A stretch of DNA of 64,000 bases from Coriobacteriia bacterium. Its GTDB lineage: Bacteria; Actinomycetota; Coriobacteriia; WRKU01. Made by a program: the position numbers and the translations under genes. The DNA lies in the NCBI GenBank assembly GCA_009777935.1, contig WRKU01000006.1, positions 7,249 through 71,248 on the forward strand, written 5' to 3'. Under the pieces are notes generated by a model. The model had not been told where the DNA came from. It saw only the letters and a program-made list of their open reading frames with translations, and searched no databases. Positions 1-64,000 of the stretch are shown here, piece by piece (position 1 is the stretch's first letter; every line of letters begins with the position of its first letter).

Positions 1-4
1 ACCG

Positions 5-1591
5 TCATGCGAGCTTCGCGGCAAGTATCTCATTAACGACCTTCGGGTTCGCTTGACCGCCCGTCTCACGCATAACCTGGCCGACGAAGAAGCCGAGCAG
101 CCCCGTTTTGCCGGCGCGATATTCGGCGACTTTGTCCTCATGCGCCGCTATCAGCGTATCGACGATAGCTTCGAGCTCGCCGGTGTCGCTCACCTGCTTG
201 AGCCCCCGTGCCTCGACGATGGCGGTCGGGAGCTCGCCACTCGCTGCCATCTCGGCAAAGACCTCTTTGGCCTGCTTCGAGCTAATCGTATCTTCGTTGA
301 CGAGCACGACGAGCTCGGCGATATGAGCAGGCGTTATGCGACAAGCGGCGAGCGTCACGTCCTCCGCGTTCAGATGCGCAGCGAGGTCGTTGAGCATGAG
401 GTTGATCACGGCCTGTGCGACACCCTTCACCTCGATACCTTCCACCTCGACACCGGCCGCCGCAACGGTCTCCTCAAAGAACGCGAGCATCTCGGTATCG
501 ACTGCGAGAACACCGGCATCGTGCATCGACAGGCCAAACGTATCCGTAATGCGCTCACGACGCGCATCGGGAAGCTCCGGCAGACGCGCGGCGATAGCGT
601 CCACGTACGCGCTCGAAAACTCAAACGGCACCGTATCGGGCTCAGGGAAGTAGCGGTAGTCGTCTGCCGTCTCCTTGGAGCGCATCGCGCTCGTCACCTT
701 GGCTGACGCATCCCAGTGGCGCGTCTCCTGCACGACCGTGCCGCCTTCATCGAGTACGGCGGCCTGGCGGATAATCTCGTAGGCGAGCCCGTCGTGGATA
801 CCTTTGAACGAGTTCATGTTCTTCAGCTCGGTTTTGGTGCCGAACTCACGAACGCCGCGCGGACGAATCGAGATGTTAGCGTCGACGCGCATCGAACCTT
901 CCTCCATGTTGCAGTCACTCACGCCCAGACTCAGCCAGATGAGGCGCAGCTTGCGCGCAAACGCACGCGCTTCTTCGGGCGTGCGGATATCGGGCTCGGT
1001 CACGAGCTCCATGAGCGGTGTGCCGGCACGGTTAAAGTCGACGAGCGAGTGAGTCGCGCCTGCAATGCGCCCATCGGCGCCCCCGATATGGTTCATCTTG
1101 CCGGTATCCTCTTCGAGGTGCAGGCGCGTGATGCCAATCGTGGCACGATAACCGCCCGCGCGGTCAGCCTCGTCGAGCGGCGTACAGTTTGCGGCGGTGG
1201 CTACGTCGAGACGCTCATCGGCGTTTTCAGTCAGCTCGATATCGAGGCGCCCGTCGGCACAAAACGGTGGCTCGAACTGGGATATCTGATAGTTTGCCGG
1301 CATGTCGGGATAGAAGTAGTTCTTGCGATGAAACTGGCTCCACGGTGCAATAGTGCATGCGGTCGCCAAGCCGGCGAGTACCGTCCACGCGATGGCTTCT
1401 TCGTTAGGAACCGGCAGCGCGCCCGGATGGCCAAGACACGTCGGACACGTGCGCGTATTCGGCTCGCCCCCAAAGGCCACCGGACATCCACAGAACATCT
1501 TCGTCTGCGTCACCGTGATCTCGGTGTGAATCTCCAGACCGATGACGGCCTCGTAGCGCTCCAGCGCCTCGGTAAGTCGCGTATCTGCCAT
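5..1591 (-). CDS. gatB: Asp-tRNA(Asn)/Glu-tRNA(Gln) amidotransferase subunit B
   Basis: YEAVIGLEIH, RKNYFYPD, HLEEDTGK, DFNRAGTPLMELVTEPD, YRYFPEPD and C-terminal GFFVGQVM motifs; in gatCA(B) operon. Confidence 0.98.
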   Translation of the reverse strand: MADTRLTEALERYEAVIGLEIHTEITVTQTKMFCGCPVAFGGEPNTRTCPTCLGHPGALPVPNEEAIAWTVLAGLATACTIAPWSQFHRKNYFYPDMPANYQISQFEPPFCADGRLDIELTENADERLDVATAANCTPLDEADRAGGYRATIGITRLHLEEDTGKMNHIGGADGRIAGATHSLVDFNRAGTPLMELVTEPDIRTPEEARAFARKLRLIWLSLGVSDCNMEEGSMRVDANISIRPRGVREFGTKTELKNMNSFKGIHDGLAYEIIRQAAVLDEGGTVVQETRHWDASAKVTSAMRSKETADDYRYFPEPDTVPFEFSSAYVDAIAARLPELPDARRERITDTFGLSMHDAGVLAVDTEMLAFFEETVAAAGVEVEGIEVKGVAQAVINLMLNDLAAHLNAEDVTLAACRITPAHIAELVVLVNEDTISSKQAKEVFAEMAASGELPTAIVEARGLKQVSDTGELEAIVDTLIAAHEDKVAEYRAGKTGLLGFFVGQVMRETGGQANPKVVNEILAAKLA

Positions 1592-1602
1592 CTCGCTATC
1601 TC

Positions 1603-3057
1603 CTATTCGTCCAGCTCGGCGGTGTATAGTAACACCGGCAGGCCAATAAATGACTCGGTACCGCCGCGCGGGAACTGCTGGCGCACGACGCCTTCGAGCA
1701 CCATCGTCGGAAGGGTAACCGTCACGGGGCGAAAGCCCTGTGTGCGCAGCTCATCGTATGCTTCAAGCTGAGTCATACCCAGCACATCAGGCACTGTTGC
1801 TCGATTATCGGAGCCGTTCGAGATGAGAAGCCCGACTGACTCCCCTGCCTTGATGAGCGCATCGCGTGCGATGGGCATCTGCGCCACAACGACGCCTTGC
1901 GGTGTCTCGCTGTCCACATAGAGATACGTGACGACTTCAAACCCTGCGTTTTCAATCTCGATAGTGGCGCTTTCAACTCGCATGCCGACAACATTTGGCA
2001 CGGCAACGTCGGTCGTCGACGAACCACGCGATACGAGATACTGCACGGGACTACCGGGCATGATGAGCGTACCGGTTGAGGGCGTTTGGATGACGACTTC
2101 ATCGATGCGCCCAAACGGGGCCGAGCCAAAATAGACGAGCGGCGTAAAACCGGCATCGACAAGTACGGTCTCGGCATCGTTTGCCGAAAGCCCCATCACG
2201 CGCGGCATGGGCACCGGCACCGTAGGCGAGCCCTTGACCACAAGCACCGCAACTGTCGAGCCGGCCGGAACGTACGAATCACCGAGGGGAAGCTGCCCGA
2301 GAATCTCACCATCAGGAACGATAGGGTCATACGTGACAACCTCTTCGAGGACAAGACGGTTGGCCGTGAGTATCTCGCGTGCCTCCTCAGGGGTTAGGCC
2401 GGTGAGATCGGGTACCTGCGTCTCGCGCGATTCTCGCGCAACGGTAAGCGTTACCGGTGAGCCACGCGGTACCGAACGGTCAACGCGCGGATCCTGTGCC
2501 AGCACGACACCCGGCGCAACGTTGGCATTCTCCTGTTCGAGCACGCGGCCTACCGTCAGCCCCGCCTCTTCAAGCTGCTCGGTCGCCTGTGGGGTTGTCA
2601 GACCGATGAGGTCAGGTACGGTTACAAATCCCCCGCTGAAAAAGACAAAGTACGAGAATACGGCCGCAACGACAGCCAGGCCGAGCAAGGTGAACAAGAT
2701 TGGTTTGACGAAGTCCTTGGGTTCGGCGGTGATGCGGCGTGTGTCCTCAAGTGTGTCAAACTGCGCGAGATGTTCATCGATAAGCTGGTCGGTATCATCG
2801 TTTTCGGTGAGAAACCAGAAGTCGTCGTCGTTGATGACATGACCGGCCGGTACTTCGTGACGAAGCTGGGTAAGATGTCGAGCAATCGACGCCTCACGCG
2901 CCGCATTCGCCGTCAGCTCAATGGGTGTCAACTCTTCCGTTGCTCCTCGCGGGGTAACGTTGCAGGTCTGCTGAGGCAACGCAAGCTGCTCGGCAGGGTC
3001 GAGTGCGGGAGCCTCGGGATCGGGCTCAATCTCGCCTATAAATCGGCGGTTTAGCAC
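1603..3057 (-). CDS. PASTA-repeat membrane protein without kinase domain
   Basis: One TM helix, then about five VPD/NLxG...A...L...G PASTA repeats; GTG start at 3057 overlapping the gatA stop is inferred. Confidence 0.85.
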   Translation of the reverse strand: MLNRRFIGEIEPDPEAPALDPAEQLALPQQTCNVTPRGATEELTPIELTANAAREASIARHLTQLRHEVPAGHVINDDDFWFLTENDDTDQLIDEHLAQFDTLEDTRRITAEPKDFVKPILFTLLGLAVVAAVFSYFVFFSGGFVTVPDLIGLTTPQATEQLEEAGLTVGRVLEQENANVAPGVVLAQDPRVDRSVPRGSPVTLTVARESRETQVPDLTGLTPEEAREILTANRLVLEEVVTYDPIVPDGEILGQLPLGDSYVPAGSTVAVLVVKGSPTVPVPMPRVMGLSANDAETVLVDAGFTPLVYFGSAPFGRIDEVVIQTPSTGTLIMPGSPVQYLVSRGSSTTDVAVPNVVGMRVESATIEIENAGFEVVTYLYVDSETPQGVVVAQMPIARDALIKAGESVGLLISNGSDNRATVPDVLGMTQLEAYDELRTQGFRPVTVTLPTMVLEGVVRQQFPRGGTESFIGLPVLLYTAELDE

Positions 3058-4520
3058 GCAGGCGCGCCTTCGGTGACGGGATGCGCAGACGCGTGGGCGG
3101 ATGCGTGCGCCGGTGTACACACAAAGCCGTAGTGGTCTTCGAGCACGGCGGCGGTACGCAACAGCGTACGTTCGTCAAAGTGGTTTGCGATAAGCTGCAA
3201 GCCCATCGGTAGGCCACCCGTCGAAAGCCCCATCGGCAAGGACAGCGCGGTGTTGCCGGCGAGGTTAACCGGCACGGTAAAGATGTCGTTGCTACACATG
3301 GCAATCACATCATCGATCTTTTCATCGAGCTTAAACGCCGGCGTGGGCGCGGTCGGCGTCAGGATAATGTCGTAGCCGGCAAAGACCTGGGCAAAGTCAT
3401 CGGCAACGATGGTGCGCGCCTTCTGCGCCTGCCCATAGTAAGAGTCGTAGTGCCCGGCCGAGAGCACGTAGGTACCCAGCACAATGCGGCGAATCGTCTC
3501 GGGGCCAAAGCCTTCGCTGCGACTGCGCACGTAGAGGTCGAGCACATCTTCAGGGTTCGTCGCACGCACGCCGTAACGGACACCATCGAGACGCGCAAGG
3601 TTCGAGCTCGCTTCGGCCGGCGCGATGATGTAGTAGGCACTGTGGCCGTTCCAGATGTTAGGGAGCGTGACCTCGCCGACCTCGGCACCGGCCGAAGCGA
3701 GCGCCTCGGCAGCAGCGAGCACCCCTGCCTTGACCTCAGGATCGAGCCCCTCTGCCGCCAGCCAGTCCACCGCCACGGCGACGCGCAGCCCTTCGGCTCC
3801 GCGGCCGAGCTCAGCGGTAAAGTCCTCAGCTTCGCGCGGTACACTCGTTGCGTCGCGCGCGTCGTGGCCGGCGATGGCGTTCAGCACCCGCGCCGTGTCT
3901 TCGACGGTACGCGCGAGAGGGCCGACTTGGTCGAGCGAGGACGCAAACGCCGCGCATCCATAGCGCGACACGCGCCCATAGGTGGGCTTGAGTGCGACGG
4001 TGCCGGTAAACGCGCCGGGCTGGCGAATCGAGCCGCCCGTGTCGCTCCCAAGCGCGGCGTCCACCATACCGGCCGCCACCGCCGCGGCCGAGCCACCGCT
4101 TGAGCCGCCGGGTACGCGCTCGGTATCCCACGGGTTGTGGGTCGGGCCGTATACGCTCGTCTCGGTCGAGGAGCCGAACGCAAACTCGTCCATGTTGCAC
4201 TTGCCGACCGGCACCGCGCCGGCCTCGATAAGACGCTCAACGGCGGTTGCCGTATAGATCGACTCGTAGTTTTCGAGTATGCGTGACGCGCAGGTCGTCC
4301 GCGTGCCAACGAGATTGAGGTTATCCTTAAGGCCAACCGTCATGCCGGCGAGCGGCACATCCTCGCCACGGGCGACACGTTCGTCGACGCTATCGGCGAT
4401 GTTGAGCGCGAGCTCCTCGGTGACCTGCGTAAAGGCGTTAATCTTCGGCTCGATAGCTGCAATGCGAGCAAGCGCGGCCTCGGTGTTGGTGCGTGCGGTG
4501 ACATTCGTTTCAGCCATCAT
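3051..4520 (-). CDS. gatA: Asp/Glu-tRNA amidotransferase subunit A
   Basis: Amidase signature GGSSGGSAAAVA, GSDTGGSIRQP, EASSNLARLDGVRYG. Confidence 0.98.
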   Translation of the reverse strand: MMAETNVTARTNTEAALARIAAIEPKINAFTQVTEELALNIADSVDERVARGEDVPLAGMTVGLKDNLNLVGTRTTCASRILENYESIYTATAVERLIEAGAVPVGKCNMDEFAFGSSTETSVYGPTHNPWDTERVPGGSSGGSAAAVAAGMVDAALGSDTGGSIRQPGAFTGTVALKPTYGRVSRYGCAAFASSLDQVGPLARTVEDTARVLNAIAGHDARDATSVPREAEDFTAELGRGAEGLRVAVAVDWLAAEGLDPEVKAGVLAAAEALASAGAEVGEVTLPNIWNGHSAYYIIAPAEASSNLARLDGVRYGVRATNPEDVLDLYVRSRSEGFGPETIRRIVLGTYVLSAGHYDSYYGQAQKARTIVADDFAQVFAGYDIILTPTAPTPAFKLDEKIDDVIAMCSNDIFTVPVNLAGNTALSLPMGLSTGGLPMGLQLIANHFDERTLLRTAAVLEDHYGFVCTPAHASAHASAHPVTEGAPAC

Positions 4521-4822
4521 GCACCACCTTCCGTTCCCGACCCGATACGCGGCACGAGAAACGCATTGCCCTCGTGCGCCGGTGCGTTCTTAAACACGAG
4601 ATTGGGAGGCAGCGAGTCACGGCGCTCGTCGGAGCGCGTGACGTTCACGAGCGCCGTAGCGTGCGTCATCGGTTCGACACCGTCGAGATCAAGCTCGCCG
4701 ATGTGTTTGAGATGAACGAGCAACGCATTGATATCCTCGGTAAGCGCGGCGGTGGCGGCCTCATCAAGCTCGATACGAGCAAGAAACGCATAGTGAGCGA
4801 CCTCTTTTTGAGTCAAAGACAT
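4517..4822 (-). CDS. gatC: Asp/Glu-tRNA amidotransferase subunit C
   Basis: LARIEL, GVEPMTH, NAP, FLVPRI; directly upstream of gatA. Confidence 0.95.
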   Translation of the reverse strand: MSLTQKEVAHYAFLARIELDEAATAALTEDINALLVHLKHIGELDLDGVEPMTHATALVNVTRSDERRDSLPPNLVFKNAPAHEGNAFLVPRIGSGTEGGA

Positions 4823-4900
4823 ACAGAGCTACTTTCGTCGAGTAACTTTACATGAGTATTATAGCACCCTAAAGCACCCGAGCGCTTCATATGGGGGTAT

Positions 4901-7919
<3,019 letters not shown>

Positions 7920-7942
7920 TCAGTATAGGCGAGAGGGTTGCT

Positions 7943-8743
7943 GTGCGCAGGTTTGTTACACCGCTTATTATCATTCTGTTAGTTTTTCTCACGGCGCCAC
8001 AGCTTGCCGGAGCAACACTGCGCAACGAAGACATCGTCCATCTGCATATCATCGCTATCCGTGATGAAGCAGGTGAGCGCATCGTCTACCGCTTTCATGC
8101 TCATCCGGACGTCGAGCTACCGCAACAGATCGATGTCGCCCTGCATACCGGCGCACGCGTTGCCGACGTGTACGAATCCGACGGAAATGAATGGTGGCCG
8201 ATGGGGTATGCGCATCGTGGCACTACGCTCACACTCTCGTTTATTAAGGGACGTATCGCTGAGGCTCACATACGCGAAGCAAACCTTTTCCAGACACAAA
8301 ATAACGGTGCTTTGCATGTGACGATTCCGCTTGAGGCGGTCGTTGGCATACAGAGCGTGCTGGTAGGTGCCACGTTACCGACCGGGTATCGATGTATAGA
8401 GCCCGAAGGCTACACCGTCGAGCGCGACGAGGCAACGAGCGCCGAGGTCGTTACGCTTCCCGTGAGCGTCACCGGCGATCGCGCAGCCGATTCGATAACG
8501 TTCGTCTTTCAAAATGAAAATCTGCCCATACGATCGGCCGAGGTCGAGAGTGGTGAGACGGAAGCGACTCCTTCTGAGCCGGGACAGTACGTGTGGTGGC
8601 CGCTTGTGCTCTTATGTGTGGCATTTGCGATAGTTGGCGCGGCTTACGCGTGGCTCTGGTACCGCGAGCAAAAAGACGCAGAGGAAGAGTTAGGCGACGA
8701 AGATGACGAGCTTGACGAGGACGAGCCCCTAGCGAACGCGTAG
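7943..8743 (+). CDS. Exported hypothetical protein with C-terminal TM anchor and acidic tail
   Basis: Signal peptide, C-terminal TM helix; fills the gap between ligA and lpdA; local similarity to the 41009-42337 protein. Confidence 0.75.
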   Translation: MRRFVTPLIIILLVFLTAPQLAGATLRNEDIVHLHIIAIRDEAGERIVYRFHAHPDVELPQQIDVALHTGARVADVYESDGNEWWPMGYAHRGTTLTLSFIKGRIAEAHIREANLFQTQNNGALHVTIPLEAVVGIQSVLVGATLPTGYRCIEPEGYTVERDEATSAEVVTLPVSVTGDRAADSITFVFQNENLPIRSAEVESGETEATPSEPGQYVWWPLVLLCVAFAIVGAAYAWLWYREQKDAEEELGDEDDELDEDEPLANA

Positions 8744-10060
8744 TTTTGCAGCGAGTAGTTGTGCGGCGTCGCGTATTGTTTCGCTTAAGGTAGGGTGTGC
8801 CACAACCGTGTCGACGAGGTCGGTGACGGTCGCGTTCAAACGCATCGCAAGCGTAATCTGTGCAATAAGCTCGACGGCCTGCGGCCCTACGATCTGCGCA
8901 CCGACGATACGACCATCATCCTTGAGAGCAATAAGCTGCACAAAGCCGTCGGTGTCATTCTCGGCAAGTGCCCGCCCGTTACCCGTAAACTTTGTGATGG
9001 CGCTCACCACATCGGTACCGTCACGCTTGGCTTCGTCGAGCGTGAGGCCGACGGTCGCAATCTCTGGGTGGGTGTAGATGCACGCAGGTATAGGCGTCTG
9101 GGACAACCGAGTGCTCGGGCTTTGCGACGGCACACTTAGACGACGCCCCGTGTGCTCGCCCTCGTGTTCGGCGGCGTGGGCGAGCATCACACCCTCCGCC
9201 GCATCACCAATAACGACGGCCGGTATCGGAAGCGCCTCAAGCAACGCTGCGTCCGGCGCAATCGGGCGACGTCCGACGGCCGAGAGCAGCACATCAGCGT
9301 AAAGCTCCGTGCCGTCCGAGAGGGTGGCGCGTATGCGCTCGCCTTCCTGTCGCACCGCCTCGACCGACGTATTCGTGCGTATCTCGATGCCATCGGCGAT
9401 GAGCGCCGCCGCAAGCGTACGCGCCACACGCCTGTCCATGCCCGGCAGTATCTGCGCGCCGAGCTCAACGATCGTCACCTGTGAGCCAAACGCAGCGTAC
9501 ATGCTCGCAAACTCAACGCCGATGACACCGCCGCCAACGATGAGCAACTTCTGAGGGATTTCGCGCAGCTCAAGAGCTTCGTTGCTCGTCCAGACGCGTT
9601 CGAGGCGATGGTCGATGTGAGGGAGCTCGAGCGGCACCGAGCCGGTCGCAATAATGAGTGAATCGGGCTTGAGCGTGAGCGACTCAACCGTCACCGTGCC
9701 GTCTGCATTGATACGCGCCTCGCCGAAGACGACCTCGACCTTCGCGCGCTTGAGCTCAGTAGCGATCTGCGTACGCAGCGTCGTAACGACCTCGTCAACC
9801 CGCGCACGCAGCACCGCGAGGTCGAGGGTGGGCGCACCTATCTGTATGCCAAGTTCATGCGCATCGCGCATCTCACGTAGGGCGCGCGCCGTGCGCAAGA
9901 TAGTCTTCGTCGGGATGCAGCCGCGATTGAGGCACGTGCCGCCAAGGCCGGCCAGAGGGTCACGCTCAATGAGCGTGACCTGCGCACCGTGGCGGCGTGC
10001 CTCAAGCGCGGCTGCCACACCACCCGGCCCGGCTCCGATAACGACGAGGTTATGTGCCAT
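8729..10060 (-). CDS. lpdA: Dihydrolipoamide dehydrogenase-like flavoprotein
   Basis: GAGPGG, GGTCLNRGCIPTK redox disulfide, GGGVIGVE, HPTLSE. Confidence 0.9.
   Translation of the reverse strand: MAHNLVVIGAGPGGVAAALEARRHGAQVTLIERDPLAGLGGTCLNRGCIPTKTILRTARALREMRDAHELGIQIGAPTLDLAVLRARVDEVVTTLRTQIATELKRAKVEVVFGEARINADGTVTVESLTLKPDSLIIATGSVPLELPHIDHRLERVWTSNEALELREIPQKLLIVGGGVIGVEFASMYAAFGSQVTIVELGAQILPGMDRRVARTLAAALIADGIEIRTNTSVEAVRQEGERIRATLSDGTELYADVLLSAVGRRPIAPDAALLEALPIPAVVIGDAAEGVMLAHAAEHEGEHTGRRLSVPSQSPSTRLSQTPIPACIYTHPEIATVGLTLDEAKRDGTDVVSAITKFTGNGRALAENDTDGFVQLIALKDDGRIVGAQIVGPQAVELIAQITLAMRLNATVTDLVDTVVAHPTLSETIRDAAQLLAAKLRVR
9108..9158 (-). repeat. Copy of CGAGCACAC-N7-CGTCTAAGT repeat family, in frame inside lpdA
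   Basis: Gapped 18-bp motif identical at 14967-14991 and 39129-39153; CGAGCACTCG end shared with 14869-14878. Confidence 0.7.
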
Positions 10061-12293
10061 CGGCGCGCGCCTTACTGCCGACTTCATCGACGAGCAATAC
10101 ACAGCTCGGCGCGTCGGTGCTATAGTGCGCGTGCGCCCGATGCGCCCACTCCTTCGTCACCACCGCACCACCCACGCACACCGGCATATCAGGCAGCGCG
10201 TCGTGCAGCGCCTCGATAGTCTCACGCATGGCGGGCAGCGTCGTCGTCATCAACGCGCTCAGACACACCGCGCAGGGATTTTCGGTACGCGCCGCTTTGA
10301 CGACCGTGGCAGCCGGCACATCAACGCCCAGGTCAACGACACGATAGCCCTGGCTCGTCAGCAATGCAGCGCATATCTCCTTGCCAATCGAGTGGATATC
10401 ACCATGCACCGTCGCAAAGACAATCGTACCCTTCGAGGACGCGGTATCGATAGCGTCAGCGTCGGCGCTCGTTCGCATGAGCTCAAGCGCACGCATAAGC
10501 TGCGGCAGAAAAATCTCGCCGGTTTTGAACTTTTCGGCGAGGGTGGTCATGTTCATCTGAGCGACTTCATCATCCGTCAGCGATGCGGTGATACGCGCGC
10601 TCGGTGACTCGTTCACGTTGATAATGGCGGCATCGAGCCCGGCCGCAACGGCATCGGCGAGAAACTTCGCGTTAACCGTCGCGCGATCTTCCATGCCATG
10701 GCTCACGTTCGAGATGCCGAGTACCGTCGCCATGCCCGCCTCGCCCACCAGCCGTAGCGCCTCAAGCGTCGTGCGCGGCGCGGTCGGGTCGGCCGCCATC
10801 GTCAACACAAGGGTGTCGGCGACGAGCCGGCTCGACGCGATACCGTACTCCTGCGCATCGCGGCGAATCGTTTCGATGACCTCGACGCGTTCCGGAGCCG
10901 TCACAGGGATACCACGCTCATCGAGCGCAAGTGCAATCGCGCAAGCGCCGTAGCGCTTCACAAGCGGCAGTATCGCCTTGCGGCTCGCCACCTCGCCACT
11001 TACGCTGTTGACGAGCGCGCGGCCGGGATAGACGCACAGTGCACGTTCGAGCGCCTCGGCATCCATCGTATCGATCGAAAGTGGGACGTCAACGGCGGCG
11101 CCGACGGCCTCGACGACGAGCGGCAGCATCGTCACCTCATCGACCCCGGCACCCCCCACGTTGATATCGAGCATGTCGGCGCCGGCCGCCTCTTGCTCAA
11201 GCGCGTAGGTCACGGCAAGCTCGGTCGAGCCGGCCTCAAGCGAGGCGCGCAGTTCGGGCTTGCCGGTAGGGTTGATGCGCTCACCGATACGCGTGAGACG
11301 GCGCTCATCATCGGGCACATCAGCGCGCCGACGATTGCCGCCACCGATAACGTGATATTCGCGTGGACTCGCAACGACCGGACGATCAAAACCACGATCT
11401 GCAACATGAACGCACGGAGCACCGGCGATCTCATCGGCGATGGCGCCGGTAAACGACGGTGTCGATCCGCAACACGATCCCACCGCAGCCACGCCAGCCT
11501 CAGAGGCAACGCGCGCAAAAGCGGCCATCTCGTCGGCGGTGCCCGGATAGCGCGTATCACCCGAAGCCGTTAGCTCAGGCAGGCCGGCGTTCGGACGCAC
11601 AAAAACGGGGAGCGTCGTCGCAGCGATCATCTCAGTAACGAGCGACTCCATCTGTGCCGGTCCTAGCCCACAGTTGAGGCCGACGGCATCGGCGCCGGCC
11701 GCCTCCACTATGATGGCAGCGGTCTCCGGGTCGGTGCCGGACAGGTCGGTACGACCTGCCTCACTACAGGTAATCGAGGCAAAAACCGGCAGCTCAGGTA
11801 CGGTTTCCTTGCAGGCAAGCACAGCGATGCGTAGCTCGGCGATATCGGTAAAGGTTTCCAGTATGAAGGCATCGGGGCCGCCTAAGCCCTTACCGAGGGC
11901 TGCGGCTTGTTCGGCAAAGACCTCGTAGAGTTCGTCGAACGTTGTCTCGCCGAGCGGCCGCAACAGCAGACCCGTCGGCCCAATGTCGGCGAGCACATGC
12001 TGCGCACCACTCGCACGCGCCAGCCGCACGCCCGCACGATTGATATCGGCGACTTGGTCATCAAGATGGTACTCGGCAAGCTTGGTACGTGATGCCCCGA
12101 ACGTATTCGTCGTCACGCAGTCGGCACCGGCCAATACGTAGTTCGTGTGGATCTGTGTTATCGCATCGGGCTCGACGAGGTTGAGGAGCTCGTTGCAGGT
12201 ACCGGCACCGTAGCCGGCGCGCTGGAGCATCGTGCCCATCGCTCCATCGATAACGAGCATCTCGCGCCCCAGGCGCATCATGATATCAGGCAT
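10050..12293 (-). CDS. metH: Cobalamin-dependent methionine synthase lacking the AdoMet reactivation domain
   Basis: DGAMGTML, GLNCG, GSCCG, IGERINPTGK pterin domain, GDIHSIG B12-binding motif; ends after the B12 domain. Confidence 0.9.
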   Translation of the reverse strand: MPDIMMRLGREMLVIDGAMGTMLQRAGYGAGTCNELLNLVEPDAITQIHTNYVLAGADCVTTNTFGASRTKLAEYHLDDQVADINRAGVRLARASGAQHVLADIGPTGLLLRPLGETTFDELYEVFAEQAAALGKGLGGPDAFILETFTDIAELRIAVLACKETVPELPVFASITCSEAGRTDLSGTDPETAAIIVEAAGADAVGLNCGLGPAQMESLVTEMIAATTLPVFVRPNAGLPELTASGDTRYPGTADEMAAFARVASEAGVAAVGSCCGSTPSFTGAIADEIAGAPCVHVADRGFDRPVVASPREYHVIGGGNRRRADVPDDERRLTRIGERINPTGKPELRASLEAGSTELAVTYALEQEAAGADMLDINVGGAGVDEVTMLPLVVEAVGAAVDVPLSIDTMDAEALERALCVYPGRALVNSVSGEVASRKAILPLVKRYGACAIALALDERGIPVTAPERVEVIETIRRDAQEYGIASSRLVADTLVLTMAADPTAPRTTLEALRLVGEAGMATVLGISNVSHGMEDRATVNAKFLADAVAAGLDAAIINVNESPSARITASLTDDEVAQMNMTTLAEKFKTGEIFLPQLMRALELMRTSADADAIDTASSKGTIVFATVHGDIHSIGKEICAALLTSQGYRVVDLGVDVPAATVVKAARTENPCAVCLSALMTTTLPAMRETIEALHDALPDMPVCVGGAVVTKEWAHRAHAHYSTDAPSCVLLVDEVGSKARADGT

Positions 12294-12645
12294 TTTGTTT
12301 GGACTCTTCATCGAGCGCAATACGCCCGTTGGAATACTGTATCGCCATAAAACCCATGATAAACGTCCAGCCAAACGCCAAAACAACCATCTGAGCCAGC
12401 GGAGCAACGCCGAACTGGTACAAGAACGTACCGAGCTCACCGCTCGTGAGTGCGTAAACCGCCACCGCAATCACGGCACCAAGGAGTAAGTATGCCCAGA
12501 CGACGGTGAAGCGCTTCGCTGCGCGCCCACCCTTGGTAGCACCGATGGCAAACGCCGCGATAAAACCCATCGCGCCAATCGCCACAACAAGAAAGCCCGC
12601 CAGAAGAAACGCCAGCTCTGCCATTCCCTGATATCCGTAGTTCAT
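12286..12645 (-). CDS. Small hypothetical membrane protein (about 3 TM)
   Basis: Hydrophobic ORF starting MNYGYQG after a purine-rich RBS; overlaps metH start. Confidence 0.7.
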   Translation of the reverse strand: MNYGYQGMAELAFLLAGFLVVAIGAMGFIAAFAIGATKGGRAAKRFTVVWAYLLLGAVIAVAVYALTSGELGTFLYQFGVAPLAQMVVLAFGWTFIMGFMAIQYSNGRIALDEESKQNA

Positions 12646-12694
12646 ACGCCTTCCACCCTTTCGCCTCTGATGTCTATAGTATAATAGATGGGCT

Positions 12695-13885
12695 ATGCTT
12701 GCATCGGAAATTATCGGTCTGTCCGTCACCACAATCGTCTTTACGGTCACGATTCTCATTTCGCTTCGGTATCCGCCGAAGCCACCGCGCGCTACCGAGC
12801 AGGCGCGTTTTCTGGTGCTGATGCCGGCGCGCAACGAGGAGGCCGTCATCGGCAACCTCATCGACTCGATTCGTGCGTGTGAGTACGACCAGTCTCGCAT
12901 CGACCTTCTGCTTGTCTCGAACCAATCGACCGACCGTACCGCTGAAATCGCTGCCGCTAAAGGTGCAGAGATCTATCAGTGTGTGACGAAGATATCGAGC
13001 AAAGGCGACGCGCTCAACGAATGCTATGAGCGCCATCTCGCCACATCAGATGCGCACGACCTCTTCTGTATCTGCGACTCGGATAATCTGCTCGACCCAC
13101 AGTTTTTTGCTGCCATGAACGACATGCACCAAGCCGGCCACGATATTGTACAGGGATACCGGCTCGTCAAGGACGGCGGCAATAGGTGGCTCAACATGTT
13201 CTACCAGCAGTTTTATCTGTTCGTGACGCGTTGTTCGCACCGTGCGGCCAATGCGCTCGGTGCTTCGACGCTGCTCTCGGGCTGTGGCTGCTTCATCTCA
13301 AGCAATCTACTCAAACGCATCGGTGGCTGGCACACGAAAACGCTCACCGAGGACCTTGAGCTCTCGATTCAGTCAATCTTACTGGGCGAGAAGGTCATGT
13401 TTTGCGAGGATGCCATCTTCTACGACGAGGCACCCCACTCGTGGCCGCAGGCATGGAGCCAACGTAAGCGTTGGACGATGGGGTCGTTGCAGTCGCTGCG
13501 CCTCTACGGTGCGCGGCTTGGCAAGCAGCTCTTCACGCAATTCAATATCTCCTGTGCCTTCGCGCTGGCGATGATTGGGGCGGGCGCACTTATGGTTATG
13601 GCCGTCTCGCTCGCTGCATTGCCGACGCTTTCGGCGATTATTCGCGTCGCGCTCGGCACCGACGTGTGGGGCAGTATCGCGCTGGCGCTGTTTCTCTGGG
13701 TCATACAGCTCATGATTGTACCGGCGCTGAGTGCGATGGTTATTCTTGTACTTGAGGGACAGAGCATCCGCAAGAGTATCGGTGGTATCGCCGCCTACGG
13801 CGTGTTCTTCATCAACTGGTTCTTCGTGAATATGAGCGCCATCGTTAACCCAAGCGTAAGCTGGGACGAGATACGACACGGCTAA
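12695..13885 (+). CDS. Family 2 processive-type glycosyltransferase
   Basis: PARNEE, DSD, TLTEDLE, QRKRW motifs; C-terminal TM helices. Confidence 0.92.
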   Translation: MLASEIIGLSVTTIVFTVTILISLRYPPKPPRATEQARFLVLMPARNEEAVIGNLIDSIRACEYDQSRIDLLLVSNQSTDRTAEIAAAKGAEIYQCVTKISSKGDALNECYERHLATSDAHDLFCICDSDNLLDPQFFAAMNDMHQAGHDIVQGYRLVKDGGNRWLNMFYQQFYLFVTRCSHRAANALGASTLLSGCGCFISSNLLKRIGGWHTKTLTEDLELSIQSILLGEKVMFCEDAIFYDEAPHSWPQAWSQRKRWTMGSLQSLRLYGARLGKQLFTQFNISCAFALAMIGAGALMVMAVSLAALPTLSAIIRVALGTDVWGSIALALFLWVIQLMIVPALSAMVILVLEGQSIRKSIGGIAAYGVFFINWFFVNMSAIVNPSVSWDEIRHG

Positions 13886-13889
13886 GTGT

Positions 13890-15380
13890 TTAGGTGTTTA
13901 GGTCGGTATTGATGGCGTGGGCAGCTTTCTTGCCGGCCCCCATAGCCAGGATGACCGTTGCGGCACCGGTGACGATGTCACCACCGGCGTAGATGCGTGG
14001 GTGCGAAGTGCGCCCGTCCTCATCGGTCACGACGTAGCCCCACTTGTTGAGCTCCACGCCGCTCGTCGCCTCGCGCGTCAACACGTTGGCGCCGGTACCG
14101 ACCGCCGTGATAATCGTATCGCACGGGATGACAAACGGCTCGCTGCCATCAGACTCAGGCCTGCGGCGGCCGCTCTCGTCGGGCTCACCGAGCTGCATAC
14201 TCTGCACCTCAAGGCCGGTGCACCAGCCCTGACTGCCGACGATACGCAGCGGCGCGCAGAGTTCACGCATCGCCACGCCCTCCTCACACGCATGGTGAAT
14301 CTCTTCGACGCGCGCGGGCATCTCCTCGACGGTGCGCCGGTAGACGATACTCACTCTCTCGGCACGCATACGCAGCGCACAGCGCGCGGCATCCATCGCA
14401 ACGTTGCCGCCGCCGATGACGACGACCTCACGCCCCTGCCATATCGGTGTATCATACGCAGGAAAACGATGCGCGTGCATGAGATTGATGCGCGTCAGAA
14501 ACTCGTTGGCGCTGTAGACGCCGTTGAAGTTCTCGCCCTCGATACCGAGGAAGGTCGGCAGGCCTGCGCCGGTACCGAAAAAGACCGCAGCAAACCCACC
14601 GGCGAGCAGCTCCTCAGCATCGGTGATACGCCCTACCAGCGCGTTGAGCTCGAACTTTACGCCGGCACGACGAAGAGAATCTATCTCATCTTCGAGGATA
14701 TCGTTGGGCAAACGGAAGGCCGGGATGCCGTAGGCGAGCACTCCGCCCAGCGCGTGCATTGCCTCAAAGACGGTCACGTCGTAGCCGAGTTGTGTGAGCT
14801 CGGCGGCGCAGGTCAGACCGGCCGGCCCTGAGCCCACCACGGCAACAGCGAGCACTGCTTCTGTGGAACGAGTGCTCGAGGCGTCGTGTAAGCAGGAGTG
14901 CAAGCCGATTTGGCGCGCAGCGACCTGTTCGTGGTCGTGAGCACGAATCGTTGCGCCGCACGACGAACTTAGACGGCGTCTCGTGTGCTCGTCGCGATCC
15001 CAGTCGGCGACGTAGCGTTCAAGACGACCGATAGCGACCGGCTCGCCTTTCCGGCCGAGCACGCACTGCGCCTCGCACTGCGTCTCCTGGGGACAGACGC
15101 GCCCGCACACCGCCGGCAGCGCGTTGCGCTCCTTGAGCGCGACGGATGCGGCGGGTAGGTCGCCCTCGGCAAGCGCCGCGATAAAGTCACGAATACGCAC
15201 TTCCACCGGACAGCCATTTTCGCACGGAGGCTTCTTACACTGCAGACACCGCTCGGCCTCGATGCGTGCCGTCTCGGCGCTGTAGCCGAGGGCGACCTCA
15301 TCGAAGGTGCGGGCGCGCTCCTGCGCGTCACGCTCGGGCATCGGCTGACGCGGGGCGCGTTCGGCAGCGTTCTTAGCCAT
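13890..15380 (-). CDS. nfnB: NfnB/SudA-like (GltD-family) NADPH-dependent oxidoreductase large subunit
   Basis: EAERCLQCKKPPC, CGRVCPQETQCE, GSGPAG, GGGNVAMD, GGDIVTGAATVILAMGAG; follows the NfnA-like gene. Confidence 0.88.
   Translation of the reverse strand: MAKNAAERAPRQPMPERDAQERARTFDEVALGYSAETARIEAERCLQCKKPPCENGCPVEVRIRDFIAALAEGDLPAASVALKERNALPAVCGRVCPQETQCEAQCVLGRKGEPVAIGRLERYVADWDRDEHTRRRLSSSCGATIRAHDHEQVAARQIGLHSCLHDASSTRSTEAVLAVAVVGSGPAGLTCAAELTQLGYDVTVFEAMHALGGVLAYGIPAFRLPNDILEDEIDSLRRAGVKFELNALVGRITDAEELLAGGFAAVFFGTGAGLPTFLGIEGENFNGVYSANEFLTRINLMHAHRFPAYDTPIWQGREVVVIGGGNVAMDAARCALRMRAERVSIVYRRTVEEMPARVEEIHHACEEGVAMRELCAPLRIVGSQGWCTGLEVQSMQLGEPDESGRRRPESDGSEPFVIPCDTIITAVGTGANVLTREATSGVELNKWGYVVTDEDGRTSHPRIYAGGDIVTGAATVILAMGAGKKAAHAINTDLNT
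14849..14991 (-). repeat. About 140-bp palindromic repeat element inserted in frame in nfnB
   Basis: Shared motifs with the 9108-9158 and 39129-39153 copies; internal hairpins CGAGCACT..AGTGCTCG and TTCGTG..CACGAA; translates to a non-conserved insert. Confidence 0.7.
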
Positions 15381-16257
15381 GGCAGCCACATCCTCGCTCG
15401 TACTCGGTAGCTGCGATCTGTTCGTAGTCGAGGTAGACGCGCTGGCGCGTGGCAAGCTCTTCCCAATCGACAAGATGTGCATCGAAGTCGGGGCCGTCAA
15501 CGCAGCCAAACTTCGTCACTCCGCCTACCTGGATCCGACAGGCACCACACATGCCGGTGCCGTCGATCATAATCGGGTTGAGCGACGCGAGCGTTGGCAG
15601 CGTTGTCCCGCACTCGGCGGTCGTCGCCGCAGCAAAGCGCATCATAATCGCCGGCCCCACCACAAAGGCACGGTCAACGGCACCGGCCTCACACAGTTCG
15701 CGCAGGGGCTCGGTCACCAGCCCCGTGCGCCCTGCAGAGCCGTCGTCGGTTACAACAATCAACTCTTCGAGGTCGAGCGCGGCGAGCTCACGTTGCAAAA
15801 TGAGCAGCTCAGAGGTACGTGCGCCAACGATAACGGTCACGCGCGTCCCGGCCTCCACAGCAGCGCGCGCGACGGGATAGGCTACGGCCGTGCCGACGCC
15901 TCCCCCGACGACGACGAGCCGGTCGCCCTCCGCAATCGATGTGTCGGCGCCCCACGGCTTCCCCACCGCCACCGGCGTCGGGTGCCCGAGCGGCCCGGCG
16001 ATATCCTGCACGCTTTCGCCGGCCGTCATATGCGAAAGAAGGTGGGTCGTCTTGCCCACGCGCATAAAGATGAAGCGTATCCAGCCCTCGTCTGCCGACC
16101 AGTCACTAAACGTAAACGGCACACGCTCGCCGTGTTCGCAGGCACGCACGATGAAGAACTGGCCCGCATGCGCTTTGCGCGCCACGGCCGGTGCCTCAAC
16201 GGTCATCTCAAAGATGCCGCTGGCCAACGCCTTATTTTCGAGAATGCGATAGCTCAT
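15373..16257 (-). CDS. nfnA: NfnA/SudB ferredoxin-NADP reductase-like small subunit
   Basis: GERVPFT, GPLG, GGGVG, MIDGTGMCGACR...CVDGPDF 2Fe-2S motif. Confidence 0.9.
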   Translation of the reverse strand: MSYRILENKALASGIFEMTVEAPAVARKAHAGQFFIVRACEHGERVPFTFSDWSADEGWIRFIFMRVGKTTHLLSHMTAGESVQDIAGPLGHPTPVAVGKPWGADTSIAEGDRLVVVGGGVGTAVAYPVARAAVEAGTRVTVIVGARTSELLILQRELAALDLEELIVVTDDGSAGRTGLVTEPLRELCEAGAVDRAFVVGPAIMMRFAAATTAECGTTLPTLASLNPIMIDGTGMCGACRIQVGGVTKFGCVDGPDFDAHLVDWEELATRQRVYLDYEQIAATEYERGCGCHG

Positions 16258-17223
16258 TTACAGCTGGAAGTCAGGGTCAAAGAGTTCCGAGACGCTTCCT
16301 AGCTCGTGCACGTTCTTAATCGCTCGCGCAAACATCGGAGCGACCGAGAGCACCTTGATGTTATTCGCCTCAGCACGTTTCGAGTCGACCGCAATCGTGT
16401 TCGTTACGACGCACTCGACGATGGGAGCGGCACCGAGGCGCTCGAACGCCGGGTCGCTCAAGATGCCGTGTGTTGCACCGAGATAGACGGCCTTCGCACC
16501 CTTCTTCATCAGCGCCTCGGCGCCGTTGCAGATGGTGCCACCGGTATCGATCATGTCATCGACGACAACACATGTCTTACCCTCGACCTTACCGATGACG
16601 TGCGATATCTCGGCCTCGTTATGCTCAGGACGTACCTTGTGCATGATGGCGAGGTGGCAGCCCAGTAGCTCAGAGAGCTTCTTGCTCGCCTTTGCGCGGC
16701 CAACATCAGGGCTTACCACAATCATGTCTTCAATCACGCCGTCGCGCTGGAGACCCTTGAAGTAGTCAGCGAGCACGCCAAGCGCCGTCAGATGGTTGAC
16801 GGGCAGGTCGAAAAAGCCTTGGATAGAGCCGGTATGCAGGTCCATCGTCATGATGGCATCGGCGCCGGCTGCCGTTAAAAGATCAGCAACAAGGCGCGCC
16901 GTTATCGGCTCACGCGAGGCGCTCTTTTTATCCTGGCGAGCATAGGCATAGTGAGGGATAACGCAGACGATGCGTGCTGCACTGGCACGTTTGGCTGCGT
17001 CAATCATAATGAGCAGCTCCATCAGCGCCTCGTTGACCGGTGCCGAAAGAGACTGCACCAGAAAGACATCGGCACCACGCACGCTCTCAAGGTAACGTAC
17101 GTAAATCTCGCCGTTCGCAAACGGATGGATGTTAATCTTGCTTAGCTCTATGTCCAGCTCGTCGGCGATCTCCGAGGCAATCCACGGATTCGTCGTACCC
17201 GAAAACAGCATCAGCCGCCGCAT
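16258..17223 (-). CDS. prs: Ribose-phosphate pyrophosphokinase
   Basis: FANGE, YARQDKK, DLHTGSIQGFF, VDDMIDTGGT. Confidence 0.98.
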   Translation of the reverse strand: MRRLMLFSGTTNPWIASEIADELDIELSKINIHPFANGEIYVRYLESVRGADVFLVQSLSAPVNEALMELLIMIDAAKRASAARIVCVIPHYAYARQDKKSASREPITARLVADLLTAAGADAIMTMDLHTGSIQGFFDLPVNHLTALGVLADYFKGLQRDGVIEDMIVVSPDVGRAKASKKLSELLGCHLAIMHKVRPEHNEAEISHVIGKVEGKTCVVVDDMIDTGGTICNGAEALMKKGAKAVYLGATHGILSDPAFERLGAAPIVECVVTNTIAVDSKRAEANNIKVLSVAPMFARAIKNVHELGSVSELFDPDFQL

Positions 17224-18626
17224 TAGACATCCCCACCTGACATTTCGCGTAAGAATTTTGCCATACCCTCTTCATTGCGTTGATCTGAACGTTCAAGTGC
17301 CATCGCATCGGCTGGCACATCGCGCGAGATGACGCTGCCGGCGCCAACGATCGCGCCGTCACCGATTGCAACTGGCGCCACCAGCATGACATCGGACCCG
17401 ACGAACGCGTTATCTCCCACCTCGGTACGCGACTTCTTAAAGCCATCGTAGTTGCAGGTAATCACGCCGGCGCCAATATTCGTGCTCTTGCCAATCGTCG
17501 CATCGCCGATGTACGACAGATGGGGCACCTTCGCTCCGGCCTTGAGGTGTGCGTTCTTGAGCTCGCAGCTCGTCCCAACCTTCGCACCTGTCTCAAGCTT
17601 GCAGCCGGGACGCAGATACGACCGTGGCCCTATCGAGCAGAAGTCACCGACCTCGCTCTCCAGCACAATCGACGAGTCGATGGTGACCTGTTCGCCCACG
17701 GTCGAGTCAACGACACGCGAGTCAGGGCCAATCGTCGAACCTTTACCGATGCGAGTATGCCCACGCAGATAGGTGTTCGGCCAAATTTCGACGTCAGAAT
17801 CGATCGTCACATGCGGGCCAATCCACGTCGTCTTCGGCGAGATAAGCGTCACGCCCTCGGCCATCCAACGGCGCGTAATGCGTTTATGGAGCGCGGCTGA
17901 GACACCGGCAAGCTGCGCGCGATCGTTGACACCCTTCGTCTCGTCGGTATCCTTTACGCGCATGGCACGCACGGTCAGGCCATCGTCACAGCATACTTTG
18001 ACGATATCGGTCAGGTAGTACTCGCCCTTAGCATTATCGTTCGAAATGCGCCGTAGCCGCTCAAAAAGACCGTCGAGCGCGAACGCGTACGTCCCCGTGT
18101 TCGTCTCACAGATCTTAAGCTCCTCAGGCGTCGCGTCTTTGTCTTCGACGATTCCGACGACATGGTCATCGGTATCGCGCATAATGCGCCCATAGCCGGC
18201 CGGCTTCTTAAACTTCGCCGTCAGCACGCTCATCGCCGCATTGCTGCTCACGCAATCATCGACGAGCGTGCGAATCGTCTCAGGCCGAATAAGCGGCACA
18301 TCGCCGGCGAGCACAACGAGCGTACCTTTCCGCTCTTCCTCGGTCAGCATGCCTTCGATGAGCTGCACGGCGTTTGCCGTGCCACAGCGATCGGCCTGAT
18401 AGACCGTCTCAACGTATTCGGCACAGCAGCATTTGTTGAGGCAGTCACACACGAGTTCGCTCTGATGTCCGGTTACCACAATAACGCGACCGGCACCGGC
18501 ATTACGCGCTGCCTCAACGACAAGGTTGACCATCGGCACACCCATCACTTCATGGGTAACCTTTGGCTTCTCGCTCTTCATTCTGGTGCCGTTGCCAGCG
18601 GCAAGCACCAGGGCCGTAATCGACAT
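17223..18626 (-). CDS. glmU: Bifunctional UDP-GlcNAc pyrophosphorylase/glucosamine-1-P acetyltransferase
   Basis: LAAGNGTRMKS, GEYYLTD, hexapeptide repeats, HLSYIGDA, CNYDG. Confidence 0.98.
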   Translation of the reverse strand: MSITALVLAAGNGTRMKSEKPKVTHEVMGVPMVNLVVEAARNAGAGRVIVVTGHQSELVCDCLNKCCCAEYVETVYQADRCGTANAVQLIEGMLTEEERKGTLVVLAGDVPLIRPETIRTLVDDCVSSNAAMSVLTAKFKKPAGYGRIMRDTDDHVVGIVEDKDATPEELKICETNTGTYAFALDGLFERLRRISNDNAKGEYYLTDIVKVCCDDGLTVRAMRVKDTDETKGVNDRAQLAGVSAALHKRITRRWMAEGVTLISPKTTWIGPHVTIDSDVEIWPNTYLRGHTRIGKGSTIGPDSRVVDSTVGEQVTIDSSIVLESEVGDFCSIGPRSYLRPGCKLETGAKVGTSCELKNAHLKAGAKVPHLSYIGDATIGKSTNIGAGVITCNYDGFKKSRTEVGDNAFVGSDVMLVAPVAIGDGAIVGAGSVISRDVPADAMALERSDQRNEEGMAKFLREMSGGDV

Positions 18627-18973
18627 TACTTCTTATCGTCTTTCTTCTCAGCGGCAGCTTTCGCCTGCTCTTTCTTGAGAGCCTCGGCCTTGCTGGCAGC
18701 GACGTGATCGCGCACCTTATCCCTGCGTTCTTGCTTCTGTTTCTCGAGATCTTGTCTCACCGTAGCGATCTCTTCCTTGTGGTCGTAGACCCAAATCGCA
18801 GGATTCTGCAGATAAAGTACCTTACGAGCAACGCTCGCATACTTCGTCCACGCACAGACCGCTACAACAGCCGCGCCCGCGATAATGAGGTAGAACGCCA
18901 GCTGCGCGAAAAACTGAATTACATTCGCATAGGTGTACAGCCATGTCATAAACGCACTCTGTTCTGGCATCAT
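18626..18973 (-). CDS. Hypothetical protein (N-terminal TM, charged coiled-coil tail)
   Basis: ORF coupled to glmU start (TAATG overlap). Confidence 0.7.
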   Translation of the reverse strand: MMPEQSAFMTWLYTYANVIQFFAQLAFYLIIAGAAVVAVCAWTKYASVARKVLYLQNPAIWVYDHKEEIATVRQDLEKQKQERRDKVRDHVAASKAEALKKEQAKAAAEKKDDKK

Positions 18974-19147
18974 AGTAGTTCCCTTCCAATCGGTCCTCGC
19001 TGATAAGTCTTTGTCTTCAGTTCAGCCCTGCAACAGTTGCATGCAAGGTTCAACGCATATTATACACGCTTTTTGTGATACTATGCTCACGTGTTTGCGA
19101 AGACGAAAAATGAGCAACGGCGCATAGAGCCGTAAGGGGGCCGCACT

Positions 19148-20293
19148 ATGGATATGCCAAATCGTCCCGGTGTCTTCACCGATATCCCACGCTGGATTGT
19201 GAAGAGCGGTATGACCTCCATTCTGCTCATCGCCATCGCTGCAGCCGCATCGGGTGCGCTATGGCTCTTTAACTTCACGGCATCGATTTCAATGCCGCTT
19301 GTCATCGCGTTCGTTATCGGTATCGTTGTCTATCCGCTCGTACGCATCGGTGACCGTCTGCGCTTGCCGCGTCAGCTCTCAAGTATCCTCGTCATTTTGT
19401 TCGTAGGACTCATATTCTTCGCCGCCATCCAGCTGACGATTATGGGAATTATTAACGAAGCGGGTGCCATCGGTGCTCAGCTCGCACAGAGTGTCAGCGA
19501 TATTGGCGCCTGGATAGGCAACACGCTGCAGTCGTTCGGGATGTCCGATGAAGCCATCAGCAGCCTTACGTACTCCATTACGAACACGATACGCGACTTT
19601 ACCCTTGGTGATATCGCAGGACAGGCCGCCGGAAACGCCTCGAGCATCGGACAGTCGCTGGTGAGCGGTATCGGATCGGTTACCGGTGCGCTGGGCGGTA
19701 TCGCAAGCTTCATCTTGAGTCTTTTTATCGGTACCATGCTGTTGTATTACCTGCTCAGCGACTATGAGCGTGTCGAGGCATGGATTGGCTCGCATCTGCA
19801 TATGGACCCGAAAATCGGTGTCGGTATCGTCGAAGATGCGACGCACGCCATGCGCGCCTATTTTACCGGCATGACGATTAACGGCGCTATTACTTCAGTT
19901 GCTACGGGTATTGTCCTGCTTATCTTTCAGGTACCGCTCGTCATCCCCATCGTATTGGTGACGTTCGTTACCAACTACATTCCGTTCTTCGGCGCACTGC
20001 TGGCAGTGGTTTTTGCCGTGTTGATTGCATTTGGGACGAAGGGATTTATGGTAGCACTTCTCGTGCTTGCGGGACTCCTGCTTATACAGAACCTCATCCA
20101 GCCGATTGTACTCGCACGTGTGTTGGGCACGAAGCTCAACATCCATCCCATCGTCGTGCTGGCACTGACGATTCTCGGATGGGTGCTCGGTGGGCTGCTG
20201 GGCACGACGCTTGCTCCACCGCTGGCCGGCATGGTCCTTAAGGTGAGGCGTCGCCTCAAAGCCTCGAATGTGCCTACAGAAGACAGCGCTTAA
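19148..20293 (+). CDS. AI-2E family transporter
   Basis: Polytopic membrane protein with NYIPFFG, QNLIQPIV, IHPIVV motifs. Confidence 0.9.
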   Translation: MDMPNRPGVFTDIPRWIVKSGMTSILLIAIAAAASGALWLFNFTASISMPLVIAFVIGIVVYPLVRIGDRLRLPRQLSSILVILFVGLIFFAAIQLTIMGIINEAGAIGAQLAQSVSDIGAWIGNTLQSFGMSDEAISSLTYSITNTIRDFTLGDIAGQAAGNASSIGQSLVSGIGSVTGALGGIASFILSLFIGTMLLYYLLSDYERVEAWIGSHLHMDPKIGVGIVEDATHAMRAYFTGMTINGAITSVATGIVLLIFQVPLVIPIVLVTFVTNYIPFFGALLAVVFAVLIAFGTKGFMVALLVLAGLLLIQNLIQPIVLARVLGTKLNIHPIVVLALTILGWVLGGLLGTTLAPPLAGMVLKVRRRLKASNVPTEDSA

Positions 20294-20375
20294 AAGGTAC
20301 CTAACAACGCCTAAAAACGAGGGCAGGGGCCCCTATTGAGACCCCTACTTTTTGCACCACTAACAATACCATATG

Positions 20376-20813
20376 TTACTGTGGCTTGCAATGCCTTTTT
20401 GCCACACACAGCGTACTCTCCAACCAGTCGATTTCGCGCTCGACGGTCGCCTTATCCTCGGCGTCATCTTCGGGCACATCGGCAAGGCGCGCTTTCGCAT
20501 TCTCAAGGCGCGCTTCAATCGTTGCGACATCCATGGACCTCATGTCCATCGCGAGATCGGCCAGAACCAGCAGATGATCCTCGGCGATTGAGAGATACCC
20601 GCCATAGACGCTGAAAACCTCTGTGTCGGCCGGGTCATCGCCGTGTTTCAGGCGTAGCTCGCCCGGGGCAAGCTCTGCCACCATCGGCGCATGCAACGGC
20701 ATGATACCCAGCTCGCCGAGTTTTGTGGTGGCGATTACCATCGTGGCCTCGCCTTTGTACAGGTTCGCCTCCGGTGAGACGACCTCAACGAGAAGAGTGC
20801 GCTCCATAGCCAT
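20376..20813 (-). CDS. atpC: F1Fo ATP synthase epsilon
   Basis: VEVVSPE, GELGIMPLHAP, GGYL. Confidence 0.95.
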   Translation of the reverse strand: MAMERTLLVEVVSPEANLYKGEATMVIATTKLGELGIMPLHAPMVAELAPGELRLKHGDDPADTEVFSVYGGYLSIAEDHLLVLADLAMDMRSMDVATIEARLENAKARLADVPEDDAEDKATVEREIDWLESTLCVAKRHCKPQ

Positions 20814-20824
20814 CAGAGCCTCCC

Positions 20825-23145
<2,321 letters not shown>

Positions 23146-23153
23146 ATCCGCCC

Positions 23154-25003
<1,850 letters not shown>

Positions 25004-25007
<4 letters not shown>

Positions 25008-25600
25008 CCGCCAATCTTAGCAAGTTCCTCGGCACGCGCTTGGTCCTCAGCACCAAGCTTTTCGCCCAGAATCTTTGAAGCGATCGAAACGGCAAGGCTT
25101 GCCGTCTGCTTCTGGAGCGCGGCCGCAACGGCCTTCTCCTTCGCATCGGCATCGGCCTGTGCCTTCGAGGTAATAGCCGCAGCCTCGGCCTGAGCACGAG
25201 CAACGATCTCGTCTCGGGCAGTGTCGCCGGCCTTACGGCCTTCCTCGACCAGCACGGCGGCCTCTCGGCGGCCCTCATCAAGCTTCGCTTCATACTGAGC
25301 AAGAATCTCTTCGGCCTCAATCTTAGCCTCTTCAGCGCTCTTGAGCGATCCTTCGATCTTCTCTTCGCGCTCGTCGAGGGCCTTCATGATAGGCGGCCAC
25401 ACGAACTTGCCCAAAACAAATACGAGTACCCCGACGGCCAAAATCATCGGGATGAAGTCTCCCAATTTCGGCATAATCGGACTCGTGAGAACCGTATCAA
25501 GCGCTGAAGCCGGTTCGTCGGAGCCATAGCTATCGGCTGCAAACGCCAACGCGGGCGTCATCAGCGCAGCGACAAACGGTAGCGCAAAACGAATCTTCAT
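25004..25600 (-). CDS. atpF: F1Fo ATP synthase subunit b
   Basis: [15 protein letters not shown] followed by coiled coil; signal-like N-terminal segment. Confidence 0.93.
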
Positions 25601-25630
25601 ACTACTTCCTCCTCCCAATCGAAGTGTTCC

Positions 25631-25828
25631 TTATCCTCCGATTAGACCAAGGACGAAGGCGAGCAGACACAGCGCCTCAATAAACGCAGCGCCCAGAATG
25701 AATACGGTCTGAATCGTCGCCGCAACTTCCGGCTGGCGAGCGATGTTGGTGGTAGCAAATATGCCCAAAGCCGAAATGCCGGTTGCGGCAAATCCAACGG
25801 CAATCGCATAGCTAAGCAGAGTCGTCAT
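25631..25828 (-). CDS. atpE: F1Fo ATP synthase subunit c
   Basis: ARQPE loop, FIEAL ion-binding Glu. Confidence 0.95.
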   Translation of the reverse strand: MTTLLSYAIAVGFAATGISALGIFATTNIARQPEVAATIQTVFILGAAFIEALCLLAFVLGLIGG

Positions 25829-25879
25829 CGTTGAAAAACCTTTCTCTTTCGTCGTACTTTCTTAATTACCTGTCATGTG

Positions 25880-26695
25880 CTAGTGGTCACTCGTCGCGCC
25901 ATCGATGTACACCGCAGTGAGCATCGTAAACACGTACGCCTGTATCGCCAACACGAGAAACTCAAGTACGTAAATCGCAATGAGCAATACAAACCACAGC
26001 GGTACCGTCAATCCCCAGACATATGCACCTTGGAATATACCGGTTACGAACAGCGAGGTCAGTAACGCGAAAATCCCCAAGAGGATATGTCCTGCGTATA
26101 CGGCTGCAAACAAACGCAGCGCCTGAGTAATGGGGCGTAAGCAAAACGACACAACTTCGATGATGAAGATAATCGGTGCAACAAAGACGGGAACTCCGTG
26201 TGGAACGATGCCTTTGAAATACGCCAATCCTCCTTTTGCCTTGATGCCGGCGTAGTTAAAGTAAATAAATACGGTAACCGACATCGCAAGCGTACCGGAG
26301 ATTACACCGTTCGGTGCCTTTGCACTAGGAAAGACGCCGACATAGTTATTGACAAGCAGCAGGAAAAATATCGTGGAGATAAACGGGAGATGCTGGCGTG
26401 CGTTATGGCTAATGATGGTCTCAACGACGCCCTTGCGGATAAACTCCCAGAGAAAATCCATCGCGTTCACAAACCTGCCGCGCGGAACAATACTGGCACG
26501 TTTCTTCCAAGCAAACATAACAAGCAAGAATATCGTGACCGAAATTATCCACCAAAACAGATGGCCGGTGATAGTGAATTCCAGCGGTGTCGTCCAATCT
26601 GCAGAGTAGGGACCAAAGATACTTACCGGACCCTGCACGTGCAGAAGTTTCGAAATCTCATACGCAAAATTACTCAGCGGATCATATGCTTCCAT
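25880..26695 (-). CDS. atpB: F1Fo ATP synthase subunit a
   Basis: LRPITQALRLFA (conserved Arg), IQAYVFTMLTAVYI. Confidence 0.95.
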   Translation of the reverse strand: MEAYDPLSNFAYEISKLLHVQGPVSIFGPYSADWTTPLEFTITGHLFWWIISVTIFLLVMFAWKKRASIVPRGRFVNAMDFLWEFIRKGVVETIISHNARQHLPFISTIFFLLLVNNYVGVFPSAKAPNGVISGTLAMSVTVFIYFNYAGIKAKGGLAYFKGIVPHGVPVFVAPIIFIIEVVSFCLRPITQALRLFAAVYAGHILLGIFALLTSLFVTGIFQGAYVWGLTVPLWFVLLIAIYVLEFLVLAIQAYVFTMLTAVYIDGATSDH

Positions 26696-26706
26696 TCAAC
26701 CCTCCT

Positions 26707-27006
26707 TTACTTTTTCCCTAAGTTACGTTTCAACGTGCGTACATTCTGCAAGAAGTACACCATGAGGCCTACGATGTAAGCGACACACAGCGATACTCCA
26801 AACCAGACAAAGGAGGGGTTGAACAGCCACCAATAGAGCATAAGGGCGACGACAGAAAACATCATGCTTACGAGGATGCCAATGTAGCTATACGCCATAC
26901 GTTTATGAGGGGTATCTGCTTGGGGAAGTCGAGGAATGAAAACGTTGCACGCGACGGCAATGAGTCCGGCAATAATCCCTGCTATGGTCGCTAGTAGCGG
27001 TACCAC
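26707..27006 (-). CDS. Small membrane protein heading the atp operon (AtpI-like by position)
   Basis: Three hydrophobic helices; first gene of the atp operon. Confidence 0.65.
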   Translation of the reverse strand: MVPLLATIAGIIAGLIAVACNVFIPRLPQADTPHKRMAYSYIGILVSMMFSVVALMLYWWLFNPSFVWFGVSLCVAYIVGLMVYFLQNVRTLKRNLGKK

Positions 27007-27130
27007 CTGCGCCCCTCAATGAAAAGATACGAACGGTCTTATGCGCAGGCTACGAAGGGTCGACGGGTACGCATGCAACGATAGTACCACAAGTTAGGGT
27101 CTGTGCAAGCGGAAAAGCAAAGATTGTCGT

Positions 27131-27391
27131 TTAAGGGCTGTTTGGGCGGTTCGTGCGGCCTTTGACGGCTTCGGTGAGAAGGTACTCTATCTGGCCGTTG
27201 ATAGAGCGAAAGTCGTCCTCGGCCCATGAGGCAATCTGGCTCCACAGGCTTGGAGCCAGCCTCAAGAGGACTTGCTTTCTCGCGTTCTCTTTGCTCTTCA
27301 GCACACGTTCCCGCTGAACCACCTCGTGCTCCAGCTGTTCCACGCGCTCAAGTCGCTTTTTTAACTGCTCTTCTCGGCGAGCTGTATCCAT
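27131..27391 (-). CDS. Arc/ribbon-helix-helix DNA-binding protein associated with the SPFH gene
   Basis: KQVLLRL...WAEDDFRSINGQIEYLL motif typical of RHH proteins next to SPFH genes. Confidence 0.85.
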   Translation of the reverse strand: MDTARREEQLKKRLERVEQLEHEVVQRERVLKSKENARKQVLLRLAPSLWSQIASWAEDDFRSINGQIEYLLTEAVKGRTNRPNSP

Positions 27392-27410
27392 GGTTCTCGC
27401 ACTTCCCTAT

Positions 27411-27458
27411 CTAGAAGATTGACTAGAAGATTGACTAGTAAATTGGCTAGTAGATTGA
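27411..27458. repeat. Four 12-bp tandem repeats of the SPFH stop-codon region
   Basis: ctagaagattga, ctagaagattga, ctagtaaattgg, ctagtagattga. Confidence 0.85.
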
Positions 27459-28484
27459 CCCGCTGTTTACGATGGGCTGTGCGTCACGATTACCGCAAAG
27501 CACGACGAGCAGGTTCGAGACCATCGCGGCCTTGCGTTCCTCGTCGAGCTCGACGATGTCATCATCGCCTAGCTGGGTGATGGCCATCTTGACCATGCCG
27601 ACGGCGCCATCGACAATCTTCTTGCGCGCCGCGATGATGGCCGTCGCCTGCTGGCGCTGGAGCATTGCTGCTGCGATCTCCTCGGCATAGGCGAGATGCG
27701 TAATCCTGACCTCTTCGATAACGAGCCCGGCATCCTCAACGCGCTTCTGCAGTTCGTCTTTCATCGTCTCGGCGATCTCAAGAGAGCTGCCACGCAGGGT
27801 TCTTTCTTTGACGCTCGCGTCACTGGTATCGCACCCGTCCTCTTCAAACGTGTCGTACGGATAGAGGCGTGACGTGTTACGGATGGTGGAGTCGGTCTGG
27901 ATGCCGAGGTACTCGTGATAGTTCTCGACCGCAAAGACGACCTGTGTCGGATCTTTCACGCGCCATATCACGATAGCGCCGATGATAATGGGGTTGCCGA
28001 GGATATCGTTAACCTTTTGACGCTTGTTGTCGAGCGTCTGCGTCTTGAGCGAGATAGCCTTTGACCCCAGCCCAAGAGTAAGCGCAAGATCGGTACTGCT
28101 TTGCTTGGCGGAATCTTTGGTCTTTTGGCTCGTCGCTGCGGCCTTTGCAGCCTCGTGTGTTGGGCTAAACGACACGCAGAACGGATTGACGAAATGAAAC
28201 CCGGGTGTTTTTAACGTACCATGATAGGTGCCGAACAAGGTAAAGACGCGTGCCTCATTTGGGCGCACAATCTTGAGCCCGGCAGCTAACGTGCTGAAGA
28301 CGAGCCAGCCCAGAACGCCCCCGATCATATGTGACGCGCCGAGCGTATAGTCCCCGCGCTCCAGAAAGATGATGCTCACCACAAACGCACCGGTCGAGAT
28401 GAGCAATCCGATGATTGCGATGAACAGCATGGCGAACCCGTTAAGGGGCCGGAGTTCCTTTTCGTGGATGGTCGTTGGCTTCAT
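27447..28484 (-). CDS. SPFH/band 7 domain membrane protein
   Basis: [40 protein letters not shown]. Confidence 0.93.
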
Positions 28485-28512
28485 AGTGTCCTCCTCAGCC
28501 TTGATCTTTGAT

Positions 28513-28550
28513 GATAGCGTAATGATATCACTACGCTATCGTCCTGTCAA
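28513..28550 (-). promoter_or_regulatory. sigma70-type promoter of the SPFH operon overlapped by a 28-bp near-perfect palindrome (probable RHH operator)
   Basis: TTGACA (28545-28550), 17 bp, TATCAT (28522-28527); palindrome GATAGCGTAaTGATATCAcTACGCTATC. Confidence 0.75.
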
Positions 28551-28562
28551 GGAGGGTGTGGG

Positions 28563-28702
28563 GGGCTGTGGCGGAGAGCGGGGGATTCGCATGTCTTCGC
28601 TTCGCAAATCCATGAGACCTCCGCTTCGCTTCGGCCCGCAACAGTTCTTAAGAACTGTTGCGCCCTCACGGGTCCGAATCACCGCAAGTCTTTACAGGGC
28701 TA
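28563..28702 (-). repeat. tRNA-linked repeat: duplicated 3' end of tRNA-Ser(GGA) plus palindromic spacer
   Basis: 28563-28589 matches 28697-28723 (1 mismatch); perfect 26-bp palindrome at 28637-28662; 28660-28684 recurs at 58876-58900. Confidence 0.8.
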
Positions 28703-28794
<92 letters not shown>

Positions 28795-28963
28795 GCATAC
28801 CTAGACGAGTATATCATGCGTGCTTTTTGCAGATATCGCTTTCGTCGATTCTTTGCACACAGCTTCACTGTGTAGCAGTTTACGTTGGAACCCGCATATC
28901 ATGAGCCGACCAACGTTGTGCCACTCGGATTTCTCGCGTTTCTGCTATCATTGTTTTCTGCGT

Positions 28964-29058
28964 GGAGGGATGGCAGAGTCTGGTTGATCGCACTAGTCTT
29001 GAAAACTAGCAGGCGGGTATCCCCCGTCTCGTGGGTTCGAATCCCACTCCCTCCTCCA
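28964..29058 (+). tRNA. tRNA-Ser(TGA)
   Basis: GGAGGGA/TCCCTCC acceptor, CTAGT-CTTGAAA-ACTAG anticodon arm, long variable arm, T73-CCA. Confidence 0.96.
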
Positions 29059-29081
29059 GCATCTCGTTATATGCATTTCAT

Positions 29082-29363
29082 TTAGAACTTGGATAAGTAA
29101 ATATCGCCTCTCTTGCCGATCTTTACTACCAATATCCTGAAACACCCGTCTTGAATATCGGCAATAAGACGATATTTCCCAACTCTATAGCGCCATAAGT
29201 TTTTGTACTCGCCCTCTAGGGCCTTACCGAACAAGCGGGGATTTTCGCAACCTTGGATGTTGGAATCCAGCCACTTGAGTATCCTCTTCTGAACCGGTCT
29301 GTCGAGTTTCGAGAACTGTTTTTCAGCCTTGGTGTCAAAACTCCAGCTATATTCTCTAGGCAT
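29082..29363 (-). CDS. relE: RelE/ParE family toxin
   Basis: KLDRPVQKRI, NPRLFGKAL, LWRYRVGKYRLI, GKRGDIY. Confidence 0.93.
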   Translation of the reverse strand: MPREYSWSFDTKAEKQFSKLDRPVQKRILKWLDSNIQGCENPRLFGKALEGEYKNLWRYRVGKYRLIADIQDGCFRILVVKIGKRGDIYLSKF

Positions 29364-29571
29364 ACTTCTTGAGCATTTCTTCTCTTGATATAGCCCTGTT
29401 GTTCTCTTTGAGCACCGTCATAGCATCATGATAGTCCTCTTCATCTTGAATCTTCTCAGACAGCAGCTCAACGATAAAAGCATTTAGCGAGAGGTCATGA
29501 AACTGTGCCTCTTCCTTTGCGCGACTGAGTAAATCTTCGCTCATTCGTATTGAGGTACTTACCGTTGGCAT
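29356..29571 (-). CDS. RHH antitoxin (RelB-like, DUF6290-type)
   Basis: STSIRMS N-terminal strand, acidic EDEEDY segment; overlaps toxin start; AAGGAG RBS. Confidence 0.85.
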   Translation of the reverse strand: MPTVSTSIRMSEDLLSRAKEEAQFHDLSLNAFIVELLSEKIQDEEDYHDAMTVLKENNRAISREEMLKKYA

Positions 29572-29608
29572 AGCTTCACTCCTTAGCAACGAACTCGTCT
29601 CTGAGCCA

Positions 29609-29629
29609 ATTGTACCACACGTGTGGTAC
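29609..29629 (-). promoter_or_regulatory. Toxin-antitoxin operator/promoter
   Basis: Perfect palindrome GTACCACACGTGTGGTAC (29612-29629) overlapping a TACAAT -10 box. Confidence 0.7.
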
Positions 29630-29643
29630 TTTGAGAAAAGTCC

Positions 29644-30303
29644 CTACATCACTACGTACAGCAAGATTGCAAAGAAGTGCAGGAATGTGCCCAGCAGCAC
29701 CCACACATGAAAGACCGAGTGGAAGTAACGGACCCGCTTGATGACGTAAAAGATAGTGCCAACCGAATAAGAAATACCGCCTGCTAAAAGCAGCCATAGG
29801 GCAGTCGGCGGAAGCAAGCGTATCATATCGGGAATGACCCACACGGCCATCCAACCCATGACGAGGTAAATCACGACGCTCACCCACTTGGGGCGAAAGA
29901 CCCACAGCGCCTCGGTCGCCATGCCGAGCACCGTCATGCCCCACAGAACACCGAAGAGAACCCAGCCGCCATCATGGCGCAAGGTCACGAGACAAAACGG
30001 CGTATAGGTCCCGGCGATGAGCAGGTAGATGCTCGCGTGGTCGAGAATTTTGAAGATACGCTTGGCGCGCTCGTTGGTGAGGCTGTGATAGAGCGTCGAG
30101 CTCAGATAGAGAGCAATCATCGCCAGACAGTAGACGATGGAAGCGGCAATCTTGTAGCCACGATCGACCTCGGAAAAGCTCGCAAATATGAGGAGTGTGG
30201 GCAGCGCCACAATGCCGAGCACCACACCAATACCGTGCGAAACGCTGTTGGCAATCTCCTCGCCCAGCGTATACTGCTTGATTTTTTCGGCAAGACGTGT
30301 CAT
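29644..30303 (-). CDS. Hemolysin III/PAQR family membrane protein (TrhA-like)
   Basis: EEIANSVSHG, SSTLYH, DHASIYLLIAGTYTP, HSVFHVWV. Confidence 0.95.
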   Translation of the reverse strand: MTRLAEKIKQYTLGEEIANSVSHGIGVVLGIVALPTLLIFASFSEVDRGYKIAASIVYCLAMIALYLSSTLYHSLTNERAKRIFKILDHASIYLLIAGTYTPFCLVTLRHDGGWVLFGVLWGMTVLGMATEALWVFRPKWVSVVIYLVMGWMAVWVIPDMIRLLPPTALWLLLAGGISYSVGTIFYVIKRVRYFHSVFHVWVLLGTFLHFFAILLYVVM

Positions 30304-30319
30304 GAGTTACTTTAGCATA
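30284..30319. repeat. Left part of the duplicated tatD-end/hlyIII-start junction
   Basis: Matches 32154-32189 with 1 mismatch. Confidence 0.9.
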
Positions 30320-30782
30320 TTGGAAGTCGGAGTTCATCTTAATTTCATCTTACTAGTAGCGTCTATCCCAAGATTTTGTAGCGAGAGGCTCGGACGAAGC
30401 GTGTCGCAAGCACCCGAGCCTCCGCATTCCCTTTTTCGCCGACGTCTCCCGCCCATGTCGGGCATACGCTACGCGAAAGGATATGAGTTCCCTTACCTGC
30501 TCTCTGTATGCCGCTTGGCATACACTCCCTGGCATAGTCCACTTCGCTTGGAAGGGTCTTGCGGGTAAGTCTGGACGCACGCCACGCGCATCGGTGGCAG
30601 CATTGCCCCCCACGGCCCCATTGTTGTCCACGCGAGCCGCCTGAGTGGCATTCGTGCCCGGAGACCGCAGCCACTGGTGGTACCAGATAGCGGCGGAAAA
30701 CCGCTCTGCTCTGGTGCGCCGTAACTCACTCCTACGACCACGCTGTTTGTCCCGTAGCCGCACCGCTAGTGTAACAGATGTA
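30320..30782 (-). mobile_element. Orphan DGR-like non-coding core (TR/VR-like repeat 30566-30685 plus structured spacer), no RT in window
   Basis: Translates to WYHQWLRSPGTNATQAARVDNNGAVGGNAATDARGVRPDL (C-type-lectin/DUF6273-type VR/TR motif), followed by CTTACC..GGTAAG, TTTCGC..GCGAAA and GAGGCTCGG..CCGAGCCTC stems; splits a direct repeat. Confidence 0.7.
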
Positions 30783-30845
30783 ATGTGCGTGCATTTTGCT
30801 CAAGAGCGCGGAGTACTTCATCGCGCGGTTCGGGACGAACGTCGG
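30783..30845. repeat. Right part of the duplicated junction (copy of tatD 3' end)
   Basis: Matches 32192-32255 with one indel and one substitution. Confidence 0.9.
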
Positions 30846-30850
30846 TATCG

Positions 30851-32173
30851 CTACACAATCGACCTGCTCAGAGGTCGAAGTTCTTTTAGTTTTCCAAGCA
30901 ATATCATAGCGATAGGTATGAGAGACATTTCGAGAAAGAAAGCCGTTCGACTTCCCGACGTAAATATCGTAGGAGAAAACGCCATCATGAATCGAGAGAG
31001 AACTCCTGCCGAAAATATAATCGCCACGAATCCGTACTCATATCTCTCCTCAAAAATTCTGTACAGAATATACAGGATGGCCCCTAGGGCAAAAAGCGTT
31101 ACCGCGATACAGGCAAAATATTTGAGGCGATACAGGTTCAAGAAGGGTATTATGTCACCTCCGCTCAGGGCTTCGTAGTGCAAGAATCCGTAGTCTAAGT
31201 AAAAGAGCTGGAGCTTTGGCACCATCACGGCCAGCACTAAAAGGGCAATCGCTAAGCCTTTAGCAACGATCTCTTCTCTTTTTTGAAATATCGCCAATGC
31301 TATGAGTCCCAAGAGTACGACAAGCATCCCATTGAGTGCGCCAAACCATATTTCGCCCACCCTGTATATGCCCAGCGTCGTTTTGTCAATCAGAGACAAT
31401 GAGTCGAAATCGGGAAACCGTGCGCCGATTTCCCATAACAGTCTGCGGGCGTTACCCGGTGCCTGCAGATGAAACACTAGCATGGAAACCGATACAATCA
31501 AATACAGCATGATCCCCGCATGTATTTTTTTCTTATCAATAAACTCGTAAATCGCAAGCACCACTAAAAATCCCGTTAGAATAAGAGCCATCTGCTCGCT
31601 ATTTGCTGCGTACAATAGACAGGGAATGGCAAGTAGATAGTACCACCATTTTACCGGCTGTTCTTTGATGATCATCTTAATAGGTATCATGCTTGCCAGA
31701 CCTAAAGCTAGCACCCAGAGATAGTTGAGCGTAGTTGCAGCCCATCCCGCCTCGCCCATCACATTAATCGGATAGAGCATCAACATGAAAGTTAAAAGAT
31801 AGTTTATCTTCAAGTCATTTTTCGGGTTAAACAATCTATTGAACCCGAACCAGAGCAAAACCATCATCGCCCCATTCAGGATCTTGAATAGGAAGGAAGT
31901 AAGGAGGAGTACATTTACCAAAACGGCCTCTATAAGTACTCTACTCGTCCAGCTATTATATCGGGACATCACATATTCTATAAAGTTTCTATTATGAAGG
32001 ACGGCACCGAACACCAAATCGTCGCCGAAATCTATGTGCACTCTGAAAAACTGAAGAAGTATCACATAGACGATAAAGATGAGAAGCGGAACGTACGCCA
32101 AGGTATAGCAGTATCGCGAAGAAGTGCGAAAAATGTGCTGAAGCTGTTTAGTCTTTTCGGCAAGATGTGTCAT
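30851..32173 (-). CDS. DUF6056-like polytopic membrane protein (putative GT-C glycosyltransferase)
   Basis: GDD, WTSR, GWAATTLNYLW, APGN..R, SPT motifs; low GC; first codons copied from the hlyIII start. Confidence 0.8.
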   Translation of the reverse strand: MTHLAEKTKQLQHIFRTSSRYCYTLAYVPLLIFIVYVILLQFFRVHIDFGDDLVFGAVLHNRNFIEYVMSRYNSWTSRVLIEAVLVNVLLLTSFLFKILNGAMMVLLWFGFNRLFNPKNDLKINYLLTFMLMLYPINVMGEAGWAATTLNYLWVLALGLASMIPIKMIIKEQPVKWWYYLLAIPCLLYAANSEQMALILTGFLVVLAIYEFIDKKKIHAGIMLYLIVSVSMLVFHLQAPGNARRLLWEIGARFPDFDSLSLIDKTTLGIYRVGEIWFGALNGMLVVLLGLIALAIFQKREEIVAKGLAIALLVLAVMVPKLQLFYLDYGFLHYEALSGGDIIPFLNLYRLKYFACIAVTLFALGAILYILYRIFEERYEYGFVAIIFSAGVLSRFMMAFSPTIFTSGSRTAFFLEMSLIPIAMILLGKLKELRPLSRSIV

Positions 32174-32181
32174 GAGTTACT

Positions 32182-32961
32182 TTAGCATACTATGTGCCGT
32201 GCATTTTGCTCAAGAGCGCAGAGTACTTCATCGCGCGGTTCGGGACGAACGTCGGCGATTATCTCGGCAACATAACGTACATTCGCAGGTTCATTCTTTG
32301 TGCCGCGCACAGGCTCGGGTGCAAGGAAGGGACAATCGGTTTCGGTTAAGATACGGTCGAGCGGGATACGTGCCGCAGCATCGCGTACTTCGTCGGCCTT
32401 CTTGAACGTTATCGGCCCGGCAAAGCTCACGTAACAACCCAGCTCGAGGAAGGGAGCGGCGGTTTCATAATCGCACCCGAAGCAATGCAAGATGGCACGT
32501 TCGCCCGGATAGCCGCTTTCCTGCAGAATACGTAGGCCGTCTTCGTGCGCTTCACGCAGATGAATACAGACCGGTAGGTTAAGCTCTGTAGCGAGTGCCA
32601 GCTGTTCTGCAAAGACTTTACGTTGCACATTGCGCGGCGAATGGTCGTAGTGATAATCAAGGCCCATCTCACCCAGCGCAATAACACGAGGGTCGGTAGC
32701 ATACTCACGAATGCGCTCAACCACTGCTGCATTGGTTCTGGCGGCGGCATGAGGATGAGTACCAACGATAATGTAAACCTCAGGTACTTTACCAGCTTCT
32801 GCTTGCCATTGGTCAAGCCCCTCAAAGGTACGCTCTGGCTCTTCGAGCACATTCACAACCGTACAAATGAGCCCCACGCCAGCCTCACCGGCGGCACGTA
32901 ACGCTGCCGCTGGATCGGCAAGCATATCAAGGTGCGCGTGCGTATCAACGTACATTGTCAT
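32182..32961 (-). CDS. tatD: TatD family hydrolase
   Basis: DTHAHL, GEMGLDY, HLREA, HCF, ETDCPFLAP. Confidence 0.95.
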   Translation of the reverse strand: MTMYVDTHAHLDMLADPAAALRAAGEAGVGLICTVVNVLEEPERTFEGLDQWQAEAGKVPEVYIIVGTHPHAAARTNAAVVERIREYATDPRVIALGEMGLDYHYDHSPRNVQRKVFAEQLALATELNLPVCIHLREAHEDGLRILQESGYPGERAILHCFGCDYETAAPFLELGCYVSFAGPITFKKADEVRDAAARIPLDRILTETDCPFLAPEPVRGTKNEPANVRYVAEIIADVRPEPRDEVLCALEQNARHIVC

Positions 32962-32979
32962 AGAGACAGTCTACCAAAT

Positions 32980-34206
32980 TTACACCAAACCGACGGGCAA
33001 AGCCCATGCGTTATCGGTGAGTGGCAGTGGTGTCCGTGAAAGACAGATTACTGCACCAGTGCCGACCGTTATGCCAGAGATGTTGTCAAGATAACGAAAT
33101 GCCTTCGTTGTGTCCACACGCGGATCGCTGGTGGCCTTGATTTCTACCGGATGCAACACATCGCCGTCCGCAATAACGAGGTCGATTTCGTTTTTGTTCA
33201 TGTCGCGGTAATAGTACAGAGGCGGTACCGTGATGCCATCGTTATAGTAACTCTTAAGAACTTCGGCGACCACGAAGCTCTCGAATATATGCCCCCACAT
33301 AGCACCGTTCACCAGTTGCTGTGGCGTATTCCAACCCAACAGCCAGCAGGCGAGTCCGGTGTCTAAGAAATAGAGCTTCGGCATTTTAACGAGTCTCTTG
33401 CCAAAGTTGTTGTGATACGGCTCGAGCAGATATATGAGTCCGCTCGATTCCAACACTGAAAGCCACGACTTTGCCGTTTTAACATCTTTGCCGCACATCT
33501 CGGCGAGCGTCGTTAGGTTCAGCATTGAGCCGGTAAGAGATGCTGTTGCTCGTACAAACTTAATAAATGCAGACTCGTCCTGAATGTTAAGAACATCTCG
33601 AATGTCTTTTTCTATGTACGTCTGAAAATATGAACTGTAGTAATCCATCCAATCGTGCAGATCGGACTCGGTCTCATAGAGTTCGGGGAAAAAGCCTTTA
33701 TGGACACACGAGAGTATCGTCTCATAGTCGAGAACAGCGTGATTACTTGATCGAAGCATGTGCTCTTTGGTAGGTAGAAACGGATCGCGGAGGGAGCTTT
33801 TGGCAATCTCGCGCATTGAAAGCCCTAGGAGTTTAATGACACCAGCGCGACCGGCAAGACTCTCGCTCACATTGCTCATTAGTTTCAAACTCTGCGAACC
33901 TGTCAGGTAGAATTGGCCTTTCTTGTTGTTTTGGTCGACGATATCCTTAACGTAATCGAGTAATTCGGCAGCTTTTTGTATTTCGTCCACAATAACCGGT
34001 GGTTTGTTTGCTTCGAAAAAAAGTGAGGGATTCTCTTTTGCGCTCTCACGCACGAGGGGGCGATCAAGACTGACGTATCGCGTAGCTGAAAGTAGCTGCT
34101 TGAGCATGGTAGACTTCCCCACCTGCCGCGCGCCGGTGAGTACGAGCACCGACTTGCGCCGAGAGATGCGTTCGACAACCGATTCAATATGCCGGGGATA
34201 GTACAT
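32980..34206 (-). CDS. AAA_14 ATPase with DUF4143 C-terminal nuclease-like domain
   Basis: GARQVGKS, DEIQ, LTGS, KMPKLYFLDTGL, EIDLV..PVEIK; start MYYPR after GGAG. Confidence 0.92.
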   Translation of the reverse strand: MYYPRHIESVVERISRRKSVLVLTGARQVGKSTMLKQLLSATRYVSLDRPLVRESAKENPSLFFEANKPPVIVDEIQKAAELLDYVKDIVDQNNKKGQFYLTGSQSLKLMSNVSESLAGRAGVIKLLGLSMREIAKSSLRDPFLPTKEHMLRSSNHAVLDYETILSCVHKGFFPELYETESDLHDWMDYYSSYFQTYIEKDIRDVLNIQDESAFIKFVRATASLTGSMLNLTTLAEMCGKDVKTAKSWLSVLESSGLIYLLEPYHNNFGKRLVKMPKLYFLDTGLACWLLGWNTPQQLVNGAMWGHIFESFVVAEVLKSYYNDGITVPPLYYYRDMNKNEIDLVIADGDVLHPVEIKATSDPRVDTTKAFRYLDNISGITVGTGAVICLSRTPLPLTDNAWALPVGLV

Positions 34207-34264
34207 TGACGTGCTCCAATCCGAATATTTGGAATTTGATTCCATTATATACTAGTTTTTCCCC

Positions 34265-34305
34265 GTATGCGACCTTTTATCAAAATCGACCTATACTGGT
34301 GATTT
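34265..34305. repeat. 41-bp direct repeat, copy 1
   Basis: gtatgcgaccttttatcaaaatcgacctatactggtgattt, identical at 35932-35972. Confidence 0.95.
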
Positions 34306-34310
34306 CATGC

Positions 34311-35507
34311 TCATGCATCGGTACTCGCTGTGAACGCGTGCGTAACGGTACCTACACTATCGGCGACAAGCGCGATAAGCACAATACCAAGAAACACGAG
34401 GTTAAAATTTGCGAACACGAGCCCGATTATCGGTGGTGCATCAGCCTCAGCGAACAGGTTCACAATATAAGCAATAAACTCCGGGTTAATGATGTCGCCG
34501 TAAGAAAATACGAATATCGCGCACGCCGCTATCACTACATTAAGCACGCAGGTATTCGCGGCGAGCCGTTTCGTATAACGGCCATCTATGAGTTTGCGCG
34601 CTTCTTTAGCAACACCAAGTACGGCCCAAATCGTGATGGGAATCCATGCAGCACGTATGAGCTCAACATTAAAGAGAGGAATCCACCCTTCGCCCTCAAA
34701 CCCTGTGTCGAAAAGCCCCACACCGATAATCTGCGGAAAGCCCAGAAAAACCGTTAAAAACAACATGCTCATCACAATGCCAAATATTGGTTCCCATGGT
34801 TTAATCTCATTCGTTTTGGGCACCGGAGGCAGGTTGTTCAGCGGATCTTTAGCGAAGTCTTCAATCTGGTCAACGATACGCCCCACACCAACGACAATGT
34901 CATCCCCAACACCGATACCGGCGGCGATATCATCTCCACGCAAATCTACCTGTCTCCATTCGAGGATAGCGAATATCAGTGTGATGATGGCGAATGCTTG
35001 AAAAACACCGCTTAGCGTTCCGCCGAGCACCTGCCCAAACATCGTCGACATATAAGCATACGGGTTGGCTGAGGTTGCAGACGAATCGAAAATGAACGAT
35101 AAGATAATAGCAAACGCCAGTGCCAGTGCCACAATAGGCAGCACCAACGTGAGCACGCGCTTATATAGCACAAAGTAGAGCCCACTTATCAGTGCGCGAC
35201 TACTGCTAGGGTCGTACTGCTCAGCCATCTCTTGTGGTGTGCCAAGTTCAGTCAACACGACACGGACATCCTTCTCGGTTGCAGGCGTGGCCCCACAACG
35301 CGTTTCAAGCATATCTGCAATGAGGCTATCGAGCTCGCGTTTCACTTCGTCGCGATCTTTACGTGGTAGGTAACGCGTCACAGCGTAGAGGTAACGTTCA
35401 ATAAGGTCGGTCTGGGAGCCGGCTGCGGTCGCTGCGCCAGACGCAGTGCCGGTAGCAGCCGTGGTGTCCGAGTCAGCCGCAGTGTTGGGGTTGCCTGTAG
35501 TGCTCAT
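34311..35507 (-). CDS. PadR-associated membrane protein (HAAS-like N-terminal domain)
   Basis: LIERYLYAVTRYLP...VLTELGTP, then multiple TMs; ATGA overlap with padR. Confidence 0.85.
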   Translation of the reverse strand: MSTTGNPNTAADSDTTAATGTASGAATAAGSQTDLIERYLYAVTRYLPRKDRDEVKRELDSLIADMLETRCGATPATEKDVRVVLTELGTPQEMAEQYDPSSSRALISGLYFVLYKRVLTLVLPIVALALAFAIILSFIFDSSATSANPYAYMSTMFGQVLGGTLSGVFQAFAIITLIFAILEWRQVDLRGDDIAAGIGVGDDIVVGVGRIVDQIEDFAKDPLNNLPPVPKTNEIKPWEPIFGIVMSMLFLTVFLGFPQIIGVGLFDTGFEGEGWIPLFNVELIRAAWIPITIWAVLGVAKEARKLIDGRYTKRLAANTCVLNVVIAACAIFVFSYGDIINPEFIAYIVNLFAEADAPPIIGLVFANFNLVFLGIVLIALVADSVGTVTHAFTASTDA

Positions 35508-35860
35508 GTAGTACTCCTTGTGTCTCGTAACAGTTTGTTCATACTCTTCGACGTTACATTCCATTGTGCTTTGAGTTCGGCAAGCACTTCTTGGCCAAAC
35601 GTAGTGTTCGTGTAGTACTTACGCGGCTTCGCGCCTTCGGTGTTCCACGAGCTCTCGAGTAGCCCTTGACCCTCCAGCCTACGCAAAAGGGGATAGAGCG
35701 TATTCGCCTCGATTGCGATGCCGGTATCAGCCAGCTCACCGATAAGACTATAGCCATACGTAGGGGTTTCAAGCTTCGCAAGAACGGCAAGAACAATCAT
35801 TCCGCGACGCATTTCAAGCACGAAACCTGCGACGAGTTCTTGCACATTAGGGTTGCTCAT
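35504..35860 (-). CDS. PadR family transcriptional regulator
   Basis: YGYSL, TLYPLLRRLE, PRKYY. Confidence 0.95.
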   Translation of the reverse strand: MSNPNVQELVAGFVLEMRRGMIVLAVLAKLETPTYGYSLIGELADTGIAIEANTLYPLLRRLEGQGLLESSWNTEGAKPRKYYTNTTFGQEVLAELKAQWNVTSKSMNKLLRDTRSTT

Positions 35861-35931
35861 AGGTATCGACTCCCAGTATTCATGATTACATCATATAGTG
35901 TGATGCACAGTATGTCAAGCGGCATTTCCTT

Positions 35932-35972
35932 GTATGCGACCTTTTATCAAAATCGACCTATACTGGTGATTT
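35932..35972. repeat. 41-bp direct repeat, copy 2
   Basis: Identical to 34265-34305. Confidence 0.95.
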
Positions 35973-36035
35973 TGAGCCTATATATGCTGAGAAATCAGAC
36001 GTCGAGGCAGAAGCTGTTTTTACTTGACAGCGAAC

Positions 36036-37646
36036 TTATTCTGTAGCAATCCTCGGGAACAGCGAATCGCCCTTAGTAACCGTATTCCCTACCGGCAGCT
36101 GCCCCCACTGCGTTGCGGCAGCAAGGTCATCAACGGCCCAGATATCACCGAGTGAAAGCCGCTCGAATACCTGCGCACTCGTGTTTGGCATTACCGGCGC
36201 ACAGTACAACGCTGCGATACGCACTGTTTCGAGTGCATTGTAAAGCACCGCGTATAGCCGTGGTAGTGTCGCATCATCTTTTGCAAGCGCCCACGGTGCA
36301 GACTCTTCGAGATAGCGATTCGTCGCCTTGATAAGTTCCCACGTCGCCTCAAGCGCACCGGCGTAGTCGAGCTTAACCATACGCTCCTCGACCATTGCAC
36401 CAAGCCCGGCCGCTATTTCGCGCAGCTCGGCACCCTCAGCAGCATCGGCATAGCCGCTCGCATCGGGCACAGCACCATCGCAATATTTGCCCACCATATT
36501 GAACAGCCGCGAACACAGATTACCCCAGTCGTTGGCAAGGTCGCCGTTATACCGCTGCACCATTGCTTCGTGCGAGATTGAACCGTCGGTACCAAACTGC
36601 ACGTCGCGCAGGAAGTAATAACGATAGCCATCGACGCCGAACTGTTCGACGAGCTCGGCCGGAGTCTGCGCGTTACCCTTGCTCTTGCTCATCTTTTCAC
36701 CCTTCGTGAGCAAGAACCCATGAGCGAAAACACGCTGAGGCAGCTCAAGGCCGGCCGCCATCAAAAGTGCCGGCCAAATGATACAGTGAAAGCGGATGAT
36801 GTCCTTGCCGACGTAGTGGAGCTGTGCCGGCCAACGATGTGCAAATTCGGCAGCGCGCGCCTCAGCGTCCGCGGCATTCTTGTCGGTGCCGTACCCGATT
36901 GCGCTGATGTAATTGATGAGCGCATCGAACCAGACGTACATCGTGTGTGATTCATCCCATGGCAGCGGGATGCCCCACTTAACGTTTGAGCGCGAGATGG
37001 AGATATCGTCGAGCCCACGCTCAACGAACGAACGTACCTCGTTCATGCGCGTCTCCGGCGCAACATGCGCGAGGCCATCGGACGTACTGTCGTACCATTC
37101 CAGCAGCTTATCGGTATATTTTGAGAGCTTAAAGAAGTAGTTTTCCTCGGTAACGAACGTGAGTGGACGTGTGCAATCCGGGCACATACGCTCGCCAGCT
37201 TCGTTGGCTGGCTCAAGGTTTGCCTCGGCCCAATAGGTCTCATCGGGCAGACAGTACCAGCCCTCGTACGTGCCGGCGTAGATGTCACCGCTCTCGTAGA
37301 GACGACGCGCCAGCTCTTGAACCGCATGCGTGTGTGTCGGGTCGGTCGTGCGAATGAACTGATCGTTGCTTATTGAGAGCATGCGCCACGTCTCTTGGAA
37401 CTCACCGGCAAGCCTATCGACCCACTCGCGTGGCGTCACGCCGGCTGCCGTTGCGGCCTGCTCGACCTTCTGCCCGTGCTCGTCGAGGCCGGTTAAAAAC
37501 CATACGTCGTAGCCGGTCATGCGACGATACCGCGCCATCGCGTCTGCGGCAATCGTCGTGTACGCCGTGCCCAGATGCGGCACGCTGTTCACGTAATAGA
37601 TTGGCGTAGTAAGGTAAAACGACGGTTTTTCCGGCTTTGTGCTCAT
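36036..37646 (-). CDS. metG: Methionyl-tRNA synthetase (short form)
   Basis: TTPIYYVN, HLGT, YVWFDAL, KMSKS. Confidence 0.97.
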   Translation of the reverse strand: MSTKPEKPSFYLTTPIYYVNSVPHLGTAYTTIAADAMARYRRMTGYDVWFLTGLDEHGQKVEQAATAAGVTPREWVDRLAGEFQETWRMLSISNDQFIRTTDPTHTHAVQELARRLYESGDIYAGTYEGWYCLPDETYWAEANLEPANEAGERMCPDCTRPLTFVTEENYFFKLSKYTDKLLEWYDSTSDGLAHVAPETRMNEVRSFVERGLDDISISRSNVKWGIPLPWDESHTMYVWFDALINYISAIGYGTDKNAADAEARAAEFAHRWPAQLHYVGKDIIRFHCIIWPALLMAAGLELPQRVFAHGFLLTKGEKMSKSKGNAQTPAELVEQFGVDGYRYYFLRDVQFGTDGSISHEAMVQRYNGDLANDWGNLCSRLFNMVGKYCDGAVPDASGYADAAEGAELREIAAGLGAMVEERMVKLDYAGALEATWELIKATNRYLEESAPWALAKDDATLPRLYAVLYNALETVRIAALYCAPVMPNTSAQVFERLSLGDIWAVDDLAAATQWGQLPVGNTVTKGDSLFPRIATE

Positions 37647-38407
37647 GACAACCCTTCGTACTTGTCGAGGTGGACGCGAGGGATGCGTTCCCGGCGCGGT
37701 GCCTCGATGATGATGACAATTTCGCCTTTTATACTATCACGAGCAGCGAACGTGGCGGCGAGTTCAGGCAGGGTGCCGCGCACGACCTCCTCGTGGAGCT
37801 TCGTCAGCTCGCGCACCACGGCGGCACGACGACGCCCGGCACCGAATACTGCCGCACAGGTCTCAAGCGTACGTACGAGGCGGTGAGGCGATTCGTAGAA
37901 GATGAGTGTGGCGTCGGCAAAAACAGCATCCGGCAAGGCAAGTGCCTCGAGTGCCTCACGCTGTGCCTTTGCCTTGCGCGACAGAAAGCCGCCAAAATAG
38001 AACGTATCGCTCGCAAGACCGCTAGCCGTTAGTGCTGCAACAAGCGCAGACGGCCCGGGAATGACCGTCACCGGTACGGACGCAGTAGTAACCGCTTCAG
38101 CCTTCGCAGCCATCAGCACGGCATCTATGAGTGTCTGGCCTGGGTCACTCACCCCCGGTGTACCGGCATCGCTTACAAGTGCAATATCCTCACCGGCAAG
38201 CACCCGCTCAACGATTACGGGAGTCTTCGCGTAAGCGGTGTGCTCATCGAATCGCTCAACACGAGGAGTGGCGCCGATATGCGCAAGAAGCTTACCGGTC
38301 ACACGTGTGTCCTCGGCAAGCACCGTCTCGACCTCACCAAGCACTTCGCGTGCCCGCACACTCAGGTCGCCCAGATTACCAATAGGTGTTGAGACTACAT
38401 ACAGCAT
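37643..38407 (-). CDS. rsmI: 16S rRNA (cytidine1402-2'-O)-methyltransferase
   Basis: LYVVSTPIGNLGD, VSDAGTPGVSDPG, YESPHR, RELTKLHEE. Confidence 0.96.
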   Translation of the reverse strand: MLYVVSTPIGNLGDLSVRAREVLGEVETVLAEDTRVTGKLLAHIGATPRVERFDEHTAYAKTPVIVERVLAGEDIALVSDAGTPGVSDPGQTLIDAVLMAAKAEAVTTASVPVTVIPGPSALVAALTASGLASDTFYFGGFLSRKAKAQREALEALALPDAVFADATLIFYESPHRLVRTLETCAAVFGAGRRRAAVVRELTKLHEEVVRGTLPELAATFAARDSIKGEIVIIIEAPRRERIPRVHLDKYEGLS

Positions 38408-38440
38408 AGATATCAGTATAATGGTTACTGGTAGAAGCAT

Positions 38441-39106
38441 ATGAAATCAAGTGGAGTAACCAAACAACCTAAGATGCGCTCTTCTCAAAAGAAGCACAAA
38501 AAATGGCTTGTGGCCGCCATGGTCATCCTTTGTATTGCGCTCGGATTCGTACTTTACCTCGCCGCTTCCATTTGGTCATTTGGCACGTATGACGAAATTG
38601 TTGAAGCAGATGTTGTCATCGTCTTGGGTGCCGGTACCGATGGCTACCGTCCTTCTCCGGTATTCCGAGAGCGTCTTAACCATGCTATCCAGCTCTATCA
38701 AGATGGCTTCGCAGACAAGATAATCCTTACCGGCGGTATTCCGGAAGGTGCCCTCAGATCGGATGCATCAATTGCGCGAGATTACATTGTCTCAAAAGGT
38801 ATACCCGAACAAGACGTCCTCATCGAAGAACAATCCATGTTCACTCATGAAAATCTGCAATACGCTAAGAAAATTATGGAAGACAATGCATTGGAAACTG
38901 CGCTCATCGTAAGCGACCCTATCCATATGAAGCGAGCAATATTGGTCGCACAAGATGTCAATATCGAAGCATACTCTTCACCGACAAGAACAACACAATA
39001 CGCCACACTTAAAACACAGTTACCGTTTCTCGCACGAGAGACATTCGTCCATATTGGATATCAGATTTACCGAATATTCAATACAAGCTTACTAGCTTTT
39101 ATTTAA
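38441..39106 (+). CDS. YdcF/DUF218 family protein
   Basis: VIVLGAG, IILTGG, THENL, VSDPIHMKRA, RE motif; lower GC. Confidence 0.9.
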   Translation: MKSSGVTKQPKMRSSQKKHKKWLVAAMVILCIALGFVLYLAASIWSFGTYDEIVEADVVIVLGAGTDGYRPSPVFRERLNHAIQLYQDGFADKIILTGGIPEGALRSDASIARDYIVSKGIPEQDVLIEEQSMFTHENLQYAKKIMEDNALETALIVSDPIHMKRAILVAQDVNIEAYSSPTRTTQYATLKTQLPFLARETFVHIGYQIYRIFNTSLLAFI

Positions 39107-39128
39107 GCGAGAGCTACGCAAACATAAG

Positions 39129-39153
39129 ACTTAGACGAAAGCTGGTGTGCTCG
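39129..39153 (-). repeat. Intergenic copy of CGAGCACAC-N7-CGTCTAAGT motif
   Basis: Same gapped motif as in lpdA and nfnB. Confidence 0.65.
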
Positions 39154-40977
39154 CTATCCGATTTCGTGTAAGGTATAGCGACGTGTGCCGAGGCCGAACT
39201 CCTCACCATAGCTGATGACGCGCGTGCCATCGGTACCGTGGATTTTGGTAAACTTGTCGACGCCTGCACCCATGTCTTCGGCACGTGAGCCGACGTTGCC
39301 AACCGCCTGCACAATAAGATCGTAAGCTGCCTGATCGATAGCAACCATATCACGGCTTGCCATCAGTCCAATATCGGGCACAAGCGGCGCATCGGAGTAA
39401 CGCCAGCAATCGCACTCGGGCGTAATGTTCGTCAAAAACGACAGGTAAATCATCTTGTTGCGCTTGGCTCGCGCGACACCAGCTGCATGTTCAACCATCT
39501 TCTCCTGCATGACGTTCGGGTCGGTCTCAAGCGAAATAGCAATCGCATCTGTGTTGCATGCCGCGACACACTCGCCGCACCCATAGCATGTGCTATAGTC
39601 GATACGCGCTGCGCCCATCGAGTCGTCAATCGTAATGGCCTGCACCGGACACCACTGTACGCAACGATTGCAGCGCGTGCATTTGGCCGCTTCAACCATA
39701 GGTTGTACATCGGAGTGCATACGCTGTTTCGCCGAACGCGAACCCAGTCCCATACCCACGTTTTTGACCGCGCCACCAAAGCCCGCGACGCCATGGCCCT
39801 TCACATGGCTGATGACAACCATCGCATCGGCCTCCACAGCAGCCGAACCTATCCGTACCGTCGGACAGTGTTTACCGTCGACGCGCACGTCGATAAAATC
39901 ACGCCCGTGTAAGCCGTCGGCAACGATAAATGGTGCCTCGACGGTCGCGTAGCTAAAACCATTGTGGAGCGCACACTCGGTATGATCGACGGCGTTAGCA
40001 CGCTGCCCACTGTAGAGCGTGTTTGCGTCGGTCAAAAACGGGCGTCCGCCGAGTTCCTTGACGAGTTGCACGACCTTACGCACATAGATAGGACTGACGA
40101 ATGCCGTGTTGCCCGCCTCGCCACAGTGAATCTTGATAGCAACAAAATCACCCGGTGAAACAACTCCGGCGAGTCCGGCACGCTCTAACGCGGCACCGGC
40201 GCGCTCGACAAGCGAGCGTTTTTGCTCGGTGGCCATCGGCGCAAAGTACACATCGGCTCCGAGCTCGCTAGGACGTGCTTCAGGTTGCGACTGTGTTCCT
40301 ACTAACGTGTGCTCCGGTGAGTGCAGCGGGTGATGTTCGTCTTCTTCGAGCTCTTCTTCGAGCATATCCTCTTCATTCAGCTTGACGACCTCTTGGTACG
40401 CTGCTGAAAGTTCGGCGTTCTCGGCAAAGAGCGTTGAGGCTTCGGTCGGGCCTGGTTCAGGCTCTGCAATCGGTGGCTCGGGAAACTCTTCGGCAAGTTC
40501 GGGAACCTCGGCTGGATGAATCGGTTCGACTGCGGTAAGCGCGGCGATGTCCTCGTCGTTGAGGTGCTCATACTCGGGGACTTCGGTCGGTGCAACGGCC
40601 GCCGCTTCACGTGCATCGAGTTCCTCGCTCAGCGTCGAGCCATAGCCCGTCAAAAAACTCGGCATCGGGTACTGCGAGAGGGTCTCCGATGTCTCGGGAG
40701 TTTCTTCGATGGTATCTTCCTCGGCGACAACTGCCGTAGCGGTAGTGCTCGGACGGACGCCTTCCAGCACGTACTCGGCCATCGAGAGAGTAATCGGTTG
40801 CTGCTTGCGGTATGCGTATGCGCTCAGATTGATGAGCGCACTCTTGAGCGCTTGGTCGGTATATCGATGCTGCGCGATATAGCCGATGACTTCGTCAGGA
40901 ACGGTCAGCCCTTCGCGCGCAGCCTTGTCGCGCAGAATAATCTCGCGTTCCTCCGGAGACGGTGTCGGCCCTGCCAT
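39154..40977 (-). CDS. DUF362 Fe-S protein with N-terminal DnaA domain-IIIb-like region and acidic linker
   Basis: KIHCGE.GN, LTDANTLY, SHVKGH, GGAVKN, two CxxCxxCxxxC ferredoxin motifs, ECDC; N-terminus resembles the DnaA lid. Confidence 0.88.
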   Translation of the reverse strand: MAGPTPSPEEREIILRDKAAREGLTVPDEVIGYIAQHRYTDQALKSALINLSAYAYRKQQPITLSMAEYVLEGVRPSTTATAVVAEEDTIEETPETSETLSQYPMPSFLTGYGSTLSEELDAREAAAVAPTEVPEYEHLNDEDIAALTAVEPIHPAEVPELAEEFPEPPIAEPEPGPTEASTLFAENAELSAAYQEVVKLNEEDMLEEELEEDEHHPLHSPEHTLVGTQSQPEARPSELGADVYFAPMATEQKRSLVERAGAALERAGLAGVVSPGDFVAIKIHCGEAGNTAFVSPIYVRKVVQLVKELGGRPFLTDANTLYSGQRANAVDHTECALHNGFSYATVEAPFIVADGLHGRDFIDVRVDGKHCPTVRIGSAAVEADAMVVISHVKGHGVAGFGGAVKNVGMGLGSRSAKQRMHSDVQPMVEAAKCTRCNRCVQWCPVQAITIDDSMGAARIDYSTCYGCGECVAACNTDAIAISLETDPNVMQEKMVEHAAGVARAKRNKMIYLSFLTNITPECDCWRYSDAPLVPDIGLMASRDMVAIDQAAYDLIVQAVGNVGSRAEDMGAGVDKFTKIHGTDGTRVISYGEEFGLGTRRYTLHEIG

Positions 40978-41008
40978 ACGGTTCCCTCGAATTCGTGAAT
41001 CGCCGGTC

Positions 41009-42337
41009 TTAAGGATTCTTCGTTTCGACCGTCGGTGAAGCGAGAATCGAGTTGAGCGGCTGGGCAGCACCCTGCACGAAACCGGTGCTCTCGACGAGCG
41101 AAATGATGGCCATCTCATCCGCCATACTTGCACAATAGAGCACTACAAGAATATCGAGATTCGTGTCGAGAGAAGCACTCACCAGCACAAGGTTTGAGTC
41201 ACGTAGTGTTCGGAAGATACTGCGTGCTGCATACTCGGGATCGGCCATCGCCTGCTCGTTGAGCTGGAACGGAATTTCTGCACACGGATCGCCACCGCCA
41301 AACTCTTGCGAGTAGACGCCGTTAATGAACGAGATGTTGTTCGAGTACGCATACGCTGCCAGTGTAAATGCTATAACACCGATGACAACAATAACGATAA
41401 CGATGATGCCTTGTGGCGAGGTGAACGAGAACTTCCCGGATGATTTCTTCGGCGTATGCTTGCCTTGCGCTGATGCCTGTTTGGGCGCATGGTGTTTCGG
41501 TGCAGGCTTCTTCGGTGGCGTGTTGGCCGAGGCGCCGGCCTTCACTGATGCACTGCCCGATGCAGCGTCACCGCCTGAGGCTCCACTGCCAGAACCACGC
41601 TGACGCGCAATGATGGCAAAAAGTGCTATCAGCAAGGCAACGAGTGCCACCGCTAACACAATGAGTATCGCCGTAAAGTTATCGGTCGACCCTTGCTGCG
41701 CAGCCGCGCGTGAAAACGTATATTGCATTGTATAGGTTTCCCCGGCGGTGGCCGGCGCAATCGTCGTGCCATAGACCATGCCGTCAATACCCAGGCCTAA
41801 CGACGAGTAACCAACTTGATTTTCCATCGTCATCTCAAGCGGTGCCTCAACGCCCATCGTCAGCATATCGACATCGATGGCCGGCGTATACGAGAAACTT
41901 GCAAAACCCGTATCGGCGCCGGTCGAGGTCAGAAACGAGCCGGTTACCGAGGTTTCAAACTGCACCATGCGACTCTGCGTTAGATCCGCAAGGTAGATAT
42001 CGTACTCGCCGCGCGTCTCAAGAAGCGTATAGGTCGTCGTCGTGTCGTTGCTGCCCTGCGTGTCGTCCAATTCACCGACCCAGCGTATTTCAGCGCCCGC
42101 AGGAACGGCCACCGGAATCTGCGCCGGAAGCGGCGCGTCGTCGGGAAGCACCGTTACTACATGAAAGCGTAGCACCGGACTATTGGTGCCGATAATACCG
42201 ACATCAGTCCTTAATGCTCTGGTGACCGGCTGCGCACCGGCAAGCGCGGTGCCAAATAAGGTGCCGACGAGCACGAGCGTACCGATAAAAGCAGCAATGC
42301 TACCAAATCTACGAAGAGTGGGCAGTGAAACGGGCAT
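41009..42337 (-). CDS. Hypothetical membrane protein (exported domain, two TMs, possible HMA-like C-terminal domain)
   Basis: Signal/TM, G/S- and PKK-rich linker; local similarity to 7943-8743. Confidence 0.75.
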   Translation of the reverse strand: MPVSLPTLRRFGSIAAFIGTLVLVGTLFGTALAGAQPVTRALRTDVGIIGTNSPVLRFHVVTVLPDDAPLPAQIPVAVPAGAEIRWVGELDDTQGSNDTTTTYTLLETRGEYDIYLADLTQSRMVQFETSVTGSFLTSTGADTGFASFSYTPAIDVDMLTMGVEAPLEMTMENQVGYSSLGLGIDGMVYGTTIAPATAGETYTMQYTFSRAAAQQGSTDNFTAILIVLAVALVALLIALFAIIARQRGSGSGASGGDAASGSASVKAGASANTPPKKPAPKHHAPKQASAQGKHTPKKSSGKFSFTSPQGIIVIVIVVIGVIAFTLAAYAYSNNISFINGVYSQEFGGGDPCAEIPFQLNEQAMADPEYAARSIFRTLRDSNLVLVSASLDTNLDILVVLYCASMADEMAIISLVESTGFVQGAAQPLNSILASPTVETKNP

Positions 42338-42404
42338 GGGTCCTCCATCTTGTCACACGACGAACAGATACACGCATGTATAGAGTACTGATTGTAGCAT
42401 AAAG

Positions 42405-43517
42405 CTAGAAGTTGAGGCTGGCGAGTAAGGTCTCGTTAAAAGTGTCGGAGGCCGCAAGGTTGATGACGTCGACGGTGCCCTCGATGTCGGTCGATGCACC
42501 GCATGCGACCTTGCGCAGTCCTTCGAGAACGGCATTGGCCTGCGAGCCGGCGATGGTCGGCGCGCAGAACGCCGTAAAGTGCGCGTTGGCGAGGCTGCGT
42601 GGAAAGAGGCCGATGCTCGCTGCTGCCTCAACGTTCATCTTGAGGCCGAACGTACCGGCGAGTATGACATCGGCAACGAGCGCCGGGTCGATGTCGGCGT
42701 GCGCGAGCAGCCCCTCGATACCGGCACAGACGGCCGCCTTTGCCAGCTGGAAGTCGCGGATATCTTCCTGGACGAAGGGAGCCGCCATCGCCTCGTCGAC
42801 GATACGGCCTGACGCATCGATTGAGCCATAATGCAGGTACTGCGCAACATGGTTGATGACGTCGGTGCCACGCCACTTCGGGTTCGCGTGTGCGGTGACC
42901 CCCTCGAAGGTCGGGCCGGCCGGCACGCTTGTGGCGTAGAGGTGGGTGCCCGTGCGCAACATGATTTCGGCGTTTGTGCCCAAATCGATGAGGAGCTGTG
43001 CCGGCTCGTCAGGGGGTAGCACGGTCGCAAGATCGGTCGCAATGAGTGCCGCGCGCGCGTCGCCGCCGACAAAGTTTCCTATAGGCGAAAGAAGCTCCAC
43101 ACGCTCGTTGTGTTCGTCGGCCGGTTCGTAGAGTTGAGTCATCACCGTATTGCCGGCGGCGACCATGCGTGTGCACCGCGCGAGGAGCTTCTCCTCGTAG
43201 CCGGCTGCGGCATCGTGTATGGCGGCGGCGACGCTGCGGTGCGCGGCCTCGCGGAGCTCAGTGCGCGTCGTTTCTGCGGCAGAGTCATCGGTGCCGTCAC
43301 TGGTCGCGTGAGTCAGGCGTGTGAGAATATCGCGGCCGTAAAAGACTTGCTCGTTAGGGGCGCGACCGTAGGCAACGACCTTCCCGTCGGGCGCTCCGTC
43401 GTCACTGCTTGCGGCTTGATCGCTCGTCTTGTCGCTGCTTGTACGGTCGCAATCAAGAAAGGCGACCTCGATAAAGGTCGTCCCAATGTCGATGACGAGT
43501 GCGAGCTTTTCGATCAC
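42405..43517 (-). CDS. ASKHA/DUF4445 protein (RACo-type corrinoid activator), shortened
   Basis: IDIGTT, YGRDILTR, GNTVM, FVGGD, IDLGTNAE, AGPTFEG, QLAKAA, LAGTFG. Confidence 0.88.
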   Translation of the reverse strand: MIEKLALVIDIGTTFIEVAFLDCDRTSSDKTSDQAASSDDGAPDGKVVAYGRAPNEQVFYGRDILTRLTHATSDGTDDSAAETTRTELREAAHRSVAAAIHDAAAGYEEKLLARCTRMVAAGNTVMTQLYEPADEHNERVELLSPIGNFVGGDARAALIATDLATVLPPDEPAQLLIDLGTNAEIMLRTGTHLYATSVPAGPTFEGVTAHANPKWRGTDVINHVAQYLHYGSIDASGRIVDEAMAAPFVQEDIRDFQLAKAAVCAGIEGLLAHADIDPALVADVILAGTFGLKMNVEAAASIGLFPRSLANAHFTAFCAPTIAGSQANAVLEGLRKVACGASTDIEGTVDVINLAASDTFNETLLASLNF

Positions 43518-43891
43518 GCCATGCCCACCATGAGCTCGCGTCCACCGAGCACATGCACGTGCAGGTGAAAGACGGTTTGCCCGGCATCGACGCCGTTGTT
43601 TTGGACGATACGATAGCCTGACTCGTCGATGCCTTTGCGACGCGCAACCTCGTGTACAGCACCGAAGATATGGCCGAGCAGCTCAGGATCGGGCTTATCG
43701 GTGAGGTTGACGACGTGCTGCTTCGGGATGATGAGCGTGTGGACCGGTGCCTGTGGGGAGATGTCGTCGAAGGCAACGACGTAGTCATCCTCGTAGACGA
43801 GCGGCACATCGAGCTCACCTGCGGCTATCTTGCAGAAGATGCAGTCGGTGTCGACAGGGGTGTCGGGGGTTGCGGCGGGGGTTGCGCTCAC
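43514..43891 (-). CDS. HIT family nucleotide-binding protein
   Basis: CIFCKI, HLHVHVLGG. Confidence 0.95.
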   Translation of the reverse strand: MSATPAATPDTPVDTDCIFCKIAAGELDVPLVYEDDYVVAFDDISPQAPVHTLIIPKQHVVNLTDKPDPELLGHIFGAVHEVARRKGIDESGYRIVQNNGVDAGQTVFHLHVHVLGGRELMVGMA

Positions 43892-44118
43892 GAGAGCACC
43901 TCTTCGCCGGTCGCCGGTGCCGGCTCGACGTCACCAAGCAATGTCGTCACCTTTTGTTGTGCCGTTTCAAGCGTGACCTGTAGCTCCTTAATGAGTGTCA
44001 CACCACGCTCGTAACGCGCAAGACTTTCTTCTAGTTCAAGCTTGCCGCCCTCGAGGTCACGCACGATCGCCTCAAGCTCTTCGATGCCACGTGCAAATGT
44101 CTGTTTCTCTGCCATCAT
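43888..44118 (-). CDS. xseB: Exodeoxyribonuclease VII small subunit
   Basis: LEAIVRDLEGG.LELEESL..YERG. Confidence 0.95.
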   Translation of the reverse strand: MMAEKQTFARGIEELEAIVRDLEGGKLELEESLARYERGVTLIKELQVTLETAQQKVTTLLGDVEPAPATGEEVLS

Positions 44119-45407
44119 CTTTCCTTTCGTGTTGCTGCCTGTATGTCGGTGACGTTCGCCGTTATCGCGCCGTCGGCAACCTTGACCGTAATGTCGTCGC
44201 CGACGGTAACCTTCTCAACTGAGTCGACGACGCCGTTGGTAGCCGCGTCGAAGACTGCCGCGTATCCACGCGAAAGTACTTCGAGCGGACTGAGCGCATC
44301 GAGCTGAGCAACTGCGCGCGAAAAGCGGCTGAGCGCGGGCTGTATGAGACGCGGCCCGATAGCCTGTATGCGTGCACGCGTTGCCTCAAGAAGAGCCTCG
44401 TCGCGCGCGAGCCGTGTCGGTAACGCACGGCGCATGCGTTCGGCGAGCGCGTCAAGCGTGAGACTATCGTGAGCGAGACGCCCGGGGAGCGCGCGCTCCA
44501 GCTGTTGCTGGAGCGTATCGAGCCTCAAGGTGTATTGCTCGAGCAATACATCGAGATCGATACGCATCGCAAAGCCGCGCAGTACGCCGCGCAGTTCTTC
44601 GCGGTCGGGCACGACTGCCTCGGCAGCAGCAGTCGGCGTCGAAGCGCGCACATCGGCGACCATGTCGGCGATCGAGTGGTCGGGCTCGTGCCCGATGCCG
44701 GCGACGATCGGCGTACGCGCGGCCGCGATAGCGCGCGCCACCTCCTCAGAAGAAAACGGCAGCAGGTCCTCGAAGGAACCGCCGCCGCGCACCACAAGTA
44801 TGACGTCGGCGGTATCCTGCGCGCTCTGCGTGCTCTGTGCGTCGGCCGCCTCAATCGCAGCGGCGATCTGGTGCTCGACATCGGCGCCTTCGACGGCCGT
44901 GCCGTAAAACAGCACCTCGGCAACGGGATATCTGCGTGCGAGTGTGCGCAATACATCGTGAACGGCTGCACCGTTTGGACTTGTAACGAGCGCGATTCGC
45001 TCGGGGAACTCGGGCAGAGGCTTCTTGCGCTCATCGCTCATCAATCCTTCGGCCTCGAGCTTGCGTGCACGCGCGGCGACCTGCGCACGCAAATCCCCTT
45101 CGCCGGCGACCTTGATAGCACGCGGCATAAATGACATGCGTCCCTTCGCGGTGTAAACATCGAATGCGCCGTCCATCTCGACGAGCATGCCATCGCGTAG
45201 CTCGATGCCTTGGCTTGTGTAGACGTTCTTCCACAGAGTGACGTCCATCACGCTGGCGTCGTCTTTGAGCTGAAAGTAGAACGCGCTGTACGTCGAGTGT
45301 GGCTTGAAGCCCGTCACTTCACCAGCAACGCGCAGAGAAGCCGCACGCAACTTATCTTTGGCAATAGTGAGCGCAGCGGTGACACTCACGACGACAGGTT
45401 CGGTCAA
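44115..45407 (-). CDS. xseA: Exodeoxyribonuclease VII large subunit
   Basis: OB fold, VTSPNGAA, RGGGSFEDL, GIGHE, TPTAAAE, LSRGY; TTG start inferred. Confidence 0.95.
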   Translation of the reverse strand: MTEPVVVSVTAALTIAKDKLRAASLRVAGEVTGFKPHSTYSAFYFQLKDDASVMDVTLWKNVYTSQGIELRDGMLVEMDGAFDVYTAKGRMSFMPRAIKVAGEGDLRAQVAARARKLEAEGLMSDERKKPLPEFPERIALVTSPNGAAVHDVLRTLARRYPVAEVLFYGTAVEGADVEHQIAAAIEAADAQSTQSAQDTADVILVVRGGGSFEDLLPFSSEEVARAIAAARTPIVAGIGHEPDHSIADMVADVRASTPTAAAEAVVPDREELRGVLRGFAMRIDLDVLLEQYTLRLDTLQQQLERALPGRLAHDSLTLDALAERMRRALPTRLARDEALLEATRARIQAIGPRLIQPALSRFSRAVAQLDALSPLEVLSRGYAAVFDAATNGVVDSVEKVTVGDDITVKVADGAITANVTDIQAATRKER

Positions 45408-46138
45408 CTGCTGCTCCTCCCCAACCCGATGTAGTAGAGCAGGTACAGTACCGAAACGAGCGCGGCAGCGACATAGGTCAACGCAGCGGCATTGAGTACG
45501 CGGCGCGCGCCGGGAAGCTCGGCGCTCGTAAGAATGCCACTCGTCTGCAGCTGAGCAAGTGCGCGGCTGCTTGCGTTGAACTCGACAGGAAGTGTGACGA
45601 TCTGAAAGACGATGGCAAAGCTGTAAAAGATGATGCCGAGCCAAAAGAGCTGGAGCATGTTAAGGATGATGCCGACGAGGATGAGTATCCACGAGAGCGA
45701 CGATCCGAAGTTGACGACCGGCACAATCGCGCTGCGGATTTCGCCCCATACGTAACGCTCGGCCGTCTGCATCGCGTGGCCAACTTCGTGCGCGGCGACC
45801 GCGTTGGCGCTAATGGAGGAGACGCCGTAGACCGGTTTTGAGAGGCCGACGACGTTCTTACGTGGGTCGTAGTGGTCAGTCAAGTCGCCATCGACGGCAC
45901 GCACGACCACCGAAGTGCGGCTGGTTCCCGTTGCGGAAGCGCCTGTTTCGGTCATGCTCGCCGCAATACCGTTGGCCTGCAGAATACGCTCGGCAACCTG
46001 TGCGCCGGTGAGCCCGCCGACAGGGCGCACATTGCTGTAACGCTTGAAGGTGCGCTTTATGTAGAACTGTGCTGCACCCCCAAGGGCAACGGTCACGGCA
46101 ATCAGTATCAAAAAGTTTGGTGTAAACATCGTGAGCAC
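45404..46138 (-). CDS. Zn-dependent membrane metallopeptidase (YugP/Zn_peptidase_2)
   Basis: LTDHYDP, AAHEVGHA, TLPVEFNASSRA, AAALTYVA. Confidence 0.93.
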   Translation of the reverse strand: MLTMFTPNFLILIAVTVALGGAAQFYIKRTFKRYSNVRPVGGLTGAQVAERILQANGIAASMTETGASATGTSRTSVVVRAVDGDLTDHYDPRKNVVGLSKPVYGVSSISANAVAAHEVGHAMQTAERYVWGEIRSAIVPVVNFGSSLSWILILVGIILNMLQLFWLGIIFYSFAIVFQIVTLPVEFNASSRALAQLQTSGILTSAELPGARRVLNAAALTYVAAALVSVLYLLYYIGLGRSSS

Positions 46139-46173
46139 TCCTTCTGAATTCTCTCACTTATTTTAGCACGACT

Positions 46174-46965
46174 TTAGCACGACGCAGGGAAGCTTTGGCC
46201 CTCGTTTGTGCCGATGGGTGCGCCGGTGCTCGTGTCGATATTCGTGTCGATATTGTCCCAGTTCCATCGGTCGCTCCGATATTTTTCGATGAGCGCAGCA
46301 GGTACGGTCAGGAGCTCATGTTCGAGCACGGCCGCAGCACGCGATGAGGACATCGTCTCGCCAAGTTCTTCGGCAAAACGAGCAAGACTGAGGCCGGGCA
46401 GATAGGGGGCAAGGTTCGTCACGCGCGCCTCGTGCGAGTCAACACCACGCGCCTGTGTGCGCACCTTTGGCTTGAGCGCATCGGCCAGGGCGCTGAGATC
46501 GCTCTCCCACAGAATCGTGCCGTGATGGAGCAGCGTGGTGCCGTAGCGATACTGCGCGTTCCCGCTAAACTTCTTGCCTTCGACGAGCAGATCGTTGCGC
46601 CCTGAGAACTCGGCCGGTACCCCATGCTCGTTGAGGAGCTCGAGAAGGGGACGCGTAAAAAAATCGAAATCGTTGTTGTGATGTGCGCCATCGCGCAAGA
46701 TGACGGTGAAGTTGAGGTTACCGGCATCGTGATAGACGGCGCCGCCGCCGCTCAGACGTCGCACGACGGCGATGTTGTGCTCGTCGACGTAGGCGCGATT
46801 GAGCTGGTTGGCGGTCGCTTGGTTGCGGCCTACTATGATGGCCGGACTATTGCTCCACAACATGAGCACGCTCGGGCTCGTATGTTTTATAAGATGTTCT
46901 TCGCGGGCGAGGTTTAGATAAGGATCGGTAGTATCGGGTGTTAGGAGCAGCAGATCAGAAGGCAT
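46174..46965 (-). CDS. lplA: Lipoate-protein ligase A, catalytic domain only
   Basis: NLAREE, RRLSGGGAVYHD, GRNDL..GKKFSGNAQ, HHGT; no C-terminal domain. Confidence 0.88.
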   Translation of the reverse strand: MPSDLLLLTPDTTDPYLNLAREEHLIKHTSPSVLMLWSNSPAIIVGRNQATANQLNRAYVDEHNIAVVRRLSGGGAVYHDAGNLNFTVILRDGAHHNNDFDFFTRPLLELLNEHGVPAEFSGRNDLLVEGKKFSGNAQYRYGTTLLHHGTILWESDLSALADALKPKVRTQARGVDSHEARVTNLAPYLPGLSLARFAEELGETMSSSRAAAVLEHELLTVPAALIEKYRSDRWNWDNIDTNIDTSTGAPIGTNEGQSFPASC

Positions 46966-47752
46966 GGATAGTCGCCTCTCGCTTCTCGTAGGTCGCCACG
47001 CCCTCAAAACCGCACGCTTGCAGAAGCGCGGCGGCACGGTCGATACCGGCCCCCACGTTTTCAGGCGTATGCGCATCCGAGCCAATCGTCACGATACGGC
47101 CGCCGCGCGCCCGATACCGCCGCAGAATCGCCTCGTTGGGCAGACAGTCGTCAAGTGCCTGGCGCCACCCACTCGTATTGAGCTCGATGCCCCGGCCTCG
47201 CTGCACAATGACGTCAAATATCTCGTCAAATTCGGCGCGATAGTCGCGTTCGTCGAAGTCATAGTCAAGCTCGCGCTTAAAGTAGCGCCATGGATACGTC
47301 AGGTGGCCGAGTACATCGAAATCGTGGTCGCTCACCATCTCGAGGACGAGGCGCAGGTAGGCACGATAGAGCCCACACGGTTCGTGGCTGGCGACGCTCG
47401 ACATACCGATGTCATAGCTAGGATCGAGGTAGTGAATCGAGCCGATGATGAAACCGGGCCGATGAAGCTCGGTGAAGCGCGCTGCTTCGGCCGAGTTGAA
47501 CTGCGGCTGCCCGAACTCCACGCCACGCACGAGAGTGAGCCGTCCGGCAAAGGTCGCACGCGCCGCTTCGAGGGCGGCATAGGCAGCGTCGAAGTCGGTC
47601 TGCCAATCAAACGTGTATCCCGGCAGAAAGTCGAGGTGATCGGTGACGGCGATGGTGTCGATGCCCGCTTCGACGGCTGCCTCACCCATCGCCTCAAGCG
47701 GCGCCATGCTATCAAACGAGGCATTGGTATGTAGGTGAAAGTCGCTCTTCAT
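46955..47752 (-). CDS. PHP-family histidinol-phosphatase (HisJ/HisK-like)
   Basis: DFHLHT, TDH, GSIH, LGHL, IELNTSG, GSDAH. Confidence 0.88.
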   Translation of the reverse strand: MKSDFHLHTNASFDSMAPLEAMGEAAVEAGIDTIAVTDHLDFLPGYTFDWQTDFDAAYAALEAARATFAGRLTLVRGVEFGQPQFNSAEAARFTELHRPGFIIGSIHYLDPSYDIGMSSVASHEPCGLYRAYLRLVLEMVSDHDFDVLGHLTYPWRYFKRELDYDFDERDYRAEFDEIFDVIVQRGRGIELNTSGWRQALDDCLPNEAILRRYRARGGRIVTIGSDAHTPENVGAGIDRAAALLQACGFEGVATYEKREATIHAF

Positions 47753-47861
47753 GTATCTTATTGAACCATATTTTGACCCCTACAGGGGTCATATACTGAC
47801 CCCCACCTCAAAATATTGTGGTATAATCGGTGCAAACGCTTTCACGAAAGGGGCTACTATC

Positions 47862-48071
47862 ATGAAACGATTCTGGGTAATGCTTGCGCTTGTCGCAATG
47901 CTTGTGGGGGCGCTCGCAATCGTTGGATGTGCCAATGACACACCAACCGAAGAAGAGAACGCCGAAGAGATTTCTCAGAGCTCGGTTACTGCCATCATGG
48001 GTAATGGTGACGACGAAGAAGTCGATGAGGAGATCGATTCCGCCGGCGTCAACGACGAAGACACCGAATAA
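47862..48071 (+). CDS. Small acidic lipoprotein
   Basis: MKRF signal peptide with AIVG-C lipobox; TATAAT upstream; terminator downstream. Confidence 0.75.
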   Translation: MKRFWVMLALVAMLVGALAIVGCANDTPTEEENAEEISQSSVTAIMGNGDDEEVDEEIDSAGVNDEDTE

Positions 48072-48097
48072 CCACAACTTTTTATACGTCACACGAG

Positions 48098-48125
48098 AAG
48101 AGGAGCCCCCCGGCTCCTCTTTTTT
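48098..48125. terminator. Intrinsic terminator between the lipoprotein gene and tRNA-Val
   Basis: aagaggagcc-cccc-ggctcctctt followed by a T-tract. Confidence 0.8.
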
Positions 48126-48129
48126 GTCA

Positions 48130-48205
48130 TGGTGCGCGATACAAGACTTGAACTTGTGACCCCTTGCGTGTCGAGCAAGTGCTCTACCAACTGAGCTAAT
48201 CGCGC
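48130..48205 (-). tRNA. tRNA-Val(GAC)
   Basis: GCGCGAT acceptor, CTTGC-TCGACAC-GCAAG anticodon arm, ACCA end. Confidence 0.96.
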
Positions 48206-48285
48206 ACGGTTAGCCAGTGTATCACGAACCCACTCGTTGTGCCAGATGTCGCTGCTTGATGCCGCTGCTCGAACCCGTCGCTACG

Positions 48286-49518
48286 TTACGTTCGTTCTCG
48301 GCGTAGAAGATCGAGAGGCTCTACGGGAAACGGCGTCGTGAGCACGTAGGTGTCGGTGGCGCGATTGGCGCATTCGACCGGCTCATCGTACTCGGTGCGG
48401 ATTTCAGTTATGGAAAGTTCGCGCACGGGTCGACCCGGCGAGAGCACCTCGATGGTATCGCCAACCCCAAAACGGTTGCGCTGCTGCACCGTGACGCGCC
48501 ATGTGGCACCTACTGCCTCACAACTGAGAACGCGCGCGACGAGATCATGTGTCTGCGTGTACTCGACGGCATCGTAGGTTTGGTCCGGTGCGCCGAAGAA
48601 GAACCCGGTGTGGTACGGGCGATGGCTGACGCGCTCCATCTCGGGCAGAAATGCCTGTGGATCGGCGCCGTCGAGCACGTGACGATACGCGTTGACGACC
48701 GTCGCCACATAGTACGCCCCCTTAACACGCCCCTCAATTTTGAGCGAGTCAACGCCAGCTTCGCGCAGGTCATCGAGATGTTCAAGCATCATGAGATCTT
48801 GCGAGCTCATGAGATAGGTGCCCCGAAAGTCTTGCGCAAGGGGAAGCTGTTTGTCCGGTCGCGTTTCCTCAATAAGCGCGTAGTTCCAGCGGCACGGCTG
48901 CGTGCAGTGGCCTTGGTTTGCGTCGCGGTCGTTGAGATACGCGCTGATGAGACATCGTCCCGAATACGCCACGCACATCGCCCCATGTACGAAGACCTCG
49001 AGTTCGAGATCGTGCGCGCCTGCCGCATTGAGATCGGTACGAATCGCCGCGATTTCCTTGAGGGTAAGCTCACGTGCAAGTACGATACGGCGCGCGCCCA
49101 GCTCGTACCACTGAAGCGCTGCGCCTGCATTGGTCACACTTGCCTGTGTGCTGACGTGGATGGCCGGCCGGAACTGAGACGCCGTCGCATGTGGTGCCAC
49201 CTGCAAGACATCGCGTACGATACGTAGCGCTCCGAGGTCGCTGAGAATAATGGCATCAACACCGAGCTTAGTGAGCTGCTCGATGTAGGAGGCGAACGCT
49301 GCCTCATCGCCCGGATGGAGCAGGGCGTTGCAGGTCACAAAGATGCGCTTGCCGGCTTCGTGGGTCAAGGTAGTAGCTTCACGCAGGCCTTCGAGGTCAA
49401 AGTTGTCGGCACGCTGACGCAGGCCGAACCGCTCGCCACCTACGTAAACGGCATCCGCGCCAAAGTGGAGCGCGTATTCAAGCTGCTCGTATCCGCCAGC
49501 CGGCGCTAAAAGCTCCAT
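48286..49518 (-). CDS. U32 family protein (TrhP/YegQ-like tRNA hydroxylation protein)
   Basis: ELLAPAG, HVSTQ, LARE, HGAMCVAYSGRC, CTQPCRW, SLKIEGR. Confidence 0.92.
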   Translation of the reverse strand: MELLAPAGGYEQLEYALHFGADAVYVGGERFGLRQRADNFDLEGLREATTLTHEAGKRIFVTCNALLHPGDEAAFASYIEQLTKLGVDAIILSDLGALRIVRDVLQVAPHATASQFRPAIHVSTQASVTNAGAALQWYELGARRIVLARELTLKEIAAIRTDLNAAGAHDLELEVFVHGAMCVAYSGRCLISAYLNDRDANQGHCTQPCRWNYALIEETRPDKQLPLAQDFRGTYLMSSQDLMMLEHLDDLREAGVDSLKIEGRVKGAYYVATVVNAYRHVLDGADPQAFLPEMERVSHRPYHTGFFFGAPDQTYDAVEYTQTHDLVARVLSCEAVGATWRVTVQQRNRFGVGDTIEVLSPGRPVRELSITEIRTEYDEPVECANRATDTYVLTTPFPVEPLDLLRRERT

Positions 49519-49523
49519 GGGTG

Positions 49524-50630
49524 TTAGGCAGTGTCGAGGAGACGTATCAGTGTCGTGGTGTATTCGGTAGTCGTGGCGGTGCCGCCGAGGTCGGGTGTGA
49601 GTGTACTGCCCTCGACTATCGCGGTTGCGATAGCGCGCTCAATACGAACGGCGGCATCGGTCTCGCCGAGGTGACGCAGCATCATTGCAGCGCTCAAAAT
49701 GAGTGCGGTCGGATTTGCGACACCGAGACCGGCGATGTCGGGTGCGCTGCCATGAACGGCCTCAAAGATGGCCGCATCCTTACCGATGTTGGCGCCGGGC
49801 GCTAGGCCCAGCCCCCCGACGAGTCCCGCGCAAAGATCGCTCACAATGTCGCCGTAGAGGTTCGGCATAACCATCACATCGAACTGTTGCGGATTCAATA
49901 CAAGCTGCATACAGCAGGCATCGACGATGACATCGTTGACTTCGATACCGTGCTCGGCGCATGCGTCGGCGTATTCGTCAGCGACCTCGCGTGCGACGCG
50001 TAAAAACAGCCCGTCGGAGTGTTTCATAATGTTCGCCTTGTGCACCACGGTGACCTTTTTGCGTCCGTTGGCAATCGCATAATCGAACGCGGCTTCGACG
50101 ATACGGCGCGACCCAAACTCGCTGATCGGTTTAATCGACTTGCCGGCGCAGTCACGAATCGTAACGCCGCTCAGCTTCTCGATGCAAGCGCGTAGCTCGG
50201 CAGCTTCGTCGGAATGCGCCTCGAACTCGATGCCGGCGTACAGATCCTCGGTGTTTTCACGAAAGATAACGATGTCCACGGGTTCGGCGGGCGGACACGA
50301 AGGGCATCTGCGCAGCGCTTCAGCACCGAAGCTGCGTATGGGACGCAGGTTCGTGTAGAGGTCGAGTTCTTTGCGCAACGCCACATTAATCGAGCGAAAG
50401 CCGGTGCCGACCGGCGTCGTCGTCGGGCCCTTAATGGCGAGTTTATTCTGTACGATAGCGTCGATGACCTTGGCAGGAAGCGGTTCACCTGCGGTTTCAA
50501 AGACGGCCTCACCGGCATGTTGTACGTCCCAGTCGAACACAATACCTGCGGCCGCAACGACGGCCTGCATCGCCTCGGTGATTTCCGGGCCGATGCCGTC
50601 ACCGGGGATAAGTGTGGCGCGATACGTCAT
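49524..50630 (-). CDS. Isocitrate/homoisocitrate dehydrogenase family protein
   Basis: IPGDGIGPE, RENTEDLY, HKANIMK, NLYGDIVSD, FEAVHGSAPDIAG. Confidence 0.92.
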   Translation of the reverse strand: MTYRATLIPGDGIGPEITEAMQAVVAAAGIVFDWDVQHAGEAVFETAGEPLPAKVIDAIVQNKLAIKGPTTTPVGTGFRSINVALRKELDLYTNLRPIRSFGAEALRRCPSCPPAEPVDIVIFRENTEDLYAGIEFEAHSDEAAELRACIEKLSGVTIRDCAGKSIKPISEFGSRRIVEAAFDYAIANGRKKVTVVHKANIMKHSDGLFLRVAREVADEYADACAEHGIEVNDVIVDACCMQLVLNPQQFDVMVMPNLYGDIVSDLCAGLVGGLGLAPGANIGKDAAIFEAVHGSAPDIAGLGVANPTALILSAAMMLRHLGETDAAVRIERAIATAIVEGSTLTPDLGGTATTTEYTTTLIRLLDTA

Positions 50631-51379
50631 TTTTTCGCCGGCTTTTTCTTGGCGGGAGTCTTCGCGGAGGCCTTGGTGGAAGGCTTTTTCGCGGGGGTCT
50701 TCGGAACCGGAGTCGTCTTCGCGGGAGCTTTTTTCGGCGCTGGCGTGCTTCGTGGCGTGCGACGGCGTGCAGTCATCCTTACGATAGCCATCGCCTTACG
50801 CTTGAGCGGCCCATGCGCATTGGCTGCATCGAACTTAAAGTACGCGTTGACCTCTTTGCGCACGTCATCGTCGATATCTCCGACGATCATTTCCATGAAC
50901 TCGTTGAGCATCGTCACGAACTCGGGGTCGCCGTGATAGCATCGCAACGCGTCGCTGATGAGCGGCCACGCACGTTTCGACCGTGTCGGCGTCGAGGCCC
51001 CGTACATCGTAAGTAAGCGAAATGCGCCGAGACGTACCTCGCCACTGTGCTCATCGTAGAGACACTCTTCGATGCCTTCCCACGCGCGATCGATAACACG
51101 CACGTCGACGTTGGCAATGAGATGCAGGATGGCGAGCGCGTTGTAGCGCGTAAGTGCTTCGGGGCGCGAAAGCGCGTCGATGAGCCGGTCGATGAACTCG
51201 ATGGCCATCTCGACATGCGTATCGGCAATATCGCGCAGCACCTGACTGGCGTACTCACGCGTCAGACGCGAAGAGTCAGCAAGGGCGTTCGCAATCGTGC
51301 GGCGCACCGCTACGTAGCGAATCGCCAGCTCAGTGACCTCATCGATGGGCGCTTCGATATCGATATCGTAGCGTCTCAT
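50627..51379 (-). CDS. Hypothetical alpha-helical (HEAT-like) protein with histone-like PAKK tail
   Basis: ORF coupled between leuD-like and icd-like genes; K/P/A-rich C-terminus. Confidence 0.75.
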   Translation of the reverse strand: MRRYDIDIEAPIDEVTELAIRYVAVRRTIANALADSSRLTREYASQVLRDIADTHVEMAIEFIDRLIDALSRPEALTRYNALAILHLIANVDVRVIDRAWEGIEECLYDEHSGEVRLGAFRLLTMYGASTPTRSKRAWPLISDALRCYHGDPEFVTMLNEFMEMIVGDIDDDVRKEVNAYFKFDAANAHGPLKRKAMAIVRMTARRRTPRSTPAPKKAPAKTTPVPKTPAKKPSTKASAKTPAKKKPAKK

Positions 51380-51928
51380 CTATGCCTCCTCAAGGTTGAA
51401 GCCGCCATGTTTGCGGATGTGGGCGACAAGGCCTCCATCAGCGAGCAGCTGCGCCATCACCGGCGGAAGCGGCGCGAATGTTATCTCGGTGCCTTGGGTC
51501 AGATTATGCACTATGCCGGCCTCAAGATCGACGTCAAGTTCGTCGCCATCGTTGATTTGATCGGTGTCACAGATCACGACGGGCAGTCCAGTATTGATCG
51601 CGTTGCGGTAGAAAATACGCGCAAAACTCTTTGCGAGCACCGCCTTCGTCTGCGAGTGAATGAGCACGAGCGGCGCTTGCTCACGACTCGAGCCCATGCC
51701 AAAGTTCGTACCGGCGACGAGATATCCGCCGCCTGCTTTAGCGAGCTTTTCATGATAGCGTGGGTCGAGGTCCTCCATCGCGTGAACGGCCATCGCCTCC
51801 ATATCAGCGCTCTTGAACTTGTACTTGCCGCTGATGATGTAGTCGGTGTTGATGTCGTCACCGTACTTGAAAGCGGGATACGTCGTGCGACACCCACAGG
51901 TGCAGCCGGTGTTGGGGGCGCAACTCAT
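51380..51928 (-). CDS. LeuD/HacB family (homo)aconitase small subunit
   Basis: DDINTDYII, NFGMGSSREQA, SFARIFYRNAIN.GLP. Confidence 0.92.
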   Translation of the reverse strand: MSCAPNTGCTCGCRTTYPAFKYGDDINTDYIISGKYKFKSADMEAMAVHAMEDLDPRYHEKLAKAGGGYLVAGTNFGMGSSREQAPLVLIHSQTKAVLAKSFARIFYRNAINTGLPVVICDTDQINDGDELDVDLEAGIVHNLTQGTEITFAPLPPVMAQLLADGGLVAHIRKHGGFNLEEA

Positions 51929-53211
51929 ACGATCTCTCCTGCCAGAACGGATTTCGCAACCGTCGCCGGACTTGCGAGGTAGATAAATGCGTTGCTGTTG
52001 CCCATGCGGCCCTTGAAGTTGCGATTCGCGGTGCTGATAACGTTCTCACCGTCGGACGGCACCCCATTGTGAGTGCCCACACACGGACCGCAGCCGGGAG
52101 TCACCAGACACGCGCCGGCCTCGGCGAGCGCCTGGATGTGGCCGGCCTCGATGGCGGCGAGCAGGATGTCTTTGCTGGCAGGTGCGACGATAAGCCGCAC
52201 GCCGGGCGCGAGCGTCGTGCCGCGGACGATGTCGGCGGCGATAGCGAGGTCTTCAAGACGGCCGTTCGTGCAGGTGCCGAGCACCCCCTGTTGAATCGGG
52301 GTACCGACGACATCGGCCAGCGGCACGACGTTGTCAACGGCGTGCGGCTTAGCGACCTGCGGGGTTAGCTCGGTCACGTCTATCTCGATGACGCGCTCGT
52401 AGACGGCGTCGGAGTCGGGGTTCTGCGGATGTGGTGCACGTGGCGCGCGAGATGCGCGTTGTCCGCAATCGGCGCGCACAGCAGCACGTTTGGCAGCATC
52501 CTCAAGCCATGCGAGCGTTTTGTCGTCGGCAGCCATGAGGCCGGCCTTTGCTCCCAACTCGATAGCCATGTTCGATATCGTCATACGCGCATCGATCGAC
52601 AGGTCGTCGATGACCGGACCCGAAAACTCGAGTGCCTGATACGTTGCGCCGTCGGCTCCGAGCATGCCGGCCAGATACAGGATGAGGTCCTTCGCGTACA
52701 CATCCGGCGGCAACGTTCCGGTGAAGACGACTTTAATCGTTTCGGGCACCTTAAACCACAGCTTGCCGGTCGCCATCGCGGCGGCTCCATCGGTCGAGCC
52801 AACACCGGTCGAGAACACGTTAAGTGCGCCATAGGTGCAGGTATGGCTGTCGCAGCCAACCATCAGATCACCGGCGCTCAGGTGTCCTTGCTCGGGGATA
52901 AGCTGATGACAGACGCCGCAACCGACATCGTATACATGGCAGCCGGTCTTCTCGCCGAACGCGCGCATCATCGTATGGAGCGCGCTCACACCTTCGATGG
53001 GGCTGGGGCTGGAGTGGTCCATCACCAACGCCACCTTATCCGGGTCAAAAACGGTCTCGACCCCCATCGCTTCGAGCGCGCGAATAGCGAGCGGCGAGGT
53101 GCCGTCCTGCCCCATCACGAAGTCGATATCGGCGACAACGATGTCACCGGCGCGCGCATCGGTGCCACTATGCGCCGACATAATCTTTTCAGCTATCGTT
53201 TTACCTGCCAT
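51925..53211 (-). CDS. LeuC/HacA family (homo)aconitase large subunit
   Basis: DSHTCTYGA, GTCTNGR, PGCGPCVG, STANRNFKGRMG. Confidence 0.93.
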   Translation of the reverse strand: MAGKTIAEKIMSAHSGTDARAGDIVVADIDFVMGQDGTSPLAIRALEAMGVETVFDPDKVALVMDHSSPSPIEGVSALHTMMRAFGEKTGCHVYDVGCGVCHQLIPEQGHLSAGDLMVGCDSHTCTYGALNVFSTGVGSTDGAAAMATGKLWFKVPETIKVVFTGTLPPDVYAKDLILYLAGMLGADGATYQALEFSGPVIDDLSIDARMTISNMAIELGAKAGLMAADDKTLAWLEDAAKRAAVRADCGQRASRAPRAPHPQNPDSDAVYERVIEIDVTELTPQVAKPHAVDNVVPLADVVGTPIQQGVLGTCTNGRLEDLAIAADIVRGTTLAPGVRLIVAPASKDILLAAIEAGHIQALAEAGACLVTPGCGPCVGTHNGVPSDGENVISTANRNFKGRMGNSNAFIYLASPATVAKSVLAGEIV

Positions 53212-53216
53212 TGCGG

Positions 53217-54500
53217 TTACTCTGCCTTCTCTGCCTTCGCCGCTTTCGTTGAAGCAGCGGCTTTCGTGTCTGTCGGCAGGCCGACGGTAGGATCGACGCC
53301 AGCGGTTACGAGAAACTCATGATATAGCTCGACGAGCTCCTTGTCGAAGAGCGAACGGTTTAGACCGACCGCCTTCGAACGCACCAGTGGCAGCAGGTCG
53401 GCGGCGTGCTCGCGCGTAATGGCGATACCGAACTCGGTCAGCTTCATCTCGATAGTCTTCGAACCACTGTGCTTGCCGACGACGATCTGGCGCTCGAGGC
53501 CGACCTCGTCGGGGCTGAACACTTCGTACGTTTTGGGGTTTTTGATGACGCCATCGGCATGAATGCCCGACTCATGAGCAAACATGTTCGAGCCGACGAT
53601 TGGTTTCCATGCAGAGACGGTGCGGCCGGCCGCCTGCATGACGTAATCGGCGACCTCACGAAAGCGCTTCGTATCGATATCGAGATCGACGCCCTCAAGG
53701 TACTTGAGCGCCATGACGACCTCTTCGAGCGCAGCGTTACCGGCTCGCTCGCCCAGACCACCGACGGTGACGTTTATCCAGGTCGCGCCGGCATGGAGAC
53801 CGGCGAGCGCGTTGGCCACGGCCATGCCGAAATCATTGTGCGTGTGCATCTCGACCTCAAGACCGGTCTCCTCGATGAGGTGCTTGACGATCGAGTAGCA
53901 GCGAAACGGCTCCATGATACCGATAGTGTCACAAAAACGAAGGCGATCGGCGCCCTCGGCTTTGGCGGCGGCGGCGAACTCAAGCAGAAAGCCGAGCTCG
54001 GTACGAGAGGCGTCCTCGGCGTTAACCGAGACATACACGTTGTGCTCCTTAGCGAAGGCAACGGCCTTGCGAATCGAGTCGAGCACCCACGCACGATCCT
54101 TGCGCAGCTTCGTCTCGATGTGAATGTCGGAGGTCGCCAGCGAGATAGCAATAGCATCGACACCGCAGCCCAGCGAGGTCTTGATGTCGTCGAGCGAGGC
54201 GCGATTCCATGCCAAAATGCTCGCGTTGAGCCCGAGGTGCGCAATCTCCTCGATAACCTCGCACTCGTCGCCGCCCATCGTAGGAATGCCGGCCTCGATC
54301 TGGTCGACGCCGATTTCATCGAGCATACGTGCAATGTTGACCTTTTCCTCGTTAGAAAAGACAACGCCTGCCGTTTGCTCGCCATCACGCAGCGTCGTGT
54401 CGTCGAGCTTGATAGGGAGGTCGCCCATTTTCGAGGCAACGGGTAGCTCCCATACCATCTGACCTGCGGCATTCTCAGGTATGTTGTGAAGGTCCTTCAT
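53217..54500 (-). CDS. Homocitrate synthase (NifV/AksA-like; possibly acts as Re-citrate synthase)
   Basis: DTTLRDGEQ, HTHNDFGMA, GERAGNA, HESGIH, GKHSG; no LeuA regulatory domain. Confidence 0.88.
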   Translation of the reverse strand: MKDLHNIPENAAGQMVWELPVASKMGDLPIKLDDTTLRDGEQTAGVVFSNEEKVNIARMLDEIGVDQIEAGIPTMGGDECEVIEEIAHLGLNASILAWNRASLDDIKTSLGCGVDAIAISLATSDIHIETKLRKDRAWVLDSIRKAVAFAKEHNVYVSVNAEDASRTELGFLLEFAAAAKAEGADRLRFCDTIGIMEPFRCYSIVKHLIEETGLEVEMHTHNDFGMAVANALAGLHAGATWINVTVGGLGERAGNAALEEVVMALKYLEGVDLDIDTKRFREVADYVMQAAGRTVSAWKPIVGSNMFAHESGIHADGVIKNPKTYEVFSPDEVGLERQIVVGKHSGSKTIEMKLTEFGIAITREHAADLLPLVRSKAVGLNRSLFDKELVELYHEFLVTAGVDPTVGLPTDTKAAASTKAAKAEKAE

Positions 54501-54560
54501 AGGTGCTCCTTGTATTGTGGTAATTCTTTATTTTACCACAATGAGCCAAGGTAGTCGTTG

Positions 54561-57446
54561 TTAGTCACCGCATGTCGAATTGGCCTCGCACAACATCTCA
54601 CCTATCTCCGCACACGTTGCAACCACCGGCTCGACGGGCAAAGCGCTCTGGACAACGTCGGCGTAGCGGGCATTGGCGGCTCGTGAATCGGCGATAACGA
54701 CAAAACCGCGATCCGATCTGCTACGAATAAGACGACCGGTCGCCTGCTTGAGTTCGATAAGCATGTCGGGAATCATGTAATGTTCCCACCATTGCGCATC
54801 GATGGTTTTGCGCGCGAGGCTGAGTGGATCGGTCGGCGGCTTGAACGGCAGACGCGGTATGACAACGCAACGTAGTGTATCGCCCACCGCATCGAAGCCC
54901 TCCCAAAACGTCTTCGTCGCCATCAAGCTCGTGTTACATTCGCCAACAAAACGATCACGAATACGTTTTTGCCCTACCCTATCACGTTGGGCGAGCAACG
55001 GGATGTCTTGCTCGGCAAGAGGACCTCTCAGATTAGTATGAAGTTTAGTTAAATCAACACGGCTGGTAAACAACGTAAGTACGCCGCCCTTGGTCGCCAC
55101 ATGAATGTCGTACAAAAACCGTTCGAGCGCCTCATGATAGGCAGGATCTCGTGGCTCCGGCATGTCGCGTGCGATGAAGATGCGCATCTGCTCGTCAAGA
55201 TCGAAGCTTGAAGCAAGCTGAATCGTCTTCATCTGCATCGGCTCGACATCCTCAAATTTTTCGAGACCGGTTGCATGCAAAAACGGAGCAAAGTCGTTTC
55301 CGGCAGCAAGAGTCGCACTCGTAAAGATTGTTGAGTTCGTGCTCTCAAGGAGATTTTCAGCAATCAACGAACCGACCTCGATATGTGCGACGGTTAACTG
55401 AACGTGAATAGGGCGGGCCGGGTCACGCGGATGCATGACAGACGCGTAGCGGAACCGATTCGCTTCGCTGGGAGCGAGAATCTCCTCAATGCCAACAGCG
55501 AACTCTTGCCATATCATCAACGAACGAATGAAGTCTCCGACGGCTGCCGGTAGCTCGGTGTTGCTTTCCTCAAAAGCAGCAACTACACTCTGGCCCCGCA
55601 CCGCCGCCGCCGTGATAGTCTTGAGCAAGCGTGATGCGGCTTCTTCGACACGCTGCCATGGGGCATTGGCGCGCGCGGGTTCGGCAATAAAGATCTCGCT
55701 TGAGGAGAAGCCGGGGCGATCAGAGGCAGCAAGCGCAGCGGTAGCGTTGATAAGTTCGGGAAGCAGTGTCTCAGCATCGGCAACCTCGGTTTCAAAGGCG
55801 GCGATAAGGTCGATGGCAGGGCTGTCGGCAGTGGAATCCTTTGGTAAACCGGTGGCGGCACGCTTAAGCTGAGCAATGAGACCTGCGTGCTCACGACGGT
55901 AGTTACGAATCTGGGTCGCTAACTCGCGCGAATCTATGCCAGCCGAAAGCTGACGACGCGCTTCGGACTCAATGCCATGCGCCTCATCGAGCACGAGATA
56001 GCGCACCGGCGGCAAAAGCGTAGCCTGAGAAGCGGCATCACGACACACAAGAGCGTGATTCGTAACAACGATGTGCGATGAACGTGCTCGTATACGAGCG
56101 CCGTGCAGATAGCAAAAGTTCGGATAGAAACGACATTTTTGTTTGGCACAATCGAGCGGACGGGCAACAAGTTCGCGGTGTGCGTCGACACGCCAATAGA
56201 AGTTCAGCATTGATAGATCGCCCCAAGTATTGCGCGCGACCCATGCGAGTGCAAAGCAAATTTCATACGGCGCAAGCGAAGAAACCATTGATTTGTCACC
56301 AAGCTGAGCATCAAGCCGACGCAGGCAGATATAGTGCTCGTAGCCCTTGAGTGCCGTATAGCGCAAACTCCCACCCAGCGCTTCATTGAGTAGCGGAAGT
56401 TCACGATGAATAAGTTGATCAGACAGGGCATTCGTTTTGGTGGCAATACCAACGGTGATGTTATTCTGCTGGGCCGCAAGCGCTGCCGGTACGAGATAGG
56501 CGAGTGATTTACCCACACCGGTACCGGCTTCAATAGCGAGATGATACGACGCCGTAAAGGCGTCATTGACCTCGACGGCCATATCGGCCTGCTCTTGACG
56601 TGCTTCAGACTTCGGATACATCTTGCCTACCAGCTCATCGGGAGAAAATGACGACGCAACGGTGGTAAACTCGGGGAAGGTCAAGGTCGGATGTTCGTAA
56701 GCATCCTCAAAATCGTGCTGCTTGTCCTCTTTAACACAACGCGCCCGAACGGTGCGAAGATTGAACGCCGAAGGTTTATCGACACCCGCGAGCCCGTTCT
56801 GATACGTGCTGATAAGCTGCAGCCACATGGCAGCCGGCCACTTTGTCGGCTCGGCGACGGTAGCCATTGCGGACAGCACATCGAGCGGATACGTCGAGAT
56901 TTCAGCAAGCATCATGCGCCAGAGAAGCGCAAGCGCCTCGACATCGGCCGATGCACGATGCAGATTGTCAACGAAGTCGGGCAGATACTCGGCAACAAGT
57001 GCGTCGAGACGATGGGCGAGCAGATGTGGCCACGCGATGCGAGCAAGCTCGACGGTATCGATCCAAGGACCGGGCAGCTCGCCACATGCCGCTTCAACGA
57101 AGCCGCGATCAAACGCGGCATTGTGCGCAACGAGGGGGGTATCTTTGATGAAATCACGAATTTGAGGAGCAACGTTCTCGATGGTAGGTGCATCGACGAG
57201 ATCGGCATCGGTAATCGTTGTGATCTCAGTGATGCGCTTATGGAGAGGGCGCTCGGGGTTTACGAGGGTAGTGAAGCGATCGATGATATCCGGACCTTCC
57301 ATACGGGCGATGGCAATTTCGATAATAGCATCGCGCTCAGACGAAAGGCCAGTCGTCTCGACATCGAGAATGCAGACCTGTGGCTCAAACCCAAAACGGA
57401 TATCGCTCGCATCAACCGCAGGCGATATGTCGGCAACGTTACCCAT
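54561..57446 (-). CDS. dinG: DnaQ-exonuclease/DinG-family helicase fusion
   Basis: DVETTG, HNAAFD, HRA..D exonuclease; EAGTGVGKS, DEAH, TSATL, WEGFD, KQATGRLIR helicase motifs. Confidence 0.92.
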   Translation of the reverse strand: MGNVADISPAVDASDIRFGFEPQVCILDVETTGLSSERDAIIEIAIARMEGPDIIDRFTTLVNPERPLHKRITEITTITDADLVDAPTIENVAPQIRDFIKDTPLVAHNAAFDRGFVEAACGELPGPWIDTVELARIAWPHLLAHRLDALVAEYLPDFVDNLHRASADVEALALLWRMMLAEISTYPLDVLSAMATVAEPTKWPAAMWLQLISTYQNGLAGVDKPSAFNLRTVRARCVKEDKQHDFEDAYEHPTLTFPEFTTVASSFSPDELVGKMYPKSEARQEQADMAVEVNDAFTASYHLAIEAGTGVGKSLAYLVPAALAAQQNNITVGIATKTNALSDQLIHRELPLLNEALGGSLRYTALKGYEHYICLRRLDAQLGDKSMVSSLAPYEICFALAWVARNTWGDLSMLNFYWRVDAHRELVARPLDCAKQKCRFYPNFCYLHGARIRARSSHIVVTNHALVCRDAASQATLLPPVRYLVLDEAHGIESEARRQLSAGIDSRELATQIRNYRREHAGLIAQLKRAATGLPKDSTADSPAIDLIAAFETEVADAETLLPELINATAALAASDRPGFSSSEIFIAEPARANAPWQRVEEAASRLLKTITAAAVRGQSVVAAFEESNTELPAAVGDFIRSLMIWQEFAVGIEEILAPSEANRFRYASVMHPRDPARPIHVQLTVAHIEVGSLIAENLLESTNSTIFTSATLAAGNDFAPFLHATGLEKFEDVEPMQMKTIQLASSFDLDEQMRIFIARDMPEPRDPAYHEALERFLYDIHVATKGGVLTLFTSRVDLTKLHTNLRGPLAEQDIPLLAQRDRVGQKRIRDRFVGECNTSLMATKTFWEGFDAVGDTLRCVVIPRLPFKPPTDPLSLARKTIDAQWWEHYMIPDMLIELKQATGRLIRSRSDRGFVVIADSRAANARYADVVQSALPVEPVVATCAEIGEMLCEANSTCGD

Positions 57447-57503
57447 AACGCTAGCATAACAGGGATGGGTACCCGCATGCCATGCCTCTGATATAATGCG
57501 GTC

Positions 57504-58724
57504 ATGGCAACTACTCGAGGGCACAGGTTTCATAGACGTAATCCCAATGCGGCGAAAGATCGTGCGCGACGACGGTTTGTGCGTCCGGCGGTGTCGAAGA
57601 AGACCGCACGCAGATCGTGGCGCAGGTCGTGGAGTCGAAAACGTAAAATTGTGTTGGCGGCCAGCATCGTCGGGGTGTTGGTGTTACTCGGTGCGCTCGT
57701 GCTCGGCGGCGTGTATCACGTGCGCCAAACCGATGCGCGTAATACCGGGCTGGTCCCGGCAGGCATCTCGCTTGAAGGGCGCAACCTTGAGGGTAAAACA
57801 CGCGATGAGGTCGAGCAGGTGGTGGCCGATGTCGTAGCCGAACGAACAGAGCATACCTTCTTTGTTTCGCTCGACGCAACCGATGCACCTGAGGCGATTG
57901 CCGTAACGGCTGCCGATTACGTGACAACCGATACCGCAACGCTCGTCGAACATATCATGGATGTGCGTAAAAGTATGACGTGGCCCGAGCGCATCAAGCA
58001 CGATTTTTTTAACGAACCTATCGTGAAGTCATTCGAGACAACTTATGCGCTAGATACAGCGGCGCTTGAAACGTTGGCAGCGATTATCGTGGAGACGTTT
58101 ACCGCTGCACCAACCGATGCTACGCTCTCTTTCGAGGGTTACACGCCATTCATTACCGATGAGCAGCCCGGACGTGCCGTCGATATTGAGCCAACGATGA
58201 CTGCGGTTATTACCGCTATTGAACAGGCAATTTCTGGGATTGCTATGACAGACAATACGGTACCGGTCGTCGTACATACCATTGAACCTGTTGTTACGCG
58301 TGCAAGCCTGATGGAGCCGGTACTCACCGCCTCGATTGGCCAGCGACGTGTCATGCTCTGGAATGGTGATGAGCTCGTTAAAACCTATACATGCGCGGTC
58401 GGCCGACCGGCTTACCCCACGATTCCCGGCGAGTATTATATCGGCTTGAAGGAGATTAACCCTTCGTGGACCAATCCCGATCCCGACGGTTGGGGAAGTG
58501 GCTCCCCGGCCTTTGTCCCCGGGCCGAACGATTACCTAGGTGTACGGGGACTGCATATCTTCACGCTCGGCGGCCGTAACACGATGATGCTGTTTCACGG
58601 CGCGCTTGCCGGCGGTGCGGCGGGCACGGCAACGACACACGGATGTTTGCGTATGTTTAACCACGATGTTATCGATCTGTTCGACCGCGTGCCGGTCGGC
58701 ACCCCTGTGAGACTTGTTCCTTAG
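57504..58724 (+). CDS. L,D-transpeptidase with peptidoglycan-binding (PG_binding_4-like) region
   Basis: N-terminal TM; YkuD motif FHG...THGCLRM, VPVGTPV. Confidence 0.9.
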   Translation: MATTRGHRFHRRNPNAAKDRARRRFVRPAVSKKTARRSWRRSWSRKRKIVLAASIVGVLVLLGALVLGGVYHVRQTDARNTGLVPAGISLEGRNLEGKTRDEVEQVVADVVAERTEHTFFVSLDATDAPEAIAVTAADYVTTDTATLVEHIMDVRKSMTWPERIKHDFFNEPIVKSFETTYALDTAALETLAAIIVETFTAAPTDATLSFEGYTPFITDEQPGRAVDIEPTMTAVITAIEQAISGIAMTDNTVPVVVHTIEPVVTRASLMEPVLTASIGQRRVMLWNGDELVKTYTCAVGRPAYPTIPGEYYIGLKEINPSWTNPDPDGWGSGSPAFVPGPNDYLGVRGLHIFTLGGRNTMMLFHGALAGGAAGTATTHGCLRMFNHDVIDLFDRVPVGTPVRLVP

Positions 58725-58761
58725 GTTCTGCCTCGTTTTCTGCTATCATTATTGCCTGTGT

Positions 58762-58856
58762 GGATGGGTGGCAGAGTTCGGTTGATTGCGCTGGTCTCGA
58801 AAACCAGTCTACCGGCATCCCCGGTAGCGAGGGTTCGAATCCCTCCCCATCCTCCA
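58762..58856 (+). tRNA. tRNA-Ser(CGA)
   Basis: GGATGGG/CCCATCC acceptor, CTGGT-CTCGAAA-ACCAG, long variable arm, T73-CCA. Confidence 0.96.
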
Positions 58857-58923
58857 GCAGTATTGGGAGGATTTACGGTGATTCGAGCCCGTGAGGGCGC
58901 GACATCCTCCACACGAAATGCGC

Positions 58924-59017
58924 GGAGAGCTGACCGAGTTGGCTGAAGGTGCTCGCCTGCTAAGCGAGTGTGCGGCTTAGAACCGTACCCGGGGTTCGAA
59001 TCCCCGGCTCTCCGCCA
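58924..59017 (+). tRNA. tRNA-Ser(GCT)
   Basis: GGAGAGC acceptor, CTCGC-CTGCTAA-GCGAG, long variable arm, GCCA end. Confidence 0.97.
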
Positions 59018-59159
59018 CAATTAAATCCTATAAGCGCACCAAAACCTTATTAGTGAGGTTATAGGATTTAGACTCACTTCACTGGCCAAAGCTATCATCC
59101 AATAAGTGCCAAAGTTCATAGTAGATATATGGCAAAGTTCATAGTCTTGTGGTATCTTA

Positions 59160-60443
59160 TTGATGGTGATGCAAATGAACAATGATTACTTGAAACGTAT
59201 CTCTGACGAAAAACTAGCCCTTCTTCTCCGTGCAAAGGGAGCAGTCCTGATTGAAGGTCCAAAATGGTGTGGAAAAACACGTTCTGCTGAAGAGTTGGCG
59301 GAGAGCGTCTTGTATATGCAAGACCCCGACACATCCAAAGAGAACATCCTCACGGCTCAAGTTAAGCCCTCTTTGCTTCTTGAGGGAAAAACTCCTCGTC
59401 TGTTAGATGAGTGGCAAGTGGCTCCTGAACTCTGGAATGCAGTACGATTTGCGGTTGATAAACGCCGAGCAAAGGGGCAGTTCATTTTGACTGGCTCTGT
59501 CGTCCCGACAAAGACTGATGATATGCATACTGGGACAGGACGCATCGCAAGAATGAAAATGAGAACGATGTCTTTGTATGAAACAGGAGACTCAACGGGT
59601 GAGATTTCTTTGGGGGCACTTTTTGACGGTGCAAAAAACATAGAGGGTCAGTCCAACCTCACAATTGATGAAATCGCTTTTGTTCTCAACCGTGGCGGTT
59701 GGCCAGAGGCAGCAAAAGAGTCTGATGAGAAAGTAGCATTGACCGTTGCAGCTGACTATCTTGAAGCAGTAATAAACGAAGACATTTCCAACGTTGATGA
59801 CGTCGAAAAGAACCCCGACCGAGTAAGAGCACTTATACGGTCAATATCTAGAAATATCTCCAGCGAAGCGCGAGCGACCACGATATTGAACGACATGATT
59901 GCCAACGATGAAGCTCTATCTCGTGCAACCGTTGATCAATATATAGATGCTTTGAAGAAGCTCTTTGTGATAGAAGATTTACCCGCGTGGAGTGCCAAGC
60001 TTCGGTCAAGAACTGCAATCCGCACAACCGCCAAGAGACACTTTGTTGATCCATCTATTGCTGCTGCGGCACTTAGGGCAACACCAAAGCGTCTACTTTC
60101 TGACCTAAAAACATTCGGTTTTCTATTTGAATCGCTTTGCATCAGAGATTTAAGAGTTTATGCGGAAAGCATCGATGGTAGTGTATTCCATTACCGTGAT
60201 AAAAGCGGCCTAGAAGTTGATGCGATTATTCAGCTTGCAGACGGTCGCTGGGGAGCTGTGGAAGTGAAATTAGGTGCCGGAGAAATCGAGGATGCCGCTG
60301 CAAACTTGCTTAAGCTCCAGCAGATAGTCAATACAGAAAAAATGAATAAACCTTCATTTTTGATGGTGCTCACAGGCACAAAATATGCCTTCCAAATGAA
60401 AAACAGTGTATGGGTAGTTCCGCTCGCCTGCTTAAAAAACTAA
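59160..60443 (+). CDS. AAA_14 ATPase with DUF4143 domain
   Basis: GPKWCGKT, LLDEWQ, ILTGS, KRHFVDPS, EVDAI..AVEVKLG. Confidence 0.92.
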   Translation: MMVMQMNNDYLKRISDEKLALLLRAKGAVLIEGPKWCGKTRSAEELAESVLYMQDPDTSKENILTAQVKPSLLLEGKTPRLLDEWQVAPELWNAVRFAVDKRRAKGQFILTGSVVPTKTDDMHTGTGRIARMKMRTMSLYETGDSTGEISLGALFDGAKNIEGQSNLTIDEIAFVLNRGGWPEAAKESDEKVALTVAADYLEAVINEDISNVDDVEKNPDRVRALIRSISRNISSEARATTILNDMIANDEALSRATVDQYIDALKKLFVIEDLPAWSAKLRSRTAIRTTAKRHFVDPSIAAAALRATPKRLLSDLKTFGFLFESLCIRDLRVYAESIDGSVFHYRDKSGLEVDAIIQLADGRWGAVEVKLGAGEIEDAAANLLKLQQIVNTEKMNKPSFLMVLTGTKYAFQMKNSVWVVPLACLKN

Positions 60444-60459
60444 CCAAGGACGAATAACA

Positions 60460-61320
60460 GTGAACACTAAAATTTACTTGAAAAAATTCGCCTCAATATG
60501 CAAAAGAGGAACATACGCTGATTTTAACAAGCTCTGCAGACAAAAGGGCAGCTTTATTCCTGCAAAACTATACAAATATTCAACTCTCAATCCGTGGGTT
60601 ATTAAAAATCTTCAACGCAAACAGATATACCTTAGTAGTCCCGAGGACTTTAATGATCCATTCGATACTTTTAACGTGGGTCATGAACTGCAAGAATCGG
60701 CGCTAAAGCGGCTAGAGATAATGACGGGCATTCCACTATCAACACTTCTAGACGATAACCGAAAAGAGCAATTCGGAGAGGTTATCAATGACGGGTACAA
60801 AGAGCATCCAGGTTTTAGGAATGCGACTGGAGTCTGTTGCTTTACAGAAAAATCACCTGACAACATTATCATGTGGAGCCATTATGCTAATCAACATAAA
60901 GGAATTTGTTTAGAATATGATTTTGCAAAGCACAATGATATTATTCGCAGCTTATATCCTGTACTCTATAGAGACAAATACATTATTAGAAAGCTCCCTG
61001 AAAAACCAAAGGAACATATTCTCTACGATAGAGACCAGGTTATGCTTCTCCTAATCCAGGCTCATCTAGTTAAGTCTACAGAATGGGAGCATGAAAAGGA
61101 ATGGCGCTTTCTTAGGCATATTAATGATGGGAATCGTGAAATTAATATTGCGCTTAATCCAACTCACATATATCTCGGGCTCAATATTGATAAGCTACCA
61201 GATGAAGAGCAGTCAATTTTGAGACACCTGAAGCAATTTGCAGAAAAGAATTATATCCCTATAAGTCAAATGAAACGTTCCAAAAATGAGTACAGCCTAT
61301 ACCCCACCAAGTCAGAATAG
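60460..61320 (+). CDS. DUF2971 domain protein
   Basis: LYKY, FNDPFD, MWSHYA..HKGICLEY, K..EW.HE.EWR. Confidence 0.88.
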   Translation: MNTKIYLKKFASICKRGTYADFNKLCRQKGSFIPAKLYKYSTLNPWVIKNLQRKQIYLSSPEDFNDPFDTFNVGHELQESALKRLEIMTGIPLSTLLDDNRKEQFGEVINDGYKEHPGFRNATGVCCFTEKSPDNIIMWSHYANQHKGICLEYDFAKHNDIIRSLYPVLYRDKYIIRKLPEKPKEHILYDRDQVMLLLIQAHLVKSTEWEHEKEWRFLRHINDGNREINIALNPTHIYLGLNIDKLPDEEQSILRHLKQFAEKNYIPISQMKRSKNEYSLYPTKSE

Positions 61321-61361
61321 ACATCCTTTTCGAAATTTTTGAATTTGCACGAAACAATACA

Positions 61362-61450
61362 AACACCATACGGTTGATGCGGGATATGTAATAATGTTTA
61401 CAGTTAATCGTGTTTGTGGGAGCCAGATCCTATAAGCGCACTAATGCCAC
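61362..61450. repeat. 89-bp inter-cassette repeat, copy A
   Basis: 10 mismatches versus 62547-62635. Confidence 0.92.
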
Positions 61451-61481
61451 CTTTCGTACGGTTATAGGATTTGAGCTCACT

Positions 61482-62477
61482 TTACTTGCCTATCCTATAT
61501 TTACGCCCCTTGTTCTCTCCGACTGCTTCCAGCAGTCCCATCTGGCTGAATTTGACAAGATACTTCTTGACGCTGGCAGGCGATTTATTTGTGAGAAGTT
61601 GAGCTCGGTAATTCGTGATCTCACCGTTTCGTTCTAGATAACCAGCGATTTGTTCGAGAAAGTCCAGTTCGCTCTTAGAGAGTTTATCGGTATTTATATC
61701 GGGAAATATATCGGTAACTTTATGAACAGGCAGTTCACTTAGTGCCTGATAGATAGCATCAAGCATGAACTCGATAAATATCCCTGAATCAGCTGAGTTT
61801 CCTGAAGCAGCTAAGACATCATAGTAGCCCTGCTGATTCTCATGGACTACGGTTTCAATTGGAAGCCATGCGAAAAGTTCATTCCATTCAGACAAGATGA
61901 GTGTCTGCCATAGTCGCCCAATACGGCCATTGCCATCCATGAAGGGATGGATGAATTCAATTTCGAAATGAACTATTGAACTCTTGATAAGTGGATGGAG
62001 ATCGGTAGTTTTTGCCCAAGTGAATAAATCAGCAATAAGTTTAGGTACGAACTTCTGGTTAGCACCTGCATGGATGAGAGCGTCACCATCGAAAACTCCT
62101 ACACCTGCACTGCGGAAATATCCGGAAGAATCTATGAGCTGTTCTGTCATGTACTTATGCGCTTGCAAAAAGTCTCTCTTAGAATAAGGATCAAACTCCA
62201 GTAGATGCTCGTAGGCTTCATAAGCATTTTTGATTTCTTGAATTCCTGTTGGTTTTGCAAGAACCCGCTTGCCATTGATAATATCGGTCACTTGGTTAAG
62301 CGTTAAGGTATTGCCTTCAATAGCTGCTGATGACTGAATGGAGCGCAGTCGATTTGCTTTACGCAAGCGCAAATTACGGGCATACTCACCGGAGCCTTGC
62401 AGCTCGCCAACAATTTCGGCAACTTTGGCTACTAAATCCAATGCTTTGGGAGTAACCGTATAGGTTGGGGTTTCCAT
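61482..62477 (-). CDS. Fic family protein with C-terminal winged HTH
   Basis: SAAIEGN, HPFMDGNGRIGR. Confidence 0.95.
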   Translation of the reverse strand: METPTYTVTPKALDLVAKVAEIVGELQGSGEYARNLRLRKANRLRSIQSSAAIEGNTLTLNQVTDIINGKRVLAKPTGIQEIKNAYEAYEHLLEFDPYSKRDFLQAHKYMTEQLIDSSGYFRSAGVGVFDGDALIHAGANQKFVPKLIADLFTWAKTTDLHPLIKSSIVHFEIEFIHPFMDGNGRIGRLWQTLILSEWNELFAWLPIETVVHENQQGYYDVLAASGNSADSGIFIEFMLDAIYQALSELPVHKVTDIFPDINTDKLSKSELDFLEQIAGYLERNGEITNYRAQLLTNKSPASVKKYLVKFSQMGLLEAVGENKGRKYRIGK

Positions 62478-62546
62478 AGTACCCAGTATACAATATATCG
62501 GTACTTATATCGGTATTTTTCATTACTAAACTCCGCTTCAAGCAAC

Positions 62547-62635
62547 AACGCCATGCGGTTGATGTGGGATATGTAATAACATTTACAGCTAATCGTGCTT
62601 GTGGGTTCCAGATCCTATAAGCGCACTGATGCCAC
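62547..62635. repeat. 89-bp inter-cassette repeat, copy B
   Basis: Matches 61362-61450; 62549-62574 is identical to 63366-63391. Confidence 0.92.
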
Positions 62636-62802
62636 AGCCCTGTAAAGACTTACCACTTCAAACTGCCATCATGCTCAAACACACTCATGGTGAGAATGCC
62701 TTCATTATCACGAAACGGCTTCATTACTTCGTACACTAAAGTTGTATATATTGCATTGTACTCCAATTAGGCATACAATAGGAGTATATTAAACAGATTG
62801 GA

Positions 62803-63057
62803 ATGGCTATGAATGCTCCAGCAGCAAAAGCAAGATTAAATGTTAATCTCGACAGTGACCTTAAACAAGAGACCGCTCAAGCGCTCGATGAGCTCGGTCT
62901 AGACTTCACCACTGCTATTACCGTCTATTTCAAGCAGATTGTAGGTAAGAGAAGAATTCCTTTTGAGATATCTGCGCCTCGATACTATTCAATCGAAGAA
63001 GTTGCCGGCCATAATTGGCGTGATGGTCTCAGTGGAATTGATGACGAATGGGAGTAA
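62803..63057 (+). CDS. RelB/DinJ family antitoxin
   Basis: LNVNLDSDLK...LGLDFTTAI...RIPFEI. Confidence 0.9.
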   Translation: MAMNAPAAKARLNVNLDSDLKQETAQALDELGLDFTTAITVYFKQIVGKRRIPFEISAPRYYSIEEVAGHNWRDGLSGIDDEWE

Positions 63058-63350
63058 CATACAAGGTACAGTTTACTGACTTATCACGCAAAGATTTTGA
63101 TAAGCTCGATGGCAGTCAGAAGAAGCAGGTTCTCAAATCGTTGGTCAAAATTGAAGAAGGTGGAATGAATGTTGGCCAATCTTTGCATGGAAAGTTGTGG
63201 GATTGCCGAAAGCTCAAGCACAAAAAACTGGGGCTCCGTGTCATTTTTCGTCAGTCCGATTATGGAATTGAATTGATTGAAATCGTGACCGTCGGTAAAC
63301 GAGAAGATCATGAAGTCTACGACATTGCTGTTGCGAGATTGGGAAGGTAA
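63048..63350 (+). CDS. RelE/ParE family toxin
   Basis: YKVQFT..DFDKLD, RKLKHKKLGLRVIF, VGKRED..VY; overlaps the antitoxin. Confidence 0.85.
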   Translation: MGVTYKVQFTDLSRKDFDKLDGSQKKQVLKSLVKIEEGGMNVGQSLHGKLWDCRKLKHKKLGLRVIFRQSDYGIELIEIVTVGKREDHEVYDIAVARLGR

Positions 63351-63390
63351 ACTTGCTTGAGTAAGCGCCATGCGGTTGATGTGGGATATG

Positions 63391-64000
63391 TTATACCGCT
63401 ATACGCTTTCCTGCAAAAGGAGCTAGTATCGCGGCTACGATGCACAGGCCGGCGGCGACGTAGAAGGCCGGTTGGAAGCTCCCGGTGAGGTCAAACAGGG
63501 CACCTGCAACGAGCGAACCAAAGATGCCGCCGGCCCCATAGGCGGTGAACATCACGCCGTAGTTGGTGCCAAGCGTCGCCGTACCAAAGTGAGTTGCCGT
63601 CAGCGCTGGAAAGATGGCGAGGTTGGCACCGTAGAGCGCACCGATAAACACCGCCAGCACTACCAGTGGCGCAAGTGCGCCGACAAAACCGAGTACACAC
63701 ATCGCTATTGCCTGACCGATAAACGCAATGAGCATCGTCCGTGTTGCTCCAATAGTGTCGAGGAGCGCCCCGGCGATGAGTCGGCCGGCCGCATTACCGA
63801 TAGCGAGCGCCGCTACCAGCAGAAAACCGAGGTTCGCGCCCGGCACCTGCACCGCCGTCACGCTCGCCATTACGCCGATAATCATTAGCCCTGCAAAGGC
63901 CGCACAAGCAAAGGCAACCCACATCTGGTAAAAGCGTACCGTTGATACCATATCTTTTAACGAATGGCCTGTGGTAAGGTTCGCCTGTGTCCCCACCCCC
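63391..64000 (-). CDS. MFS transporter, oxalate/formate antiporter-like (5' end outside window)
   Basis: GNAAGRL..G..LD.IG, FP...A..FG...G.NYG..FTAYG. Confidence 0.88.
   Translation of the reverse strand, partial: GVGTQANLTTGHSLKDMVSTVRFYQMWVAFACAAFAGLMIIGVMASVTAVQVPGANLGFLLVAALAIGNAAGRLIAGALLDTIGATRTMLIAFIGQAIAMCVLGFVGALAPLVVLAVFIGALYGANLAIFPALTATHFGTATLGTNYGVMFTAYGAGGIFGSLVAGALFDLTGSFQPAFYVAAGLCIVAAILAPFAGKRIAV

What the first reader, a model, noticed from the sequence alone, without database searches (positions are those of the whole stretch)
30320..30782. Orphan DGR template/spacer RNA cassette whose template already looks adenine-mutagenised
Seen: a 463-bp insert splits one copy of a direct repeat. 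On the minus strand, 30685-30566 reads WYHQWLRSPGTNATQAARVDNNGAVGGNAATDARGVRPDL. It is followed by nested stems (CTTACC..GGTAAG enclosing GTATGCC-AAGC-GGCATAC, then AAGGGAACTCATATCC, TTTCGC..GCGAAA, GAGGCTCGG..CCGAGCCTC) and a short MNSDFQ start at the insert edge. Known: WLRSP...A.V...G.V...GVRP.L is the C-type-lectin/DUF6273 VR-TR motif; true TRs are AAY-rich and are followed by a structured spacer and the RT gene, whereas VRs end a long target ORF. Here the context is TR-like, but only 4 of 40 codons are AAY and many others (TAC, CAC, GCC, ACT, CGC, GAC, GCT, ACC, GAT, CGT) are reachable from AAY by changing adenines only. No RT, full Avd or target gene is in the window. Inference: a non-autonomous 'satellite' template RNA used in trans by a DGR RT elsewhere, or a TR that received its own mutagenised cDNA. 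Either way a template with pre-set diversity would be an unusual DGR variant.
Basis: partly seen in the sequence, partly recalled or inferred. Interest (0 to 1): 0.88.

Follow-up and report, generated by a model that had tools for sequence, protein, structure and literature searches.

The report
Dispersed multi-copy DGR template RNA cassette
The insert is one of at least thirteen scattered copies of a small structured RNA gene that looks like the template of a diversity-generating retroelement, which is unusual because such systems normally keep one fixed template beside their reverse transcriptase.

Summary
Window 30320-30782 (minus strand) is a roughly 460-bp insert that splits one copy of a direct repeat. 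It carries a 128-nt TR-like segment and then about 190 nt of stem-loops.

It is not a lone orphan. It is one of 11 full and 1 truncated copies in this 1.1-Mb, 21-contig genome. Two more copies lie on short metagenome contigs that overlap this genome's contigs.

Each copy has four parts:
- a conserved TGYTACACT box;
- a leader of about 75 nt;
- the TR segment;
- a spacer whose helices are kept by compensatory changes.

The genome has one DGR-type reverse transcriptase with an overlapping Avd gene on another contig, and no template beside them. One surface-protein gene, broken across two contig ends, ends in a variable repeat that matches the cassettes only over the 128 nt.

Among the cassettes, adenine columns of the TR are almost all variable (19 of 21). 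In the spacer they are mostly fixed (25 of 39). So the "already mutagenised" look is real for the family.

No cassette differs from the assembled variable repeat at adenines only. Use in trans is inferred. No reads or RNA data were available.

Verdict: a new variant of a known kind, a multi-template DGR.

The parts
30320..30782 (-). Whole insert as flagged. It splits one copy of a ~110-nt direct repeat. By comparison with the unsplit copy, the true insert is about 30320-30777.
30768..30776 (-). TGTTACACT box at the 5' edge of the conserved unit. TGYTACACTAG is present in all 13 full copies and the truncated one. Putative extended -10 promoter element (inference; the simple sigma-70 scan did not call it).
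   Evidence: (not called)
30699..30773 (-). Leader (~75 nt). It has a hairpin, then AGGAGTGAGTT (AGGAATGAGTT in 10 of the 11 aligned copies), which is predicted to pair with AACTCAT(A/C)TCCT in the spacer, and a GRYGCRC-type stretch (GGCGCAC in this copy, GACGCAC in most) predicted to pair with the TR 3' end GTGCGTC.
30571..30698 (-). TR-like segment, 128 nt (TTCCGCCGCT ... GGCGTGCGTCCAG). It is the only part homologous to the VR of the surface-protein gene at C6:12-105 and C10:1-126. It has 18 adenines and 4 AAY codons.
30381..30570 (-). Spacer-like structured RNA (~190 nt): a three-way element ACTTACC...GGTAAG, a hairpin with compensatory changes, the TTTCGC...GCGAAA helix with a variable hairpin, and a terminal 16-17 bp hairpin.
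   Evidence: (covariance model R1 matches window 30426-30570 at 151 bits)
30320..30380 (-). AT-rich 3' tail of the insert, not shared with the other copies.
30274..30319 (-). Right half of the split direct repeat (5' start of the HlyIII gene). Its counterpart is 32144-32189.
30788..30845 (-). Left half of the split direct repeat (a duplicated TatD 3' end). Its counterpart is 32198-32255.

Best explanation
The insert is a stand-alone gene for a DGR template RNA. It consists of a putative extended -10 box, a ~75-nt leader, a 128-nt template repeat and a ~190-nt structured spacer. It belongs to a family of at least 13 such cassettes scattered over the genome, and 9 of the 13 have a toxin-antitoxin type gene within 1 kb. 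I infer that the cassette RNAs are used in trans by the genome's single RT-Avd pair (contig C10), which has no template next to it. By analogy with the Bordetella phage system, the spacer would recruit RT-Avd. cDNA synthesis would start at the 3' end of the TR and run towards the leader, misreading adenines. The cDNA would then replace the variable repeat at the 3' end of the surface-protein gene that is split between the start of C6 and the start of C10. The TR segments of the cassettes differ from each other almost only at adenine-bearing columns. I therefore infer that the cassettes have themselves received adenine-mutagenised sequence, either by cDNA homing into other cassettes or by gene conversion from the VR. 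The result would be a library of alternative templates, not one fixed template. Shown: the anatomy, the copy number, the RT and Avd, the VR homology, the adenine-specific variability, and the RNA covariation. Inferred: transcription, use in trans, the direction of transfer, and present-day activity.
For: (1) Copy family. There are 11 full copies and 1 truncated copy in the genome and 2 more on metagenome contigs L121 and L122. An end of each of those contigs is 100% identical over 126-127 nt to contig C21 or C7 of this genome. (2) The architecture matches the experimentally defined core DGR RNA: 20 nt upstream, a 134-nt TR and a 140-nt spacer, with both flanks needed and priming from a spacer adenosine near the TR 3' end (PMC6182149, passages; PMC12875486, passages). 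(3) RNA structure. In the 13-copy spacer alignment 99.2% of cells are paired, against 37-52% when partners are slid. Seven pairs carry double changes (25 cells), and 0 of 500 shuffles reach the covariation score. Eleven pairs join leader and spacer, 10 of them invariant. (4) RT. There is one RVT_1 match in the genome. The best solved relative is 8ub7_A at E 3.6e-23, against 3.4e-07 for the next hit, a maturase reverse transcriptase (6me0_C). LGNQSSQ aligns with that chain's IGSLTSQ. (5) Avd. The ORF overlaps the RT start. All 33 of its phmmer relatives hit NF033474 DivGenRetAVD, and the protein itself hits at E 0.0072. (6) No cassette or TR lies near the RT. In four related canonical DGRs (RT 32-37% identical) the TR-like repeat copy lies about 150-290 nt upstream of the RT. 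(7) VR. Homology of a 543+ aa ORF to the cassettes starts and ends exactly at the TR borders. Both halves of the VR sit at contig ends. (8) Adenine signature. In the TR, majority-A columns are 2 invariant and 19 variable, against 74 and 29 for non-A (Fisher p 1e-07). In the spacer they are 25 and 14 against 76 and 65 (p 0.28). (9) TR distances between copies do not follow spacer distances (r 0.07) but partly follow leader distances (r 0.34; 20 of 2000 permutations reach it). This fits replacement tracts that cover the TR and leader but not the spacer.
Against: No cassette-VR pair shows adenine-only mismatches: 11-29 mismatches per pair, with an A share of 7-53%. A mosaic model with adenine-free mismatches fits only slightly better than the same model with C, G or T free. 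The spacer matches no Rfam family. Its covariance model finds nothing beside 80 related RT genes of other genomes. The single-sequence fold is no better than shuffles (z -1.4). The VR flank has no convincing stem-loop (z -0.35). No sequencing run was listed, so neither transcription nor ongoing variation could be checked. One copy (C6:5069-5432) has a 1-nt deletion in the TR. Some copies keep only 2 AAY codons, so some may be decaying. The genome is a MAG (86% complete, 21 contigs), so a canonical TR could lie in the missing part. The covariation structure was derived from the same alignment on which it was counted.
Confidence: 0.6

Rival explanations
1. Only one cassette is the working template, most likely C6:2436-2792, which lies about 800 nt upstream of the target gene on the same strand. 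The others, the window copy included, are inactive duplicates spread by recombination together with toxin-antitoxin modules, and they are slowly decaying.
For: C6:2436-2792 is the cassette nearest the target gene and is the closest to the C10 half of the VR (11 mismatches in 122). One copy has a frameshifting deletion and one is truncated. AAY counts fall to 2 in some copies.
Against: All 11 full genomic copies score 144-156 bits with the spacer model. Helices are kept by compensatory changes across copies. Long stretches are invariant in all copies. Indels in the TR are in frame in 10 of 11 full genomic copies. Even the nearest cassette has 6 non-adenine mismatches to the VR.
Confidence: 0.2
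2. The cassettes are silent donor cassettes for RecA-type gene conversion into the expressed surface-protein gene, as in pilS/pilE or vls antigenic variation. The RT plays no part.
For: There are many partial, non-expressed copies of the variable end of one expressed gene. The VR can be described as a mosaic of cassettes with 4 switches. Cassette C4:48944-49312 shares non-adenine-state codons (GAC ATT GCT) with the VR (alignment).
Against: Donor cassettes for recombination have no need of ~265 nt of conserved structured flanks kept by covariation. They also have no need of a conserved promoter-like box. Variability is concentrated at adenine columns. A DGR RT-Avd pair lacking its own template lies about 2.3 kb from the VR.
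Confidence: 0.08
3. The segment is the 3' remnant of an ordinary DUF6273-type gene, copied around the genome.
For: Three full copies lie directly after paralogous surface-protein genes, and one carries a 12-codon remnant of such a gene's end just upstream.
Against: Stop-to-stop frames through the TR are only 48-148 aa with no conserved start. The sequence upstream of the TR is a shared non-coding leader unrelated to the target gene. The sequence downstream differs completely from what follows the true VR.
Confidence: 0.03
4. It is a mobile or recombination-site element unrelated to DGR function, for example an integron-attC-like or MITE-like repeat, that happens to contain a captured VR fragment and gathers toxin-antitoxin genes.
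For: On C7 the cassettes alternate with toxin-antitoxin modules at about 1-kb spacing. Nine of 13 full copies have a TA-type gene within 1 kb. The window copy is a clean insertion.
Against: I saw no terminal inverted repeats or target-site duplication at the window insert. The adenine-specific variability is confined to the VR-homologous segment. No integrase was looked for, so this rival is weakly tested.
Confidence: 0.06

Closest known systems
Bordetella phage BPP-1 DGR (avd-TR-spacer-brt with mtd VR)
   Same: RT with the I/LGxxxSQ-type motif, an Avd partner, a TR of ~130 nt followed by a structured spacer of 140-190 nt, a needed upstream flank, and a VR at the 3' end of a receptor-binding-type protein.
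   Different: Here avd overlaps the RT gene with no TR between them. The TR-spacer unit is a separate gene with its own conserved upstream box. It exists in at least 13 copies on at least 7 contigs, and the copies differ at adenine columns. No sequence or model similarity of the spacer to other DGR loci was found.
Treponema denticola-type cellular DGRs with many remote target genes
   Same: A cellular, non-phage setting with a large paralogous family of surface proteins that have C-terminal variable domains. Action at a distance is accepted for targets (PMC5758913 passages; PMC4891356 passage).
   Different: In those systems the targets are multiplied and remote while the TR stays single and beside the RT. 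Here the templates are multiplied and remote.
DGRs annotated with two or a few TRs (Stenotrophomonas sp. SKA14 with two TRs; Pseudomonas costantinii with 6 'unique TRs', described as atypical)
   Same: More than one template-like repeat per RT (PMC6642488 passages).
   Different: Those are software calls within one locus, partly with non-adenine substitutions. The passages I saw describe no separate TR-spacer RNA genes, no conserved spacer structure and no adenine-specific divergence between TRs.
Silent-cassette antigenic variation (pilS/pilE, vls, msp2); recalled, no call
   Same: One expressed gene and many unexpressed partial copies of its variable end.
   Different: Those cassettes have no structured RNA flanks, no RT and no adenine bias.
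Chromosomal integron arrays stabilised by toxin-antitoxin cassettes; recalled, no call
   Same: A repeated element alternates with TA modules. The TA genes could guard the array against deletion between repeats.
   Different: The repeat here is ~390 nt and carries a TR. No attC-type site was recognised, and no integrase was searched for.

Membership tests
Diversity-generating retroelement (DGR) | Reverse transcriptase of the DGR clade ([I/L/V]GxxxSQ motif; the motif definition is recalled) | tested here: met
   There is one RVT_1 hit in the genome, at C10:2392-3537. The best solved relative is 8ub7_A at E 3.6e-23, with LGNQSSQ aligned to its IGSLTSQ. The nearest genome relatives, at 32-37% identity, sit in canonical VR-avd-TR-RT loci.
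Diversity-generating retroelement (DGR) | Accessory protein Avd next to the RT | tested here: met
   A 182-aa ORF at C10:3537-4085 overlaps the RT start. It hits NF033474 at E 0.0072, below the curated cut-off. All 33 of its phmmer relatives hit NF033474 at E <= 0.001. The single-sequence AlphaFold model is poor (pLDDT 46.7) though it shows four helices.
Diversity-generating retroelement (DGR) | TR/VR pair: a non-coding repeat and a near-identical repeat at the 3' end of a target ORF | tested here: met
   The cassette TR matches C6:12-105 (end of a 543+ aa ORF) and C10:1-126 (...GVRPALWVR*) at 84-85% identity with the window copy. The homology is limited to the 128-nt segment.
Diversity-generating retroelement (DGR) | TR-VR differences restricted to TR adenines | tested here: not met
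   In 24 cassette-VR comparisons the A share of mismatches is 7-53%. The mosaic test does not discriminate. Adenine-specific variability is seen instead among the cassettes. The VR is assembled at two contig ends and may be a mix of variants.
Diversity-generating retroelement (DGR) | TR close to the RT (typical, not obligatory) | tested here: not met
   None of the 12 spacer-model matches in the genome lies on C10. Avd and RT overlap and leave no room between them.
Diversity-generating retroelement (DGR) | Structured spacer RNA after the TR that recruits RT-Avd and primes cDNA | tested here: inconclusive
   A conserved structure with compensatory changes is present. It shows no similarity to Rfam families or to sequence beside 80 related RT genes. 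Recruitment and priming cannot be tested here.
Diversity-generating retroelement (DGR) | IMH and stem-loop at the 3' end of the VR | tested here: inconclusive
   VR and TR share GGCGTGCGTCCAG and then diverge. The fold of the VR flank is no better than shuffles (z -0.35).
Diversity-generating retroelement (DGR) | Ongoing variation of the VR in a population | not testable with these tools
   No sequencing run was listed. The only hint is that both VR halves end contigs and disagree in their overlap.
DUF6273 / C-type-lectin-fold variable domain | Match to the Pfam model PF19789 | tested here: inconclusive
   A class-2 paralogue (C9:45728-47842) hits DUF6273 at E 0.04 and 14.2 bits, below the 23.5-bit cut-off. 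The class-1 target, truncated at the contig end, has no Pfam hit.

The most novel reading that the evidence does not exclude
This is a two-tier diversity generator. The RT-Avd complex rewrites not only the surface-protein gene but also the template genes themselves, by cassette-to-cassette mutagenic homing. The cell would then carry an evolving library of a dozen or more templates that explores sequence space beyond adenine positions. Interleaved toxin-antitoxin modules would protect the repeat array from deletion.
Probability: 0.25. Interest if true: 0.9.

Novelty: new variant of a known kind. Interest (0 to 1): 0.7.

Why it matters
DGRs are understood as one invariant template feeding one or several variable targets, and the template's stability is a core tenet. 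A genome in which the template-plus-spacer unit has become an independent, multi-copy RNA gene would change two things. Its copies differ at the very positions the RT mutagenises.

First, it would widen the sequence space a DGR can reach, to non-adenine positions and length variants.

Second, it would show that RT-Avd can serve many template RNAs in trans.

It also matters for DGR-finding software. Such software looks for a TR near the RT and demands adenine-only mismatches, so it would miss or misread this system.

The 13 natural spacer variants with compensatory changes are also a ready-made data set. They could help define which RNA features RT-Avd needs.

Tried and rejected
- Rfam scan of the insert with permissive thresholds: only a chance miRNA match at E 3.6.
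- Simple promoter and terminator scan: nothing on the cassette strand.
- Single-sequence RNA fold: z -1.4, not informative.
- Pairwise TR-VR adenine test: not met.
- Mosaic dynamic programming of the VR from cassettes, with one base allowed to mismatch freely. For the C10 half, A gives 0 incompatible sites and 4 switches, G gives 0 and 7, C gives 2 and 5, T gives 2 and 4. With 12 donors this does not discriminate.
- Cassette DNA in 40 relatives: 0 of 40.
- Spacer covariance model in 150 genomes of the class: 0 of 150.
- Cassette DNA in 400 genomes sampled from the phylum: 0 of 400. The cassette was not found in the genomes searched; these are samples, not proof of absence.
- RT protein in 300 genomes of the class: only 28-36% identical relatives, and none in the 14 other genomes of the same order.
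- Spacer model over 80 loci around related RT genes: one match at E 0.9, taken as noise.
- Metagenome scan for a 27-nt spacer motif: only 2 contigs, both overlapping this genome's own contigs.
- Public sequencing runs: none was listed, and no RNA holder was listed.
- Empty-site check in relatives: in the same-family genome G001 the gene upstream of HlyIII is not TatD (BLASTP E 45). Synteny is not kept, so the check says nothing.
- AlphaFold of the Avd-like protein without an alignment: pLDDT 46.7. No fold search was run on it.
- Word-based homologue search for the Avd-like protein: only itself.
- Profile of Avd relatives against solved structures: Bbp7 (4dwl_A) only at E 0.2.
- DNA fold of the VR flank: no convincing stem-loop.
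- Search for a non-coding template for the second class of variable C-termini: all 22 strong nhmmer matches lie in 21 long ORFs, and no TR2 was found.
- Literature:
  - Searches for multiple TRs gave only the passages cited. One search was badly framed and returned unrelated papers.
  - I found no description of dispersed multi-copy TR-spacer genes in those searches.
  - The supplementary tables of PMC5758913 and PMC6642488, which I could not see, may list DGRs with several TRs.
  - The Nature paper on the bRT-Avd-RNA structure was not in the library. That 8ub7 belongs to it is recalled.
Full report
**The observation**

On the minus strand, window 30763-30353 is an open frame that reads ...AAIWYHQWLRSPGTNATQAARVDNNGAVGGNAATDARGVRPDLPARPFQ....

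The insert is real. 30274-30319 and 30788-30845 are the two halves of a repeat. Its intact copy is at 32144-32255, where the halves are 8 nt apart.

The neighbours on the minus strand are:
- a TatD hydrolase gene (32182-32961);
- a DUF6056 membrane protein gene (30851-32173);
- the insert;
- a HlyIII-family gene (29644-30303);
- a ParE/HicB-like toxin-antitoxin pair (29082-29589).

No RT lies in the window.

**It is a repeat family, not an orphan**

The window is contig C6:7249-71248 of a genome of 1,106,534 bases in 21 contigs. The genome is 86% complete with 1% contamination.

BLAST of the insert against that genome finds 11 further cassette-type places at 77-88% identity, plus two places that match only the middle of the element. 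A motif scan and a covariance model both give 11 full copies and one truncated copy:
- C6:37568-38030, which is the window copy;
- C6:2436-2792 and C6:5069-5432;
- C11:46206-46580;
- C7:53745-54113, 54882-55258 and 55826-56208, plus the truncated 52804-53016;
- C14:2683-3024;
- C4:48944-49312;
- C17:1506-1845;
- C9:47883-48221.

A scan of the metagenome collection for a 27-nt spacer motif found two more copies on short contigs (L121, L122). An end of each is 100% identical over 126-127 nt to C21 or C7, so they overlap this genome's own contigs.

The alignment defines the unit. It opens with an invariant TGYTACACTAG, present in 13 of 13 full copies. A leader of about 75 nt follows, then a 128-nt segment, then about 190 nt of conserved sequence ending in a long hairpin. 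Beyond that the flanks are unrelated.

**The middle segment behaves as a TR**

Only one long ORF in the genome matches the cassettes. It is C6:3-1631 (minus strand, 543 aa) and runs off the contig start at ...AAQWLHQWLRSPGTSATTAARVDGNGTVVGDST. The start of contig C10 reads IWYNQWLRSPGNAATTAARVNITGAVAGDIAATNVRGVRPALWVR*.

Homology to the cassettes begins at TTCCGCCGCT and ends at GGCGTGCGTCCAG. The sequence upstream is coding in the gene and leader in the cassettes. The sequence downstream differs completely.

Frames through the cassette TRs are only 48-148 aa stop to stop and have no conserved start. So the cassettes are non-coding, and the gene carries the VR.

That both VR halves end contigs, and disagree where they overlap, is what a hypervariable region does to an assembly. 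That they belong to one gene is my inference.

The target protein belongs to a family of membrane-anchored surface proteins. It is 36-46% identical to several paralogues over its N-terminal ~320 residues.

**The DGR enzymes are present but have no template beside them**

The one RVT_1 match in the genome is a 381-aa ORF at C10:2392-3537. Its best solved relative is the 328-residue chain 8ub7_A at E 3.6e-23. The next hit is a maturase reverse transcriptase (6me0_C) at 3.4e-07. LGNQSSQ aligns with that chain's IGSLTSQ. I recall, without a call, that 8ub7 is the Bordetella phage bRT.

The ORF just upstream (182 aa) overlaps the RT start. It hits the Avd model NF033474 only weakly (E 0.0072). A full HMMER search found 33 relatives, and all 33 hit NF033474. 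It also aligns end to end with the Avd of a canonical relative (25% identity).

No spacer-model match lies on C10. In four related DGR loci from other phyla (RT 32-37% identical) the TR-like repeat copy sits about 150-290 nt upstream of the RT. One of them (L046) shows the order target, avd, TR, RT.

If C6-start and C10-start are joined, the local order is:
- cassette C6:2436-2792;
- target gene with the VR;
- RNase HII gene;
- DUF4143 ATPase gene;
- the RT and Avd genes, which converge on the ATPase gene.

**The flanks are a conserved RNA structure**

RNAalifold on 11 copies predicts 114 pairs. They include an 11-bp helix, 10 of its pairs invariant, between leader AGGAATGAGTT and spacer AACTCAT(C/A)TCCT. 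They also include a helix between the leader stretch whose commonest form is GACGCAC and the TR 3' end GTGCGTC.

On the 13-copy spacer alignment:
- 99.2% of 519 cells are paired, against 37-52% when partners are slid by 1-3 columns;
- 7 of 40 pairs carry changes on both sides (25 cells);
- no shuffle of 500 reaches the observed covariation score.

One hairpin alone switches between GUGUAUGC/GCAUACA and GUACGUGU/ACACGUA types. The structure was derived from these same sequences, which inflates the paired percentage but not the double changes.

This layout matches the experimentally defined core DGR RNA: 20 nt upstream, a 134-nt TR and a 140-nt spacer. There, both flanks are required and cDNA is primed from spacer A56 at TR G117 (PMC6182149, passages). 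[quoted passage not shown]

The spacer here matches no Rfam family. Its model finds nothing beside 80 related RT genes. So the likeness is one of architecture, not of shown homology.

**The "already mutagenised" look**

AAY codons per cassette range from 2 to 7 of 41-43. The window copy has 4.

| Segment (11 aligned copies) | Majority-A columns: invariant / variable | Other columns: invariant / variable | Fisher p |
|---|---|---|---|
| TR | 2 / 19 | 74 / 29 | 1e-07 |
| Spacer | 25 / 14 | 76 / 65 | 0.28 |
| Leader | 6 / 7 | 23 / 25 | not computed |

Variable TR columns fall 21, 19 and 10 on codon positions 1, 2 and 3 (12 copies).

So adenine-specific hypervariability exists among the templates themselves. 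It is confined to the segment that is homologous to the VR.

No cassette is a clean parent of the assembled VR. Mismatches number 11-29 per pair, and the adenine share is 7-53%. A mosaic model did not discriminate.

Pairwise distances between copies in the TR are unrelated to those in the spacer (r 0.07; 660 of 2000 permutations reach it). They are partly related to those in the leader (r 0.34; 20 of 2000). That fits replacement tracts covering TR and leader but not spacer, which is the direction a DGR cDNA runs. Ordinary gene conversion could do the same.

**Surroundings**

Three full copies lie directly after paralogous surface-protein genes that end ...GLRPALWVR(QAP)*. One copy keeps a 12-codon remnant of such an end.

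Nine of 13 full copies have a Pfam-recognised toxin-antitoxin type gene within 1 kb: ParE, Phd/YefM, RelB, PIN, HEPN, nucleotidyltransferase, Fic or HicB-like. On C7 the cassettes and TA pairs alternate at about 1-kb spacing. I read the TA modules as possible guards against deletion between repeats. This is inference only.

**Distribution**

The cassette was not found in 40 relatives. The spacer model found nothing in 150 genomes of the class. The cassette DNA found nothing in 400 genomes sampled from the phylum.

**What it most likely is**

It is a stand-alone gene for a DGR template RNA. It is one of at least 13, served in trans by the single RT-Avd pair, with the C6/C10 surface-protein gene as target.

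The divergence of the templates at adenines suggests that they have themselves received mutagenised sequence. The rivals are given in their own sections: a single working template with decaying copies, RT-independent donor cassettes, a gene remnant, or an unrelated mobile repeat.

**Known or new**

Remote and multiple targets are well documented (PMC5758913, passages). A few loci are annotated by software with two or six TRs (PMC6642488, passages). Several TRs per person in metagenomes were put down to several strains (PMC4891356, passage).

My searches turned up no description of a dozen dispersed TR-spacer genes or of adenine-specific divergence between templates.

I rate it a new variant of a known kind. 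All evidence is computational and comes from one MAG. Transcription, cDNA synthesis and present-day variation are untested.

Noticed in passing
G000 contigs C1, C4, C5, C7, C8, C9, C11, C14, C15, C17, C18 (for example C9:45728-47842 and C7:57715-59670): Twenty-one long ORFs (485-923 aa) carry a second, longer variable C-terminus (...WWSRSRG..AT.AG.V...G.V.GSWG...GLRPALWVR*). I aligned 9 of the 21 paralogues. Of 168 columns, only 1 of 25 majority-A columns is invariant (invariant counts: C 24, G 36, T 23). In the 150 nt upstream, 13 of 33 A columns are invariant and third codon positions vary most. These tails therefore also look adenine-mutagenised, yet no non-coding template for them is in the assembly.
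   Followed up: partly
window 30851-32173 (-), with repeats at 30274-30319 + 30788-30845 and at 32144-32255: The DUF6056 membrane-protein gene sits between two copies of a ~110-nt repeat made of the TatD 3' end and the HlyIII 5' start. Its first codons (MTHLAEKTKQ) mirror those of HlyIII (MTRLAEKIKQ). This looks like an insertion with duplication of the junction.
   Followed up: partly
G000 C7:52804-56208; also C14:3092-3858, C11:45500-45925, C6:4368-5203, C4:48146-48580, L122:558-1600, window 29082-29589: Cassettes are interleaved with, or lie next to, type II toxin-antitoxin genes: Phd/ParE twice, RelB, PIN twice, HEPN with nucleotidyltransferase twice, Fic, and ParE with a HicB-like gene. 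The TA modules are not homologous to one another at the DNA level.
   Followed up: partly
G000 C10:171-956 (+): An RNase HII gene lies between the VR end and the RT/Avd genes. This could be coincidence or a helper for removing template RNA from cDNA. I did not check whether it is the genome's only copy.
   Followed up: no
window 28703-28794 (-) and 28964-29058 (+): Two tRNA-Ser genes (anticodons GGA and TGA) lie next to the ParE/HicB-like pair, about 1.3 kb from the cassette. This may mark an island-integration hot spot.
   Followed up: no
G000 C6:1927-1985 (-): A 59-nt remnant resembling the terminal hairpin region of a cassette (77% identity to the window copy) lies about 300 nt upstream of the target gene's start.
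   Followed up: no
G000 C18:14744-14910 (-): A class-2 paralogue has lost its usual ...GLRPALWVR end. The frame runs on into unrelated sequence, as if it were interrupted.
   Followed up: no
L042:9715-9794 and 11305-11384: In a distantly related canonical DGR the TR ends ...CGTCCAGAT and the VR ends ...CGTCCAGCT. The same A-to-C difference after CCAG separates this genome's cassettes (CCAGAC, encoding RPD) from its VR (CCAGCC, encoding RPA).
   Followed up: no

Follow-up and report, generated by a model that had tools for sequence, protein, structure and literature searches.

The window, a stretch of 64,000 nt from a Coriobacteriia bacterium (contig WRKU01000006.1, positions 7,249 to 71,248), carries near its right end a low-GC islet of 4.4 kb (59018-63395) with a tRNA-Ser(GCT) gene on one side and an MFS transporter stop codon on the other. 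GC content is 0.35-0.49 in the islet versus 0.53-0.62 in the flanks. The islet consists of three modules separated by an 89-nt repeat, YZ, and its features are collected in Table 1. The AAA_14 + DUF4143 ATPase of the first module corresponds to PADLOC candidate PDC-S01 (2.1e-70), the Fic protein of the second matched the SoFic anti-phage model (PADLOC, 4.2e-41), and the ParE/RelE-like match in the third scored slightly below the 23-bit cut-off. Pfam, PADLOC and NCBIfam calls agreed with the genes that the first-pass annotation had described as toxin-antitoxin-like or putatively defensive, and recombinase genes were absent from the islet, in keeping with its description of the modules as integrase-free. 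With PDC-S01, PDC-S31, SoFic and RelBE as its cargo, the islet is thus a small defence/addiction island.

Table 1. Features of the tRNA-Ser(GCT) islet and its borders (window coordinates).
Feature	Coordinates	Strand	Basis or detail
tRNA-Ser(GCT)	58924-59017	+	ARAGORN, Rfam, site geometry
Spacer CAATTAA, 7 nt, from tRNA CCA to first Z half-site	59018-59024	+	
Left-edge palindrome, 43 bp	59025-59067	.	Half-site 59025-59043, centre ACCTT, inverted half-site 59049-59067
Cassette 1 gene 1, AAA_14 + DUF4143 ATPase	59160-60443	+	Pfam
Cassette 1 gene 2, DUF2971 protein, PADLOC candidate PDC-S31	60460-61320	+	Pfam, PADLOC
Y-mid of copy A, 65 nt, conserved, right end of cassette 1	61362-61426	+	
Copy A palindrome, 44 bp, attP-like P-CA-P'	61427-61470	.	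Central CA 61448-61449
Cassette 2, Fic-domain protein	61482-62477	-	Pfam Fic 2.5e-17
Repeat copy B, Y-mid + Z half-site	62547-62635	+	Half-site 62612-62630
Cassette 3	62803-63350	+	RelB/DinJ antitoxin + ParE/RelE-like toxin
RelB/DinJ antitoxin	62803-63057	+	Pfam, NCBIfam RelB_DinJ
ParE/RelE-like toxin	63048-63350	+	Pfam, 22.0 bits
Partial Y, first 30 nt only	63366-63395	+	Overlaps MFS stop codon 63391-63393
MFS transporter, 3' part (400 aa in full)	63391-64000	-	Host GC

Every repeat listed in the first-pass annotation was found where it had been placed. The 89-nt YZ repeat occurs as copy A (61362-61450) and copy B (62547-62635), which are 89% identical (88.8%; 10 mismatches). The Z core ATCCTATAAGCGCAC is present three times (at 59025, 61427 and 62612), as are the first 30 nt of Y, one of these at the right edge. 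The left edge therefore carries Z only and the right edge Y(30) only, the rest of the repeat being undetectable at the right edge beyond Y(30); a decayed remainder of the repeat there, though suspected, found no support, as 326 of 1000 shuffles aligned equally well. The inverted arm reported downstream of two Z copies was confirmed at the left edge and after copy A, and is absent after copy B. The 11-6-11 symmetry proposed for Z had to be replaced: the actual unit is a 19-nt half-site within a palindrome of 43-44 bp (59025-59067 and 61427-61470). Six such palindromes were found in all, two of them in the window; a central CA is found in copy A and locus L043 and is absent from the 43-bp forms. 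The outer motif of copy A, AGATCCTAT / AAATCCTAT, occupies positions 16-24 of each half. In copy B, where the inverted half-site is lacking, the Z half-site ends in GC-CA (its CA being 62633-62634), an attR-like arrangement (P-CA-B'). A further Z-like core, the third and a weaker one, occupies 59097-59106.

In a search of the 1.1-Mb assembly the YZ repeat was confined to this locus. A 24-nt Y pattern retrieved six metagenome contigs, all six with Z in register about 60 nt downstream. The eight full repeat copies are 78-91% identical, and the identity of the window pair falls inside the between-contig range. The loci share no DNA except the repeat, the Z palindrome and tRNAs, and in 6/6 contigs the same site of ~90 nt bounds unrelated cargo: ArsR, an SBF-family (ACR3-like) transporter and a methyltransferase in one set, relaxase + NikA + ParB + AAA_13 in another, and besides these a KAP NTPase, lipoproteins and an IS3 element. 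The expectation that the repeat would be found elsewhere with different cassette content was thus borne out, as was that of separate recombinase-less cassettes sharing a conserved boundary site: contig L042 is syntenic with the window (DinG-YkuD-tRNA-Ser(CGA)) yet carries other cassettes, and in the relative G001 the tRNA-Ser(GCT) site is empty, with unrelated DNA after the CCA. The array starts at the CCA of a tRNA-Ser in all four cases with a visible proximal end (GCT, CGA, GGA and one truncated by the beginning of its contig). The 7-nt spacing after CCA recurs in L042, in L045 and, at an internal position, in L041. The repeats, their family, the variable cargo, the anchoring at tRNA-Ser and the palindrome geometry are established.

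In species genomes the Z-palindrome pattern occurred at nine loci versus about 0.1 expected (an arithmetic estimate), and five of the nine are one family. At L061 the site begins 45 nt past the stop of a 600-aa Resolvase + Recombinase + Zn_ribbon_recom + DUF4368 protein, a large serine recombinase (LSR). The motif ARATCCTATAAG..CAC lies 45 nt after the LSR gene in Firmicutes genomes and is there fused to the CCA of tRNA-Pro. At L066 a half-site is joined to tRNA-Pro precisely at CCA, and a second, complete site with a recombinase remnant shows tandem accretion. LSR homologues occur in the window's own order (45% identity in G007 and 44% in G009), where their genes end ~50 nt from a convergent tRNA-Gly with the junction at CCA; L098 has the same LSR arrangement at the CCA of tRNA-Met. 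The site of the window matches the attachment sites of a clade of LSRs that targets the CCA of tRNA genes; the motif is demonstrably identical to LSR-adjacent sites, and in relatives that carry an LSR, hybrid sites at the CCA end of tRNA genes are likewise established. An LSR gene beside the element was seen only in a sister site family (L061, G007 and G009), and none was found adjoining a half-site of the GCGCAC variant, the form of the window's own family. PF00239 (resolvase domain) had no match in the window or in the whole assembly, an 86% complete genome, and inspection of the larger ORFs with Pfam revealed no resolvase gene in the visible parts of the six contigs.

The window contains the quasi-palindrome of an LSR-type attP (~40-50 bp, two inverted half-sites). 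In the account available from Rutherford et al. 2013 (PMC3783163), attP has the ZD motif at positions 16-24, and in attB it is shifted inward by 5 bp. In P and P', positions 16-24 have the sequence ARATCCTAT, and the T-loop of tRNA-Ser, GAATCCCCG, lies at positions 11-19, a 5-bp shift relative to AGATCCTAT; the outer motif of the site is thus 5 bp farther from the centre than the T-loop, in agreement with the published attP-attB offset, with ATCC as the shared core. At this shift the motif matches tRNA-Ser at 4/9 positions (ATCC only), tRNA-Pro at 5/9 and tRNA-Met at 7/9. In the centre-proximal part, Z and the tRNA-Ser acceptor end are alike only in CCA, and tRNA-Pro agrees at 8/9 of positions 2-10. 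The left junction of L041 is one clean hybrid, B-CA-P', in which tRNA-Ser(GGA)...GC-CA-CC is followed by the inverted half-site. The left edge of the window, like those of L042 and L045, reads CCA + 7 nt + full palindrome and is not a simple attL, and its right edge, a partial Y, is not an att hybrid. Junctions of the attL type (TCCGCCA...) were also sought at tRNA ends; the search gave just three matches, which, lying in tRNA-less and seemingly coding DNA, are attributed to chance.

We consider it probable that the array arose by accretion of recombinase-less cassettes through a serine recombinase acting in trans, in the manner of staphylococcal cassette chromosome (SCC) elements. An LSR whose gene lies elsewhere, perhaps on a helper element since lost or not assembled, would have inserted small modules without a recombinase successively at the CCA 3' terminus of tRNA-Ser(GCT), giving a tandem stack. 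The right end of a module would be Y-mid plus the Z half-site, read as the P half, and the P' half, an inverted Z half-site, would stand at the start of some modules. The junction of two modules would be P-CA-P', resembling a complete attP (copy A), and a module adjoining DNA that lacks the P' half would retain P-CA alone (copy B). The attB would be formed by the T-arm and acceptor end of the tRNA, whose 3' end would supply the left half with T-loop GAATCC at positions 11-19, and the crossover dinucleotide would be the terminal CA of the encoded CCA (59016-59017). We infer that an LSR made this particular array, and likewise the order in which the cassettes arrived and their continued ability to move. 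Recombination of attP with attL is not known for serine integrases, so accretion would require relaxed specificity, as in Ccr, for which relaxed site specificity has been reported. Since a serine integrase works without an arm, the LSR model leaves no room for the 65-nt Y-mid, which is equally conserved; the tRNA-proximal junction and the Y part lie outside what this model explains. A wider reading is offered tentatively, as plausible rather than probable: a widespread clade of DUF4368-type LSRs would use the universal tRNA T-loop and the encoded CCA as attB and cut at the terminal CA, a pool of recombinase-less cassettes carrying only an attP site would have evolved around this clade, and repeated capture would be made possible by Y-mid and by the landing structure "CCA + 7 nt + palindrome". 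If true, integron-like, defence-rich arrays would stand at tRNA genes across unrelated phyla, here in a Coriobacteriia bacterium of small genome and, as sister sites, in Firmicutes, and repeated capture would go beyond what ordinary serine integrases can do.

Among known systems, composite SCC islands comprise pseudo-SCC elements without ccr and anti-phage defences mobilised in tandem with SCCmec, as far as the available parts of the reports describe (10.1101/336396, PMC11470126, PMC6222049). Measured against these accounts, the arrays are alike in that cassettes, each with a repeated attachment sequence, form a tandem stack at a single chromosomal site where a conserved gene has its 3' end, in that many cassettes have no recombinase of their own and depend on an LSR in trans, and in a cargo with defence systems and ars genes. 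They differ in target (the CCA end of tRNA-Ser instead of rlmH), in the absence of a ccr-like gene from the genome and the seven loci, in that the nearest recombinase-bearing relatives carry a DUF4368-type LSR and not CcrAB/C, and in the boundary site, a conserved unit of 90-135 nt that includes a 65-nt extra part. The A118/LI integrase of Listeria, according to the portions available of PMC3783163, has a quasi-palindromic attP of ~44 bp with a 9-bp distal motif at 16-24, and the present sites resemble it in this, in the motif lying 5 bp closer to the centre in the proposed attB and in a putative non-palindromic central dinucleotide. They depart from it in that the tRNA-Ser motif match is just ATCC, 4/9, at a putative recombination site, and in that the arrays need integration beside an earlier element, which canonical phage integrases do not perform.

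A tyrosine integrase acting in trans, with accretion as in classical cis-mobilisable elements (CIMEs), is an unlikely alternative. Its crossover would fall in an imperfect inverted repeat of 12-6-12, GTGCTTGTGGGA - GCCAGA - TCCTATAAGCGC, which is the variable block immediately preceding Z. The outer edges fit this arrangement, since the left edge keeps everything to the right of such a crossover (Z) and the right edge only a left part (Y); the 9 nt upstream of AGATCC are the least conserved stretch of the repeat and are the site of a 9-nt duplication in L045, and the overlap region would be the 7-nt spacer that follows the tRNA CCA in three arrays. Against it, however, no integrases beyond XerC/XerD were found in the genome and none in the related contigs, the left arm of the 12-6-12 repeat, in a manual reading of the alignment, agrees with the right one at just 6-9 of 12 positions, depending on the copy, 35 nt that should lie between Y(30) and such a crossover are missing at the right edge, and the 43-44-bp palindrome and its motif identity with LSR-adjacent sites are left unaccounted for. 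In the available sections of PMC5704250, CIMEs have lost their integration genes and kept their att sites, lie in tandem at the 3' end of tRNA or housekeeping genes and can be mobilised in cis or trans, and serine-recombinase integrative mobilizable elements (IMEs) integrate within genes and not at tRNA ends. The likeness to the accretion of ICEs and IMEs described there by the Guedon group lies in the recombinase-less tandem elements at a tRNA 3' end; the difference is that the repeat here shares with the tRNA just CCA and a displaced ATCC, and does not duplicate the 3' end of the target gene as flanking repeat. Prochlorococcus tycheposons, in the available text of 10.1101/2020.12.28.424599, similarly form tRNA-anchored islands in which later integrations push older ones inward and leave degenerate remnants, but have tyrosine recombinases and partial tRNA copies between them.

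It is improbable that the islet is a single decayed genomic island in which the repeats play no part in recombination and represent duplications within it, regulatory elements or terminators. In favour of this reading, cassette mobility is a prediction from sequence, and the palindromes could be hairpin terminators, with a folding z of -3.6 at the left edge. The same site nevertheless bounds unrelated cargo in six other contigs and is conserved at 78-91% between unrelated flanks. The hairpin is missing in copy B and seven other copies, compensatory changes were seen in 0/23 predicted pairs (no RNA covariation), and no promoter-like or terminator-like sites overlap the repeat.

The first-pass annotation had read Z as a dif-like core and the array as Xer-driven. 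The organism's own dif was located on contig C5 (C5:18840-18867), in one copy per genome, and is present in 6/14 relatives of the same order. The assembly yielded no site-specific recombinases besides XerC and XerD, and Z, read as 11-6-11, agrees with dif at 7/11 + 6/11 arm positions (13/22). Against this, an equal or higher dif score was reached by 18/8702 28-mers of the islet (copy A included), so that Z is no closer to dif than chance; the left-edge copy has 9/22, and 0/6 central positions match. Strand exchange at dif depends on the central positions, as is established for IMEX. The arrays moreover stand at three different tRNA-Ser genes, away from dif, the conserved symmetry of 19-5/6-19 exceeds the arm length of an Xer monomer, and the sites are in direct orientation, not alternating as in plasmid modules. 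Action of host XerC/XerD on Z is therefore held to be very improbable. IMEX and Acinetobacter pdif modules, served in trans by XerC/XerD, as far as the available descriptions go, are similar in being integrase-free with short recombination sites, and XerC and XerD are present in the genome; they differ in that the dif-likeness of Z is at chance level with its central region mismatched, the arrays lie away from dif, and the sites have half-sites of 19 nt and form direct repeats.

The integron-like reading of the first-pass annotation, here an integron-type cassette array without integrase (CALIN), agrees with the cassette-like layout, the toxin-antitoxin/defence cargo and the homogeneous repeats and can be practically dismissed, as XerC and XerD are the sole tyrosine recombinases of a genome that has no IntI, the repeat is conserved over its whole length and not just at its ends, with no R''/R'-type RYYYAAC/GTTRRRY boxes seen by eye, the left edge keeps 18+ nt of the repeat, the last repeat is incomplete and tRNA genes anchor the array. 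The MFS transporter gene belongs to the flank, outside the array, and its orthologue in G001 is 70% identical and spans query residues 8-397 of 400.

The islet was delimited as the low-GC DNA running from tRNA-Ser(GCT) to the stop codon of an MFS gene on the minus strand (GC 0.35–0.49 vs 0.53–0.62 in the flanks). A repeat search of the window recovered all of the repeats reported in the first-pass annotation: an 89-nt unit present as copies A and B (88.8% identity), its final 18 nt recurring at the left edge and its initial 30 nt at the right edge, with an inverted arm 3' of Z, the half-site closing the unit, at the left edge and copy A only. The gene calls also held, namely AAA_14+DUF4143 and DUF2971 (cassette 1), Fic on the minus strand (cassette 2), and RelB/DinJ with a ParE/RelE-like protein (cassette 3); by PADLOC models the first three genes match PDC-S01, PDC-S31 and SoFic, which are candidate or known anti-phage systems. 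The array ends on the right as a bare Y(30), the first 30 nt of the 65-nt front part Y, adjoining the MFS stop codon; a reading of this edge as a decayed middle portion of the repeat was rejected. The repeat was absent elsewhere in the own assembly (1.1 Mb, 21 contigs, 86% complete). Y encodes in frame ...MRLMRDM-stop, a PfkB-family ORF on metagenome contig L043 runs into Y and ends there, and in the window the MFS stop codon lies inside the truncated Y, the protein being 5 residues longer than its ortholog in G001, a relative of the same family.

Positions of islet features in the window, and of related features elsewhere in its assembly and in compared loci
Feature	Sequence	Coordinates	Strand
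tRNA-Ser(GCT)	window	58924-59017	
Left-edge Z (final 18 nt of unit)	window	59025-59042	
Left-edge palindrome	window	59025-59067	
Repeat copy A	window	61362-61450	
Palindrome at copy A	window	61427-61470	
Repeat copy B	window	62547-62635	
Right-edge Y(30)	window	63366-63395	
MFS stop codon	window	63391-63393	minus
MFS stop codon within truncated Y	window	63391-63395	
AAA_14/DUF4143 gene beyond MFS gene	C6	71843-73207 (~window 64595-65959)	
Chromosomal dif	C5	18840-18867	
Low-GC island	C1	22751-31500	
Low-GC island	C3	29501-42000	
Low-GC island	C4	63001-76500	
End of PfkB-family ORF in Y	L043	413-447	minus
G007 recombinase gene	L070	1471-3183	
9-nt tandem duplication	L045	1535-1552	
Tandem tRNA-end copies	L039 (G057:C3)	~1900-2330	minus
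AAA_14/DUF4143 gene fragments	L007 (G014:C9)	~1314-1990	

A 24-nt Y pattern retrieved six metagenome contigs (L041 to L046), with Z in register after Y in 6/6. Aligned from AAC to CCA, the unit has sharp ends and a mean column identity of 80%. Eight full copies are 78–91% identical pairwise, and the 88.8% between the two window copies falls inside the between-contig range, which argues for their being separate arrivals from a shared pool and not a local duplication. Beyond the repeat unit, the palindrome and tRNAs, the seven loci have no DNA in common, and their cargo comprises ArsR, an SBF-family (ACR3-like) transporter and a methyltransferase (L041); AAA_14/DUF4143, YcxB, lipoprotein-like ORFs (from sequence reading), isochorismatase, DUF3795 and DUF3788 (L042); relaxase, NikA/MobC, ParB-like, AAA_13 and PfkB (L043); a KAP NTPase (L044); another AAA_14/DUF4143 protein, identified by eye (L045); and IS3 (L046). 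L042 shares the synteny DinG-exonuclease, YkuD, tRNA-Ser(CGA) with the window, and its array, with cassettes different from those of the window, begins 3' of tRNA-Ser(CGA); that of L041 starts after tRNA-Ser(GGA) and that of L045 within a tRNA 3' end. An empty site is found in G001, where tRNA-Ser(GCT) is followed by unrelated DNA. The repeat is thus not scattered with respect to cassette boundaries, and content varies among relatives instead of recurring as one invariant block, the two patterns that had been named at first pass as telling against cassette accumulation. Among species genomes (one per species) the Z 19-mer gave 0 loci and a Y 20-mer gave 12, none with Z after it, all coding or tRNA-cluster chance matches; a blastn comparison of the repeat with another 400 genomes of the class gave 0 matches, plasmid and phage collections gave none, and viral contigs gave one chance coding match for Y and 0 for the palindrome.

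Z was defined as a 19-nt half-site, ATCCTATAAGCGCACYAAT, with RCC(A) directly 3' of it. In six cases, two of them in the window, it stands opposite an inverted copy of itself across 5–6 nt to form a 43–44-bp palindrome, and in eight, window copy B included, it has no such partner. A pattern comprising both outer motifs plus the CAY/RTG blocks was run on the species genomes and gave nine loci against ~0.1 expected by our arithmetic; two of these (L060 and L065) look like chance matches in AT-rich coding sequence. Five loci from Clostridia-type MAGs (L059, L061, L062, L064 and L066) have one site in common: inverted half-site, ACTCAG, ATCCTATAAGGACACTC, a 10-nt centre, inverted half-site. In L061 this site starts 45 nt past the stop codon of a large serine recombinase gene, whose 600-aa product combines Resolvase, Recombinase, Zn_ribbon_recom and DUF4368 domains. 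In L066, an 8-kb locus of a Clostridiales MAG, an intact large serine recombinase gene precedes the same half-site, joined as a hybrid site to the CCA of an opposite-strand tRNA-Pro(GGG) and reading ...CTCGGAC-CA-TGCAGAGTGTCCTTATAGGAT in the tRNA sense; 3.9 kb away lies a complete palindrome beside a second recombinase gene of which only a 3' remnant is left. The locus is a tandem accretion of a newer and an older element at tRNA-Pro(GGG). Counting the C of the central CA, the proposed crossover dinucleotide, as position 1, the other half of the palindrome, ATCCTATAATTACACTCCGAC-CA, matches the tRNA-Pro acceptor end at 8/9 centre-adjoining positions (2–10), and the exact centre of the 44-bp tRNA-Pro-family site is the CA of CCA.

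Homologues of the recombinase at E<=1e-40 were found in 17/301 genomes of the class. The best two, in G007 (45% identity) and G009 (44%), are full length and belong to genomes of the window's own order; in both, the stop codon lies ~50 nt from a convergent tRNA-Gly joined at CCA to GAGTGTCCTTAAAGTAC, and these were the only 2/25 loci of the class-genome homologue search with a tRNA. A protein-based scan gave 48 loci from Coriobacteriia and many Firmicutes. A tRNA was present in 7 of the 46 loci scanned (two short contigs left out), in each case on the opposite strand from the recombinase gene, and among the 37/48 loci in which the DNA 3' of the gene was read, fusion at CCA was seen in L095 and L096 (tRNA-Gly) and L098 (tRNA-Met). 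An attL-type pattern of tRNA end plus P' (P and P' being the two attP-type halves) gave three matches, in seemingly coding parts of loci without any tRNA, and these were attributed to chance; by eye, Y showed no convincing similarity to the C-terminal end of the Firmicutes recombinase gene.

For the Listeria integrase, Rutherford et al. (2013, PMC3783163) placed the zinc-ribbon-domain motif at attP half-site positions 16–24 and, in attB, 5 bp nearer the centre. In window copy A, A(G/A)ATCCTAT occupies positions 16–24 in both halves, and the T-loop GAATCCCCG at the 3' end of tRNA-Ser(GCT) occupies positions 11–19, leaving the common ATCC offset by 5 bp. At the same offset, identities are 5/9 for tRNA-Pro and 7/9 for tRNA-Met. 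The left junction of L041, tRNA-Ser(GGA)...GC-CA-CC-ATTAGTTCGGCTATAGAAT, is a clean B-CA-P' hybrid, B being the tRNA-derived half of the proposed attB, and is the one such in the set; its partner junction, at the far end of the ars cassette, reads Y-mid-Z...AC-CA-TCCC, Y-mid being the 65-nt front part.

In the favoured and probable reading, accretion by a serine recombinase supplied in trans, the palindrome at copy A would be P-CA-P', the right end of cassette 1 meeting the left end of cassette 2, and copy B would be an attR-type site, P-CA with unrelated DNA after it; from the missing P' at copy B, cassette 3 would have lacked a P' half by the time cassette 2 came in. New cassettes would enter at the tRNA and displace those already present outward, as in L066. 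The enzyme, absent from the genome (86% complete assembly), would have to derive from a helper element, as for ccr-less SCC cassettes.

Several observations sit poorly with a serine-recombinase origin and keep alive a rival in which a tyrosine integrase built the array by crossover just upstream of Z. The left edge of the window reads tRNA-CCA, 7 nt and a complete 43-bp palindrome instead of a lone P' half, a layout also found in L042, L045 and inside L041, and the tRNA-proximal palindromes have no central CA. The 65-nt Y-mid, which has no role in a serine-integrase site, is conserved as much as Z, its least conserved 9 nt lying directly before AGATCC. The centre-proximal part of Z is unlike the tRNA-Ser acceptor end. 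The bare Y(30) at the right edge likewise does not fit. Overall, the tyrosine-integrase model is judged improbable. NCBIfam assigns the genome's two tyrosine recombinases to XerD and XerC.

The dif-like core proposed for Z at first pass did not stand. When the genome was searched for dif-type sites, one good candidate emerged, ATGTCTGATAA-TGTATG-TTATGTGAATT, which at <=3 mismatches is single copy in the own genome and in 6/14 same-order relatives and occurs in 0 of 46 genomes of other orders; a reversed control gave 0 matches. From this once-per-genome, order-limited occurrence and the empty control, it is the chromosomal dif of the lineage. Read as 11-6-11, Z of copy A matches it at 13/22 arm and 0/6 central positions (copy B 12/22, left-edge copy 9/22), an arm score of >=13 being reached by 18/8702 28-mers of the islet, and the arrays lie at tRNA genes, not at dif. 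IS200/IS605-type, Tn7-type and oriT/relaxase readings were dropped for unsuitable geometry and the lack of Y1 transposase, rve and relaxase domains in the genome (86% complete), in which no resolvase domain was found either. A tRNA-like fold of the repeat was rejected on visual inspection and with ARAGORN, a permissive Rfam search gave tRNAs only and left the repeat unmatched, covariation was seen in 0/23 pairs, and a promoter and terminator scan placed no site in the repeat.

Most similar among known systems are SCC composite islands, which include ccr-less cassettes and carry defence genes, and CIME accretion (PMC5704250). According to that 2017 IME review, elements with a serine recombinase insert inside genes and those with a tyrosine recombinase at tRNA ends. 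In the literature searched, subscription journals and supplements lying outside it, no paper was found on serine recombinases with the tRNA CCA end as their target or with cassette arrays built at it. If the serine-recombinase reading is right, the array would be a platform for cassette capture, functioning like an integron or SCC island and based on a serine recombinase and tRNA ends, through which very small genomes without an integrase of their own could gather and exchange defence and addiction genes. Such arrays could be sought by a simple rule, tRNA CCA followed by ARATCCTAT..CAC half-sites, and tRNA-end-specific serine recombinases with defined 44-bp sites would be added candidates for genome engineering.

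Past the MFS gene the contig, by then outside the window, is low in GC again. An AAA_14/DUF4143 gene there encodes a protein 88.6% aa identical to that of the tRNA-proximal cassette gene of L042, the palindrome of L042 being absent. In G001 the MFS ortholog lies 5' of tRNA-Ser(GCT), on the other side than in the window. From the low-GC DNA on both sides and the position in G001, the MFS gene, of host GC, is embedded between array-type DNA, and a rearrangement or capture event around it is likely. Low-GC islands (GC <0.46) occur elsewhere in the assembly, for example on C1, C3 and C4, some at contig ends. The 9-nt tandem duplication in L045 (GTTGGAGCG/GTTGGAGCC) lies precisely within the block of the repeat that is least conserved, directly before AGATCC. 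In L039, from the same class, a stretch made up of the last ~25 nt of tRNA-Ser(GCT) plus ~130 nt is present in at least three tandem copies downstream of the tRNA; the copies resemble att-type scars, but of another kind that copies the tRNA. In L007, from the same order, AAA_14/DUF4143 gene fragments 73% nt identical to the cassette 1 gene of the window directly follow tRNA-Leu(CAG), and look like a decayed cassette at another tRNA.
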